A stretch of 61,627 nucleotides of DNA, filler included, from Thermodesulfobacteriota bacterium (GTDB taxonomy: Bacteria; DASVDK01): assembly GCA_036381125.1 (NCBI GenBank). It is 5 parts of 5 records of this genome, joined end to end, with 100 filler letters (N's around TTAATTAATTAA, not from the genome) between each part and the next. Parts side by side here need not be neighbours in the genome. Positions count along the whole stretch, not along the records: positions 18,522 to 29,422 come from DASVDK010000366.1; 4 more parts are not named here. One strand, 5' to 3'. Shown here in pieces: positions 1 to 61,627 of the stretch (within the stretch, counting starts at the first letter, position 1; each line of letters opens with the position of its first letter). The position numbers and the translations under genes were made by a program. The notes under the pieces were generated by a model that searched no databases, had not been told where the DNA came from, and was given only the letters and a program-made list of their open reading frames with translations.

Positions 1-1014
1 GGTCCCGGCGTCCTCCAGCTCGAGACGGTTGCTCCGCCTTCGCCCCGCGACGCCGAGGTGCTCGTCCGGGTCGACGCGTGCGGCGTCTGCTTCCACGACG
101 TCCTGGCGCGACGCGGCCTGCTGCGGCGCCGGGTACGCATGCCCCTGGTGCCCGGCCACGAGGTGGCCGGCGTCGTCGAGGCGGTCGGGCCGGCGGTGCG
201 CCGGCTGAAGCCGGGCGATCGCGTCGCGTCGACGCAGCGCCGGCGTGTCTGCGGGCGCTGCCGCTACTGCCGCTGCGGCCGGGAAGCGTCCTGCCCCGAA
301 CGGGAAGGGCTCGGCGACGCCGGCCTCAACGGCGGCTACGCGGAGCTGGTCTGCATCGACGAGGCCACCCTCGCCCTCGTGCCCGACGGGATCCCGCCGG
401 AGCAGGCGGCGATCGCCGGCTGCGCGATCGGGACGGCGCTGCACGCCGTACGCGACGCGGGGGGCGTTCGGCCCGGGCACGCGGTGCTGGTGACCGGCGC
501 GAGCGGAGGCATCGGAATCCACGCCGTACAGCTCGCCCGGCTGGCCGGCGGGTTCGTGGTCGCGGTCACGACCTCCCCGAGGAAGGCGCAGCGGATCGGC
601 GAGCTGGGCGCCCACGAGGTCCTGGTCGCACGGCCGGGAGAGGACTTCTCGGCAGCCGTCAGGGAGCTGACCGGGGGAGCCGGCGTGGACGTGGCCATCG
701 ATACCGTCGGCTCCCCGCTCTTTCACCCGACCCGCCGCAGCCTCGCCCCGGGCGGACGCTGGGTGCTCGCCGGACAGCTCACCGACGAGCCGGTGCCGTT
801 CAACCCGGCGCAGCTTCTCCTGCGGGACCTCTCGATCGCGAGCGCCTGGGGAGCCGCGCGCACGCAGCTCGAGGACGCCCTCCGGCTCGTCCGCCTGGGG
901 CAGGTGACGCCGGTCGTCGCCAGCCCCGTGCCGCTCGAGGAGGCCGCGGCCGCGCACGAGCGGCTCGAGCGGGCCGAGGCCACGGGGCGGCTCGTGCTGA
1001 GCCCGCTCGCCTGA
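1..1014 (+). CDS. Zn-dependent alcohol dehydrogenase / MDR-family oxidoreductase (5' truncated by the window edge)
   Basis: CGVCFHD catalytic-Zn motif, PGHE motif, structural-Zn Cys cluster CGRCRYCRCGREASC and Rossmann VLVTGASGGIG; frame is open from base 1. Confidence 0.85.
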   Translation, partial: GPGVLQLETVAPPSPRDAEVLVRVDACGVCFHDVLARRGLLRRRVRMPLVPGHEVAGVVEAVGPAVRRLKPGDRVASTQRRRVCGRCRYCRCGREASCPEREGLGDAGLNGGYAELVCIDEATLALVPDGIPPEQAAIAGCAIGTALHAVRDAGGVRPGHAVLVTGASGGIGIHAVQLARLAGGFVVAVTTSPRKAQRIGELGAHEVLVARPGEDFSAAVRELTGGAGVDVAIDTVGSPLFHPTRRSLAPGGRWVLAGQLTDEPVPFNPAQLLLRDLSIASAWGAARTQLEDALRLVRLGQVTPVVASPVPLEEAAAAHERLERAEATGRLVLSPLA

Positions 1015-1047
1015 CCGCGAGCCGGCGCGACCAGGGGCCGCCCCGGG

Positions 1048-1893
1048 TCAGGCCGGCGTTGCCCGCGCGGTCATGCAGGCCCGCCCTTGCGCGTCGCGCG
1101 TCGACAGCTCCACCCGACCCGCCTCGTCGTACCCGACGCACCAGAACGGGGAGCCGTCGAAGAGGGGCCGCCGTGCCCGGAACTCGAACGCCCGGACCTC
1201 CCGGTCCGGCCGCTCCCGACGCAGCAGGTCGAGCAGGAGGATCGCCTGCAGCGGCCCGTGCACGACGAGTCCGGGGTAGCCCTCCACGCCGGTCGCGTAC
1301 TGGCGGTCGTAATGGATCCGGTGGCCGTTGGCGGTGAGCGCCGAGAACCGGAACAGCGTCACCGGGTCCGGGTTCACCTCGCGCCGCCACGCCCCCGCCG
1401 GGAGGGGCTCGGGGGGAGGCTCGGCCGCCTGCCTGGCGGCGCCGGTGTCGGGCCCTCGATAGACGAGGTCCTGCTCCTCCACCACGGCAAGCCCGCCGGG
1501 GCCCGACAGCTCGTGCCGCACCGTCACGAAGACGAGCGGACCGGACGCGCCGGTCTTCTCCTGCACCGACTGGATGGTCGAGACTCGCTCGACCGGGTCG
1601 CCGACGCGCAACGCCCCGTGAAACGTCAGCCGGCCCCCCGCGAACATCCGCCGCGGCAGCGCGACCGGCGGCAGGAACCGCCCGCGGCGCGGATGACCGT
1701 CCGGCCCGATCTCCGACCGACGCACCCAGTGAAGGAAGAAGAACCAGTGCCAGAGGGGCGGCAGCACCCCGCGCGGCGAGACCTCCGCCCATGTCGCGTC
1801 GAGGAGCGCCGCCACCCCCTCGAGCGGCCCGGCCGTGATCACGTCGCGGCGGCGCTCCTCGCGTCCGATGTAGTCGCGATAGTCCTCTGCCAC
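1048..1893 (-). CDS. Hot-dog fold acyl-CoA hydratase (mesaconyl-C4-CoA / itaconyl-CoA hydratase-like)
   Basis: LPPLWHW...GPDGHPRRG.FLPPVALPRRMFAGG and FRFSALTANGHRIHYD...GLVVHGPL motifs; GTG start at 1893 with AAGGAGG SD. Confidence 0.8.
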   Translation of the reverse strand: MAEDYRDYIGREERRRDVITAGPLEGVAALLDATWAEVSPRGVLPPLWHWFFFLHWVRRSEIGPDGHPRRGRFLPPVALPRRMFAGGRLTFHGALRVGDPVERVSTIQSVQEKTGASGPLVFVTVRHELSGPGGLAVVEEQDLVYRGPDTGAARQAAEPPPEPLPAGAWRREVNPDPVTLFRFSALTANGHRIHYDRQYATGVEGYPGLVVHGPLQAILLLDLLRRERPDREVRAFEFRARRPLFDGSPFWCVGYDEAGRVELSTRDAQGRACMTARATPA

Positions 1894-1916
1894 GTCCCCC
1901 TCCTTCGCCGGCGCGC

Positions 1917-2522
1917 TCAGCGTGCCGCGCCGGGCTCCGCGGTGAAGTCCACCTCGCCCGAGGCCGTGATCGTCGCGAACCGGCGCAGCAGCGCGATCGC
2001 GTCGCGGTGCTCCTCCTCGCTCAGCGCGGCGCAGCAGTCCTCGATGACGACGCACTCGTAATCGCGGTCGTGCCCTTCCCGCACCGCGGCCTGGACCACG
2101 GCGTTGGTCGACACGCCCGAAAGGTAGAGCCTTCGGATCCCGTTGGCGCGCAGGATCGGCTCGAGGGTGGTTCCGTAGAAGGGGCTCACCCGGTGCTTGA
2201 CGATGTCGAAATCGCCGGGGCGCGGGGCCAGTGCCGGGTGGACCTCGGTCCCCCAGGTGCCGAGCTTGAAGAGCCCGGCGGCCTTCGCCCGGGAGAAGAT
2301 CGGCGAGCCTGGCGGGCACTCGCCGTAGTCGGGCGAGAAACCGACCCGGACGTAGCCGATCCGGATGCCGGCCTGTCGCGCCTTCGCGATGGCGGCCGCG
2401 GTTTTCTCGACGGCGCTCCGGCGCCGGACCTCCGTCCCGTACGGACCCTGTGCGCTTGGACCCTGCTCGTGGACCAGGTCGTTGATCATGTCGAGCACGA
2501 GGTAGACCGAGCGCGGTGCCAT
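1917..2522 (-). CDS. Isochorismatase-family (cysteine hydrolase) protein
   Basis: VLDMIND, KHRVSPFYGTTLE, GVSTNAVV and HDRDY..VIEDCCAA motifs; ATG at 2522 with GGAGG SD. Confidence 0.85.
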   Translation of the reverse strand: MAPRSVYLVLDMINDLVHEQGPSAQGPYGTEVRRRSAVEKTAAAIAKARQAGIRIGYVRVGFSPDYGECPPGSPIFSRAKAAGLFKLGTWGTEVHPALAPRPGDFDIVKHRVSPFYGTTLEPILRANGIRRLYLSGVSTNAVVQAAVREGHDRDYECVVIEDCCAALSEEEHRDAIALLRRFATITASGEVDFTAEPGAAR

Positions 2523-2577
2523 GGCGTAGCCTCCGTGAGTGTGCGAGACGTCCCGGGTGCCGACCGGCCCCGGCAAC

Positions 2578-3315
2578 CTAGACTCCTGTGAAGCGGGGCG
2601 GGCGCTTCTCGAAGAAGGCCCGCAGCCCCTCCGCGCGATCCTCCGTCGTCATGAGGAGGAAGTTCAGGTCCGCTTCGAGCCGGAGGGCCTGCGGCAGCGG
2701 GAGGTCCGCCCCGCACCGGACCGCCTCCTTGCAGTAGCGGCTCGCGAGCGGTGCCTTGCCGGCGATGTCCCTGGCGAGGGCCCTGGCGGCCTCCCGGAGG
2801 TCGGAGGAAACGACTCGGGCCACGAGGCCGACGGCGAGCGCCTCGTCCGCACCGAGCGCGCGCCCGGTCAGGAGCATCTCCATCGCCACCGCCCGGGGCA
2901 CGAGCCGCGGCAGGTACTGCGTGCCGCCGGCCACCGGGAGGCGTCCCCGCACCACCTGCGGCATCGCGAACGTCGCCGCCCGCGAGGCGATCCGGATGTC
3001 GCAGGCGAGGGCCAGCTCGAGTCCCTCGGCCACGGCCGGGCCGCCGATGGCTGCAACGACCGGCTTGGCAAGCGCCCTGACCGCGGCCACGGGCGCCACG
3101 AGCGTCTCGGCGTCCGGCGGGAGCGGCTCCGGCAGGCCGGCACAGAAGCCCCGGCCGCCTATGAGTACGACCCGGACCGCGTCGTCGGTCGCCGCCCGCT
3201 CGAGCGCGTCGAGCAGGTCGCACGCGAACCGCTCGTCGAGGAGCGGCTCGGGCCCCCGCGGCAATCCGATCTCCGCCACGCCGGCCACGGTCCGGTACGT
3301 CACGCTCGGCGGCAC
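2578..3315 (-). CDS. Enoyl-CoA hydratase/isomerase (crotonase family)
   Basis: KPVVAAIGGPAVAEGLELALACDIRIA, GGTQYLPRLV and C-terminal EGLRAFFEKRPPRF; GTG at 3315 with GGGGAGGA SD. Confidence 0.85.
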   Translation of the reverse strand: MPPSVTYRTVAGVAEIGLPRGPEPLLDERFACDLLDALERAATDDAVRVVLIGGRGFCAGLPEPLPPDAETLVAPVAAVRALAKPVVAAIGGPAVAEGLELALACDIRIASRAATFAMPQVVRGRLPVAGGTQYLPRLVPRAVAMEMLLTGRALGADEALAVGLVARVVSSDLREAARALARDIAGKAPLASRYCKEAVRCGADLPLPQALRLEADLNFLLMTTEDRAEGLRAFFEKRPPRFTGV

Positions 3316-3340
3316 CGCTCGCGGTCCTCCCCTGGCCTCG

Positions 3341-3544
3341 TCACGCCGCGACCGCCCATCGTTCCTCGGGCGCGTCGAGCGGCCGCGGCGCGCCGGCCGC
3401 GGCGAGGCGCTCGAGCAGGTTACCCCGCCTCGCCACGATGGCAAGCCGCACCGCTTCGGCAGCGAGCAGCTCGGCGATACCCCACCCGACGCCGGCGCTC
3501 GCCCCGGTCACCAGCGCCACGCGACTGTTCGGTTCCAGGCCCAC
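3341..3544 (-). pseudogene. Truncated short-chain dehydrogenase (N-terminal Rossmann part only)
   Basis: RVALVTGASAGVGWGIAELLAAE...IVARR, then a stop after 67 aa; no YxxxK. Confidence 0.65.
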
Positions 3545-3545
3545 C

Positions 3546-5141
3546 TCACCCTCCTGCGTCCCGCTGTCTCGATTCCGGCCGCGCCCCCACCGCCTGCCGG
3601 CACCGAGCCGCGAAGAGGGGGTCGGCCCACGACAGCTCCCCGCCCGTCCAGGTCGCCAGGACCTTCGCGCTCACCAGCTCCCCCTCGGAGCAGGTCTCGA
3701 GGTCCCGATCGACGACCACGAGGTCGGCCTCGCATCCGGGCACGATCCGACCGGCCAGGGCCCCCCATCCGCTCGCCGCGCGGGCCCCCGTCGTGTACGC
3801 CTCGATGGCCGCGCGGCGGCCGATCGCCTGCTCGCCGCCGACGGGTGTACCCGAACGATCGCGACGGCCGACGGCCGCGGCAATCCCCACCCAGGGATCG
3901 GGCGGCACGACGGGCGCGTCCGAGCCGAAGGCCAGCGGGATGCCGGCGTCGAGGAGCGACCGCAACGGGTAGAGCCAGGTCTCCTCCCGGGGCGGAAGCG
4001 TACGGAGGTAGCCGGCTCCGTTCCAGTACACGAACGCCGGCTGGGTCGAGGCCACGGCACCGAGAGCGCCGAGCCTCTCCGCGAGCGGCGGCGGGACCCG
4101 CGCGAGGTGCTCGAGCCGCGTGACCGGCAGGTCGCGGCCCGATGCCCCGAGCACCTCCAGGGCGAGCCAGACGTCCTCCGGCTCGAGCGCGTGGAAGGCC
4201 GCGCCGAGCCGCCGTACCGCCTCGCCGTCGACCAGGCCGCGCAGCGCGTCGAGGTGCCGCCACTCGAAGCCGCCAGGGCCGAGAGGGACCTTGACCGGCC
4301 CCGCGCGCAGCCGCGCGCCGGGCGGGGTCGTGTCGGGCGGCGGCCACGAACCGCGACCGGCCGACCCGGTCCCGACGAGCATCGTCACTCGTTGGGGGAT
4401 GACCCCCGACGACTGGAGGCGGCCGAACCGCTCCCACGCCCGGACGCCGTTGCCCGGGCTCGCGTCGACGAACGCCGTGATCCCGAGGCCGAGGAGCCGC
4501 TCGGCCGCGGCCCGGCAGGCCTCGTCGGAGGGCGGCGACGCCGGGAAGAGGCGGCGCAGGAGCCGGCGGCACCCGACCAGGAGCCCCGTCGGCCGCCCGT
4601 CGCCGTCCAGGTCGATCCAGCCGCTGTCGTCCCGGAGCGTGCGGCGAAGCTCGAGGAGCCGCGCGAGCGCCGTGCTGTTGAGCACGTCCACGTGGCCGTT
4701 GCGGTGCTTGAGCCTGAGCGGCCGCTCGGCCTCGACCGCGTCGAGGTCGCGGCGGCTCGGGTGGCGGCCCTCCGCCATCTGGCGCTCGTCGTACCACCCG
4801 ACCTCGATCACGCGGGCGGCCGGCGACGCCGCGACGATCCGCGAGAGCCCGTCGAGCAGCTCGGCGACCGACCGGACGCGGTACGGATCGACGACCGGCC
4901 GGTCGAAGGCGGACGCGTAGGCGAAGAAGTGCAGGTGCGCGTCGCACAGACCGGGCAGCAGCGTCCACCCGCGGCAGTCGATCCGCCGGGCCCCCGCGGG
5001 CTCGCTGCCGGGGGGAATCGGCCCGACGGCCGACACCCGCCCGGCCGAGATCGCGACGTCCCGCGGACCCGGCGGGGCCCCGTCCATGGCGAGCACCCGC
5101 CCCCCGGCGAGCACGACCTTCCGCGTCGCGTCCGCGACCAT
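3546..5141 (-). CDS. Amidohydrolase (YtcJ-like, Amidohydro_3)
   Basis: LLPGLCDAHLH, HRNGHVDVLNSTAL, RLEH, FGSDAPV and ADLVVVDRD motifs; start estimated at ATG 5141. Confidence 0.8.
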   Translation of the reverse strand: MVADATRKVVLAGGRVLAMDGAPPGPRDVAISAGRVSAVGPIPPGSEPAGARRIDCRGWTLLPGLCDAHLHFFAYASAFDRPVVDPYRVRSVAELLDGLSRIVAASPAARVIEVGWYDERQMAEGRHPSRRDLDAVEAERPLRLKHRNGHVDVLNSTALARLLELRRTLRDDSGWIDLDGDGRPTGLLVGCRRLLRRLFPASPPSDEACRAAAERLLGLGITAFVDASPGNGVRAWERFGRLQSSGVIPQRVTMLVGTGSAGRGSWPPPDTTPPGARLRAGPVKVPLGPGGFEWRHLDALRGLVDGEAVRRLGAAFHALEPEDVWLALEVLGASGRDLPVTRLEHLARVPPPLAERLGALGAVASTQPAFVYWNGAGYLRTLPPREETWLYPLRSLLDAGIPLAFGSDAPVVPPDPWVGIAAAVGRRDRSGTPVGGEQAIGRRAAIEAYTTGARAASGWGALAGRIVPGCEADLVVVDRDLETCSEGELVSAKVLATWTGGELSWADPLFAARCRQAVGARPESRQRDAGG

Positions 5142-5179
5142 CCGGCACGTGGTTCCGTTCGCCGGCGCCTCGCGAGGCC

Positions 5180-6373
5180 TCAGCGAACGGTCGGCAGGTC
5201 GAGATCGAGGCTCGCCCCGTCGATCACCGGCTTCGCGGCGATGTCTCGCGACGGGAGGATCACGGTCGCGAGCCCCGGGGCGGTGACCTCGCCTCGCTGG
5301 TTCTCCCCCCGGATCTCGAGGTCGACCAGGGCGTACCCGTCCTTCCGGTACTTGCGCGTCACCTTCCCCTTGCACCACGTGGTGTCGCCCATGATGTTGA
5401 AGCGCCGCATCTCGCCCCGCAGCCGCTTCAGGAACGCCGCGTCCCCCATCCAGTTGGTCACGAGGGTCGCGAGCCAGGCCGTCCGCTGCGGGCCGTAGTC
5501 GTACGTGCCCGGGACCCCGACCTGCCTGGCGACCGAGTCGCGGTGGTGGCCGATGCCGGTGTACTCGATCCCCCCGCCTGCCTCCGGATTGCGGAAGTAG
5601 TGCCCCGGGTGCCGCCTGGCCGCCTCGAGGAGGATCCCGTGCGTGTGCCCGCGGCCGCAGCCGACGAGGAAGCCCATGGTGTCCATGAGCGACAGCGGGC
5701 CCCGCGCGATGGGCGGCAGCTCCTCGCCCTCGGCCACGTCCTCCCAGTAGCGCGGCTCCCCCCCTCTGATCCGCTTCGCTTCCCCGAGCACCGCCTCGTC
5801 GATCGCCTCGAGCTCGTCGGGACGGTACTCGTACGGCTTGACCTCCTTGTACTTGCCCTGCTCCCGCGACGCCTGCCGCTCGTGGCGCGTGGACCAGCCG
5901 AGGACGCGGGCGACCAGCTCGTCGCGCTGGTTCGTGAAGCTCGCCTCGACGTACTGCAGCACCAGCCGGCCGGAGAAGCGGCTCTCCTTGACCTCGACGC
6001 CGACGACCCGCTCGATGCAGCCGAGACGGTCGCCCGGCCGGACGTTCCGGAAGAACTCCCAGTCGTTGCCGGCGTAGAAGCCGTGGACGCCGGGGAAGCC
6101 CCACCGGGTGCGTCCGATCCACCCGTAGGCCATGGGGAACAACGGATGGCCGACCATCGTCCCGAAGCGCGTCTTGCGCCCGTACTCCGCGTCCCGGTAG
6201 AGCGGGTTCAGGTCGCCGATCCCGTTGCAGAAGTTCCTCAGCGTATCGATCGTGGCGTCCTGGAGGTACGGCCCTTCCGGGCGCAACAGGGCCCCGATCA
6301 TCCGCCGCGCCTGCTCGATCGCCTCCTCGGTGATCCGGCCCTCGACCGGAGCCTGACTGATCTCGGTTGTCAC
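5180..6373 (-). CDS. Double hot-dog (FAS1/MaoC-like) dehydratase
   Basis: RNFCNGIGDLNPLY in the N-terminal half; RYWEDVAEGEELP and LVTNWMGD...GDTTWCKGKV in the C-terminal half. Confidence 0.8.
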   Translation of the reverse strand: MTTEISQAPVEGRITEEAIEQARRMIGALLRPEGPYLQDATIDTLRNFCNGIGDLNPLYRDAEYGRKTRFGTMVGHPLFPMAYGWIGRTRWGFPGVHGFYAGNDWEFFRNVRPGDRLGCIERVVGVEVKESRFSGRLVLQYVEASFTNQRDELVARVLGWSTRHERQASREQGKYKEVKPYEYRPDELEAIDEAVLGEAKRIRGGEPRYWEDVAEGEELPPIARGPLSLMDTMGFLVGCGRGHTHGILLEAARRHPGHYFRNPEAGGGIEYTGIGHHRDSVARQVGVPGTYDYGPQRTAWLATLVTNWMGDAAFLKRLRGEMRRFNIMGDTTWCKGKVTRKYRKDGYALVDLEIRGENQRGEVTAPGLATVILPSRDIAAKPVIDGASLDLDLPTVR

Positions 6374-6450
6374 CTGAGTCCTCTCCTCGCCGCGCCGCGC
6401 CGGCCCGACGCCCCGCCTCGAGCCGGCGCGAGATGCGGCGTGTTCGTCGG

Positions 6451-7452
6451 TTAGCCCTTCAGCCCGTCCGGAACCCGGATCCCCTTCTCCTCCAGGTACC
6501 GGATCGTGCCGGGGTGCAGGGGGATCTTCGCCATCTCCGCCGTCAGCCTCGCGATGTCGAAATCGGCGACGGGCGGATAGACCTGGGCCTGCCGCGCCTT
6601 GTGCTGATCGATCGCCTTCACGATGCGGTAGACGACGTCCTCGGGAATGTCGGTCGTCCCGAGGATGTTGAGCGGGTAGGTCCAGGTCGTGTACTCGTAG
6701 TCGATGCCGGGGATCGAGCCGGCCGGGATCTTCACCCAGGGTTGAGCAGGGAACTTCTCCTTCAGCGTGGCGACCTGCCCGTCCGAGAATCCGAGCGCGC
6801 GGAGCGGCACGGACGTCTGGACGTCGAGGATGGCCGAGTCGGCCTTCGTGCCGAGGCCCCCCTTGGCGAAGCCGACGATCCGGCGGTCCTTGACCGCGTT
6901 GACGGCATCACCCATCGTGCCGCGGTGGTACTTCGGCCGGATGCCGAGGACCTCGAAGAACGCCTCGGTGGCCTTCTCCGTGGCGCTGCCGGCGCCGCCG
7001 GGCGAGAAGTTCTTGCCGTTCAGGTCGGACAGCGAGCGGACCCCCGAGTCCTCCCGCACCAGGTAGTGCTGCGCGTTGGAGCCGAAGTACCAGAGGATCC
7101 GGAGCTTCCTGGCTGCACGCCCCCGGAACTCTCCCTGGCCGTTGTAGGCGTTGTAATCCTCCGGCGTGCCGCTCAGGCCCATGTCGATCGCGCCCGAGAC
7201 GACCCGCCGCGTGTTCTCCGCCGCGGCGCCGGTTTCGACGACGGTCAGGTTGACGTTCGGGACGTTCTGGTTGACGATCTCGGCGACGGCGACGAAGTAG
7301 GCGTAGGTCCCCGACGACGCCGACGTGGCGCCGATGGAGAGCTGTCGCGTGGGCCCGGACTGGGCCGCATCGGCGCGGTCACGTTCTCCGCCCGGCGCGG
7401 CCAACACGAGCGCCGCGAGCGGGAGAGCAAGCAACGATCTGGCACGGAGCAT
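6451..7452 (-). CDS. TAXI-family TRAP transporter solute-binding protein
   Basis: Signal peptide, IGATSASSGTYAY, ETGAAAEN, GGAGSAT and C-terminal IPLHPGTIRYLEEKG; ATG 7452 with GGGAGG SD. Confidence 0.9.
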   Translation of the reverse strand: MLRARSLLALPLAALVLAAPGGERDRADAAQSGPTRQLSIGATSASSGTYAYFVAVAEIVNQNVPNVNLTVVETGAAAENTRRVVSGAIDMGLSGTPEDYNAYNGQGEFRGRAARKLRILWYFGSNAQHYLVREDSGVRSLSDLNGKNFSPGGAGSATEKATEAFFEVLGIRPKYHRGTMGDAVNAVKDRRIVGFAKGGLGTKADSAILDVQTSVPLRALGFSDGQVATLKEKFPAQPWVKIPAGSIPGIDYEYTTWTYPLNILGTTDIPEDVVYRIVKAIDQHKARQAQVYPPVADFDIARLTAEMAKIPLHPGTIRYLEEKGIRVPDGLKG

Positions 7453-7480
7453 GGACGAACCTCCCTTTTTCCGAAGGACG

Positions 7481-9436
7481 CTAGGTGGCATCGACGACAC
7501 GGGAGCGCCGGCGTAGCCGCAGAACGGCGAGGAGCGCGGCAAAGACGACGAGCGCTGCCAGACTCGCCCACGCGTGCGGCCAGATGAGGAGGAGCCCCAG
7601 GGCGACGAGGACGCCGCGCAGCCAGCCGGCGATCGGCTGGAACACGTAGCCCCGGTTTCCCATCTGCAGGGCGACGACGCCGGTCACCGCCGTGACGGCC
7701 GCGAGCGCGACGTGCCAGACGTCCCCGCTGAGCAGGAGCGCCGGATCGTAGGCGAAGAAGTACGGCACCACGAAACCGGCCAGTCCCAGGCGCACCGCCT
7801 CCCAGCCCGTTCGCCACCAGTTGCACCGGGCGATCGAGGCCGCGACCCACACGGCGGCGCAGACCGGCGGCGTGATGGCGCCGATGATCGCGAAGTAGAA
7901 GACGAACATGTGGGCGGGGAGCGGCTCCAGGCCGAGCCGGACGAGGGTCGGCGCGACCACCGCGGCTGCCAGCACGTACGCCGCCGTCGTCGGCAGCCCC
8001 ATGCCGAGGACGAGCGTGAGCAGCATGCTGAAGACCAGCGCCGCCAGGCGGTTGCCTCCCCCCGCGGCTACCAGCAGCTCGGAGAACTTCACGCCGACAC
8101 CGGTGAGGCCGACCATCGCGACGATGATCTCGGCCGTCGCGATCAGGACGGCGACGAGCGCGATCGCCTTGCCGCCCGACAGCAGCGCCGTGAACAGCGT
8201 ACGGAACCGGTCGCGGTAGGCCGTCGGCCCCCACGGCCCCAGGAAGACGACGATCGAACCCCACAACGCCACGTACGCCGCCGTCTCGGGGGTGAAGCCC
8301 TGTCCCATCATCAGGAGGAGGAGGCCGACCGGGATGACCAGAGGCGCGAGGCGGCCGACGGTGATCACCTCGCGCCACGCGGGGACGAGCTGCGGCGGCA
8401 CGCCCGGCAGCCCCCCCTTGAGCGCTTCCAGATGGATGCCGACCCAGATCGCCAGGTAGTAGAGGAGCGCCGGGAGGACGGCCGAGGCGGCGATCGTCCA
8501 GTACGACACGTTGATCATCTGCGCCATGACGAACGCGGCAGCGCCCATGATCGGCGGCACGAGCTGTCCGCCGGTCGAGGCGGTCGCCTCGACCGCCGCG
8601 GCGAACTCCGGGCGGTAGCCGGTCCGCTTCATCAGCGGGATGTTGAAGATCCCGTCGACGACGACGTTCGCGACCGCGCTCCCCGAGATCGTCCCGAAGA
8701 GCGAGCTCGAGACGACCGAGACCTTGGCCGGGCCGCCCGGCGCGCGCCCGGCGACGCAGCGCGCGATCGCCACGAACGAGTCGCCGCCGCCGGTATACTG
8801 GAGGACGGCGCCGAAGAGGAGGAAGACGGCGATGGTCGTCGCCGAGATGCCGGTGATCTCCCCCCAGAACCCCTGCGCGCTCAGGTAGAGCACCTCCTGG
8901 ACGACGTCGAAGCCGAAGCCGCGGTTCGTCCAGACGCCCGGAAGCCTGTCCCCGAACAGCGCGTACGCGATGGCGGCCAGCGCCATCGCGGGGAGGATCC
9001 AGCCGACCGTCCGCCGCCCCGCCTCGAGGACGGCGAGCGTGAGGCCGACGGAGAGCCATCGTTCCAGTTCGGTCGACGGCCGACCGACGGAGCGGATGAT
9101 CTCGTCGTAGTTGACCGTGACGTAGCCGGCCGTGACGAACGCCGCGGCAACCAGGAGCCAGTCGTAGGCGGGGACCCGCGACCGCGGCGACCGGCGGCCC
9201 GCCGGGAACGTCGCGAAGACGATGGCGAGCGCGAGACCCACGTGGACGGAGCGCTGCACCAGCACGGGAAGCACCCCGAAGGTGGCCGTGTAGAGCTGGA
9301 AGCCCACGAGGGCGAGGACGAGGGCAGCCGAGATGCCGTACGCGTAGCCGGCGAGCGGTCGCGGCTGCGACTCGCCCGGCACCTCCGGGACTTCGGCCGG
9401 CGCATCGGAGGTCTTCTCGGTCTGTACGGCCAGCAC
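7481..9436 (-). CDS. TRAP transporter fused 4TM/12TM permease
   Basis: GGPAKVSVVSSSLFGTISGSAVANV, ASTGGQLVPPIMGAAAF, GMGLPTTAAY and ITPPV motifs; GTG 9436 with AAGGAGG SD. Confidence 0.92.
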   Translation of the reverse strand: MLAVQTEKTSDAPAEVPEVPGESQPRPLAGYAYGISAALVLALVGFQLYTATFGVLPVLVQRSVHVGLALAIVFATFPAGRRSPRSRVPAYDWLLVAAAFVTAGYVTVNYDEIIRSVGRPSTELERWLSVGLTLAVLEAGRRTVGWILPAMALAAIAYALFGDRLPGVWTNRGFGFDVVQEVLYLSAQGFWGEITGISATTIAVFLLFGAVLQYTGGGDSFVAIARCVAGRAPGGPAKVSVVSSSLFGTISGSAVANVVVDGIFNIPLMKRTGYRPEFAAAVEATASTGGQLVPPIMGAAAFVMAQMINVSYWTIAASAVLPALLYYLAIWVGIHLEALKGGLPGVPPQLVPAWREVITVGRLAPLVIPVGLLLLMMGQGFTPETAAYVALWGSIVVFLGPWGPTAYRDRFRTLFTALLSGGKAIALVAVLIATAEIIVAMVGLTGVGVKFSELLVAAGGGNRLAALVFSMLLTLVLGMGLPTTAAYVLAAAVVAPTLVRLGLEPLPAHMFVFYFAIIGAITPPVCAAVWVAASIARCNWWRTGWEAVRLGLAGFVVPYFFAYDPALLLSGDVWHVALAAVTAVTGVVALQMGNRGYVFQPIAGWLRGVLVALGLLLIWPHAWASLAALVVFAALLAVLRLRRRSRVVDAT

Positions 9437-9482
9437 TCCCCACCCTCCTTCGCTGGAGGTCACGTCCTGCTCGGGTCGGCGC

Positions 9483-9638
9483 TCAGTCCGCCGACGGCAG
9501 GGCCCTCGGCTCGAGTACGACCATGGGGCGATCGCAGCAGGACACCCGCCCGTCGCCGCTCTGCGTGCAGAGCACCTGGGCCCCGCAGCCGCGGCACTCG
9601 TATCGCTTCCCGAGCTGGTTCTTCCCGGTCTCGCTCAC
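9483..9638 (-). CDS. Small desulforedoxin-like metal-binding protein (51 aa)
   Basis: NQLGKRYECRGCG...VSCCDRPM (CxxC...CC); GTG overlaps the upstream stop and is preceded by a GAGGAGGAGG SD. Confidence 0.75.
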   Translation of the reverse strand: MSETGKNQLGKRYECRGCGAQVLCTQSGDGRVSCCDRPMVVLEPRALPSAD

Positions 9639-9829
9639 CAGAGGTCCTCCTCCTCCTCGTCGGCCCGCCCTCGATCGGGCGCCGGCGCGGCCGGCGGCCT
9701 CGCGGCCGCCGGCGTGACGAGGTCCATCGGGCGGCCGCAGCAGGCGAGTACGCCGGTCCCGGGGCGCGTGACGAGGAAGGTCGCGCCGCACGTACCGCAC
9801 TGGTAGCGTTCACCGATTCTGGTCGGCAT
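9635..9829 (-). CDS. Small desulforedoxin-like metal-binding protein (64 aa)
   Basis: GERYQCGTCG...LACCGRPM (CxxC...CC); GGAG SD; overlaps the 3' end of the ligase by 20 nt. Confidence 0.7.
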   Translation of the reverse strand: MPTRIGERYQCGTCGATFLVTRPGTGVLACCGRPMDLVTPAAARPPAAPAPDRGRADEEEEDLW

Positions 9830-11378
9830 CGACGGTGACTCCGAGGAGCGTGTCCTTGAGGACGTTCTTTTGGACCTTGCCGAGGCCGTTGCGGGGGAGT
9901 TCGGGCACGACGACGATCCGCTCCGGGACCTTGTAGCTGGCGAGCCGGGCCCGGCAGTACGCGAGGAGTTCCGCCGCGTCGATCCCGGCGCCGGCGCGCG
10001 GGACGATCGCCGCCACGACCCGCTCGCCCCACTGCTCGTCCGGCAGCCCGACGGCGGCGGCGCTGTCGACCAGCGGGTGCGAGGCGAGCACGACCTCGAT
10101 CTCGGCCGGGGCGATGTTCTCGCCGGCCCGGATGATGAGGTCCTTCCGCCGGCCGGCGAGGAACAGGTAGCCGTCCTCGTCGAGCCAGCCGAGGTCGCCC
10201 GTGTGGTGCCAGCCGGTCCCCCCGCCCCCGCTTCCGTCGGCCGACTCCGGCGCGGCGACGCGCGCCGACCGGACCAGCACCTCGCCGACCGTCCCGCGCG
10301 GCGCCTCCGCGCCGCCCTCGGCGACGATCCGGACCTCGACGTCCGGCAGCGGCCGGCCGACCGAGGCCAGGCGACGGCGGCGGCGCTCGACGACGTCGGG
10401 CGCCCCTTCGAGCCGGTGGTCCTCCGGCCCGAGCACCGAGACGGTCCCGAGGGTCTCGGTCTGGCCGAAGGACTGGCTGAACGACACGTGTCTCGGAAGG
10501 GTCTCGATCGCCTCGAGGATCACCGGCGTCGGCATGGGGGCCGCGCCGTACGACACGAGCCGCAGCGAGGCGAGGTCGGTGCGCGGCAGGCTGGGATGGT
10601 CGAGCACGAGCTTGAGCATCGTCGGCACGAGGAAGGCGTGCGTGATCCGTTCGGCCTCGACCGTGCGCAGCCAGGCCTCCGCGTCGAACTGCGGCAGGAG
10701 TACCGCCCGCAGGCCTCCGAACAGGCTGGTCAGCAGGGCGCTCAGCCCGGCGATGTGGTAGAGCGGCGCCGCGATCAGGTTCGCGCCCCGCGGTCGGCCG
10801 TCGGCCATCTCTCCGGCCCCGAGCACGTAGGAGACGAGCCCGTCGTGCCGCATCCGCACCGGCTTCGGCAGGCCGGTCGTGCCGCTCGTGTACATCAGGA
10901 CCGCGACGTCGTCGCCGCTGCCCGCGGCGACGCCGAGCGGCACCGCGCCCCGGGCCAGGTCGCGCAGCGACGGCGCCGACGGCGATCCCTCGTCCAGGCC
11001 GTAGACCCGCCGCAGCGACGGCACCCCGGCGGCCGCGGCCGCGACGAGTTCTGCATAGCGCTCCTCCCGGAACAGCACCGCCACGCGGGCGTCGGCGAGG
11101 AGGTGCGCGAGCTCGTCGCGCTTGGCCCGGTAGTTCAACGGGACGAACGTGGCGCCGAGGAGCGCGCTCGCGAAGAGGACGTCGACGAACGCCGGCGAGT
11201 TGGTCGCCATGATCCCGACGACGTCGCCCCGCCCGACCCCCTGCGCGGCGAGCGCGCCCGCCAGGAGCGTCGCGCGCTGCCACATCTGGCGGTAGCGAAG
11301 GCTCCGGCCGGCGAAGGTCACGGCCGGCTGGTCCGGCGCGGCCTCGGCCGGAAGCGCGAGGAGGTCGGCGACCGTCAT
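9810..11378 (-). CDS. Acyl-CoA synthetase / AMP-dependent ligase
   Basis: MYTSGTTGLPKP, FGQTE, WHHTGDLG, GRRKDLIIRAGENI and LPRNGLGKV ANL motifs. Confidence 0.93.
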   Translation of the reverse strand: MTVADLLALPAEAAPDQPAVTFAGRSLRYRQMWQRATLLAGALAAQGVGRGDVVGIMATNSPAFVDVLFASALLGATFVPLNYRAKRDELAHLLADARVAVLFREERYAELVAAAAAGVPSLRRVYGLDEGSPSAPSLRDLARGAVPLGVAAGSGDDVAVLMYTSGTTGLPKPVRMRHDGLVSYVLGAGEMADGRPRGANLIAAPLYHIAGLSALLTSLFGGLRAVLLPQFDAEAWLRTVEAERITHAFLVPTMLKLVLDHPSLPRTDLASLRLVSYGAAPMPTPVILEAIETLPRHVSFSQSFGQTETLGTVSVLGPEDHRLEGAPDVVERRRRRLASVGRPLPDVEVRIVAEGGAEAPRGTVGEVLVRSARVAAPESADGSGGGGTGWHHTGDLGWLDEDGYLFLAGRRKDLIIRAGENIAPAEIEVVLASHPLVDSAAAVGLPDEQWGERVVAAIVPRAGAGIDAAELLAYCRARLASYKVPERIVVVPELPRNGLGKVQKNVLKDTLLGVTVDADQNR

Positions 11379-11397
11379 CGGCCGGGCGTTCCGGCGC

Positions 11398-12609
11398 TCA
11401 CCGGAGGACCTCCTCCGCCACGAGCCGTGCGACCTCCTCGTCGGTGAGGCCGAGGATCTCCTTGCAGACGTAGTCGTTGTGCTCGCCGAGGAACGGGGCC
11501 CGCCGCGTGATGCGCCGCGGGACGTCGTTCATCCGCCAGGGGACGTTGTAGACGACCTCGCGCCCGAGGATCGGGTGGTCGATCTCCACGTAGGTCTCCC
11601 GCTCGCGATAGTGCGGATCGAAGTAGCGCGCCTCGTGGTCCATCAGGGGCGCGGCCGGAACCCCGTGGCGCGTCAGCCGCTCGACCAGCTCGGCGCTGCC
11701 GAACCCCCGCGTCCAGGCCGCCAGATGCCGGTCGAGGGCAAAGAGGTTCTCCAACCGGCCGGCCGCCGTCCGGAACTCCGGCCCGAGCGCCCACTCCGGG
11801 GACCCCATCGCGGCCACGAGCGCGGCCCACTGCGCCTCGTCCCCCACCGCGATCGACACCCACGAGTCGGCGTCTCGGCACGGGTAGTTCCCGCACGGCG
11901 CCAGCCCGGCGTACCGGTTCCCCTGCGGCGCGGCGACGCGGCCGTTCATGACGTAGTCCATCACCGCCTCGGCGACGGTGACGATGGTCGTCTCCCACTG
12001 GGAGAGGTCGATGTGCTGCCCCTCGCCGGTGCGCTGTCGGTGGACCAGCGCCGCCATGAGGGCCACGGCGGCGTGGAGGCTCGCGTTCGGGTCCGCGTAC
12101 GCCTGCTGCGAGCCGAGCGGGCGCTCGCCGGGGTACCCGACGAGGTAGTCGATGCCGGCGAGCGCGGCCATGATCGTCGCGTACCCCCGCACGTCCCGCA
12201 GCGGCCCGTCCCCCCCGGCGGCCGACATCGAGATCATCACGAGGCTCGGGTTGACCTCCCGCAGCGCCGCGTAGTCGAGACCGACGCGCGAGAGGTAGCC
12301 GGGGGCGAAGTTCTCGATGGCGGCGTCGCTCCTGGCGACGAGCCGCCGCACCAGATCGGCTCCGCGGGGGTCGTTCAGGTCGACCGTGAGGCCGAGCTTT
12401 CCCCGGTTCACGTTGTGGAACATGTGGTTCTGCTCGGGGTCGAGCTTGTCGCCGATGATCGGCCGGCCGCGCCGCATGAAGTCGAGCCGCTTGTGCGACT
12501 CGATCTTGATCACCTCGGCGCCGAGGTCGGCGAGGAGCTGGCCCGGCACGGCGCCGGCCCAGACCCAGCCGAAGTCGACCACCCGGACCCCTTCGAGCGG
12601 CAGCGTCAT
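11398..12609 (-). CDS. Family III (CaiB/BaiF) CoA-transferase, catalytic-type subunit
   Basis: LEGVRVVDFGWVWAGA..ADLGAEVIKIE and NRGK; Asp in AYADP at the catalytic position. Confidence 0.9.
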   Translation of the reverse strand: MTLPLEGVRVVDFGWVWAGAVPGQLLADLGAEVIKIESHKRLDFMRRGRPIIGDKLDPEQNHMFHNVNRGKLGLTVDLNDPRGADLVRRLVARSDAAIENFAPGYLSRVGLDYAALREVNPSLVMISMSAAGGDGPLRDVRGYATIMAALAGIDYLVGYPGERPLGSQQAYADPNASLHAAVALMAALVHRQRTGEGQHIDLSQWETTIVTVAEAVMDYVMNGRVAAPQGNRYAGLAPCGNYPCRDADSWVSIAVGDEAQWAALVAAMGSPEWALGPEFRTAAGRLENLFALDRHLAAWTRGFGSAELVERLTRHGVPAAPLMDHEARYFDPHYRERETYVEIDHPILGREVVYNVPWRMNDVPRRITRRAPFLGEHNDYVCKEILGLTDEEVARLVAEEVLR

Positions 12610-13823
12610 GGCCGGACGACTCCATCGGCCGCAAGCGCGTCCCAGCGCGCGTCGTCCACGTCCAGCACCTCTCTCAGGACCTCCCGCGTGTGCTCGCCGA
12701 GCAGCGGGGCGGCGCGCCGAAGCGACCAGGGCGTGCGCCCGAGCCGATACGGCGCCCCCGGGTACCGGAGCCTGCCGGCCCGGGGATGCGACACCTCGGC
12801 CCAGAAGCCGCGCGCGGCGAGGTGCTCGTGGCCCACGACCTCGTCCATCGCCAGCAGCGGCGCCCCCGCGATCCGGTAGCGGCGCGTCAGCTCGAAGATC
12901 TCGGCGCGCGTCCGCGCGGCGAGCCAGGGCGCAAGGTGCGCGTCCAGCTCGTCCCCGTGCTCCTCGTTGGCCCTGACGCGGTCCCTGTACTTCGGATCGC
13001 GAGTCCACTCGGGGCTGCCGATCATCTCGACGAACGCTTCCCAATGCCGCCGCTCGGAGGCCTGCAAGGCGAAGTACCCGTCGCGGCACGGCAGGACGGT
13101 GTGCGGCCAGGGGAGGCCGAGCAGCCGGTGTCCCGAGCGCCGCCTGAGCCGCCCCGAGAAGAGCCACGCGACGACGCCCGGCCCGGTGTGGATCGTCGCC
13201 CACACCTCGGCTTCCGATATGTCGTTCAGCCGGCCCCGGCCCGTGCGGGTCCGCCCGAGGACCGACGCCAGCACGGCGAAGGCCGCGACGAGCCCGGCCT
13301 GGAAGCCGGTCTGGTCGTAGGGGAGCTTGAGCGGCTCCCGGTCCGGCGCGCCGATGCCCAGGCTGACGCCGCCGGCGGCCGCCACGTTGATGTCGTGGGC
13401 CGGGCGATCCCTGTACGGCCCGGTGAGGCCGTACGGCGTCACGACCGCGGCGACGAGCCTCGGGTTGCGCGCCTCGAGATCCGCCCAGCGCAGCCCGGCC
13501 GCCTCGAGCTCGGCCGGCATCCCGCCGGCGACGAGCGCGTCGGCGCGCTCGACGAGGTCGAGCACGATCGCGCGGCCCGCCGGCCTGGCGCCGTCGACGG
13601 CGACGGAGCGCTTGTTGGCGTTCGCGAACAGGAAGAGGCCGCTCGCCTCGGGGTCCGGCCGGTCCCCGGGGAACGGGCCGTGGCGGCGGGCCGGGTCGCC
13701 CTCGAGCGGCTCGACCTTGATCACGTCGGCGCCGAGGTCGGCGAGCAGCTTCCCCGCGTAGGCCGCCCCCGGGCGCCCCCCGAACTCGACGACGCGCAGC
13801 CCCTCCAGCGCCCCGCGCGCCAT
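12606..13823 (-). CDS. Family III CoA-transferase, probable non-catalytic subunit
   Basis: LEGLRVVEF..AYAGKLLADLGADVIKVEP and NANKRS; QTGFQAG where the catalytic Asp is expected. Confidence 0.88.
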   Translation of the reverse strand: MARGALEGLRVVEFGGRPGAAYAGKLLADLGADVIKVEPLEGDPARRHGPFPGDRPDPEASGLFLFANANKRSVAVDGARPAGRAIVLDLVERADALVAGGMPAELEAAGLRWADLEARNPRLVAAVVTPYGLTGPYRDRPAHDINVAAAGGVSLGIGAPDREPLKLPYDQTGFQAGLVAAFAVLASVLGRTRTGRGRLNDISEAEVWATIHTGPGVVAWLFSGRLRRRSGHRLLGLPWPHTVLPCRDGYFALQASERRHWEAFVEMIGSPEWTRDPKYRDRVRANEEHGDELDAHLAPWLAARTRAEIFELTRRYRIAGAPLLAMDEVVGHEHLAARGFWAEVSHPRAGRLRYPGAPYRLGRTPWSLRRAAPLLGEHTREVLREVLDVDDARWDALAADGVVRP

Positions 13824-15019
13824 CAGTAGATCACCCTCGCCTCGACGAGCGACTCGATCTCGGCCGCCGAGAGCCCGAGCAGCTCCCCGAAGACCTCTGC
13901 CGTGTGCTCGCCGAGGTCCGGGGACCAGCCGACCGCGTCGGCCGGGGTTCGCGAGAACTTCCACGGCGGGCGGACCGCACGGCGCCGCCCGTGGCGCGGG
14001 TGCTCGATGGTCGGGAGCATGTCGCGCGCCTCGGTCTGCGGGTCCGCGTGGATGTCGGCCGGGCTCATGGACGGGATGGCCGCGACGCCGTGCGCCTGAC
14101 AGCGGCGCGTGATCTCCTCCGCCGCGTGCCGGGAGGTCCACTCCGCGAGCCGGCGGTCGATCTCGTCGCGATGGGTCCATCGCCCGACCGCGTCGTCGAA
14201 GCGGCCGTCCGACGCCCACCCGGGATCGCCGGCCGCGGCGCGCAGGCCGAGCCACTCGGCGTCGCTGCCGACGGCGATCGCCACCCACCGGTCCTTGCCG
14301 GCGCAGGGATAGACGCCGTGCGGGGCCATGATGTGGTCGGCGTTCCCCATGCGGGCCGCGCTGCGGCCCCCCGCGGCGTACTCCACCAGGTACTCGCCGA
14401 TCAGGCTGCTCGCCACCTCCTGCCCCGAGACGTCGACGTGCTGGCCCTCTCCGGTTCGCCGCTGGTGGTAGAGGGCGAACAGCGCCCCGCACGCCGCCGA
14501 GAGCCCGACGGAGTGGTCCATGATGTGGCGGATCTCGACCGGCGGGCCGTCCTCGTACCCGGTCAGGTAGCCGAGCCCCCCGGTCGCCCCGAAGATCGGC
14601 GCGTAGCCCGGGTTCTCCCGCTCCGGCCCGGTCTGGCCGGCCGCGGAGACCGACAGGAGGATGATGCGGCGGTTCAGCTTGCTGAGGTCGGCGTAGCCGA
14701 GCCCCAGCCGGTCCATCACGCCCGGCCGGAAGCTCTCCGCCACCAGGTCGCTCACCTTCGCGAGCGCCCGCGCAAGCTCGATCCCGCGCGGGTCCTTGAG
14801 GTTCAGCCGCACGGAGCGCTTCCGCATCTGGACCTGCTCGAAGTTCGGGACGTCGAGGCGGCCGTAGACCGGGTGGGGCCGGCGGTGGATGTCGAGGCGC
14901 ATCGCGCTCTCGACCTTGATCACCTCGGCCCCCATGCAGGCGAGGAGCATCGTCGCGAAGGGACCGGCGTTGTGCAGCGTGAAGTCGAGAACGCGGACGC
15001 CGTCGAGGGGCGGCTTCAT
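13823..15019 (-). CDS. Family III CoA-transferase, catalytic-type subunit
   Basis: LDGVRVLDFTLHNAGP..MGAEVIKVE and ESFRPGVMDRLGL; Asp in HIMDHS. Confidence 0.9.
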   Translation of the reverse strand: MKPPLDGVRVLDFTLHNAGPFATMLLACMGAEVIKVESAMRLDIHRRPHPVYGRLDVPNFEQVQMRKRSVRLNLKDPRGIELARALAKVSDLVAESFRPGVMDRLGLGYADLSKLNRRIILLSVSAAGQTGPERENPGYAPIFGATGGLGYLTGYEDGPPVEIRHIMDHSVGLSAACGALFALYHQRRTGEGQHVDVSGQEVASSLIGEYLVEYAAGGRSAARMGNADHIMAPHGVYPCAGKDRWVAIAVGSDAEWLGLRAAAGDPGWASDGRFDDAVGRWTHRDEIDRRLAEWTSRHAAEEITRRCQAHGVAAIPSMSPADIHADPQTEARDMLPTIEHPRHGRRRAVRPPWKFSRTPADAVGWSPDLGEHTAEVFGELLGLSAAEIESLVEARVIY

Positions 15020-15029
15020 GGTGTCGGCC

Positions 15030-16295
15030 TCAGATCACTCCGGCGGAGACGAGCTTGGCCAACTCCTCCGCCGAGAGGCCGAGCTCGTCCTGATAGACGG
15101 CGCGGTTGTGCTCGCCGAGGCGGGGCGCCCCCTTGCGGAGCATGGCCGGCGTCGCCGAGAACCGGAACGGAAAGGTGGGGGTCCGGATGAACCCCAGCTC
15201 GTGGTGCGGAACCTCCTGGAAGAACCCCCGCTCCCGCTCGTGCCGGGACTCGCAGACGTCCGCCGGGGAGTGGAACTGGCCCACCGGGACCCCGTGCCGC
15301 CGCGCGCGCGCCAGGACCTCGGCGACCGTGTGCGTGCGGCTCCACGCCCTGAGCTTCCGGTTGATCTCGGCGCCGTGCTCGGCTCGCCGGATGGGATCGC
15401 GGAAGCGCTCGTCGCGGGTCCATTCCGGGTTGTCCATCATCGCGACGAGCCCCTCCCACTGCCGCTGCTCCAGCGTGAGGAGCGCGACGTACCCGTCCGC
15501 GCAGGGGAGAACGCCGCCGTAACGGAACGACCTGGTCGTCCGGTGCTCGAGCACGCCGTCGGTGTACCGCTGCAGCGCCATGCAGCTCAGGACGAGCTGA
15601 ACGTCCCGCTGCGCCAGGTCGATGCTCTGCCCGAGGCCGTCGCCCGCGCGGGCGATCAGCGCCGCCGCGACCGCCGCGGCCGCGGAGAGCCCGGCCTGGT
15701 ACTGGGCGGGCAGGCCGCCGATCTTGAGCGGGGGGCGCTCGGGGAACAGCTCGAGCGCGAGCCCGTTGGGAAGCAGGTACCCCTCTCCCCCCGCGTGGAA
15801 GACCTGCAGTTCGTAGGCCCGGTAGTTCCGCCAGGGCCCGGTCACGCCGAAGGGCGTGATCGACACCGCGACGAGCGCCCGGTTGAGCCGGCCGAGGCTC
15901 GCCGCGTCGATCCCGACCTCCGCCTTCCGGTCGGGCGCGAGGTCCTCGATCAGCACGTCGGCGCGCTCGAGGAGGCGGCCGAGCAGCGCCCGCCCGGCCG
16001 GTTGCCCCACGTCGAGCGTGACCCCGCGCTTGTTGCAGTTGAGCGAGAAGAAGAGGGCGCTGTCCTCCGGCCCCGTTCGGCCGCCGAGGAACGGCTCCCG
16101 CCGCCTGGCCGGGTCGCCCAGGCCCGGCGGCTCGACCTTGACCACGTCGGCCCCGAGCGCGGCGAGGATCCTCCCGCAGTACGGCCCGGCGACCAGTCCC
16201 GCGACCTCGACGACCCGCAAGCCGGCGAGCATGGCCCGCGGCGCGTCGTCCCGGGCGGCGGGGGCCGGCCGCGTCGCGTCAGCGACCGGGGACAT
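15030..16295 (-). CDS. Family III CoA-transferase, probable non-catalytic subunit
   Basis: LAGLRVVEVAGLVAGPYCGRILAALGADVVKVEPP and NCNKRG; AQYQAG at the catalytic Asp position; start at ATG 16295 or 16232. Confidence 0.88.
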   Translation of the reverse strand: MSPVADATRPAPAARDDAPRAMLAGLRVVEVAGLVAGPYCGRILAALGADVVKVEPPGLGDPARRREPFLGGRTGPEDSALFFSLNCNKRGVTLDVGQPAGRALLGRLLERADVLIEDLAPDRKAEVGIDAASLGRLNRALVAVSITPFGVTGPWRNYRAYELQVFHAGGEGYLLPNGLALELFPERPPLKIGGLPAQYQAGLSAAAAVAAALIARAGDGLGQSIDLAQRDVQLVLSCMALQRYTDGVLEHRTTRSFRYGGVLPCADGYVALLTLEQRQWEGLVAMMDNPEWTRDERFRDPIRRAEHGAEINRKLRAWSRTHTVAEVLARARRHGVPVGQFHSPADVCESRHERERGFFQEVPHHELGFIRTPTFPFRFSATPAMLRKGAPRLGEHNRAVYQDELGLSAEELAKLVSAGVI

Positions 16296-17121
16296 ATCCG
16301 AGCGCCTTCGAGAACTCGCCCGCGACCTCGGCCACGGCCCGCTTGAGCCGCGCCTCGTCGCCGGGCCCGATGTACGGCAGCGGCACGGCGATCGCGAGCG
16401 CCGCTTCCGCGAAGCCGGAGCGTCCGATGACCGGCGCGCCGACGCCGAACACCTCGCGAAGCCGCCCGCCGTAGTTGCTCGAGACGCCGGCGCGGCGGAC
16501 CTCGCCGAGCACGCCTCGAAGCGCCGCCGGGGAGGTGATGGTCCTCTCGGTGACGGGTGCCAGGCCGCGCCCGATGACCCCGTCGACCACCTCGGGACTG
16601 GAGAAGGCGAGCAGCGCCAGGCCGGATGCGGTCGCATGCGCCGGCAGCCTGGCGCCGACGTGCGACGTGGCGCTGAGCCGCTTGCGCCCCGGGAGCACGT
16701 CGATGTGGACCACGTCTCCCTTGTCGAGGACCGAGAGGATCACCGTCTCCTCGGTACGCTCGTTGAGCTGCTGCAGGTACCGCCGGCCGAGGTCGCGCAG
16801 GTTGAAGTTGACGAGCGAGCGGCTTCCGATCTCGTAGAGCCGCAACGAGAGGTGGTAGTACCCCGATGCCCTGTCCTTCTCCAGATAGCCGAGCGACTCG
16901 AGCGTCGAGAGGAGGCGGTAGACGTTCGTCTTGGGCAGGCCCATCAGCTTCTGGAGCGCCGGGATGTTGAGCCTGGGGCGCTCCACGGTGAACTGCTCGA
17001 GCAGGGTCATCGCCTCCCCGACCGTCTTGAGCGACTTCGGTCCGGTCGACCGTGCGGTGTCGTGACGCCGACGGCTCGGGGCCGCCGGCGCGCGCATGCG
17101 CGAGGTGAGGGGCGCCATCAC
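16279..17121 (-). CDS. IclR-family transcriptional regulator
   Basis: HTH GLPKTNVYRLLSTL..GYL; effector domain VGARLPAHATASG. Confidence 0.92.
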   Translation of the reverse strand: MMAPLTSRMRAPAAPSRRRHDTARSTGPKSLKTVGEAMTLLEQFTVERPRLNIPALQKLMGLPKTNVYRLLSTLESLGYLEKDRASGYYHLSLRLYEIGSRSLVNFNLRDLGRRYLQQLNERTEETVILSVLDKGDVVHIDVLPGRKRLSATSHVGARLPAHATASGLALLAFSSPEVVDGVIGRGLAPVTERTITSPAALRGVLGEVRRAGVSSNYGGRLREVFGVGAPVIGRSGFAEAALAIAVPLPYIGPGDEARLKRAVAEVAGEFSKALGYVPGR

Positions 17122-17168
17122 GGATCGCCTTTCGGAACGTCGCCTGCGCGACGCGGTGAACTCCGTTT

Positions 17169-17187
17169 CGTTCCACTATTAGGAACG
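17169..17187. promoter_or_regulatory. Palindromic operator, probable IclR site
   Basis: CGTTCC-ACTATTA-GGAACG inverted repeat in the relatively AT-rich divergent intergenic region. Confidence 0.55.
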
Positions 17188-17368
17188 TCGTTCCTCTCGT
17201 GTCGACCTGACTCTATTCGACTTGCGGTGAGCCTGTCAATAGCAATAGAAATGTGTTCGACACGCCCCGTGCGCCGGAGCGTGCGGCCACGGGCGAAACG
17301 CGGATGCGTGCGGGCGCGGAGACGGAGCGGCGCGTGAGTTCCACGAACCGGCGGGAGCGTCGAGGGCG

Positions 17369-18421
17369 ATGAGGACCCGCCTCCTCGAGGGCGTTCGGGT
17401 TCTCGACCTCTCGCAGGGCGCGGCGGGCGCCTTCGCCGGTCGATTCCTCGCGCTGCTCGGTGCCCGCGTGACGGCCGTGACCCTCCCCGGGTCCCCGCCC
17501 GCTCCGCCGACCCTGCGCGCCTTCCTCGGCCTCCACAAGTCGCGGCGCCGCCTCGACCCCGAACGCCGGCCGGACCGCGCGGCCCTCGACGCGCTCGTGC
17601 ACCGGTCCGACGCGATCGTCCTCGACCTGCCGCGCGAGCGGAGTCGGCGATGGGGTCTCGCGCCCGCGCAGCTCTCGCGCGCGCCCCTCCACCCTGTCGT
17701 CGTGGAGGTGACGGGCCTGTACGGCGCGCTGCCGTGGGCCGATCAGCCTCTGGCCGAGGTCGTCTGGCAGGCCGCCGGCGGGTGGGCCGCGCCGAACGGG
17801 GTGGAGGGCGCGCCGGCGCGCATCCGGGGTTACCCCGCCTCGTGCCTCGCGGGGGCCCACGTCGCGCTGGTCGTGGCCGCGCTCGCCTTCCGTCGTCTCG
17901 TCACCGGCCGCGGAGGGCAGGCCTCGGTCTCGACCGTCGAGAGCGTCGCCGCCGCGCTCGAAGGGTCGCTGAGCGAGCATTTCGCCTCGCGAGGCGAACG
18001 CGCGAGCGGCGCGGCCGAGTTTTCGGGGCGGAACGCGGCCGGCCCCGTGCGCGGCCGCGACGGCACGCTCCTCCTCTGCGCCCCGACCGACGAGCAGCGG
18101 CAAGACCTCCTCCATCTCCTCGGCGCCGCGGAGACGGCAACGCCGGCCGACCTTCCGGGCGGCCGCGTCGATCGGGCGGACATTTCCCCGCCGCTGCGCC
18201 GCCTCCTCCGGGACTGGACGCGCGACGCCTGGTTCCACACGACCCAGGCGTGGCGCCTGCCCTGCAGCGTCTTCCTCGAGACGGCCGAGCTGCTCCGGGA
18301 TCCGCACCTCGCCGCGCGCGGCTTCTTCCGCACCCGCGGCGGCCGTTCCGGCCCGGGCTCGCCCTGGCGGGCCACGAGTCGAGGCGGCCGCCCTTCCGAC
18401 GGCGCGGCCGGCCGGGCCGGC
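17369..18421 (+). CDS. Divergent, degenerate family III CoA-transferase-like protein (3' truncated by contig end)
   Basis: LLEGVRVLDLSQGAAGAFAGRFLALLGA and DPHLAARGFF; catalytic Asp absent (ASCLAG). Confidence 0.7.
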
Positions 18422-18521
18422 NNNNNNNNNNNNNNNNNNNNNNNNNNNNNNNNNNNNNNNNNNNNTTAATTAATTAANNNNNNNNNNNNNNNNNNNNNNN
18501 NNNNNNNNNNNNNNNNNNNNN
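18422..18521. other. Artificial contig spacer
   Basis: N run with TTAATTAATTAA (stops in all six frames). Confidence 0.98.
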
Positions 18522-18590
18522 GGAGCGGAGCCCGGCTTCGCCGGGCCGGAGCGGAAGCCGGCCGCGAGTCGGTGAAGGAGGCGTGAGATC

Positions 18591-19544
18591 GTGAAGCGCT
18601 GGCGGGAGGGGGCGGTCGTGGCGGCGGCGCTGGTGCTGGTGCTCGCCCTGCCGGCGGTTGCCGGGCGCTTCCAGCAGTACCTCGCCCTCAACGTGCTGCT
18701 GCTGGCCCTCTTCGCCCTGTCCTTCAACCTCCTCTTCGGCATGACCGGGCTCCTCTCCTTCGGCCACGCCGCGTTCTACGCGGCCGGCGCCTACGTGACC
18801 GGCCTCCTCCTGCGGAGCGACACCGTGTCGCTCCTGCCCGCGGTGCTCGCCGGCGCCCTCGCCGCGGGCGTGCTCGCGGCGGCGATCGGGGTCTTCTGCG
18901 TGCGGCACACCCACGTCTACTTCTCCATGCTCACGCTCGCCTTCGGGATGATGGTGTACGCGGTCGTCTGGAAGTGGACCGACGTGACGGGGGGCGACGA
19001 CGGCCTCATCGGCATCCCCCGCGGGCCGCTGGCGGTCGCCGGGGTGGAGCTGGCCAACCTGAACCCGCTGCCGGCCTACTTCCGGTTCGCCGGCGTCCTC
19101 GTCGTCCTCGCGATGTACGTGCTCTACCGCGTCTCGGCCTCGCCGTTCGGCCTGGTCCTCAGGGGGATCCGCGAGAACGGCGTCCGCGTGGAGTTCGCGG
19201 GGGTGCCGGTGCGCCGCTACGTGCTCCTCGCCTTCGTGCTGGCGGGGCTCTTCGCCGGGCTGGCCGGCGCGCTCGTGGCCCCCCTCGAGCAGACCGTGGC
19301 GCCGGCCTCCGCGCACTGGACGAAGTCGGCCGAGCCGGTCATGGCGACCCTCATCGGCGGGCCGCTGGCCTTCGCCGGCCCCATCGTCGGCGCGGCGGTC
19401 TACATCGGCCTCAAGGAGGTCATCGTCCGCTACACCACCTACTGGCTGCTGGTCTTCGGCGCGGGGCTGCTCGCCATCGTGCTCACCTTCCGAGGCGGGC
19501 TCCTCGGCGCCCTGGGCCGGTTCCGCGGCCGGGGGACGCCATGA
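18591..19544 (+). CDS. livM: Branched-chain amino acid ABC transporter permease (LivM-like)
   Basis: FNLLFGMTGLLSFGHAAF, YFSMLTLAF, TGGDDGL and SPFGLVLRGIREN. Confidence 0.9.
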   Translation: MKRWREGAVVAAALVLVLALPAVAGRFQQYLALNVLLLALFALSFNLLFGMTGLLSFGHAAFYAAGAYVTGLLLRSDTVSLLPAVLAGALAAGVLAAAIGVFCVRHTHVYFSMLTLAFGMMVYAVVWKWTDVTGGDDGLIGIPRGPLAVAGVELANLNPLPAYFRFAGVLVVLAMYVLYRVSASPFGLVLRGIRENGVRVEFAGVPVRRYVLLAFVLAGLFAGLAGALVAPLEQTVAPASAHWTKSAEPVMATLIGGPLAFAGPIVGAAVYIGLKEVIVRYTTYWLLVFGAGLLAIVLTFRGGLLGALGRFRGRGTP

Positions 19545-21043
19545 CGGCGCTGCTCGAGGTGGAGGGCCTCGCGAAGTCGTTCGGCGACTTCACGGCGGTG
19601 GCCGGCGTCGACCTCGTCCTGCCGGGCGGCGGCATCACGGCCGTGATCGGCCCGAACGGCGCCGGCAAGACGACCCTCATCAACCTCCTCACCGGCCGGC
19701 TCGAGGTCGACCGGGGGGAGATCCGCTTCGGCGGCGCGGACGTCACCCGCTGGCCCGCCTCGGCGCGCATCCGGGCCGGCATGGGGCGCGCCTTCCAGGT
19801 GACGAGCGTCTTCCCGCGCCTCCCCGTCGAGGCGAACGTCGCCATCCCGGTCGTGTCGGCCGCGGGCCTCGCCTTCAGGCCCTGGCGTCGCCTCGACCGG
19901 CTGCCCGACGTGCGGCGCGAGGTCGCGCGGCTCCTCGACGAGGTCGGTCTCGGCGACCGCGCGGGCGCGCCGGCGGGGGAGTTGTCGCACGGCGACCAGC
20001 GCCTGCTGGAGCTGGCCCTCGCGCTCGCGACGGGACCACGGCTCATCTTCCTCGACGAGCCGACGGCCGGGATGGCGCCGGGCGAGCGCGAGCGGGTGCT
20101 CGCCCGCATCCGCCACCTCGCCGACGCGGGCGGCCTGACGTTCCTCCTCGTCGAGCACGACATGGACGTCGTCTTCGGCATGGCGAGCCGGATCGTCGTG
20201 ATGCACCAGGGGCGGGTGATCGCCGACGGCAGCCCGGAGGCGATCCGGGCCGACGCGCGGGTGCGCGAGGTGTACCTCGGGGAGGCCGACCACGCACCGC
20301 TGCGAGAGGCGCCGGCCGCGGCCGCGGCCGGCGAGGTGCTGCTCGAGGTGGAGCGGCTCGGCGCCGGCTACGGCCTGTCGCAGGTCCTCTCGGACGTCTC
20401 GTTCACCGTGCGCCGGGGAGAGGTCACGGCGCTCCTCGGGCGCAACGGCGTCGGCAAGACGACGACGATGCGGAGCCTCGTGGGGCTCAACGTCCCGTAC
20501 GCCGGCAGCCGCATCCGGCTGGCCGGCCGCGACATCGCCGGCCTCGCGCCCGAGAGCATCGCGGCGCTCGGCGTCGGGTACGTGCCGGACGACCGGCGGA
20601 TCTTCCCCGACCTGAGCGTACGGGAGAACCTCCGGTTGCCCCGACTGGCGCTGCGGCAGACCGAAGGCCGGTGGTCCGAGGAGAAGATCGGCGACCTCTT
20701 CCCCCCGCTGCGCGCCCTCTGGGACCGGCAGGGCCGGCACCTCTCGGGCGGCGAGCAGAAGATGCTCGCCATCGGGCGGGCGCTCATGGCCGAGCCGTCG
20801 CTGCTCCTCCTCGACGAGCCGTCCGAGGGGCTCTCGCCGCTGATCGTTGGGCTCCTCGCCGAGGCGCTCGACCGGATCCGCGCCGAAGGGGTGACCATCC
20901 TGCTGGCCGACCAGAACCTCCCGTTTGCCAGGCGGGTGGCCGACCAGGCGCTGGTCATGGAGCGCGGGCGGATCGTCCACGCCGCCCCCATGCCGGAGCT
21001 GGCCGCCGACGAGGCCACCCTGCGTCGCCTGCTGGCGGTCTAG
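19541..21043 (+). CDS. Fused double ABC ATPase (LivG-LivF type)
   Basis: Two Walker A motifs (GPNGAGKT, GRNGVGKT), LSHGDQ and LSGGEQ signatures, two DEP Walker B motifs; ATGA overlap with the permease. Confidence 0.9.
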   Translation: MTALLEVEGLAKSFGDFTAVAGVDLVLPGGGITAVIGPNGAGKTTLINLLTGRLEVDRGEIRFGGADVTRWPASARIRAGMGRAFQVTSVFPRLPVEANVAIPVVSAAGLAFRPWRRLDRLPDVRREVARLLDEVGLGDRAGAPAGELSHGDQRLLELALALATGPRLIFLDEPTAGMAPGERERVLARIRHLADAGGLTFLLVEHDMDVVFGMASRIVVMHQGRVIADGSPEAIRADARVREVYLGEADHAPLREAPAAAAAGEVLLEVERLGAGYGLSQVLSDVSFTVRRGEVTALLGRNGVGKTTTMRSLVGLNVPYAGSRIRLAGRDIAGLAPESIAALGVGYVPDDRRIFPDLSVRENLRLPRLALRQTEGRWSEEKIGDLFPPLRALWDRQGRHLSGGEQKMLAIGRALMAEPSLLLLDEPSEGLSPLIVGLLAEALDRIRAEGVTILLADQNLPFARRVADQALVMERGRIVHAAPMPELAADEATLRRLLAV

Positions 21044-21234
21044 ACGCTCGACCTCGCCGTCGCCGTTCGTGCCGGCGGCTCGCGATGCGGCTCGCCCGCG
21101 AGTCGCGCCCCGGCCGGCAGGCGCGCCACGTCGTCAGGTACTTCGACCTCCCCTGCTCGGCGGGGCCCCCGGCGCGCCCACCGGCCCCCAGCCCTCGACC
21201 GCCGTTGCGCAGCGGGTCCGCATGCCCGCCGGCC

Positions 21235-21708
21235 CTACGCGCCCGCGCTCGCAGCCGCCGCGAAGGCCTCCAGTCCCTTGCCCCAACCGGAGTCGAGGGC
21301 GGCGCGAAGCGCTCCGGCCTGCTCGCCGAACCGCTCGAGGTTGCGATGCGTAAGCTCGACGCGCGTGCCGTCCGTCCCGTCCGGGACGAAGCGCACCTCG
21401 AGTTCGGTGACGAAGCCGGGGTCGAAGCGCCACCGAGCGTCGATCTGCCAGGCGAGCAGGATGCGAGTCGGCGGCTCCCAGGCGAGGACGCGGCCCCAGT
21501 CGCACTCGGTGCCGTCGGCGCCTCGCTCGAACCAGCGTCCGCCCTCGTGCGGCTCCACGACGATCGCCGTCCGGGGCGAGGCGAGGAGCGTGTTCTCGAC
21601 CGGCCACCAGCGGTGCATGCCCGCCGTGAAGACCTCGAAGGCTCGCCGAGGCGCGACTCCGACACGAAGGCTCTTGCGAATGGGCTCGGGGGTGGTGGTG
21701 GACGTCAT
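21235..21708 (-). CDS. SRPBCC/AHSA1-family protein
   Basis: AFEVFTAGMHRWWP, WGRVLAWEPP.RILLAW and TRVELTHR. Confidence 0.88.
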   Translation of the reverse strand: MTSTTTPEPIRKSLRVGVAPRRAFEVFTAGMHRWWPVENTLLASPRTAIVVEPHEGGRWFERGADGTECDWGRVLAWEPPTRILLAWQIDARWRFDPGFVTELEVRFVPDGTDGTRVELTHRNLERFGEQAGALRAALDSGWGKGLEAFAAAASAGA

Positions 21709-22022
21709 CCGTTCTCCCTCCCGTCAGCTTCGGCTTCGGCCTTGAAGGCCTCCAGGGTGCGATCCCAGAACCGGTCGAGCCAGGCACGGACCGCCGTGAG
21801 CCCTGCCGGGTCGATCCGGTAGATGCGCCTGGCGCCCTCCGCACGATCGGTCACCAGGCCAGCGGCTTTCAGAACGGCGAGGTGCTGCGAAACGGCCGGC
21901 CGACTCACCGGCAGGCCGCGTGCCAGCTCGCCGACCGCTTGCGGGCCGCTCGCCAGCCGCTCGAAGACGAGGCGGCGAGTCGGATCGGCGAGGGCCGAGA
22001 GCGCACGCTGCATGTCAGTCAT
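21705..22022 (-). CDS. ArsR/SmtB-family transcriptional regulator
   Basis: ALADPTRR...VSRPAVSQHLAVLKAAGLV; the common ArsR-SRPBCC pair. Confidence 0.92.
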   Translation of the reverse strand: MTDMQRALSALADPTRRLVFERLASGPQAVGELARGLPVSRPAVSQHLAVLKAAGLVTDRAEGARRIYRIDPAGLTAVRAWLDRFWDRTLEAFKAEAEADGRENG

Positions 22023-22027
22023 GACTT

Positions 22028-22056
22028 ACCGTAATCGATTGCTTACGAGATGTCAA
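22028..22056 (-). promoter_or_regulatory. Sigma70 promoter of arsR with overlapping palindromic operator; probably leaderless
   Basis: TTGACA-17nt-TACGGT on the minus strand, 5 nt before the ATG; CGTAA-N8-TTACG palindrome at 22030-22047. Confidence 0.7.
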
Positions 22057-22136
22057 CGCTTAGGCTCGTCCTCGCTCTTGTGCCCCTCATGGCTCAAATG
22101 TATACTGCTCGAAATCCCAGGTAGCGGAGGAGCGCC

Positions 22137-23231
<1,095 letters not shown>

Positions 23232-23316
23232 CAGGGCTGTGCGGGGCCGATGGGCCTCGCCAGATCGATGACATGTCGGGGACGGGGATGGTCGTTCGAA
23301 GGAGCAAGGGGCAACC

Positions 23317-24492
23317 ATGGAGCTGAACGACATCCTCAAGATGGCGGTGCAGGGCAAGGCGTCCGACGTCCACGTCAAGGTCGGCGTGCCGCCCATCTTT
23401 CGCGTGAACGGCGCGCTGGCGCCCATGAAGGGCGCGGAGCGGCTGACGCCGGAGGTCATCAGCAAGATGGCCTTCGGCATCATGAACGCGCAGCAGAAGG
23501 AGAAGTTCGCCCGGGACAACGAGTGCGACCTGGCGTACGGCGTGCCGGGGCTCGGGCGCTTCCGCGTCAACGTGTTCCAGCAGCGCGGCACGGTCGGGAT
23601 GGTGCTGCGCGCGATCCCGTTCGGCACCCAGACGATCGAGCAGCTCCTCCTGCCCAGGGTCATCGAGAAGATCGCCATGGAGCAGCGGGGGCTGGTCCTC
23701 GTGACCGGCACCACCGGGTCCGGCAAGTCGACGACGCTCGCCGCGATGATCGACCACATCAACTCGAACCGCACGGCGCACATCGTGACGATCGAGGACC
23801 CGATCGAGTTCCTCCACCGCGACAAGAAGAGCATCGTCAACCAGCGCGAGGTCGGCTTCGACACGAAGGGCTTCGCCAACGCCCTGCGCGCCGCCCTCCG
23901 CCAGGACCCCGACGTGATCCTCGTGGGCGAGATGCGCGACGCCGAGACGATCGAGACCGCGCTCACGGCGGCCGAGACGGGCCACCTGGTCATGTCGACC
24001 CTGCACACGATCGACGCGACCGAGACGATCAACCGCATCATCTCCGTCTTCCCGGTGCACCAGCAGAAGCAGGTCCGGCTGCAGCTCGCGGGCATCATCA
24101 AGGGGATCATCTCGCAGCGCCTCTGCCCCCGAGCCGACGGCAAGGGGCGGGTGCCGGCGGTGGAGGTGCTCGTCTCGACCGCGCGCGTGCGGGAGTGCAT
24201 CGAGGAGCCGGAGAAGACCAAGGAGCTGCGCGACGCCATCTCGCAGGGGGTTGTATCCTACGGGATGCAGACCTTCGACCAGTCGCTCATGGGGCTCTAC
24301 AAGCAGAACCTCATCACGTACGAGGAGGCCCTGCGGCAGAGCAGCAACCCGGACGACTTCGCGCTGAAGGTGAAGGGCATCTCCTCGACGAGCGATTCGA
24401 CGTGGGACCAGTTCGAGAAGGCGGGAGGCGACGGCAAGGGGGCGGGCACGACCAGGCTCGGCGACCTGACGCTCGAGCGGTTCTCCAGGTAG
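23317..24492 (+). CDS. pilT: Type IV pilus retraction ATPase PilT/PilU family
   Basis: GRFRVNVF, GTTGSGKST, TIEDPIE, ALRQDPDVILVGEMRD and GMQTFDQSL. Confidence 0.93.
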   Translation: MELNDILKMAVQGKASDVHVKVGVPPIFRVNGALAPMKGAERLTPEVISKMAFGIMNAQQKEKFARDNECDLAYGVPGLGRFRVNVFQQRGTVGMVLRAIPFGTQTIEQLLLPRVIEKIAMEQRGLVLVTGTTGSGKSTTLAAMIDHINSNRTAHIVTIEDPIEFLHRDKKSIVNQREVGFDTKGFANALRAALRQDPDVILVGEMRDAETIETALTAAETGHLVMSTLHTIDATETINRIISVFPVHQQKQVRLQLAGIIKGIISQRLCPRADGKGRVPAVEVLVSTARVRECIEEPEKTKELRDAISQGVVSYGMQTFDQSLMGLYKQNLITYEEALRQSSNPDDFALKVKGISSTSDSTWDQFEKAGGDGKGAGTTRLGDLTLERFSR

Positions 24493-24992
24493 CGCCGGGC
24501 GGCGGCGCGGCCGCCGAGCCGGCGCAGGCGGCGTTCGAGGCGGCATGTCGCAGCCTGGCGGCCAGGCGCCAGACGCGCGCGGAGCTGGCGCGCAAGCTCG
24601 CCCGCAAGGGGTTCGCGGCCGAGGTCGCCGACGCGGCGCTCGACCGGGCGGCCCGGCTCGGCTTCCTCGACGACGCCGGGCTCGCGGCCGACCAGGTCAG
24701 GGCGCTCGCCGAGGGGCGCCTCTACGGGCGCCGCCGGATCGCGCAGACCCTTGCCGCCCGCGGCCTCTCCCGCGAGACCATCGCCTCGGCGCTCGACGCC
24801 GCGTCCCCCGACGATCCCGCCGCCGAGGTCGCGCGGGCGCGCGAGGCGCTCGCCCGGGCCGGCCGCGTGCCGGCGCCCGGCGACCGCGACGCCCGGCGCC
24901 GCGCGGCGCAGTACCTCGCCCGCCGCGGCTTCGACTGGGACACCGTCGAGGCGGCGCTCGGCGGCGCCGACGACATGGACGGCGGCGCGTGA
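24402..24992 (+). CDS. recX: Regulatory protein RecX (start uncertain)
   Basis: LAARRQTRAELARKL..KGF, GFLDDA, YGRRRIAQTL..RGL and YLARRGF; nearest in-frame canonical start is GTG 24402, inside pilT. Confidence 0.85.
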   Translation: MGPVREGGRRRQGGGHDQARRPDARAVLQVAPGGGAAAEPAQAAFEAACRSLAARRQTRAELARKLARKGFAAEVADAALDRAARLGFLDDAGLAADQVRALAEGRLYGRRRIAQTLAARGLSRETIASALDAASPDDPAAEVARAREALARAGRVPAPGDRDARRRAAQYLARRGFDWDTVEAALGGADDMDGGA

Positions 24993-26122
24993 GCCCCTCC
25001 ACGCTGGTCCCGACCGACGCCCGCCCCTTCCTGCGAGACCTCAACGCCCGCGGGGCCGCCCGCCGCCTCCAGGGGCTCCTGCGCCTTTCGGAGCACGGCG
25101 ACTGGACCCTGCAGGGGCTGGTCGAACCCCACCTCCACGACGACGACCGGGATGTCCGCATCGCCGCGCGGCTCGCCCTGCGCGCGATCGGCGACCGGCG
25201 CTTCGCCCCCCTCGCCCTGGCCGGCCTCGACGACGAGGACCCGGCGCTGCGCGGCGCCTCGGCCGCGCTGCTCGCCGCCCTGGGGCCGTCGCCGGACGAA
25301 GCCGACCGCCTCCTCGCGCGGGCGGACGACCCCGACTTCGAGGTCGTGCGGGCGCTGCGCAGCCTGGCGCGGCGGCCGACCGGGACGCTGCCGCGCCGGC
25401 TCGCCGCCTGGCTGCCCGGCGCGCTCGCCTCGCCGGCGCCGGCCGTTCGCCGCACCGCCGCCCTGCTGCTCGAGGCGGCGCCGGACGCCGCGCACCGGCA
25501 GGCCCTCGAGGCGCTGCGCGGAGACCTCGCCCCGGCGCCCTTCGCCACGTCGGCCCTCGACGCGTGGCGCGCGGAGCGGGGGCTTCCGGCCGAGCCGGAC
25601 CCGGCCGCCGGGGTCGCCACGGTGGCCGAGGCGGCCGGCCGCGCGCTCGCGGCGCTCGCGCGGCGGCCGGCGGACGCCCCGCGAGCGACGCGGTACGGCT
25701 GGGAGGTGCTCTTCGCCTACCGGCGGCTGCCGCCCGCGCGGGACGTCGCGGCCGGGACCTGGCCGGGGCTCGATCCCGAGGCGCTCGACGTGACGGGGAC
25801 GATGAACCCGGCCGGACGTCACTGGACGGCGGCGCGCATGGTCCCGCGGGCGCGCGGCGGCGCCTCGGCCGTCTGGGTGCGCGTCGTGCGCCGCGACGCC
25901 TGCGTGACCGGGCGGCTCGCCTTCGAGCCGGACCACCGGCTCCCCACGCTCGAGGCGCTCGACGCGAAGCTGGCCGCCCGCCCGGGCGCCGACGCCGTGC
26001 TGCTGGTCGACGTGACCGACGGCGCGGGCCGGCGCGCCGACGCCGACCGCGCCGCCGAGTGGCTCGCCTCGGCCGTCGCCGGGCTGGCCACCGGGCCGTG
26101 GGTGTGGGAGCCCGGGGCATGA
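24989..26122 (+). CDS. HEAT-repeat-containing hypothetical protein
   Basis: Repeated helical units DDDRDVRIAARLAL, DEDPALRGASAALL, DPDFEVVRAL and SPAPAVRRTAALLL; GTGA coupling to recX. Confidence 0.6.
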   Translation: MSPSTLVPTDARPFLRDLNARGAARRLQGLLRLSEHGDWTLQGLVEPHLHDDDRDVRIAARLALRAIGDRRFAPLALAGLDDEDPALRGASAALLAALGPSPDEADRLLARADDPDFEVVRALRSLARRPTGTLPRRLAAWLPGALASPAPAVRRTAALLLEAAPDAAHRQALEALRGDLAPAPFATSALDAWRAERGLPAEPDPAAGVATVAEAAGRALAALARRPADAPRATRYGWEVLFAYRRLPPARDVAAGTWPGLDPEALDVTGTMNPAGRHWTAARMVPRARGGASAVWVRVVRRDACVTGRLAFEPDHRLPTLEALDAKLAARPGADAVLLVDVTDGAGRRADADRAAEWLASAVAGLATGPWVWEPGA

Positions 26123-26316
26123 CGGCACGCCGCTGGACGCCCGGACGCGAGGTCGCCGCCTGGGCGCGCGCCGCGCGCGGCGTCGCCGTGACCCTCGCCC
26201 TGGCCGCGGCGGCGCTGGTGGTGCTGCGCGTGGCCGGCCTGCGCGGCCTGCTCGTCGCCGCCGCGGCGGGCGCCCTCGTCTGGTGGCTCTCCCGCCTCGG
26301 CCGGTCGGGGCGCTGA
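26119..26316 (+). CDS. Small membrane protein (65 aa)
   Basis: ATGA overlap with the upstream gene; two hydrophobic segments; ends just before the kinase start. Confidence 0.55.
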   Translation: MTARRWTPGREVAAWARAARGVAVTLALAAAALVVLRVAGLRGLLVAAAAGALVWWLSRLGRSGR

Positions 26317-26317
26317 C

Positions 26318-27727
26318 GTGGGGATCCGCCTCAGGCTGACGCTCTACTACACGACGCTGCTCGCCCTGCTCGTCGCCCTCGTGGGATGGGGGGTGCACGC
26401 GCTCGTGGCCCGCCTCCTCGCGCGCGACGTGGACCGGTCGCTCCAGCTCATCGCCCGGCAGGTCAACGAGGCGGCCGGCCGCGGCCTGCCCGATCCGAGC
26501 AGCCTCACGCTGATCCCGGACCCCGCCTCGGGCGCCGTCTTCCTCGGCGAGTTCGTGCAGATCTTCGACGTGCAGGGCAGCCCCCGCGGCGTGGCCGGCA
26601 AGCGGCCGCGGCTGCCGGTGCCGGCCGAGGCGCTCTCGCGGGCGCTTCGGGGCGTCGCCGACGTGCGCACCGTGGCGTCCGCCGACGGCCGCGAGCGGAT
26701 CCGCCTCCTCACGGCGCCGCTCGTCGACGGCCGGCGGGTCACCGGGGTCATGCAGATCGGCGTCTCGCTCGCGCCCGCGGAGGTGACCCTCGCGCGGCTC
26801 GCCACCGCGCTCGCGCTCGGCTGTGCGGCGGCCCTCGTCGTGGCCGCCGTCGGCGGCTACTGGCTCGCGGGCGTGGCGCTCCGGCCGATCGACGCGATGG
26901 TGAGCGCGGCGTCGAGCATCTCGCACACCGACCTCTCCCGGCGGCTACCCGAGCCGCCCTACCGCGACGAGCTGGCGCGCCTCGCGCAGACGTTCAACGC
27001 CATGATCGCCCGGCTCGAGGAGGCGTTCGCGCGCCTCGACCGCTTCGCCGCCGACGCGTCGCACGAGCTCAGGACGCCGCTCACCATCCTGCGCGGGGAG
27101 GTCGACCTGGCGCTCCGCCACCCGCGAACGCCCGAGGAGTACCGCGAGGTCCTCGCGAGCAACCGCGACGAGATCGACCGCATGGCGACCATCGTCGACC
27201 AGCTCCTGCTCCTCGCCAGAGCCGAGAAGGGCCAGCTCGTCCTGGCGCGCGAGCCGGTGCGGCTCGACCGCCTCGTCGAGGAGACGGTCCGCCAGTGGCG
27301 CGACCTCGCCGTCCAGTCCGGCCTGACGCTCGTCCTCGAGCCGCCGCCGCCGCTCGTGGTACTCGGCGACGAGCTGCGCCTCAGGGAGCTGCTCCTGAAC
27401 CTCCTCGAGAACGCCCGCAAGTACACGCCGGCCGGCGGCCGCATCACCGTGCGCCTGGCCGCCGACGAGGCGGCGCGGGTCGCGCGGATCAGCGTCGAGG
27501 ACACCGGCGTCGGCATCCCCGCCGACTCCGTCCCGCGCCTCTTCGACCCCTTCTTCCGCGCCGACGCCGCGCGGGCGCGCGACGCCGGCGGCAGCGGCCT
27601 CGGCCTCACGCTGGTCAAGCGGATCGCCGATCTGCACGGCGGGTCGGTGACGGTCGACAGCGAGGTGGGCAAGGGGACCCGCTTCACGGTCAGCCTCCCC
27701 CTGGCCGAGGCGCCGGCGCCGGTCTGA
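26318..27727 (+). CDS. HAMP-domain sensor histidine kinase (CusS/heavy-metal sensor-like)
   Basis: Two TMs, HAMP, FAADASHELRTPL H-box, NLLENARKY, DTGVGI and GGSGLGL. Confidence 0.95.
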   Translation: MGIRLRLTLYYTTLLALLVALVGWGVHALVARLLARDVDRSLQLIARQVNEAAGRGLPDPSSLTLIPDPASGAVFLGEFVQIFDVQGSPRGVAGKRPRLPVPAEALSRALRGVADVRTVASADGRERIRLLTAPLVDGRRVTGVMQIGVSLAPAEVTLARLATALALGCAAALVVAAVGGYWLAGVALRPIDAMVSAASSISHTDLSRRLPEPPYRDELARLAQTFNAMIARLEEAFARLDRFAADASHELRTPLTILRGEVDLALRHPRTPEEYREVLASNRDEIDRMATIVDQLLLLARAEKGQLVLAREPVRLDRLVEETVRQWRDLAVQSGLTLVLEPPPPLVVLGDELRLRELLLNLLENARKYTPAGGRITVRLAADEAARVARISVEDTGVGIPADSVPRLFDPFFRADAARARDAGGSGLGLTLVKRIADLHGGSVTVDSEVGKGTRFTVSLPLAEAPAPV

Positions 27728-27837
27728 CCACGGTGAGGCGCGTCCCGGTCGTCGACGGCGGCCGCGGCAGCCTTTCCTCGCCGTTGACACGCGACCTGCA
27801 GGGGCGGCCCGAGGTTCCCACCTCAGGAGGACCGACG

Positions 27838-28431
27838 ATGACCGCCGCACAGGGCGCCATCACCTGGCGCCACGACCTCGAGGGCGCACTCGGCGACGCA
27901 CGGGCCCAGGGCCGGCACGTGCTGCTCGACTTCTCCGCGGCGCCGATGTGAAGCGGCTGCGCTCGGCTGGATGCCGAGGTCTATCCCGATCCGCGCGTCG
28001 TGCGCCTCGTCGGGGAGGCGTTCGTCCCGGTGCGCGTGCACGTGAAGGAGCAGGCCGACGCGTACGCGCAGCTCTCGACACGCTACGGCGTGCAGTGGAC
28101 GCCGACGACGCTGGTGATCGATTCCCGCGGGGGGGAGCGGCACCGCATCGAGGGGTTCCTGCCCGCGGACGACTTCCTCGCGCAACTGGCGTTGGGCCTC
28201 GCCCACTCCGCGTTCGCGGCCGGCCGGTTCGCCGAGGCCGAGCGGCAGTTCCGTGAGGTGGTCGACCGCCACCCGGACTCGGACGCCGCGGCCGAAGCGC
28301 TCTACTGGGCGGGCGTCTCGCGGTACAAGGCCACGAACGACGCGGCCGCCCTCGCCGACACCGCGAGGGAGTTCACCACCCGCTACCGGGACACGAGCTG
28401 GGCGAAGAAGGCGTCCGTCTGGGCGGCGTAG
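27838..28431 (+). CDS. Probable selenoprotein: thioredoxin-like (U-S-G-C) plus TPR domain, 197 aa, with UGA at 27949 read as Sec
   Basis: AGGAGG SD and ATG 27838; LLDFSAAPM-TGA-SGCARLDAEVYPDP continues in frame into YGVQWTPT (cis-Pro loop) and a TPR-like AEALYWAG; hairpin just downstream of the UGA. Confidence 0.85.
27962..27978 (+). promoter_or_regulatory. Candidate bacterial SECIS hairpin
   Basis: CTCGGC-TGGAT-GCCGAG perfect 6-bp stem; loop begins 16 nt after the UGA with G at loop position 2. Confidence 0.65.
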
Positions 28432-28483
28432 CGCGCGAGGCCCTTGCAGAAGACGCGCCTGCCTGGTAGGGTGCTCGCGACTT

Positions 28484-28590
28484 CGTCACCGGGGAGTAGC
28501 CGCCCCCGCGACCGCGGGGGGCGCGCGTCAACACGCTTGGCCCCTGGGCCATGGCGCGCGCGACCGGAGGGTCTGGCGAGACCTGTGGCG
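28484..28590 (+). ncRNA. yybP-ykoY (Mn2+-sensing) riboswitch
   Basis: Conserved GGGGAGTAGC...CGTCAACA...GGCGAGACC segments with closing P1; TTGCAG-17-TAGGGT promoter upstream; precedes a GDT1-family gene. Confidence 0.85.
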
Positions 28591-28664
28591 CCGGCGTCCG
28601 TTGGCCGCTGCCGGGTGGGGACGCCGTGCCACTGGTGTCCCGTCACCCGGCCCGCGGTCACGAC

Positions 28665-29237
28665 ATGCAGGCGCTCCTCGCTTCGATCCTCGTCGTCGCC
28701 GTCGCGGAGATCGGCGACAAGACCCAGCTCCTCGCGCTGATCCTCGCCGCCCGCTTCCGCCAGCCCGTGGCGATCACCCTCGGCATCCTGGTCGCGACCC
28801 TGGCGAACCACGCCGCGGCCGGTGCCCTCGGTGCGTGGGTGGCGTCGGCGTTGTCCCCGACGACGCTGCGGTGGGGGCTCGGCCTCTCGTTTCTCGCCGT
28901 CGCGCTCTGGGCGCTGGTGCCGGACCGCCTGGACGAGACGAAGGCGGAGCCGGTCGGCCGGGACCGGGCCTTCGCGGCCACGCTGGTGAGCTTCTTCCTG
29001 GTGGAGATCGGGGACAAGACGCAGGTGGCGACGGCGATCCTGGCGGCGAGGTTCGACGCGCTGGCGTCCGTCGTGGCCGGCACGACGATCGGCATGCTGG
29101 TCGCCAACGTCCCCGTCGTCGTCCTCGGGGAGGCCGTCGCCCGCCGAGTGCCGCTTCGCCTCGTCCGCGTCGTCGCGGCCGTGGTGTTCGCGGCCCTCGG
29201 CGGGCTCGCGCTGGCCGGCGTCGGGGCCGGCCCGTAG
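28665..29237 (+). CDS. TMEM165/GDT1 (UPF0016) family Mn2+/Ca2+ exporter
   Basis: Two EIGDKTQ signature motifs. Confidence 0.92.
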   Translation: MQALLASILVVAVAEIGDKTQLLALILAARFRQPVAITLGILVATLANHAAAGALGAWVASALSPTTLRWGLGLSFLAVALWALVPDRLDETKAEPVGRDRAFAATLVSFFLVEIGDKTQVATAILAARFDALASVVAGTTIGMLVANVPVVVLGEAVARRVPLRLVRVVAAVVFAALGGLALAGVGAGP

Positions 29238-29246
29238 CGCCGGGGG

Positions 29247-29422
29247 TCAGGCCCTCGGCTCGATGGCGGCGAAGAGGGTGGCGCCCCCGTCCCGGGCGAC
29301 CCGGACGAGGACCGGCTCGGTGGCCGGCGCCTTCCGGATCGCCTCGGCCGCCTCGTCGGGCCCGCTGACCGGCTGCCGGTTCACGTCGTGGATGACGTCA
29401 CCCGCTCGCTGGCCGGCCTTCT
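29247..29422 (-). CDS. C-terminal PDZ domain of a DegP/HtrA-like protease (partial; absent from the ORF track)
   Basis: Minus strand reads KAGQRAGDVIHDVNRQPVSG...VLVRVARDGGATLFAAIEPRA-stop. Confidence 0.7.
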
Positions 29423-29522
29423 NNNNNNNNNNNNNNNNNNNNNNNNNNNNNNNNNNNNNNNNNNNNTTAATTAATTAANNNNNNNNNNNNNNNNNNNNNN
29501 NNNNNNNNNNNNNNNNNNNNNN
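29423..29522. other. Artificial contig spacer
   Basis: N run with TTAATTAATTAA. Confidence 0.98.
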
Positions 29523-29523
29523 G

Positions 29524-30441
29524 GGCGAGACGCTCGCCCGGACGCGCGCGCTCGAGGACGAGCTGGCGTTGCAGCGCCGGGCCCTCGAGGCGCGGGCCGT
29601 GGCCCTCTACAAGCTCGGCCCGCTCGGTCCGGTCCAGGCGCTCCTGTCGGCCAGCTCGCTCGCCGATCTGGCGAAGCGCGCGCGGTACCTGCGCGCGGTG
29701 CTCGAGGCCGACCGCGAGCAGGTGCGCCGCTACGAGGCCGGCCGCGCGGCGCTCCGGCGCGAGACCGCGGCGCTCGCCGCCCAGGAGAGGGAGCTGGCGG
29801 CGCTGACCCGCCGGCAGCGCGACCTCGCCGATCGGCTCGAGGCCGAGCAGGCGGCGCGCCGCGACCTGCTCCGTGCGATCCAGGACGAGCAGAGCCTGGC
29901 GGCTGCGGCGGCCGAGGAGTTGCAAGCAGCGGCCGAGGCGCTCAAGGCGCTGCTCGCCCGGCTCGAGGCCGAGGCGGTGGCCCGCGCGCTCCAGGGCGAG
30001 CAGGCCCGACCGGCCGGCGGGTTCGCCGCTGCCCGGGGGCGTCTCGCCCTGCCGGTCGCGGGGGAGATCGTCACCCCCTTCGGGCCGCGCGAGCACCCGC
30101 GCTTCCGGACGGTGACGGTCAGCAACGGGATCGAGATTCGGGCCCCGGCCGGCGCCGACGTGCGGGCGGTGGCCGACGGTCGGGTGGTGTTTGCCGGATG
30201 GTTCCGGGGCTATGGTAAGATGCTGATCCTCGATCACGGAGACCAGTTCTATACCCTTTACGCGCACGCCGCGGAGTTGTACAAGGCGGTAGGCGAGGCG
30301 GTTCGGCAGGGCGACAGGGTGGCCTCGGTAGGCGACACCGGCACCCTCGGCGACCCCGTCCTCTATTTCGAGATCCGGCAGGCCGGCAAGCCGCTCGATC
30401 CAGCCGAATGGCTCTCGACGGCCGAGGCCAGGCGCCAGTAG
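29524..30441 (+). CDS. envC: Murein hydrolase activator EnvC (coiled coil + M23-like domain), 5' partial
   Basis: Coiled coil followed by NGIEIRA, GYGKMLILDHG and LYFEIR; directly upstream of ctpA. Confidence 0.88.
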   Translation, partial: GETLARTRALEDELALQRRALEARAVALYKLGPLGPVQALLSASSLADLAKRARYLRAVLEADREQVRRYEAGRAALRRETAALAAQERELAALTRRQRDLADRLEAEQAARRDLLRAIQDEQSLAAAAAEELQAAAEALKALLARLEAEAVARALQGEQARPAGGFAAARGRLALPVAGEIVTPFGPREHPRFRTVTVSNGIEIRAPAGADVRAVADGRVVFAGWFRGYGKMLILDHGDQFYTLYAHAAELYKAVGEAVRQGDRVASVGDTGTLGDPVLYFEIRQAGKPLDPAEWLSTAEARRQ

Positions 30442-30476
30442 CACCCCGTCCAGCAGGGAGGGAGGTCGTCCAGGAC

Positions 30477-31871
30477 ATGCCCAGCAAGCGGAGCGCTCGC
30501 GTCGCCATCGGCGCGCTCATCCTCATCGTCCTCAGCCTCGTTCTCGGCGGAGGGGCGCTGCAGCGGGTCAACGCCGTCGCCGACAGCCAGTACGAGGATC
30601 TCCGCCTGTTCACGGACGTGCTCGCGCTCATCCAGCGCAACTACGTCGAGAAGCCGGAGAACAAGGAGCTCGTCTACGGCGCGATCAAGGGGATGCTCGA
30701 GACGCTCGATCCGCACTCCTCGTTCATGACCCCCGAGGTCTACCGCGAGATGCAGGTCGAGACGCGCGGGGAGTTCTCGGGCCTCGGCATCGAGATCACG
30801 ACGAGGGACGACCGCATCGTCGTCGTGACGCCGATCGAGGACACGCCGGCCTTCAAGGCGGGCATCCTGGCGGGCGACCAGATCATCCGGATCGACGGCA
30901 AGTCCACCAAGGGGATGAGCCTGCCCGACGCCGTCAAGCTCATGCGCGGCCCGCGCGGCAGCGCCGTCAAGATCACCGTGGCGCGCGAGGGGGCCGACGA
31001 GCCGATCGACTTCACCATCACGCGCGCCACCATCGCCGTGAAGAGCGTCAAGGCCAAGCTGCTCGAGCCGGGCCTCGGCTACATCCGCCTCACGCAGTTC
31101 CAGGAGCGGACCGCCGACGACCTCGCGTCGGCCCTCGAGCGGTTCGACAAGGAGCAGATCAAGGGGCTCATCCTCGACCTGCGCAACAACCCCGGCGGGC
31201 TCCTCGATCAGGCCGTCAAGGTGGCCGACTTCTGGATCGACTCCGGCCTCATCGTCTACACCGACGGCCGCATCGAGAACCAGCGCATGGAGTTCCGGGC
31301 GACGCGCGACGTCGCGAAGCGCGACTACAACATCATCGTCCTCGTCAACGAGGGGAGCGCGTCGGCGTCCGAGATCGTCGCCGGCGCCTTGCAGGACACC
31401 GGCCGCGCGGTCGTCGTCGGGACCCAGACCTTCGGCAAGGGCTCGGTCCAGACCATCATCCCGCTGTCCGACGGCTCGGCGCTCAGGCTCACCACGGCCC
31501 GCTACTTCACGCCGAAGGGGCGGTCGATCCAGGCCAAGGGGATCACGCCGGACATCGTCGTCGAGGCCGGCACGGTCGTCGCGCGCAACGGCGCCGACCG
31601 GGGCGTGATCCGCGAGCGGGACCTCGAGCGGCACTTCCGCGGCGAGGACGAGACCGAGGCGAAGGACGCCCCGGCCAAGGCGCCGCAGTCGCGCACGCGC
31701 GGGCGGGAGGCGTCCGACGACAAGGCGTCCGACGTGCAGTTCACCCTCGGGGAGCCGGGCAAGGACCTCCAGCTCGACCGAGCCATCGACATGCTCAAGT
31801 CCTGGCAGGTCTTCCAGACCCTCGGCACCAGGCGGGGCACGATGGCCCAGCAGCAGCCCGCCGCCAAGTAG
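30477..31871 (+). CDS. ctpA: S41 C-terminal processing peptidase (CtpA)
   Basis: LDPHS, PDZ GLGIEI, DLRNNPGGLL, SASASEIVAG and TFGKGSVQ. Confidence 0.95.
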   Translation: MPSKRSARVAIGALILIVLSLVLGGGALQRVNAVADSQYEDLRLFTDVLALIQRNYVEKPENKELVYGAIKGMLETLDPHSSFMTPEVYREMQVETRGEFSGLGIEITTRDDRIVVVTPIEDTPAFKAGILAGDQIIRIDGKSTKGMSLPDAVKLMRGPRGSAVKITVAREGADEPIDFTITRATIAVKSVKAKLLEPGLGYIRLTQFQERTADDLASALERFDKEQIKGLILDLRNNPGGLLDQAVKVADFWIDSGLIVYTDGRIENQRMEFRATRDVAKRDYNIIVLVNEGSASASEIVAGALQDTGRAVVVGTQTFGKGSVQTIIPLSDGSALRLTTARYFTPKGRSIQAKGITPDIVVEAGTVVARNGADRGVIRERDLERHFRGEDETEAKDAPAKAPQSRTRGREASDDKASDVQFTLGEPGKDLQLDRAIDMLKSWQVFQTLGTRRGTMAQQQPAAK

Positions 31872-31895
31872 CCACGCAGACCAGTCGGGCTCGAC

Positions 31896-31934
31896 CCACG
31901 CGGCGCCGGAGACCCCGGCGCCGCGTGGCGTTTC
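31896..31934 (+). terminator. Stem-loop after ctpA, likely terminator
   Basis: 14-bp perfect stem CCACGCGGCGCCGG/CCGGCGCCGCGTGG followed by a short T tract. Confidence 0.55.
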
Positions 31935-32061
31935 AGGCCGACGATCCACCCCCTGCGCGCCTTGCGCGCCCTCGTCCCCTGCGGTAGGGCTCTCTGGGTC
32001 GCCGCGCGCGGCCCGGCGGGCCGAGCCGCGGCCGTGCAACCGATCGACCGAGGAGGACGCC

Positions 32062-33444
32062 GTGGCAGGGGCTCGTGTGAGAATCGTGGTGGGCGTCGTG
32101 GCGGTGGCGTTCTGGCAGGCGGCGTGCGCGGCGTACGCCGGTGAGCCGGGAGGCGAGCCGCCGAAGGTCCTGCGCCTCACGCTCGACGAGGCGGTCCGGC
32201 GGGCGGTGCTCGCGAGCGAGGAGATCGACGCCGCCGAGGCGGGCGTGGACGCGGCCAGGGGGCGCCTTGCGCAGGCGCGCGGCGGGCGCCTGCCGGCCAT
32301 CGAGGCGACCCTCACGGCAGGGCCGTCGCCGCGCGCGCGCGGCGACCAGGTGATGTCGCCGGACGACGCCTACCGGTGGGCGATCACCGGCGTCTTCGGA
32401 CGCGCCGAGGTGAGGGTCATCCAACCGCTCTACACGTTCGGCAAGATCGCCGCCGGGCAGGCCGCCGCCAGGGCCGGCATCGACGCGGCGCGGGCCGAGC
32501 TGCTCGGCAGGGCCGCCGAGACGAGCCAGCGGACGATCCAGGCGTACCTCGGGTTGCTCCTGGCACGCGACGCCCTCGGGCTCGTCGCCGAGATCGAGAA
32601 CGAGGTCGAGAAGGCGCTGGAGCGCCGGCGGGCGCAGGGCGCCGACGAGGCGGACATCGGTCTGCTCCGCCTCGAGACGTTCGCCGCCGAGGCGGAGCGG
32701 GGGCGGGTGGAGGCGGAGGCGGGCGTCGAGATGGCGCGGGCGGCCCTCGCGCTCCTCGTCGACGCCCCGCCCGGCGTCGTCGTGGAGCCGGCGGAGGAGA
32801 GCCTGGCGCGGTCGGCGCCGTCCGAGGCGCCGCGGCAGGCGCTGGAGGCCTACCTCCGGGACATCGAGAGCCGGCGGCCGGAGTTCGCGCAGCTCAGGGC
32901 CGGCATCGCGGGGCGCGAGGCCGAGGCGGAACTCGCCGCGGCGGAGCGCAAGCCCACCGTCTTCGTCGCGGGCTTCGTCGACGTGACCGGCGCCACGAAC
33001 CGCGAGCGAATTCACAACCCGTTCGTCGTCGACCCGCTCGGCCACCAGTTCGCCGGCGCCGTGGTCGGCGTGCGCTGGACGTTCGACTTCGGCCAGGGAG
33101 GGAAGGTCTCCGAGGCGCGCGCCGAGGCGGCCCGCCTCGCCGCCCAGCAGGCAGCCGCGCGGCGCGGCCTCCCGCTCGAGGTGCGGCGCGCCTACATCGA
33201 TCTCGAGCGGGCGCTCCGCGAGGCCGACGCGCTCGAGCGGGCCTTCCGTACCGCCAGGCGGTGGACCGCGGCGGCCGCCGCGGCGGCCGACCTCGGGGTG
33301 GAGGACGCCTTCCGGGAGTACGCCCGCCATCGAGCCGACTGGTTCCGGGCGCTCTACAACGTGCGCCTCGCCGAGGCGAACCTCCGGCACGCCGCCGGCC
33401 TCGACGCCGAGGCGCTGGCCCCCCTCGTTCTCGCCAGCAAGTAG
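32062..33444 (+). CDS. TolC-family outer-membrane protein
   Basis: Signal peptide, LTLDEAVRRA, QPLYTFGKI and two OEP-like helical repeats; GAGGAGG SD. Confidence 0.85.
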   Translation: MAGARVRIVVGVVAVAFWQAACAAYAGEPGGEPPKVLRLTLDEAVRRAVLASEEIDAAEAGVDAARGRLAQARGGRLPAIEATLTAGPSPRARGDQVMSPDDAYRWAITGVFGRAEVRVIQPLYTFGKIAAGQAAARAGIDAARAELLGRAAETSQRTIQAYLGLLLARDALGLVAEIENEVEKALERRRAQGADEADIGLLRLETFAAEAERGRVEAEAGVEMARAALALLVDAPPGVVVEPAEESLARSAPSEAPRQALEAYLRDIESRRPEFAQLRAGIAGREAEAELAAAERKPTVFVAGFVDVTGATNRERIHNPFVVDPLGHQFAGAVVGVRWTFDFGQGGKVSEARAEAARLAAQQAAARRGLPLEVRRAYIDLERALREADALERAFRTARRWTAAAAAAADLGVEDAFREYARHRADWFRALYNVRLAEANLRHAAGLDAEALAPLVLASK

Positions 33445-33665
33445 CGGGAATGCGCCCCGCGAAGCGGGGCCCGGGCGAAGCCCGGAGCGCCGTGACGCGG
33501 GTGCGTGGGCGGCACGAGATTACAGGAGCCGATGCCCCCGCACCCCGCGAAGCGGGGCCGGCCCGAAGGGCCGAGCGCCGGCAGAGCGGTCCGCGGGCGG
33601 CACGCGGGGACGGGAGCCGACGTGCGACGCGCAAGCGGCCCCGGACCTGAGGCCCGAGCGCGCCG
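33444..33665. repeat. Tandem 88-bp repeat array (two clear copies plus a degenerate third) of double GAA-triloop hairpins, REP/BIME-like
   Basis: Hairpin pairs at 33454-33485 and 33542-33573; GGGCGGCACG and GGAGCCGA motifs recur with period 88. Confidence 0.8.
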
Positions 33666-33696
33666 ACGCCGGTCCCCCGCCGACCTGGGGTACGCG

Positions 33697-36651
33697 TCAT
33701 CGGTCGCGCCGGCTGCGCATCCGCTCGAGGAGCGCCGAGGGGCCGCCCTGGCGGATCACCCGCTCGAACTGCGAGCGGTAGGAGGCGACGAGGGAGAGCC
33801 CGTCGATGACGACGTCGGTGAACGTGCGGCCGTCGGGCTTCACGCGGTAGTCGACCGGGAGCGTCGCGCCCTGGGACTTGAGGAGGGTCGTGCGGACGAG
33901 CACCTCGCCCGTGCCGCCGGGCGCCGGCTGCGGCTCGCCGTACCGGACCTCGACCCCTTCGAGGAACGAGAGGACCATCCGCGAGTAGGAGCGGGTGAAG
34001 AGGGTCGTGAAGAGCGGGAGGTACTCCCGCCACTCGGCCGGCGAGAGCCGATCGGCGCTCGAGCCGAGCGCCGCCCGGGCCATCGCCTCGGTGTCGAAGC
34101 GCTCGGCGATGAGCCGCTGGACCCGCTCGTCGCGCGCCTCGGCGGTGAGCGCCGGATCGCGGATGATCGCGCGCGCCGTCTCGATCGTCTGCCGCACGGC
34201 CTCGACGGGGCCCGCCTGCGCCTGCGCGGCGGCGGGCGCGCCGAGGGCGAGGAGGACCGCCAGGCCGATCCCGGCGCCGTTCGCCGCGGCCCGCCGGCGC
34301 GCCATCGCGGCGAGCACCGGCGGGAGGACGACGAACGTCGCGATCGCCGTGAGGATCGAGCCGAGGCAGAGGAGCACGCCCAGCGAGACGACCCCTCGAT
34401 GCTCGGCCACGAGCAGCGGGGCGAAGCCGGTGATCGTGGTGAGGACCGCGAGCAGCACCGACTTGCCGGCCGACCGGCCGAGGACCGACGCGGCGGCGTG
34501 CGGCTCCTCCCGCACCCGGCCGACCAGCGTCGTCCCGGTGTCGACGGCGAGCGCGATGACCAGCGGGACGCCGAAGAGGTTGGCGAGGTTGAAGTCGATG
34601 TCGAGCGCCGCCATCGCCCCGGCGGTCCAGAGCCCGCCGACGACGAGCGGCAGCGCCGAGAGGAGCGCGTCGCGCACGCTGCGGAACGCGATCGCCGCGA
34701 CGACGACGATCAGCCCGAGCGCGACGAGCGAGCTTCGCACGTAATCGCGTCGCATCGCCTCGGTCACCTCGAACCCCTGGACGCGCGGGCCGGTGACGTC
34801 CGGGTCGACCGCCCGGACGTCCTCGAGGAAGCGGGCCATCGCCTCGCGCTGCCAGGCGTTCTCCGTGGGGTAGATCCGCAGGAGGAGCCGACCGGTGCGG
34901 CCGACGAACCGGTCGCGCAGATCGGGCGGCAGGGATTCGATCGCGACCGGCGAGGTCTCGAGGTTGGCCGCGAGCCAGTCGACGCCCTCGGCGAGGTCCG
35001 CGACGAGCGCGCGCTGCGCCTCGGCGAGCCGCCGCTCCGCGGCCGCCGGCCCGACCCGGTCGATGGCGGCGAGGAGGTCGACGAGCGCCCGCCGCGCGTC
35101 GCGCGCGCCGGCTTCGTCGGCCTCGCCGAGCTTGAAGGCGAGGCGCGACACGCCGCTGCGGAACGGCTCGAGGTCGAAGGGCGCGGCCGCCTCGGTGCGG
35201 ACCTCGAGGCCGGCGACGAGCGGACGGATCCTCTCGATGATCCGCGCCCTGGTCGCCTGCTCGTCGGGCAGCACGTCGAGCACGCTCTCGACCCGCTCGA
35301 CCAGCGGGCGGGCCGTCAGCGCGTCCACCTTGCGCCGCGCCTCGGCGAGATCGGCCGCGTCGGTCACGACGAACCAGGTCCCGCTTCCCCCCTCGTCGAT
35401 CAGGGCGCGCTCGTAGCGCACCGACTCGGTGTCGCGGGGCTGGAGGTTGAGGAGGTTCGAGTCGAAGGCCGGCGGGTTCGCGAGCGCCAGGCCGCCCCCG
35501 ACCACGGCCAGCACGAGGCCGGTCGCCAGCGGCCATCGCGCCCGTGCGAGCCACGCTGCGACGGCCGGCGGCGGTCGATCGCCCGATCGCGCGGCGGCCG
35601 GGCCGGCGCGCCACCGCCCGACGAGGGCGAGCATCGCCGGGAAGCACGTGTAGCTGGCCACGATGCTCAGCGCGAGCCCCGCGGCCGAGATGACGCCGAG
35701 CTCGCCGATGGCCGGCAGGTCGGCCACCGTCAGGGCGAGCGAGCCGGCGATCAGGACCGCGGCCGACGCGAGCACCGTCGCGCCGGTTCCGACCGCCATG
35801 AGCCGCATGGCGGCGCCGCGGTCCCGGCCCGCCTGCTCCTCCTCCTCGAAGCGCGCGAGGAGGTGGATCGGGAAGTCGATGCCGACCCCGATGAGGATGC
35901 TCGCGAAGACGGCCGAGAGGATGTTCAGGTGTCCGATCGCGAGCGTCACGAAGGCGAAGGACCACGCGAGCGCGACGCCGAGGCAGAGCAGGACGCAGAG
36001 CGACCGGGCGGGGCTGCGGAAGAAGAAGAGCACCAGCACGAGGACGCTGCCGACGGACCCCAGGCCGAGCGCCAGGCCGACGTCGTGCCGCGTCGTCGCC
36101 TCCTCGTCGGCGGAGAGCGCGTCGGCGCCGGTGACGCCGACGTCGAGCCCCGGGAAGGCGGCCCGGGTCTCGGCGACCACCGCCCGGACGGCGGTCACCG
36201 GCTCGCCCTCGATCGCGGCGGCCGCCGCCTCCGCGTCGAAGAACCGGCGGTGCGTCCCCTCGGGCGGGACCGGCGTCACCTGCAGGAGGAGGAACCGGTG
36301 GTCGTCCGACCAGAGGTAGCGGGGCCGGAAGAGCCCGGACCGGTCGGCGCCGGAGCTGCCGACGAGCGCGGACAGCGACGGCGCGGGGCCTCCGGTCACG
36401 GCCGTCGCGAGGCCGCGGGCGAGCGGGGCGAGGACGCCGGCGTCGAACGGCGCCGCGCCGGCCCCGTCCCGGTCGTCGGGGCCGAGCAGGTCGCCCACGA
36501 CGAAGGCGCCGAGCCGCCGGGTGACCTCGGCGTTCAGCGCGTCGACGAGCGTGACGAGCCCGGGGCGCCGGGCAACCGCCTCGAGCGCCGCCTGCCCCTC
36601 CCGGAGCCCGTCCTCGAGGCGCTCGAGCTCGTCTGTCGGGAGGTAGAGGAG
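33697..36651 (-). CDS. MMPL/HpnN-like RND transporter fused to a C-terminal MlaC/Ttg2D (HpnM-like) domain, 5' partial
   Basis: ILIGVGIDFPIH, FNLANLF..PL and VLLAVLTTITGF MMPL motifs; then FDTEAMARAALG and VDYR...DVVIDGLSLVASYRSQF MlaC motifs, in one frame. Confidence 0.85.
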   Translation of the reverse strand, partial: LLYLPTDELERLEDGLREGQAALEAVARRPGLVTLVDALNAEVTRRLGAFVVGDLLGPDDRDGAGAAPFDAGVLAPLARGLATAVTGGPAPSLSALVGSSGADRSGLFRPRYLWSDDHRFLLLQVTPVPPEGTHRRFFDAEAAAAAIEGEPVTAVRAVVAETRAAFPGLDVGVTGADALSADEEATTRHDVGLALGLGSVGSVLVLVLFFFRSPARSLCVLLCLGVALAWSFAFVTLAIGHLNILSAVFASILIGVGIDFPIHLLARFEEEEQAGRDRGAAMRLMAVGTGATVLASAAVLIAGSLALTVADLPAIGELGVISAAGLALSIVASYTCFPAMLALVGRWRAGPAAARSGDRPPPAVAAWLARARWPLATGLVLAVVGGGLALANPPAFDSNLLNLQPRDTESVRYERALIDEGGSGTWFVVTDAADLAEARRKVDALTARPLVERVESVLDVLPDEQATRARIIERIRPLVAGLEVRTEAAAPFDLEPFRSGVSRLAFKLGEADEAGARDARRALVDLLAAIDRVGPAAAERRLAEAQRALVADLAEGVDWLAANLETSPVAIESLPPDLRDRFVGRTGRLLLRIYPTENAWQREAMARFLEDVRAVDPDVTGPRVQGFEVTEAMRRDYVRSSLVALGLIVVVAAIAFRSVRDALLSALPLVVGGLWTAGAMAALDIDFNLANLFGVPLVIALAVDTGTTLVGRVREEPHAAASVLGRSAGKSVLLAVLTTITGFAPLLVAEHRGVVSLGVLLCLGSILTAIATFVVLPPVLAAMARRRAAANGAGIGLAVLLALGAPAAAQAQAGPVEAVRQTIETARAIIRDPALTAEARDERVQRLIAERFDTEAMARAALGSSADRLSPAEWREYLPLFTTLFTRSYSRMVLSFLEGVEVRYGEPQPAPGGTGEVLVRTTLLKSQGATLPVDYRVKPDGRTFTDVVIDGLSLVASYRSQFERVIRQGGPSALLERMRSRRDR

Positions 36652-36751
36652 NNNNNNNNNNNNNNNNNNNNNNNNNNNNNNNNNNNNNNNNNNNNTTAAT
36701 TAATTAANNNNNNNNNNNNNNNNNNNNNNNNNNNNNNNNNNNNNNNNNNNN
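36652..36751. other. Artificial contig spacer
   Basis: N run with TTAATTAATTAA. Confidence 0.98.
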
Positions 36752-36753
36752 GG

Positions 36754-37602
36754 ACGCGCCTCGAGGCCGTGCTGGCCGAGCGCGCGACGATCGTGCTCGG
36801 CTGTGCGGGCGAGCGCCGCAGGAAGGTGCCGCTCCTGCCGCGGGGCCTCGGCGTGAAGCCGCTCGAGTCCATGGCGCTCGTCCCGCTCGTCGACGGCCAG
36901 CGGCCGCTCGGCGCGCTCGTCCTCGCCGCCGACCGGCCGGGCGCCTTCCCGCCCGACGTCGTGCGGCTCCTCGAGATCCTCGCCAACCAGGCGGCGGTCG
37001 TCATCGCCCACGCGCACGCCTACCGGCACCGCGACGTGCTGGCCCATACCGACCCGCTCACCGGGCTCGTCAACCGGCGGCGGTTCGACGAGCGGCTCGC
37101 GGAGGAGTTCGCGCGCGCGCGGCGCGAGCCGGGGGCCTTCTCGCTCGTGCTGGCCGACCTCGACCACTTCAAGCGGATCAACGACACCTACGGCCATCCG
37201 GCCGGCGACGCGGTCCTCCGCCAGATCGCCCGGCGCATCGAGGCGCGGGCGCGGGCGAGCGACGCGGTCGGCCGTCTCGGCGGCGAGGAGTTCGGGCTCC
37301 TGCTGGTGCGCGCCGGCCGCGCCGGCGCGCTCGCCGTGGCCGAGCGGATCCGACAGGACGTGCGCGCCACGCCGGTCGAGGTGCCGGGCGGGCTCACGCT
37401 CGCCCTCACGGTCTCGCTCGGCGTGGCGACCTTCCCCGACGACGCCGGCGACGCCGCCGACCTCTTCGCCCGCGCGGACGAGGCGCTCTACGAGGCCAAG
37501 CGCGGCGGCCGCGACCGGGTCTGCGCGGCCTCGGGCGCGGCCGTCGAGGCGCACCAGAGCGTCCAGGTCCAGGCCGCCGACGCCGCCCGGATGCCCGGCT
37601 GA
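36754..37602 (+). CDS. GAF-GGDEF diguanylate cyclase, 5' partial
   Basis: TDPLTGLVNRR, DLDHFKRINDTYGH, RxxD I-site and GGEEF. Confidence 0.92.
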   Translation, partial: TRLEAVLAERATIVLGCAGERRRKVPLLPRGLGVKPLESMALVPLVDGQRPLGALVLAADRPGAFPPDVVRLLEILANQAAVVIAHAHAYRHRDVLAHTDPLTGLVNRRRFDERLAEEFARARREPGAFSLVLADLDHFKRINDTYGHPAGDAVLRQIARRIEARARASDAVGRLGGEEFGLLLVRAGRAGALAVAERIRQDVRATPVEVPGGLTLALTVSLGVATFPDDAGDAADLFARADEALYEAKRGGRDRVCAASGAAVEAHQSVQVQAADAARMPG

Positions 37603-37609
37603 AAACCCG

Positions 37610-37639
37610 TTGACACGTCCAAGCGCTTGCTGGTAGCGT
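37610..37639 (+). promoter_or_regulatory. Sigma70 promoter of the csp gene
   Basis: TTGACA-18nt-TAGCGT with TG extension. Confidence 0.55.
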
Positions 37640-37718
37640 TCGTGATTGGCGTCACGGGCAGTTGGGCGCGCCCGCGCCGATCGAGAACACGCAGCACAAG
37701 AAAGGGGCCAGCGCAGGC

Positions 37719-37925
37719 ATGTCGAGGCTCACCGGACACGTGAAGTGGTTCAACGACGCCAAGGGCTACGGCTTCATCGCCCGGGAGAACGGCGAGGACG
37801 TGTTCGTCCACTACACCGCGATCCAGGAAGAGGGCTTCAAGACCCTCAGCGAGGGACAGGCCGTCGAGTTCGAGATCGTGCAGGGCACCAAGGGCCCCCA
37901 GGCCGCCAACGTCGTCAAGTCCTGA
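37719..37925 (+). CDS. Cold-shock protein
   Basis: [21 protein letters not shown] and KGPQAANV. Confidence 0.96.
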
Positions 37926-38092
37926 CCCCGGTCTCGGGCGGTCCGGTCAAGGCCCGACCCGGAGCCTCGCGCCCCGTGCAGCGGCCCCTGCTGCGGCCGC
38001 GCGCGGGGCGCGCATCGGTCCGCCGCTCCACCACGCCGCCCGCTTGCCGCTCCCCGGTCGCCTCGACGGGGACGCTCTGCTAGATTGACCCC

Positions 38093-39832
38093 GTGCGCGA
38101 CCAGATCGAACGCCTCGTCGAGACTGCCATCGAACGCTGCCGGGCGGCCGGCCGCCTGCCGTCAGGGCCCGGCCCGTCGCCCGCCGTCACCGTGGAGGTG
38201 CCGCGTCAGCGGAGCAACGGCGACTTCGCCACGAACATCGCCATGCTCCTCGCCGGCCACCTCAAGCAGTCGCTGCCGCCCGGCTCGAAGCCGCCGGCGC
38301 CGCGCGCCATCGCCGAGATGCTCGCCCGCGAGATCCCTGTGGGCGGCCTCGTGGCGCGGGTGGAGGTGGCCGGCCCCGGCTTCCTGAACGTCTTCGTCTC
38401 CGACGACGCCTGGCGCGAGGTCTTCCGGCGGGTCCTGCGCGAGGGGCCGCGGTACGGCGAGGCCCGGATCGGCCGCGGCGTCCGGGTGCAGGTGGAGTTC
38501 GTGAGCGCGAACCCGACCGGCCCGTTGCACGTCGGCGCGGCCCGCAACGCCGCCGTGGGAGACGCCCTGGCCTCGCTCCTCGCCTTTGCCGGCTACGACG
38601 TCGCGCGCGAGTACTACATCAACGACTACGGCAACCAGATGGAGCTGCTCGGCCGCTCGGTGTTCGTCCGCTACGCGGAGCGCTTCGGCCGCGCGTTGCC
38701 GTTTCCCGAGGAGGGGTATCACGGCGAGTACATCCGGGACCTGGCCGCCGACATCGCGCGGGCCGACGGCGACCGGCACCTCTCGCGGCCCGAGGCCGAG
38801 GTCGTGGCCGAGTTCACCGAGCGAGCGATGACCCGCCTCCTCGCCGGCATCAAGGAGGACCTCGAGGCCTTCGGCGTCCGATTCGACCGCTGGTTCAGCG
38901 AGCGGAGCCTCTACCGGCCCGATGGGGGGGCGAGCCCCGTCGACCGGGCGGTGGCCGCGCTGCGCGCGGCCGGCCACCTCTACGAGCAGGACGGCGCCCT
39001 CTTCTTCCGGTCGACCGCGTTCGGCGACGACAAGGACCGGGTCGTCATCCGTTCCGACGGCAGGCCGACCTACTTCGCCTCGGACATCGCCTACACGAAG
39101 GACAAGTACGACCGCGGCTTCGAGCGGCTGCTCTACGTCTGGGGGGCCGACCACCACGGCTACGTGCCCCGCATGAAGGCGGTCGCCCAGGCGCTCGGCC
39201 ACTCGCCCGACTCCTATCGCGTGACGATCATCCAGCTCGTCCGGCTCATGCGGGGCGGGACCGAGGTGAAGATGTCGAAGCGGGCGGGGGAGTACACGAC
39301 GCTGCGCGAGCTGCTCGACGAGGTCGGGCGCGACGCCGCGCGCTTCTTCCTCCTCATGCGCCGTGCCGACGCGCCGCTCGACTTCGACCTCGAGCTGGCC
39401 AAGGCGCAGAGCACGGAGAACCCGGTCTACTACGTCCAGTACGCCCACGCGCGGATCGCGAGCGTCCTGCGGCAGGCGGCGGAGCGGAACGTGCCGCTGC
39501 CCGACCCCGAGCGGACCGACCTCGGGGTGCTGCGCGAGGCCGACGAGCTGGAGCTGGCGCGGCTGATCGCCGCCTTCCCCCAGGTCGTCGAGAACTCGGC
39601 GCGCAGCGAGGAGCCGCACCACCTGACGTTCTACCTGCAGGACCTCGCGGCCCGGTTCCACGGCTACTACAACCGCAGCCGGATCCTCGACGACGACCCG
39701 GCGGTGGCGGCCGCCCGCCTCGTGCTCGTCCAGGCGGTCCAGGTCGTCCTTCGCACGGCGCTCGGCCTGCTCGGGGTGGGAGCCCCGGAGCGGATGACGC
39801 GGGAGCCGGAGGCGGCCGCGACGCCGGCATGA
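38093..39832 (+). CDS. argS: Arginine-tRNA ligase
   Basis: GDFATN, AGPGFLN, VEFVSANPTGPLHVG, KMSKRAG and YYVQYAHAR. Confidence 0.98.
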   Translation: MRDQIERLVETAIERCRAAGRLPSGPGPSPAVTVEVPRQRSNGDFATNIAMLLAGHLKQSLPPGSKPPAPRAIAEMLAREIPVGGLVARVEVAGPGFLNVFVSDDAWREVFRRVLREGPRYGEARIGRGVRVQVEFVSANPTGPLHVGAARNAAVGDALASLLAFAGYDVAREYYINDYGNQMELLGRSVFVRYAERFGRALPFPEEGYHGEYIRDLAADIARADGDRHLSRPEAEVVAEFTERAMTRLLAGIKEDLEAFGVRFDRWFSERSLYRPDGGASPVDRAVAALRAAGHLYEQDGALFFRSTAFGDDKDRVVIRSDGRPTYFASDIAYTKDKYDRGFERLLYVWGADHHGYVPRMKAVAQALGHSPDSYRVTIIQLVRLMRGGTEVKMSKRAGEYTTLRELLDEVGRDAARFFLLMRRADAPLDFDLELAKAQSTENPVYYVQYAHARIASVLRQAAERNVPLPDPERTDLGVLREADELELARLIAAFPQVVENSARSEEPHHLTFYLQDLAARFHGYYNRSRILDDDPAVAAARLVLVQAVQVVLRTALGLLGVGAPERMTREPEAAATPA

Positions 39833-40398
39833 CGCCGCGGGCGCGCCTTGCCGCCGTCGTCGCCGCGGTCCCCCTCCTGCTCGGCGCCGACTGGCCCGAC
39901 CGGACGCTCGACCTCACCGCGCCGCAGCCCTTCCCGATCGAGGGCGACGTCCCGGTCCTGCCGCCGCCGGCCGCTCCGCCCCCCGAGGCGAGCCCCGAGG
40001 CGGCGGGCGTGCCCTCGACGGCGCTGCCGATCGCATCGCCCGGTCCGTCGCCGGCGCGGCCGCTGCCGGTCGCATCGCCCGGTCCGTCGCCGGCAGTCGA
40101 GGCGCCGGTCGCGGCCGTGCCGGCCGCGCCGCCGGGTCCGGTCACGTTCACCGTTCAGGTCGGCGCATTCCGGAACGCCGAGCAGGCGCGTGCGCTGGCC
40201 GCGCGGCTCGTCGCGCGGGGCTACGAGGCGTACGTCGTGACCGTCGACCTCGGCGCACAGGGGGGGCAGGGGGTCTGGCACCGGGTCCGCATCGGCCGCT
40301 TCGCCGACCGGCAGCCGGCCGTCGAGCTGGCGACCCGTCTCGCGGGCGCGGAGCGGGTGCCGGCGCAGGTGCTCCGCGAGGCCGCACCTGCTCCGTGA
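39829..40398 (+). CDS. SPOR-domain protein with a Pro-rich linker
   Basis: Signal-like N-terminus; FTVQVGAFRNAEQA...WHRVRIGRF; the usual argS-SPOR pair. Confidence 0.88.
   Translation: MTPRARLAAVVAAVPLLLGADWPDRTLDLTAPQPFPIEGDVPVLPPPAAPPPEASPEAAGVPSTALPIASPGPSPARPLPVASPGPSPAVEAPVAAVPAAPPGPVTFTVQVGAFRNAEQARALAARLVARGYEAYVVTVDLGAQGGQGVWHRVRIGRFADRQPAVELATRLAGAERVPAQVLREAAPAP
40022..40095. repeat. 39-bp in-frame tandem repeat (about 2 copies) in the SPOR linker
   Basis: CGCTGCCG(A/G)TCGCATCGCCCGGTCCGTCGCCGGC starts at 40022 and again at 40061. Confidence 0.85.
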
Positions 40399-40400
40399 GG

Positions 40401-40429
40401 TTGACACCGGAGGCTGCCGGCGCTACAGT
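40401..40429 (+). promoter_or_regulatory. Sigma70 promoter of tRNA-fMet
   Basis: TTGACA-17nt-TACAGT. Confidence 0.7.
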
Positions 40430-40441
40430 TTCGACACGTGA

Positions 40442-40518
<77 letters not shown>

Positions 40519-40525
40519 ATCACCG

Positions 40526-40564
40526 AACGCCGCCAGGTCATCGACCTGGCGGCGTTTTCGTTTC
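40526..40564 (+). terminator. Rho-independent terminator
   Basis: AACGCCGCCAGGTC-ATC-GACCTGGCGGCGTT followed by TTCGTTT. Confidence 0.88.
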
Positions 40565-40596
40565 ACGCGGCCGCGAGTGACGTCGCCGCGGCAACC

Positions 40597-40725
40597 TCAG
40601 CTTGTCGGGCGCACCCGGGTCCACCGGTCGTCGAACGTCGCGCCGTCGTAGAACGACGTCGCCTTGACGATCCGTCCGTCCTTCAACTCCATGAACCACG
40701 CGCAGGTGTTCACGTACGGCTGTCG
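40597..40725 (-). pseudogene. C-terminal remnant of a SnoaL/NTF2-like gene
   Basis: PYVNTCAWFMELKDGRIVKATSFYDGATFDDRW resembles an NTF2-like C-terminus; no plausible N-terminus. Confidence 0.55.
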
Positions 40726-40866
40726 GCCGCAGTTGGCGGAGCGGCAACCGGCGAAGGGGAGCCCGGGATCCACACCGTCCGGGGAACGTCGCCGGGCGAT
40801 CGGTTGCCTGGGCGAGAGCCGGCCGCGCCGCCGCCGCGGCATACGTGAGCGGTACGCCGCGCGGCG

Positions 40867-41766
40867 TCAGCGGGCCGGGGCGAGGAAGTGCGCCAGGGCC
40901 CCGGCGGTCGCCTCGGGGCGCTCCTCGGGGAAGAAGTGCCCGGCGTCGACGGCGCGACCGCGCACGTCGTCCGCCCAGGCGCGCCAGAGCGCGAGCGGGC
41001 CCCCCGCGTCCGCGTACCACCTCTCGAGCGGCCCGCTGCGGCTCCAGAGGACGAGCAGGGGACGGACGATGCGCCGGCCCGCCCGGCGGTCCGCCTCGTC
41101 GTCCTGCCGGTCGAGCGTCGCGGCGGCCCGGTACTCCTCGCAGATGGCGTGGGTGTGCGCAGGGTCGCCGAGCGGCCGGACGTAGGCGTCCCGCACGTCG
41201 GGATCGAACACCCGGGAAGGAGAGCCCCAGCCGCCGAGGGCGGCGTCGACGACCGCGTCGGGGGCCGCGGACAGGAGTCGCTCCGGCAGCGGCTCGGGCT
41301 GCGCGAGGAGCGACCAGGGCCAGAACGCGTGCGCGAATCGCGCGTCCGCGCGCGCCCAGGCGTCCGCCGTCGGCACGACGTCGAGCACGGCGAGCCGATC
41401 GACCCGTTCCGGGTGGTCGAGCGCCAGGCGGTAGGCGACGCGGCCGCCCCGGTCGTGTCCGACCACCGAGAAGCTCGCGAACCCGAGGCTTCGCATCACG
41501 GCGACCATGTCCCTTGCCATGGCGCGCTTCGAGTACGGCGCGTGGTCGGGCGTGGAGTCGGGGCAACCGCTCCGTCCGTAGCCCCGCAGGTCGGCGCAGA
41601 CGACCGCGAACCGGCGCGCGAGGAGGGGCGCGACGCCCCGCCACATCAGGTGCGTCTGCGGGAAGCCGTGCAGGAGCAGGACCGGCGGGCCGGCGCCGCC
41701 CCGACGCACGAAGATGCGGGTCTCCCCGGTCTCGATCTCGGCCGCCTCGAGGAGTTCGTCGAACAT
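40867..41766 (-). CDS. Alpha/beta hydrolase, haloacetate dehalogenase-like
   Basis: LLLHGFPQTHLMW, DLRGYG, GHDRGGRV (Asp nucleophile), CEEYRA and GHFFPEE. Confidence 0.88.
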   Translation of the reverse strand: MFDELLEAAEIETGETRIFVRRGGAGPPVLLLHGFPQTHLMWRGVAPLLARRFAVVCADLRGYGRSGCPDSTPDHAPYSKRAMARDMVAVMRSLGFASFSVVGHDRGGRVAYRLALDHPERVDRLAVLDVVPTADAWARADARFAHAFWPWSLLAQPEPLPERLLSAAPDAVVDAALGGWGSPSRVFDPDVRDAYVRPLGDPAHTHAICEEYRAAATLDRQDDEADRRAGRRIVRPLLVLWSRSGPLERWYADAGGPLALWRAWADDVRGRAVDAGHFFPEERPEATAGALAHFLAPAR

Positions 41767-42072
41767 CACAGCCTCTCGCAACGGGGCTCGTCGAGAGCCC
41801 GAGCCGGGCCGCCGCCGGCGCCGGCAGCCGGGCGCGAAGCAGGGGCCCGGCCGGCGGTTCGCTGCCCGAGGAGCTCCACCAGTTCGACGAACCCGACCCC
41901 ACTGGATCGCCTTCGCGAGGCGGCCTCCTTCGGTTGCTCGAATCCGGCCGAGGACCGGTTACGGGGCGGCGTGGCGGCCGCCGCGTTCACCCGAGCGGAC
42001 GGGGCCCGCGTCGATCCCCACGCGGACGAGCCCGTACATCGACGACCGCGAGCGAGCGGAACATCCACGCCC

Positions 42073-42189
42073 GAGGGCGTCGAGGTGCCGGGCGAGCGAG
42101 ATCGGCGCGGCGACGTAGTCGATGCCCGAGACGCCGAGGCCGAGGAGGCCCATGCGGGCGTACGACCGGGCGCCGGCCTGGTCGCCGGC
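42073..42189 (-). repeat. 117-bp degenerate copy of the 3' part of the transporter gene at 49351-49467
   Basis: 108/117 identity by manual alignment, same orientation, offset 7278 bp. Confidence 0.9.
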
Positions 42190-42293
42190 GCCGGGCTGCG
42201 CCTGCACGACTGGTACAATGCGCTACGTTCGACGCGGCACGATCCTTTCCTCCGCGGTTGCTGCACCTGCGACACGAGGTGATCCCGGCGAAC

Positions 42294-45215
42294 ATGTCGG
42301 ATGCCCTGCTCCTGACGACCGTGATCGTCCTGCCGTTCGCGGGGAGCCTCGCCGCCGCCCTGTTCCCGACCAACGCCCGCAACGCCGAGGCCTGGTTGGC
42401 CGGCGCCGTCGCGCTCGCCGGCCTGGTCGTGACCTCGCTCTTCTATGCGGACGTGGCCGATGGACGGGTGGTCCGCGTCGAGTTCGACTGGCTGCCGCAG
42501 TTCGGCCTCGCGTTCGTGCTCCGATTGGACGGGTTCGCCTGGACGTTCGCGGTTCTCGTCGCCGGCATCGGTCTGCTGGTCGTGCTGTATGCCCGCTACT
42601 ACATGTCGCCGGCCGACCCGGTGCCGCGCTTCTTCGCCTACCTGTTGGCGTTCATGGGCGCGATGCTCGGCGTCGTGCTGTCGGGCAACCTGATCCAGCT
42701 CGTCTTCTTCTGGGAGCTGACGAGCCTCTTCTCGTTCCTCCTGATCGGTTACTGGCACCACAGGCCGAGCGCGCGGGACGCCGCGCGCGTCGCCCTCACG
42801 GTGACGGCCGCGGGTGGGCTCTGCCTGCTCGCCGGCGTCCTCGTCCTGGGGCACGTCGTCGGCGGCTACGACCTGGACCGCGTGCTCGCCTCCGGCGACC
42901 GGATCGTGTCCCATCCGCTCTACCCGGCGGTCCTGATCCTGGTCCTCGTCGGCGCCTTCACCAAGAGCGCGCAGGTCCCGTTCCAGTTCTGGCTGCCGCG
43001 CGCGATGGCCGCCCCGACGCCGGTGTCCGCCTACCTGCACTCGGCGACCCTGGTGAAGGCCGGCGTGTTCGTCCTGGCGCGGCTCTGGCCGGTGATGTCG
43101 GGGAGCGAGTACTGGTTCTGGCTCGTGGCGACGACCGGCGTCGCCACGATGCTGCTGGGGGCCTTCCTGGCGCTCTTCCAGCACGACCTGAAGGGCCTGC
43201 TCGCCTATTCCACCATCAGCCATCTCGGGCTGATCACGCTCCTGCTCGGTCTCGGCAGCCCGCCCGGCATGGTCGCCGCGGTCTTCCACACGCTGAACCA
43301 CGCGACCTTCAAGGCGTCGCTCTTCATGGCCGCGGGCGTCATCGACCACGAGGCCGGGACCCGCGACATCCGCCGGCTCGGGGGGCTCCACCGAGCCATG
43401 CCGATCACCGCGGCGCTGGCCACGGTCGCCGCCGCCGCCATGGCCGGCGTGCCCCTGCTGAACGGCTTCCTGTCGAAGGAGATGTTCTTCACCGAGACCA
43501 TCGAGACCCACGTCGACTCGGCGCTCGACGACGCGCTGCCGTTCGTCGCGACGGTCGCGGGGATGTTCACCGTCGCCTATTCGCTTCGATTCATCCACCA
43601 GGTCTTCTTCGGCCCGCCGGCGACCGACCTGCCGCGAAAGCCGCACGAGCCGCCGCGCTGGATGCTGGTGCCCATCGCGGTCCTCGCGCTGGCCTGCGTC
43701 CTGGTCGGCATCTTCCCGGGCCGAACCGTGGGCCCCATCCTCGCCACGGCCCTCCCGGCCGTGCTCGGCACGGAACCGCCCGCGTACAGCCTCGCTATCT
43801 GGCACGGCGTCACGCTCGCGCTCGTCATGAGCGTCGCCGCGCTCGCGGGCGGCGTGGTCGTCTATCTCCTCCTGCAGGGGTATCTGTCGCGCAGCGCCGA
43901 GGGGGCGCCGCTTCTGCGCGCCCTCGAGGGCAGGCGGATCTTCGAGCGGGCGCTCGTCGCGCTGTCCTGGCGGTGGGGCCGCGCCCTCGAGGAGCGGCTC
44001 GGGACGCGCCGCCTGCAGCCGCAGTTGCGGCTCCTGGTCGGTGCGGCCATCGCGGCAGCCGCCTGGCCGCTCTCGGTCCGCGCCGTCGGGTGGGCGCCGT
44101 TCGCCTGGTCGGGCGTCGACGTCGCCTTCCTGCTGCTCTGGGTCGTCGGGGGCGCGTGTGCCGTCGGGGCGGCGCGGCAGGCGAAGTACCACCGGTTCGC
44201 CGCCCTCGTCATGACGGGCGGCGCGGGCCTCGTTACCTGTGTCACCTTCGCCTGGTTCTCCGCCCCGGACCTCGCGCTCACGCAGGTGCTGGTCGAGATC
44301 GTCACGACGGTGCTCCTCCTGCTCGGCCTGCGGTGGCTGCCGAAGCGTCGGGAGGAGATCCCGGCGTCGAGGACGGCGGCGGCCCGGCTGCGCCGGCTGG
44401 GCGACCTCGCCATCGCGACCGTCGCCGGCGCCGGCCTCGCGGCGCTCGCCTACGCGGTGATGACCCGGCCGCTTGCCGACTCGATCGCCAGGCGCTTCCT
44501 CGACGACGCCTATACCGAGGGCGGGGGCCGGAACGTCGTCAACGTGATCCTGGTCGACTTCCGCGGCTTCGACACCCTCGGCGAGATCACCGTGCTCGGG
44601 ACCGTCGCGCTCACCGTCTACGCGCTGCTGCGCCGCTTCCGCCCGGCGCCGGACAGCGTCGAGCCCCCCGAGGCGCAGCGCGTCGCGGGCGCGCGCCCGG
44701 CCGACCACCCGGAGCAGGAAGGGGAGGAGAAGATTGCCGCGCCTCTCCTGGTGCCGGGCCTGATCGCACGGCTCCTCTTCCCCGTGATCGCGCTGGTGGC
44801 GGTCTTCCTCTTCCTGCGGGGGCACGACATGCCGGGGGGCGGCTTCGTGGCCGGCCTGACGCTCGCGATCGGGATCGTCGTGCTCTACATCGTGGCCGGC
44901 ACCCGGTGGGTGGAGGCGCGACTGCGGGTGCTTCCCGCGCGATGGATCGGCGCGGGCCTCCTGATCGCGGCCGGCACGGGGGCGGGCGCCTGGGTCTTCG
45001 GCTATCCGTTCCTGACCTCGGCCTCGGCTCACGCCGACCTGCCGGTCGTCGGCCGCGTGCCGATGGCGACGGCGCTCCTGTTCGACGCCGGCGTGCTCGC
45101 GCTGGTCTTCGGCACGACCGTTCTGGTCCTGATCGCGCTCGCCCACCAGTCGATCCGCGTCCGTCGCGCGGCGGCCGCCCCGAAGGCCGAGGTCCAGGCC
45201 GGGCGAGGGGCGTGA
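42294..45215 (+). CDS. mrpA: Monovalent cation/H+ antiporter subunit A (MrpA-MrpB fusion, PhaAB type)
   Basis: FTKSAQVPFQFWLP.AMAAPTPVSAYLHSAT and NVILVDFRGFDT; MrpB-like LRGHDMPGGGF at the C-terminus. Confidence 0.95.
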   Translation: MSDALLLTTVIVLPFAGSLAAALFPTNARNAEAWLAGAVALAGLVVTSLFYADVADGRVVRVEFDWLPQFGLAFVLRLDGFAWTFAVLVAGIGLLVVLYARYYMSPADPVPRFFAYLLAFMGAMLGVVLSGNLIQLVFFWELTSLFSFLLIGYWHHRPSARDAARVALTVTAAGGLCLLAGVLVLGHVVGGYDLDRVLASGDRIVSHPLYPAVLILVLVGAFTKSAQVPFQFWLPRAMAAPTPVSAYLHSATLVKAGVFVLARLWPVMSGSEYWFWLVATTGVATMLLGAFLALFQHDLKGLLAYSTISHLGLITLLLGLGSPPGMVAAVFHTLNHATFKASLFMAAGVIDHEAGTRDIRRLGGLHRAMPITAALATVAAAAMAGVPLLNGFLSKEMFFTETIETHVDSALDDALPFVATVAGMFTVAYSLRFIHQVFFGPPATDLPRKPHEPPRWMLVPIAVLALACVLVGIFPGRTVGPILATALPAVLGTEPPAYSLAIWHGVTLALVMSVAALAGGVVVYLLLQGYLSRSAEGAPLLRALEGRRIFERALVALSWRWGRALEERLGTRRLQPQLRLLVGAAIAAAAWPLSVRAVGWAPFAWSGVDVAFLLLWVVGGACAVGAARQAKYHRFAALVMTGGAGLVTCVTFAWFSAPDLALTQVLVEIVTTVLLLLGLRWLPKRREEIPASRTAAARLRRLGDLAIATVAGAGLAALAYAVMTRPLADSIARRFLDDAYTEGGGRNVVNVILVDFRGFDTLGEITVLGTVALTVYALLRRFRPAPDSVEPPEAQRVAGARPADHPEQEGEEKIAAPLLVPGLIARLLFPVIALVAVFLFLRGHDMPGGGFVAGLTLAIGIVVLYIVAGTRWVEARLRVLPARWIGAGLLIAAGTGAGAWVFGYPFLTSASAHADLPVVGRVPMATALLFDAGVLALVFGTTVLVLIALAHQSIRVRRAAAAPKAEVQAGRGA

Positions 45216-45559
45216 TGGAGGTCGTCGTCGCGGCCGGCATCGGGGTCCTGACCGCGTCGGGCGTCTACCTGATGCTGCGGCCGCGGACGTTCCAGGTGAT
45301 CATAGGGCTGTCGCTCCTGTCCTACGCCGTGAACCTCTTCATCTTCGGCATGGGGCGGCTTCGGACGGGCGCGCCGCCCATCCTCGATCCGGGGGGCACA
45401 GGCGATCTCGCGCGCTACGCCGATCCGCTGCCGCAGGCGCTGGTGCTGACGGCCATCGTCATCAGCTTCGCGATGACCGCGCTCTTCCTCGTGCTGTTGC
45501 TCGCGGCCCGCGGTCTCACCGGAACCGACCACGTCGACGGGCGGGAGCCGGGACCATGA
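45215..45559 (+). CDS. mrpC: Cation/H+ antiporter subunit C
   Basis: DPLPQALVLTAIVISFA; TGATG coupling. Confidence 0.93.
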   Translation: MEVVVAAGIGVLTASGVYLMLRPRTFQVIIGLSLLSYAVNLFIFGMGRLRTGAPPILDPGGTGDLARYADPLPQALVLTAIVISFAMTALFLVLLLAARGLTGTDHVDGREPGP

Positions 45560-47184
45560 GCTGGACCGATCACCTGATCATGCTGCCCGTGGTGGTTCCG
45601 CTCGTCGCCGGCGGGCTCGCGCTCCTGGTCGACGACGCCAGGGTGAAGGCGGCGCTCGGGATCGCCTCGACCGCGATCGTGCTCGCGGCGGCGATCGGCG
45701 TACTCCGGCTCGTCGACGGCGCCGGGGCGGGCGGACCGGCGATCGGCGTCTACCTCCTGGGGAACTGGCCCGCGCCGTTCGGCATCGTGCTGGTCGCGGA
45801 CCGGCTCGCCGCCGTGATGCTCGTGCTCACCGCCGTCCTCGCCGGCGCCGCCCTGACGTTCGCCCTGGCCCGCTGGCATCGCGCCGGCAGCCACTTCCAC
45901 TCGCTCTTCCAGTTCCAGGTGATGGGGATCAACGGCGCGTTCCTGACCGGCGACCTCTTCAACCTCTTCGTCTTCTTCGAGGTGCTGCTCGCCGCCTCCT
46001 ACGGGCTCGCGCTGCACGGCTCGGGGGTCGCGCGGATCAGGGCCGGCCTGCACTACGTCACGGTCAACCTCGCCGCCTCGTTCCTGTTCCTGATCGGCGT
46101 GAGCCTGATGTACGGCGTCACGGGCACGCTCAACATGGCCGACCTCGCCGTCCGCATCCCGCGCCTGGCGGGCGGGGACCGGGTGCTCCTCGAGGTCGGC
46201 GCCGCCGTGCTCGGCCTCGCGTTCCTGGTCAAGGCGGCCATGTGGCCCCTGAACTTCTGGCTTGCCGGCACCTATGCCGCCGCGAGCCCGCCGGTGGCGG
46301 CCCTCTTCGCGATCCTGACCAAGGTGGGCGTCTACGCGGTGCTGAGGCTCGCGCTCTTGCTGTCCGGCGGTGACGCCCCGCCGGCGGGCCTCCTCGCCGG
46401 CGAGTGGCTGCTGGTCGGGGGGGTGGTGACCGTCGCCGTCGGGGCGATCGGCGCGATCGCCTCGCAGACGATGACGAGGCTCGCCGCGTTCAACGTCCTC
46501 GTGTCGTCCGGGACGACCCTCGCCGTCATCGGCCGGGCGGACCCGGTCGTCGTCGGCGGCGCGCTCTTCTACCTCGTCAGCTCCACCCTCGGGATCGCCG
46601 CGTTCTTCCTCCTCGTCGAGCTGCTCGAGCGGGGGCGCACGCCCGCCGACGACATGCTGGCGGTGACGCTCGAGGCGTTCGGTGAGGCCGATCGGGACGA
46701 GGTCGACGCCGAGGACGTCGGCGTGGCGGTGCCGGTGACCATGGGGCTCCTCGGCGCCGGCTTCGTCTGCTGTGCGATGCTGCTGGCCGGGCTGCCGCCG
46801 CTGTCGGGATTCCTCGCGAAGTTCGCCATCCTGTCCGCGCTGTTCGACGTGCGGGCGCCGGGGGCCGGTACGCGCGTCCCGGCGACCGCGTGGCTGCTCC
46901 TCGCGACGCTCCTCCTGTCGGGGTTCGCCATCCTGATCGCCATGATGCGGGCGGGCGTCCGGTCGCTGTGGCTGACCGCCGACCGCGAGGTGCCGCGCGT
47001 GCGGCTGACCGAGCTGGCGCCGATCGCGCTGCTGCTCGGCCTCTCCTTCACGCTGACCGCGCAGGCCGGGCCGGTGATGCGCTACATGCAGGCGACCGCC
47101 GAGGGCCTGTACGCGCCCGACGCCTACGTCCGCGGCGTCCTGGCGGCGCCGCCCGCCGCGCCGGGCGAGGGGGGCGGCCGGTGA
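45556..47184 (+). CDS. mrpD: Cation/H+ antiporter subunit D
   Basis: [27 protein letters not shown] and TKVGVY. Confidence 0.95.
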
Positions 47185-47666
47185 CGCGGTGGCTGCCGTC
47201 TCCGCTGGCGTCGGCGTCGCTCCTCGCGACGTGGCTGCTGCTCAACCAGAGCCTGTCGGCGGGCCACGTCATCGTCGGCGGCGTGCTGGCGCTGGTCGGC
47301 CCGCGGGTGCTCGCGGCGCTCGACCTGCCGGCGGGTGCGGTCCGGCGTCCGGGTGCGATCGCGCGGCTGTCGCTCCGCGTGGCAACCGACGTCGTGCGAT
47401 CCAACATCGCCGTGGCGCGGCTCGTCCTCGGTCCGCGGCGCCGCCGGCGGTCCGGGTTCGTGGCCGTTCCGCTCACCCTGCGCAACCCCTACGGCCTCGC
47501 CGTGCTCGCCTGCATCATCACGGCGACGCCGGGGACGGTCTGGGTGGGCTTCGACGCCGCCCGGGGCATCCTCGTCATCCACGTGTTCGACCTGATCGAC
47601 GAGGCGGAGTGGGTGCGCATCATCACGCACCGGTACGAGCGCCCGTTGAGGGAGATCTTCGAGTGA
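47181..47666 (+). CDS. mrpE: Cation/H+ antiporter subunit E
   Basis: [14 protein letters not shown] and [15 protein letters not shown] coupling. Confidence 0.9.
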
Positions 47667-47944
47667 GTCCGTTCCTCTTCGGCTGGGCCCTGACCGTCGG
47701 CCAGGTCTGCCTGGCGCTCGCGATGGCCGCCGCGGCCTTCCGCATCCTCCGCGGACCGCGCGCGCAGGACCGCGTCCTCGCCCTCGACGCGCTCTACGTC
47801 GACGCCATGCTCCTGTTGCTCACCGTCGGCATCCGGTCGGGGACCACCGCCTACGTCGAGGTGGCGCTGGTGATCGGGCTCCTCGGGTTCGTGGCGACCG
47901 TCGCCCTGGCGAAGTTCCTGATGCGGGGCGAGGTGATCGAATGA
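47663..47944 (+). CDS. mrpF: Cation/H+ antiporter subunit F
   Basis: [16 protein letters not shown] and [11 protein letters not shown]. Confidence 0.9.
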
Positions 47945-48327
47945 CGCCGCCGGGCGAGGTGCCGACCTGGGCGGCGCTCCTGATCGGGCTCCTGGTCGTG
48001 CTCGGCTCGGGGGTCACGCTGATCGGGTGTCTCGGCTTCCTGCGCCTCGGCACCTTCTACGACCGGGTCCATCCTCCGACCCTCGGCACGACCGTCGGTG
48101 CGGCCTGCGTCGTCCTGGCCTCGATCGTCCACGTCTCGGTCGTGTACGGGCGGCCGACGGTCGGGCAGGTCCTGATCGTCCTGTTCGTGACCGTGACGAC
48201 CCCGGTCACGTTGATGCTCCTGGTCCGGGCGGCGGTGTCCCGGGATCGCCGCGAAGACCGGGACCCGATCGGGGAGCCGGCCCCCCCGCACGCGCGGCCC
48301 GAGGAGCGGGCCAACCGTCGCGCGTAG
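47941..48327 (+). CDS. mrpG: Cation/H+ antiporter subunit G
   Basis: [13 protein letters not shown] and TTPV. Confidence 0.9.
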
Positions 48328-48332
48328 TGGCC

Positions 48333-49307
48333 ATGGTCCCGCTCTCGATCCTCGACCTCGTCCGCATCACCGAGGGCTCCGGCGTCCGCGCGGCGCTCGA
48401 CAACGCGCGCGACCTCGCCCGCCACGCCGAAGGGTGGGGCTACCGCCGCTTCTGGGTGGCGGAGCACCACAACATCCCGAGCATCGCCAGCGCGGCGACG
48501 TCGCTCGTCATCGCGCACGTCGCGGCCGGCACGCGCACGATCCGCGTCGGGGCCGGCGGCATCATGCTGCCCAACCACTCGCCGCTCGTCATCGCCGAGC
48601 AGTTCGGGACGCTCGCCCACCTCTTCCCGGGTCGCATCGACCTCGGGCTGGGCCGCGCGCCGGGAACCGATCCGCTGACCGTCCAGGCGCTGCGCCGCCC
48701 GCCCGACGCGGCGGAGCGCTTCCCCGAGGACGTGCTCGAGCTCGAGGCGCTTCTCGCCCCGGCGAGTCCGGGACAGCGCATCCAGGCCATCCCGGGCGTG
48801 GGGACGGACGTGCCGCTCTGGATCCTCGGGTCGAGCACCTTCGGCGCGGCGCTCGCGGCCGAGCTCGGCCTGCCGTACGCGTTCGCCTCGCACTTCGCGC
48901 CCGAGCTGCTCCTGCAGGCCCTCGCCCTCTACCGCAGCCGCTTCAAGCCGTCGCGGCAGCTCGACCGGCCCTACGCCATGGTCGGCGTGAACGTCATCGC
49001 CGCCGAGACGGACGCCGAGGCGCGCCGGCTCTGGACCACGCAGCAGATGGCCTTCACCGACGTCTTCCGGGGGGCCCGCGGGCCGAGCCGTCCGCCCATC
49101 GACGACATCGAGCGCTACTGGACGCCGAGGGAGAAGCCGCTGGTCATGGCCATGCTCGCCCGCTCGATCGTCGGCTCCCCGCGCACGGTCCGCGCGGGCA
49201 TCGACGCGCTCGTTGCCGAGACCGGCGCCGACGAGCTGATCGTCGTCTCGGACGTCTACGACCACGCGGCGCGGCTGCGCTCCTTCGAGCTCATCGCCGC
49301 CCGGTAG
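48333..49307 (+). CDS. Luciferase-like (LLM class) flavin-dependent oxidoreductase
   Basis: [41 protein letters not shown] and FASHFAP. Confidence 0.93.
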
Positions 49308-50637
49308 GGCGGTCCCCCCTCGCCATCGCCTCCTGGCGCCGCCCGAGCCAGAGGGCGTTGAGGAGCCAGGCGAGCGAGATCGGCACGGCGACGAGGCCGA
49401 TGCCCGAGACGCCGAGGCCGAGGAGGCCCATGAGGGCGTACGACCAGGCGCCGGCCTGGTCGCCGGCACGGTAGACGAACGTGTCGATGAAGCTCTTGGC
49501 CTTGTACTTGTCCTCCCGCCCGAGGACCGTGAAGAGGATCTCGCGGGTCGGGCGGGCGACGGCGAAGTTGCCGGCGCGGCGCAGGACCTGGAAGGCGACG
49601 ATCACCGCGAGCGTCGGCGCGACGCCGAGCGCGAGGAAGCCGAGGACGCTCAGCGCGGGGAGCAGCGTCAGCGTGAGGGCCACGCCGAGCGCCGCGAGCA
49701 CCCGGCCGGTCACGAACACCTGGGCGAGCAGGGTGAGGGTGTTGACGGCGAGGTCGACGTTGGCGAAGAAGACGGTCCGAGCGGCGCGGTCGGCGAAGCT
49801 CTCGGCCACGATGCTCGCCTGCTGGAAGTAGAGGAAGGTGGACAGGACCGTGAAGAGGAGCATGTAGAGGCTGATGTTGAGCAGGTAGGGCGACCGGACC
49901 GCCTGGACGAGCCCGGCCAGCGCCGAGCCGCCGATGGCCGCGGCGTCCGGGTCGCCCGCCTCGCGCGCGTCGTGGAGGCGGTGGGACAGGCGCGAGAGGC
50001 GCCGCACGCTGAGGACGGCGACCTCGAGGAGGACGACCGACAGGAGCAGCAGGGCCGCCGGGCCGAGGAGGCCGACGAGCGTGGAGGTCAGCAGCGAGCC
50101 GGCGATCCCGCCGAGCGTCCCCCCGGCGGCGATGAAGCCGAAGAGCCGCCGGCTCTGGCCCGAATCGAAGACGTCGACCATCAGGGCCCAGAAGATCGAG
50201 ACCACGAAGAGGTTGAAGACCGCGGTCCAGACGTAGAAGGCGCGGCCCACCCACGCGTGCACGGCGCCGGTCGAGAGCACGAACAGCGCGAGGAAGAGGA
50301 CCAGGTTCGCCATGAAGAACCGGTAGGTGACCGCGATGAACCGGACGCGCGCGAGCCGCGAGACGAGCAGGCCGAAGAGCGGGTTGGCGGCGGCCATTGC
50401 GACGAGCGTCCCGGTGAAGAGCCACGGCAGGTTGGCGACGCCGCCGGCCACGCCCGCCTCGTCGCGGATGGGGCGGATCACGTAGTACGCCGAGAGGATC
50501 GAGAAGAAGTAGACCCAGGCCCAGGCGAGGGCCGGGGCCTCCCCGGGGCGCACGTCGACCACGCGGCGAAGGACCCGCGGCAGCGGGCCGCTCGGGGCAG
50601 GGGGATCGGTCACGGGGTCTTCGCTCACGGCAGGCAT
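49291..50637 (-). CDS. NTT/AAA (ATP:ADP antiporter-like) MFS transporter
   Basis: [30 protein letters not shown] and [17 protein letters not shown]; start at ATG 50637 or GTG 50628. Confidence 0.85.
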
Positions 50638-50654
50638 CCCCTCGCGGTCCGGCT

Positions 50655-51575
50655 CTAGAGGCCGTCGATGAACTGCTCCATCCGCCGGCGCATCGCCGCG
50701 GTCGGCAGGCGGCCCCGCGCGGCGCCGAGGTTGTCGGCGAGGTAGCGGACCCGCGCGGTCCCGGGGATGACGCAGGTGACGGCCGGATGGGCGATGACGT
50801 ACTTCAGGAAGAACTGCGCCCAGCTCTCGCAGTCGAACTCGCGCGCCCACTCCGGCAGCGCCTTCCCCTCGACCGCGCGGAAGAGCCGGCCGCGGCCGAA
50901 GGGGAGGTTGACCATGACCCCCATGCCGCGATCGGCCGCGAGCGGCAGGATCCGCTCGCCCGCCCCCCGGTTGTCGAGCGCGTAGTCCACCTGCACCATG
51001 TCGAGCGTCTCGGCCCGCATCGTCCGCTCGAACTCCGCGTACTGACGGTCGAACGACGTCGTGATCCCGACGTACCGGATGCGGCCCCTCTGCTTCCACT
51101 CGCGGAGCGTCGCCAGTTGGGTGGCCGTGTCCTGGAGGTTGTGGACGGCCACGAGGTCGAGCGTCGTGGTCCGCAGTCGGCGCATGGACGTCTCGAGCTG
51201 GGCGATCCCCGCCTCCCGGCCGGTCGCGCCGACCTTGGTCGCGAGGAAGAGCCGCTCGCGCAGGCCGAGCGCCGACACGAGGTCGCCGACGACCGACTCG
51301 GCCGATCCGTACGACGGCGCCGTGTCGATCAGGCGGCCGCCCGACGCCGCGAAGCGCCGCAGCACCTCGGTCAGCTCGGCGCGCTCCTCGGCCGTGGCGC
51401 TCACGTCGTACCGCCGCGCGGTCCCGATCCCGACGACCGGCAGGCTCTCGCCGGACGAGGGTATCCTCCGCTCGATGAGGGCGGGCTCGGCCGGCGCCGC
51501 CCGCAGGGGGGGCAGGAGGGCGGACGCGGCGATCGCCGCGCCGGCTCGCACGAGGTCTCGACGGGTCGGGCTCAT
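50655..51575 (-). CDS. Aldo/keto reductase with Tat-like signal peptide
   Basis: MSPTRRDLV twin-arginine motif; IDTAPSYG, LATKV, VHNL and VIPGT. Confidence 0.9.
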   Translation of the reverse strand: MSPTRRDLVRAGAAIAASALLPPLRAAPAEPALIERRIPSSGESLPVVGIGTARRYDVSATAEERAELTEVLRRFAASGGRLIDTAPSYGSAESVVGDLVSALGLRERLFLATKVGATGREAGIAQLETSMRRLRTTTLDLVAVHNLQDTATQLATLREWKQRGRIRYVGITTSFDRQYAEFERTMRAETLDMVQVDYALDNRGAGERILPLAADRGMGVMVNLPFGRGRLFRAVEGKALPEWAREFDCESWAQFFLKYVIAHPAVTCVIPGTARVRYLADNLGAARGRLPTAAMRRRMEQFIDGL

Positions 51576-51706
51576 GGGGTGCTCCTCTCGAGGCGGCACG
51601 TCCGGCCGCTCATCATACTCGAGGCCCGCCGCGCGATCATCCGGACCGGCACCCGCACATGCCGCTTGACGGCGGCGGCGTCGGTCGCGGATAGTCGTGA
51701 GGAGCC

Positions 51707-52531
51707 ATGGCACGGTTCATGTCCCTTGCCGAGGCGGTCGCGGCGACGGTGCACGACGGCGACGTCGTCGCGATGGAGGGCTTCACCCATCTCATCCCGT
51801 TCGCCGCCGGTCACGAGGTGATCCGCCAGGGGCGCCGCCGGCTCACCCTCGTCCGGATGACGCCCGACCTGATCTACGACCAGTTGATCGGGATGGGGTG
51901 CGCCGCGCGGCTGGTCTTCTCCTGGAGCGGCAACCCCGGGGTCGGCTCGCTCCACCGGATCCGGGACGCGATCGAGAACGGGTGGCCCGCGCCGCTCGAG
52001 ACGGAGGAGCACAGCCACGCGGCCATGGCCTGCGCGTACGAGGCCGGCGCGGCCGGACTGCCGTTCGCGGTCCTGCGAGGCTACCGGGGGGTGCAGCTTC
52101 CGGCCGTCAACCCGAACATCCGCCCGATCACCTGTCCCTTCACCGGGGAGACGCTGGCCGCGGTGCCGGCCATCCGGGCCGACGTGGCCGTGATCCACGC
52201 GCAGCGGGCAGACGCCGAGGGGAACGTGCTCGTCGAGGGGATCGTCGGCGTGCAGAAGGAGGCGGTGCTCGGCGCCAGGCGGGCGCTCGTGACGGTGGAG
52301 GAGGTGGTCGACACCTTCGGCCCCCGCAGCCCCAACGCGGTGATCCTCCCCCGGTGGGTCGTCACGGCCATCGCCGTCGTCCCCGGGGGGGCCCGCCCGT
52401 CGTACGCCCACGGCTACTACCGGCGCGACAACGCCTTCTACAAGGCCTGGGACGCCGTCTCGCGCGACCGCGACGCCTTCCGCGCCTGGATGGAGGCCAA
52501 CGTCCTGCGGCGCGCCGGGGTGGGGGACTGA
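51707..52531 (+). CDS. pcaI: 3-oxoadipate CoA-transferase subunit A (CatI/PcaI type)
   Basis: EGFTHLIPFAAGHE, RMTPDLIYDQLIG and GNPGVGSLHR; pca context. Confidence 0.85.
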   Translation: MARFMSLAEAVAATVHDGDVVAMEGFTHLIPFAAGHEVIRQGRRRLTLVRMTPDLIYDQLIGMGCAARLVFSWSGNPGVGSLHRIRDAIENGWPAPLETEEHSHAAMACAYEAGAAGLPFAVLRGYRGVQLPAVNPNIRPITCPFTGETLAAVPAIRADVAVIHAQRADAEGNVLVEGIVGVQKEAVLGARRALVTVEEVVDTFGPRSPNAVILPRWVVTAIAVVPGGARPSYAHGYYRRDNAFYKAWDAVSRDRDAFRAWMEANVLRRAGVGD

Positions 52532-52534
52532 CAC

Positions 52535-53305
52535 GTGAGCATCGCGTACGCGCCCTCGGAGATCATGACCGTCGCGGCGGCCCGGGCGCTCGGCAACGAC
52601 GACGTCTGCTTCGTCGGCATCGGCCTGCCGAGCGCGGCCGCCAACCTGGCGAGGCTCACGCACGCGCCCGACATCACGCTGATCTACGAGTCGGGTACGA
52701 TCCGCACCCGGCCGGACGTGCTGCCCCTCTCGATCGGCGACGGCGAGCTCTGCGAGACCGCGCTCACGACCGTCTCCGTGCCGGAGATGTTCCGCTACTG
52801 GCTGCAGGGGGGGCGCATCACCGTGGGGTTCCTCGGTGCCGCGCAGATCGATCGCTTCGCGAACATCAACTCGACGGTCATCGGCCCGTACGATCGCCCG
52901 AGGGTCCGGCTGCCGGGGGGCGGCGGCGCGCCCGAGATCGCGGCCGCCTGCGGCGAGATCTTCATCGTGATGAGCCAGTCGCGCCGCAGCTTCGTCGAGC
53001 GGCTCGACTTCGTCACCTCGCTCGGTCACGGCGAGGGGGGCGACCACCGGCGCCGCCTCGGCGTGGCGACCCGGGGGCCGACGCGCCTGGTGACCGACCT
53101 GGCCGTCTTCGAGCCCGACCCGGAGACCCGGGAGATGGTGGTCACCTCGCTCCACCCGGGGGTCACGCGCGACGCGGTGCGGGAGGCGACCGGTTGGCCG
53201 GTCAGGTTCGCGCCGCGCGTCGACGAGACGCCGCCGCCGACCGCCGACGAGCTGGCCGTGCTCCGCGACCTCCACCGGCGCACGGCCGAGGCGCACGGCG
53301 CATGA
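52535..53305 (+). CDS. pcaJ: 3-oxoadipate CoA-transferase subunit B (CatJ/PcaJ type)
   Basis: CFVGIGLPS, LIYESG and RLPGGGGAPEI. Confidence 0.85.
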   Translation: MSIAYAPSEIMTVAAARALGNDDVCFVGIGLPSAAANLARLTHAPDITLIYESGTIRTRPDVLPLSIGDGELCETALTTVSVPEMFRYWLQGGRITVGFLGAAQIDRFANINSTVIGPYDRPRVRLPGGGGAPEIAAACGEIFIVMSQSRRSFVERLDFVTSLGHGEGGDHRRRLGVATRGPTRLVTDLAVFEPDPETREMVVTSLHPGVTRDAVREATGWPVRFAPRVDETPPPTADELAVLRDLHRRTAEAHGA

Positions 53306-54516
53306 CCGGGCGGCTCGGCGACGCCTTCGTCTGCGACGCGGTCCGCACGCCGATCGGCCGGTACGGCGGCGCCCTGGCGGCGGTGCGGACCGACGACCTC
53401 GCGGCCGTCCCGATCCGGGCGCTGGTCGCGCGCCTGCCGAAGGTCGACTGGTCGCGGCTCGACGAGGTCGTCCTCGGCTGCGCGAACCAGGCGGGGGAGG
53501 ACAACCGCAACGTGGCCAGGATGGCGGCGCTGCTCGCCGGGCTGCCGGAGCGGGTGCCCGGCGTTACCGTGAACCGGCTCTGCGGCTCCGGGCTCGAGGC
53601 GGTGGGGGCGGCCGCGCGCGCCATCCGCGCCGGTGAGGCCGACCTCGTCGTGGCGGGGGGCGTCGAGTCGATGACCCGCGCGCCGTTCGTCATGGCCAAG
53701 AGCGCCGAGCCGTTCTCGCGCACGGCCGAGATCCACGACACGACGATCGGCTGGCGCTTCGTGAACCCCCTCCTCGAGGCGCAGTACGGCGTCGACTCCA
53801 TGCCCGAGACCGCCGAGAACGTCGCCGCGGAGTTCGGCGTGAGTCGGGCCGACCAGGACGCCTTCGCCTGGCGCAGCCAGATGCGCGCCCGCGCGGCGGC
53901 GGCCCGCGGCTACTTCGCCGAGGAGATCGTGCCGGTCGAGGTGCCGGGTCGCGGCGGCCCGACGGTCGTCGACCGCGACGAGCACCCGCGCCCCGACACG
54001 ACGCTCGAGGGGCTCGCGAAGCTGAGGACCCCGTTCCGCAGGGGCGGCACCGTCACCGCGGGCAACGCCTCGGGCGTGAACGACGGCGCCGCGGCGCTGC
54101 TCCTCGCCTCGGAGGCGGCCGTCGCCGCCCACGGTCTCGTGCCGCGCGCCCGGGTGCTCGGGATGGCGGCGGCCGGCGTGGCGCCGCGCATCATGGGGAT
54201 CGGGCCGGTGCCGGCGACCGAGCGGCTCATGGCCCGACTCGGGCTTCGGATCGGCGACTTCGACGTCGTGGAGCTGAACGAGGCCTTCGCGAGCCAGGCG
54301 CTCGCCTGTCTGCGCGGCCTCGGCCTGCCGGACGACGCGGAGCACGTCAACCCGCACGGCGGCGCGATCGCCCTCGGTCACCCCCTCGGGATGAGCGGGG
54401 CCCGGCTCGTGCTGACCGCGGTCCACGCGCTCGAGCGGACGGGCGGCCGGCGGGCGCTGGTGACGATGTGCATCGGCGTGGGGCAGGGCCTCGCCCTTGC
54501 CCTCGCGCGGGTCTGA
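53302..54516 (+). CDS. pcaF: 3-oxoadipyl-CoA thiolase
   Basis: RTPIGRYGG, CANQAGEDNRNVARM, NRLCGSG, NEAFA, GHPLG and MCIGVGQG. Confidence 0.93.
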   Translation: MTGRLGDAFVCDAVRTPIGRYGGALAAVRTDDLAAVPIRALVARLPKVDWSRLDEVVLGCANQAGEDNRNVARMAALLAGLPERVPGVTVNRLCGSGLEAVGAAARAIRAGEADLVVAGGVESMTRAPFVMAKSAEPFSRTAEIHDTTIGWRFVNPLLEAQYGVDSMPETAENVAAEFGVSRADQDAFAWRSQMRARAAAARGYFAEEIVPVEVPGRGGPTVVDRDEHPRPDTTLEGLAKLRTPFRRGGTVTAGNASGVNDGAAALLLASEAAVAAHGLVPRARVLGMAAAGVAPRIMGIGPVPATERLMARLGLRIGDFDVVELNEAFASQALACLRGLGLPDDAEHVNPHGGAIALGHPLGMSGARLVLTAVHALERTGGRRALVTMCIGVGQGLALALARV

Positions 54517-54529
54517 GCGGAGGCGATCG

Positions 54530-54751
54530 ATGGCCGACGTCCCGGCATACCGGCGGGAGGCGACGGGCGCCCACCCGCCCGTCCTCCATCCGCCCTACGC
54601 GAGCACCCTGAAGCGGGCGCCGCGGCATCCGCCGCTCCGGCTGCCCCACACCCTGTCGGAGGTCACCGGGCCGCTCGGGGACCGCGGGTCCTCCGTCCGT
54701 CCGACGACGACCTCGGACGCCGGCGGCGCCTCGGCGAGGATGCCGAGCCAG
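54530..54751 (+). CDS. pcaH: N-terminus of protocatechuate 3,4-dioxygenase beta subunit (partial, possibly frameshifted)
   Basis: HPP..HPPYASTLKRAP..P...LPHTLSEVTGP; follows pcaF with a GGAGG SD. Confidence 0.7.
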
Positions 54752-54851
54752 NNNNNNNNNNNNNNNNNNNNNNNNNNNNNNNNNNNNNNNNNNNNTTAAT
54801 TAATTAANNNNNNNNNNNNNNNNNNNNNNNNNNNNNNNNNNNNNNNNNNNN
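54752..54851. other. Artificial contig spacer
   Basis: N run with TTAATTAATTAA. Confidence 0.98.
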
Positions 54852-55291
54852 GTGAAGCGCTCGAGGTCGCGTGCGCGCGCGCCGCCGGCCCGCCCCTCGG
54901 TCGCCTCGAAGTGGCGGAAGGCCAGCTCGAGCGCACGCCGCTTGAGCGGGCGCACGGTCGCGTAATCGATCGCCTTCGCCTCGCGCGCACGCTCGAGCAC
55001 CTCGCGGTCCGCCGGGGACAGCGCCCGCTCGCCCCCCGCTCCCTGGAAGTCCGGCTGATCGCGTAGCGCGACGTAGAGCGGGTCGATGGCGAACGCCGTG
55101 CAGGCCGCGTACGGGCTGTCCTGGCCCGGCGACGGCTCCCCGATGGGGAGGAGCTGGAGCACCGAGTGGCCGGCCGCCTCGAGCCAGATCGCGTATGCCG
55201 CGAGGTCGGGGATCTCGCCGACGCCGAAGCTCGCCGGGTGGCGTTGCGCCGACAGGGGGACCAGGACACCGGCGCGTCGCTCCTCGGGCAT
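54852..55291 (-). CDS. malQ: 4-alpha-glucanotransferase (amylomaltase), 3' truncated
   Basis: RRAGVLVPL...FGVGEI.DL...LQLLP...SPY...AFAIDPLY; GAGGAGG SD. Confidence 0.85.
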
Positions 55292-55366
55292 GTCGTGACC
55301 TCCTCGTCCGGACGCGTCCTCAGATCTTGCCAGGTTCACGGGAAAAGCGCAGTATGAAGGCGAGGG

Positions 55367-56122
55367 ATGCGTATGCGACGCGCCGTCATCGCGGGTTTCG
55401 TGGCCACGGTCACCATGACGCTGGCCCTCGCCGTGGGGTACTTCATCGCCCTCGAACTCGGCTCGCCCTCCATCCCCTCGTACGCCGCGCAGCCCGGTCC
55501 GCCGCAGTGGATGTGGGCGCTCACGCACAACCCGATCACGGAGCTGACGCGGGGCGCCATGCCGGCGGCGTTCGCGCTCCACCTGGCGCTCGGGCTCATC
55601 TGGGCCGGGATCTACGCGGCCTTCTTCGAGCCGCGGCTGCCGGGCGCCGACTGGCAGAAGGGGGTCGCGTTCGCGCTCATCCCCTACGTGCTGTCGCTCG
55701 TGGTGTTCCTGCCGCTCGCGGGTGGCGGGCTCTTCGGGCTCGCCCTCGGCGCGGGCCCCCTGCCGGTCCTCGGCAACCTCGTCCTCCACATCGTCTACGG
55801 CGTGACGCTCGGCGAGCTGTACGGGCGCCTCGGCGACCGGGTGTTCACCGAGTCGGGGTTCGCGCAGGCCGACGAGATGGCGACGCTCGCACGCGCCGAG
55901 CGGACGGCCGCGTACGGCATCGTCATCGGGGCGGCGCTCGGCGCCGTCGTGGGGGTCTCCGGCGGCCGGCTCTTCGGAGGGTCGGGGGGACCGGTCGGCG
56001 TCACGGCGGGGCTGCTCTGGGGACTCGTCGGCGGATCGGTGGGGGCCCTCGTGGGCTCGCTCGCGGGACTCGACGGGCGCGGACCGGGCGAACACGCTCC
56101 CGACCACAGGCCACACCCCTGA
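55367..56122 (+). CDS. Multi-pass membrane protein of unknown function
   Basis: Several hydrophobic helices with intramembrane His residues (LHLALG, LHIVYG) and a Gly-zipper-like C-terminal pair. Confidence 0.75.
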   Translation: MRMRRAVIAGFVATVTMTLALAVGYFIALELGSPSIPSYAAQPGPPQWMWALTHNPITELTRGAMPAAFALHLALGLIWAGIYAAFFEPRLPGADWQKGVAFALIPYVLSLVVFLPLAGGGLFGLALGAGPLPVLGNLVLHIVYGVTLGELYGRLGDRVFTESGFAQADEMATLARAERTAAYGIVIGAALGAVVGVSGGRLFGGSGGPVGVTAGLLWGLVGGSVGALVGSLAGLDGRGPGEHAPDHRPHP

Positions 56123-56136
56123 ACACGAGGGCGCCC

Positions 56137-56573
56137 ATGCTCAGCGGGTTCGCCGCGGCCATTGGCCGGGCAGTCGCTCGGTTGTCCTTCCGGGGATCGA
56201 TCCGACGGCGGCCGGGCATCCTGTTGATCGAGCCAGACGCCGACGTGGGCTTCGTCCTGGAGGCGGTCCTGCGCGAGGCTGGCTTCGGGGTGCTCAGGCG
56301 CGACCGGATGCGGATCGAGGACTGTCTGAGGCCCGAGGTCACGCTCGTCTCGGTCGGCCTCTCGCCCGAGGCCACGCGGGACCAGGGTTGGCTCGAACGC
56401 CTGCGGTCGCACCGCCCGGAGCTGCCGCTCGTGGTCGTCGCGTCGAGCATCGGCGGCGGGCTCGAGACGGCTCTCGAGGCGGACCGCCAGGCGCGCGTCG
56501 TCTACCACCCGCTCACCGCCGACGAGTACCTCGCCGCCGTCCACGCCCTCCTGAACCGCGGAGCCGTGGCGGC

Positions 56574-56577
<4 letters not shown>
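56137..56577 (+). CDS. Degenerate (pseudo-)receiver domain protein
   Basis: ILLIEPD...AGF, LVSVG, LPLVVVAS and YHPLT match the REC fold pattern without the phospho-Asp or Lys. Confidence 0.6.
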
Positions 56578-59996
<3,419 letters not shown>

Positions 59997-60005
59997 GGGG
60001 CGGCT

Positions 60006-60659
60006 TCACCGCACCTCCACGAGGCGCTCGCCGATGGTCGTGGGCTCGGCCTCGCCGCCGACCGTGACGCGCTCGTCGGTCTCCACGTATCCGAGCCCCT
60101 TGCAGACCACCGTGCGGGCCGAGAAGGCCACCTGGGGGTCGGGGAACTCGCAGACCACCTCGACGCAGGAGCGCTCCCGGCCGAGGACCGTGCGCGCGCC
60201 GAGCCGGTCGATCCGGCAGGTCCCCGAGACGGTGCGGTGCGCGCCGCCCGCGTGCCGCGCGTCGACGTCGACCGCGCCGCCGGCGACGGTCGTGACCGAC
60301 CAGCGGGTCCCGACCGCGAGCGGCCCCTCGAGGAAGACGACCTCGGGGCGGTCGCCGACCGCCCACATGATCGCCTCCGCCTTCGGCACGAAACGGTACG
60401 TCTCCGAGAGGGCCTTGACCGGCACGGCCGCCGGGGCGTCGGGGTCGTCGAGCGTCGACGCCGTCTCGACGCGGATCTCGCCGTCGGCCGCGCGCGTGAC
60501 CCGCACGACCCGCGCGAGCCGGCGGGGACCGTCGCTCATCTGGTAGACGAGGACGCGCCCCTCCTCGAGCGGCGGCAGGTAGTCGGCCACCGACGGGTCG
60601 GCCGCCCGCTGGCAGCCGGCCGCGGCCAGCCCCGCCGCGAGGAGGAGGCCCCCCCTCAC
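60006..60659 (-). CDS. Putative lipoprotein
   Basis: MRGGLLLAAGLAAAG-C lipobox; beta-rich body; GTGA coupling to the SDR. Confidence 0.7.
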   Translation of the reverse strand: MRGGLLLAAGLAAAGCQRAADPSVADYLPPLEEGRVLVYQMSDGPRRLARVVRVTRAADGEIRVETASTLDDPDAPAAVPVKALSETYRFVPKAEAIMWAVGDRPEVVFLEGPLAVGTRWSVTTVAGGAVDVDARHAGGAHRTVSGTCRIDRLGARTVLGRERSCVEVVCEFPDPQVAFSARTVVCKGLGYVETDERVTVGGEAEPTTIGERLVEVR

Positions 60660-61387
60660 GGGGTCCCCTGCTCGGCCGGCACGGCAAGGACCCTGGGGAT
60701 CCGGACGTGCGGCGGCTGCTCGAGGACGAAGCGGACGATCCGCGCGATGTCCTCGGGCAGGAGCGGCGCTTTCCGGTTGCGCGCGCCGCGCGCGTGGGCC
60801 GGCCAGTGGTCCTGCAGCTCCGTGAGGGTGCTGCCGGGCTGGATGGCCGTGATCCGGACGTTCGTCCCGGCGAACTCCATGCGGAGCGCCTCGGTGAGGC
60901 CCTCCACGGCGAACTTGGTGCCGGCGTACCAGCCGACGTGCGGCCGCACCCTGGTGCCGAGGATGCTCGACACGTTGACGAGCGTGCCGCGGTCCTCCCG
61001 CTTGAAGTACACGAGCGCGTGGTAGGCCACGCGGAAGGCCGCCTCGACGTTCACCCGCACCATCCGGGCGATCTGCTCGACGTCCATCGCCTCGACGGGA
61101 CCGGCGTCCATGACGCCGGCGTTGTTGAAGACCACGTCCACCCGGCCGAACCGGCCGAGAGCCGTGTCGAGGAGCCGCACCGGAAGGTCGGGAGCGGTGA
61201 TGTCGCCCGCGAGCCAGACGGCGCCGGTCTCCTCCGCGAGCGCCCTCAGGCGCTCCTCGCGCCGCGCCGTGACGACCAGCCGCATGCCCGCCTCGGCCAG
61301 GTCGCGGGCGACCGCGGCGCCGATGCCGCTCGACGCGCCGGTGATGATGGCCACCTGTCCCTTCAGGTCCTGTCGCCCCGATGCCAC
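60656..61387 (-). CDS. SDR-family oxidoreductase
   Basis: IITGASSGIG, NNAG, VSS, YAGTK and IQPG; GTG 61387 with GGAGG SD. Confidence 0.92.
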   Translation of the reverse strand: MASGRQDLKGQVAIITGASSGIGAAVARDLAEAGMRLVVTARREERLRALAEETGAVWLAGDITAPDLPVRLLDTALGRFGRVDVVFNNAGVMDAGPVEAMDVEQIARMVRVNVEAAFRVAYHALVYFKREDRGTLVNVSSILGTRVRPHVGWYAGTKFAVEGLTEALRMEFAGTNVRITAIQPGSTLTELQDHWPAHARGARNRKAPLLPEDIARIVRFVLEQPPHVRIPRVLAVPAEQGTP

Positions 61388-61415
61388 GCCGCGCGCACCT
61401 CCGTCCACTGGCGGG

Positions 61416-61627
61416 TCAGTCCGCCACCGCATGGAGAAAGGTACCCCCGCAGAGGTGGTCGTGGAAGAGCCAGTACCGTTCCTCCTCCCCCTCCGCCCCT
61501 CCCTCGCAGATCGCCCAGGCGTAGCTCCGGTCGAAGGGGGCGTCCCACCACTCGCCGCTGCGGCGCTGGGCCGCCTCGAAGCGCAGGACCCGCCGCGGCG
61601 GCGCACCGCGGCGGTGCAGCCGGCGCA
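61416..61627 (-). CDS. imuB: C-terminus of an ImuB-like Y-family accessory protein (partial; absent from the ORF track)
   Basis: Minus strand reads RRSGEWWDAPFDRSYAW...RYWLFHD...TFLHAVAD-stop, matching the ImuB C-terminal pattern; dnaE2 lies downstream. Confidence 0.75.
   Translation of the reverse strand, partial: RRLHRRGAPPRRVLRFEAAQRRSGEWWDAPFDRSYAWAICEGGAEGEEERYWLFHDHLCGGTFLHAVAD

Follow-up and report, generated by a model that had tools for sequence, protein, structure and literature searches.

A single gene at positions 27838–28431 (+ strand) of the window, the whole 61,627-nt stretch of DNA that was analyzed, very probably encodes a cytoplasmic selenocysteine (Sec)-containing thiol-disulfide oxidoreductase of a catalogued family. 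Its sequence indicates that the gene belongs to the "Thiol:disulfide interchange protein" selenoprotein family. The family is already known, and the value of the gene lies mainly in the correction of a common annotation error; among the 120 top-scoring database matches, 113 are truncated products without the catalytic motif, under labels that include "TolA-binding protein" and "TPR repeat protein". New here are a cross-phylum soil subfamily with a near-invariant SECIS element, three paralogs with TGA, and a deletion in a sister genome. The gene also provides a clean example of a SECIS element that freezes six codons.

Architecture of the read-through protein

The window consists of five contigs joined by N spacers (18422–18521, 29423–29522, 36652–36751, and 54752–54851), so genes on opposite sides of a joint are not true neighbors. 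The gene lies on contig C366. A Shine-Dalgarno sequence, AGGAGG (27825–27830, + strand), read directly from the sequence, is located 7 nt upstream of the ATG at 27838. As stated in the initial annotation, these elements open a thioredoxin (Trx)-like N-terminus. Codon 38 is a TGA (27949–27951, + strand) that occupies the first position of the redox motif. When this codon is read as Sec, the motif becomes U38-S-G-C41 and the frame remains open, with no other stop, from codon 38 through W87-T-P-T90 to the TAG at 28429–28431, which yields the 197-amino acid protein anticipated by the initial annotation. Cys41 (27958–27960, + strand), the presumed resolving cysteine, is invariant in an alignment of 49 rows. 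W87, T88, and P89 of the WTPT motif (28096–28107, + strand), which we take to be the cis-proline loop of the Trx fold, are invariant in the same alignment. The 37 codons that precede the TGA have a GC3 of 0.92, which is coding-like.

The read-through protein matched PF13098 (Thioredoxin_2) in a Pfam search with 59.9 bits against a cut-off of 27, and PF13899 (Thioredoxin_7) with 39.3 bits, also above cut-off. Together with Foldseek, these matches delineate a Trx-like domain that resembles DsbD-gamma and DsbH and spans residues ~8–118 (27859–28191, + strand). TPR_6 scored 28.1 bits, just above its cut-off of 26.3, and TPR_16 fell under cut-off. The structure model, for which 49 sequences served as input, has a pLDDT of 96.1 and a pTM of 0.91. 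Sec38 opens the helix formed by residues 39–48. The C-terminal region (28165–28422, + strand), initially described as a pair of TPR-like helices, comprises five helices in the predicted model (residues 110–127, 131–144, 149–166, 170–182, and 187–195); Pfam and structure matches point to a TPR-like fold that resembles YbgF/CpoB. The protein is probably cytoplasmic, because it starts directly with the Trx fold, and no signal peptide is apparent by eye.

A gene for a sensor histidine kinase (26318–27727, + strand; TIGR01386, just over cut-off) precedes the selenoprotein gene. Downstream, a yybP-ykoY manganese riboswitch (28479–28574, + strand) precedes a gene for a GDT1-family antiporter (28665–29237, + strand); this is an ordinary pairing that bears no relation to the selenoprotein. 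A scan for promoters and terminators around the gene found nothing, and the sequencing runs listed for the locus include no RNA dataset.

Conservation of the TGA codon, its hairpin, and the Sec machinery

Contigs of sequencing runs X2 and X3, which belong to a study other than that of the possible source run X1, span the TGA without any differing letter. Because of this agreement across studies, a misassembly that conceals TGC or TGG can be discounted. Conservation of the codon was examined in the best 80 of 123 related stretches found in a genome collection. These 80 loci (56–73% identity) derive mostly from MAGs of Acidobacteriota and Gemmatimonadota, with some from Myxococcota and other groups. 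The column contains TGA in 79 of the 80 loci and CGA in one, and neither TAA nor TAG occurs; in 79 of 80, no further stop interrupts the matched stretch. The CGA (Arg) codon is found in a Vicinamibacteria locus (L024:4112–4114, and P0005) in which the hairpin is intact and selA is present in the genome; Sec seems to have been lost there recently. A Verrucomicrobiia copy (L086:1290–1649) has a second stop near residue 120 and is possibly decaying or affected by an assembly error.

The initial annotation asked whether homologs carry Cys or TGA at this column, and both are found. A protein database search gave 3925 matches at E ≤ 0.001. Of the 120 with the best scores, 7 span the Sec column and 113 start past it, at position 48 in 109 cases; most of the top matches are ~150 amino acids in length. 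The initial annotation expected two fragments; in this search, which covered proteins of 108–345 amino acids and hence none as short as a 37-amino acid N-terminal fragment, a single truncated product is seen. The 55 homologs of 175–270 amino acids have CxxC in 33 cases, WxxC in 5, SxxC in 5, and another residue or a gap in 12, although some of the database C letters at this column may stand for U. The W residues probably reflect gene calls made with a table in which TGA encodes Trp. Cys homologs with names include proteins of Geomonas and Geobacter. P0273 aligned to the window protein with 32% identity over 185 amino acids (E 5e-40) and P0152 with 39% over 186 amino acids.

The SECIS-type hairpin, CTCGGC-TGGAT-GCCGAG, occupies 27962–27978 (+ strand). 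Its 6-bp stem (27962–27967 paired with 27973–27978) closes a 5-nt loop, UGGAU (27968–27972), with G at loop position 2. The gap from the UGA to the loop is 16 nt, the folding energy is −10.0 kcal/mol, and the register is the same in 80 of 80 loci. In the bSECIS model given in PMC13188914, the loop has 3–9 nt, the stem has 4–16 bp, a G lies within the first two loop positions, the distance from the UGA is 16–37 nt, and the energy is at most −7.5 kcal/mol; the window hairpin falls within all of these bounds as they appear in that source. We rejected stability alone as evidence for a SECIS element. Folding z-scores of the hairpin range from −0.91 to +0.75, which is not beyond chance in a genome of 73% GC, and the same scan detected an equally stable hairpin at 431 of 5000 TGA triplets sampled at random from the genome. 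The case therefore rests on conservation, and the initial proposal of a bacterial SECIS element stands on geometry and conservation, whereas the hairpin taken alone is no better than chance.

Codon usage sets the hairpin apart (79 rows: the window and the 78 loci that have a start codon). Among rows with the consensus residue, the top codon accounts for a fraction of 0.92, 1.0, 1.0, 0.95, 0.99, and 1.0 at residues 42–47, respectively, compared with 0.33–0.77 in 35 conserved control columns of residues with four- or sixfold degeneracy. Values beside the hairpin are 0.57 for G40, 0.52 for C41, and 0.73 for V48. S33, which lies outside the hairpin, is also skewed (AGC in 0.94 of 65 rows); the two separate blocks of serine codons can explain this skew. 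Stem positions are paired in 99.3% of cells in the 67 distinct rows of the DNA alignment (the window and all but one of the 80 loci), a count that related sequences inflate. Three rows are unpaired at one position, and one locus (L045) has a double change from G-C to A-U, so that covariation amounts to one event in one sequence. A paralog on contig C149 preserves the hairpin register with a U-A pair changed to G-C on both sides. These observations indicate that the hairpin is under selection as a SECIS-type element. An overlapping reading frame was considered as the cause of the frozen codons and rejected: across the 80 loci, the stretch free of stops varies from 9 to 426 codons in the −1 frame, with no common length, and from 16 to 433 in the +1 frame.

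A search for the Sec machinery, which the initial annotation had proposed, was borne out for selA, selB, and selD, all of which are above cut-off in this genome; selC was not found in the assembly. The selD gene (G000:C156:487-1425) has its own in-frame TGA and a hairpin at a spacing of 16–17 nt, and is thus itself a selenoprotein gene. Rfam, ARAGORN, and two pattern scans of the assembly failed to find tRNA-Sec; the best Rfam candidate, at 46.4 bits, is a tRNA-Ser, with 150 of 612 candidates scored. A genome of the same genus (G080) encodes tRNA-Sec with 71.7 bits and the anticodon TCA (L095:1148-1245), ~740 bp past DNA that matches the end of contig C236 of our genome (15785–15794) at 90%. 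Judged by this position, a gap in the 382-contig assembly beyond the end of C236 probably conceals selC. Among the 79 distinct host genomes of the 80 loci, 66 contain selA above cut-off (33/40 and 34/40, with one genome shared), a count drawn from genomes that are not independent. The other 13, several of which have partial matches, are all MAGs whose completeness is unstated. Removal of an unpublished genome (G037, locus L044) leaves TGA in 78 of 79 loci and selA in 65 of 78 genomes, and the conclusions are unchanged.

Family membership and predicted function

The table of PMC13188914 describes the "Thiol:disulfide interchange protein" family by PF13098, a UxxC motif, and the representative WP_011366075.1, credits the family to Kryukov and Gladyshev (2004), and enters it as a prediction. 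A survey from 2006 names three members, in Geobacter metallireducens, G. uraniumreducens, and Syntrophus aciditrophicus (PMC1794560). The sequence of WP_011366075.1 is printed in supplement 3 of PMC12013277. Supplement 1 of that paper contains a second member from Syntrophotalea acetylenica, which has ~190 amino acids and is co-linear with the window protein, and another entry of the same family name that is a longer, different protein; the catalogue label is thus loose.

The window protein contains PF13098 and one Sec in a UxxC motif, two features given for the family. It is identical to WP_011366075.1 at ~64 of 185 columns (~35%, with two short gaps) in an alignment made by hand. Both proteins fall in the ~190-amino acid class, have U at the same UxxC column and a helical C-terminal domain, and contain I-x-W, D-x-x-x-Y-P-D, WTPT, G-F-x-P, and E-A-x-Y-x-x-G-V-x-R-Y in the same order. 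Passages on the catalogued family do not describe the TPR-like domain, and a keyword search of three papers found neither TPR nor tetratricopeptide. Within the family, the window protein belongs to a subclade characterized by FSAAPM-U-x-G-C-A-R-L-D-A-E and composed of MAGs of Acidobacteriota, Gemmatimonadota, and Myxococcota, apart from a group that contains Geomonas. A family whose first three members came from Geobacter and Syntrophus thus extends to soil MAGs of these phyla, although the subclade may already be listed in BSepDB. Our literature searches found no experimental study of the "Thiol:disulfide interchange protein" family, and a search on bacterial thioredoxin-like tetratricopeptide selenoproteins with SECIS elements returned nothing relevant.

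According to Foldseek, the nearest solved structures to the Trx part are DsbH and DsbD-gamma, and that nearest to the helical part is YbgF/CpoB. The protein differs from DsbD itself (PRK00293) in its score of 42.4 against 330 bits, and neither a membrane domain nor a signal peptide was seen. TsoB (NF045694), the VPGUxxT proteins (NF041382, NF041383), and the Trx7/PDZ protein (NF041199) resemble the window protein in having a Trx7-type domain and Sec in a redox motif, but these NCBIfam models of Trx-fold selenoproteins describe other architectures. Scores were 56.3 bits against a cut-off of 805, 23 against 350, 37.1 against 275, and 21.5 against 300, respectively, and none of the 10 matched NCBIfam models reaches its cut-off, which may be the reason that the gene is unannotated.

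Because the TGA is conserved, the hairpin codons are frozen, CxxC homologs exist, and the Sec machinery is present, codon 38 is almost certainly read through as Sec, and the same evidence supports the Sec-dependent redox protein proposed in the initial annotation. Established Sec biochemistry suggests that SelB loaded with Sec-tRNA would bind the hairpin and direct Sec to codon 38. A function as a thiol-disulfide oxidoreductase is likely from established Trx biochemistry. In such a reaction, the selenolate of Sec38, at the start of helix 39–48, would attack a substrate disulfide or an oxidized thiol; Cys41 would then resolve the mixed bond, and a cellular reductant would restore the site. For the TPR-like domain, the most likely task is to bind a client or partner protein and thereby provide substrate selectivity, an adaptor role that we infer from the modeled domain. 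The protein seems to be a stand-alone accessory factor for redox repair, outside any fixed pathway, since its neighborhood is not conserved and the gene has been lost from the sister genome (see below).

Three other readings of the TGA were weighed against Sec insertion. The codon could be a true stop that separates a 37-amino acid peptide from a C-terminal protein with its own start, or could overlap a −1-frame ORF that starts at GTG and accounts for the frozen codons. Thousands of homologs are present in databases, most of the top ones ~150 amino acids in length and starting at position 48, and in 76 of 80 loci the TGA shares letters with a −1-frame GTG. Against this, the −1 frame has no common length across the loci and the open stretch of the +1 frame varies as widely, codon 48 reads GTC in the window and is no start codon in 22 of 80 loci, and a true stop would divide the Trx fold at the catalytic position. 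In addition, the stop codon at this column is never TAA or TAG, and full-length CxxC homologs exist, all of which makes termination highly improbable. Translation of the UGA as Trp or Cys, through an alternative code or suppression, is comparably remote. The five homologs with W at the column and the absence of selC from the searched assembly speak for it; however, TGA is the terminal stop of the same gene in many homologous loci, the W entries have the probable origin in gene calling described above, a tRNA-Sec with the anticodon TCA is encoded in the sister genome G080, and the hairpin is under selection. A pseudogene or assembly error is the least probable of all and can be dismissed for practical purposes. 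Loss of most of the gene from the sister genome does show that it is dispensable in that lineage, but the TGA is conserved across several phyla, contigs of another study contain the same letters, and the window copy is intact in comparison with the decayed remnant of the sister.

With Sec at codon 38 as the preferred reading, a further alternative concerns what the protein does. The selenoprotein might act as a chaperedoxin similar to CnoX, in which unfolded proteins bind to the TPR-like domain and have their thiols guarded by Sec until hand-over to a foldase. In support of this reading, CnoX/YbbN and the window protein share the order of an N-terminal Trx domain followed by C-terminal TPRs (PMC8129009), and the YbbN structures 3qdn and 3qou appear at ranks 8 and 11 of the Foldseek search. 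However, CnoX/YbbN is described in that source as a protein of ~285 amino acids with two five-helix TPR subdomains and SxxC or CxxC without Sec, whereas the window protein has 197 amino acids and one five-helix unit. The whole-chain match to YbbN is poor (TM 0.42/0.30 for 3qou, rmsd ~12 Å, 12–16% identity), the Trx domain is nearer to DsbH and DsbD-gamma and the helical part to YbgF/CpoB, and no chaperonin is found among the recurring neighbors. Such a chaperedoxin is therefore unlikely, and a holdase activity of the CnoX type added to the oxidoreductase function seems doubtful as well. It is tempting to speculate, with similarly low expectation, that the FSAAPM-U-xGC subclade as a whole represents a selenium-dependent chaperedoxin or client-targeting reductase with a single TPR unit, common in soil Acidobacteriota and Gemmatimonadota and moving between phyla with its near-invariant 17-nt SECIS element. 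If true, it would be an abundant, unannotated soil selenoprotein and the first Sec-containing Trx-TPR protein of the chaperone type. The oxidoreductase reading that we favor involves no new recoding mechanism, and a long-standing question would come into play only if the TPR-like domain had a chaperone or targeting role.

Paralogs, sister genome, and gene neighborhood

The genome encodes two more paralogs with ~39–40% identity, and each has its TGA in the corresponding column together with a bSECIS-type hairpin. One is located on contig C237 (G000:C237:14263-14808, − strand) with a hairpin spacing of 23 nt, and the other on C149 (G000:C149:4965-5516, − strand) with a spacing of 16–17 nt. The sister genome G080 is syntenic with the window at 93% on both flanks (C230, L099), yet lacks ~600 bp that correspond to window positions ~27749–28345. 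The missing stretch takes in the ribosome-binding site, the TGA, and the Trx domain, and its junction falls at a short CGG overlap. G080 retains a decayed 3′ remnant of the gene together with an intact orthologue of the C237 paralog. The remnant implies that the common ancestor already had this copy, which then disappeared from G080 but is still intact in the present genome.

In a quick tree of 67 rows, evaluated by SH-aLRT only, with no bootstrap, and computed without the sister-genome row or the published representative, the window protein falls in a group of 22 rows from Acidobacteriota, Gemmatimonadota, and Myxococcota with a support of 97. The two paralogs and a 13-row group that includes the Geomonas protein lie outside this group. 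Horizontal acquisition by the host is plausible; its phylum is represented by 2 genomes in the collection. One Gemmatimonadota MAG (G026) contains two gene copies of the subclade (L033 and L082). A locus titled Bifidobacteriaceae (L021), from a 4.7-Mb genome, has a gene near the Vicinamibacterales copy L076, and its taxon label may be wrong.

No conserved operon was found among 83 stretches. The largest neighbor clusters, which comprise 8 and 7 of them, look like synteny among close kin. The manganese riboswitch, the GDT1 gene, and the sensor kinase are not recurring partners, the kinase cluster being present in 5 of the 83 stretches. A DinB/Pol IV-like gene, recognized by eye, lies downstream of the gene in seven Gemmatimonadales loci (L049, L060, L064, L067, L075, L080, and L084), an arrangement that probably also reflects synteny among kin.
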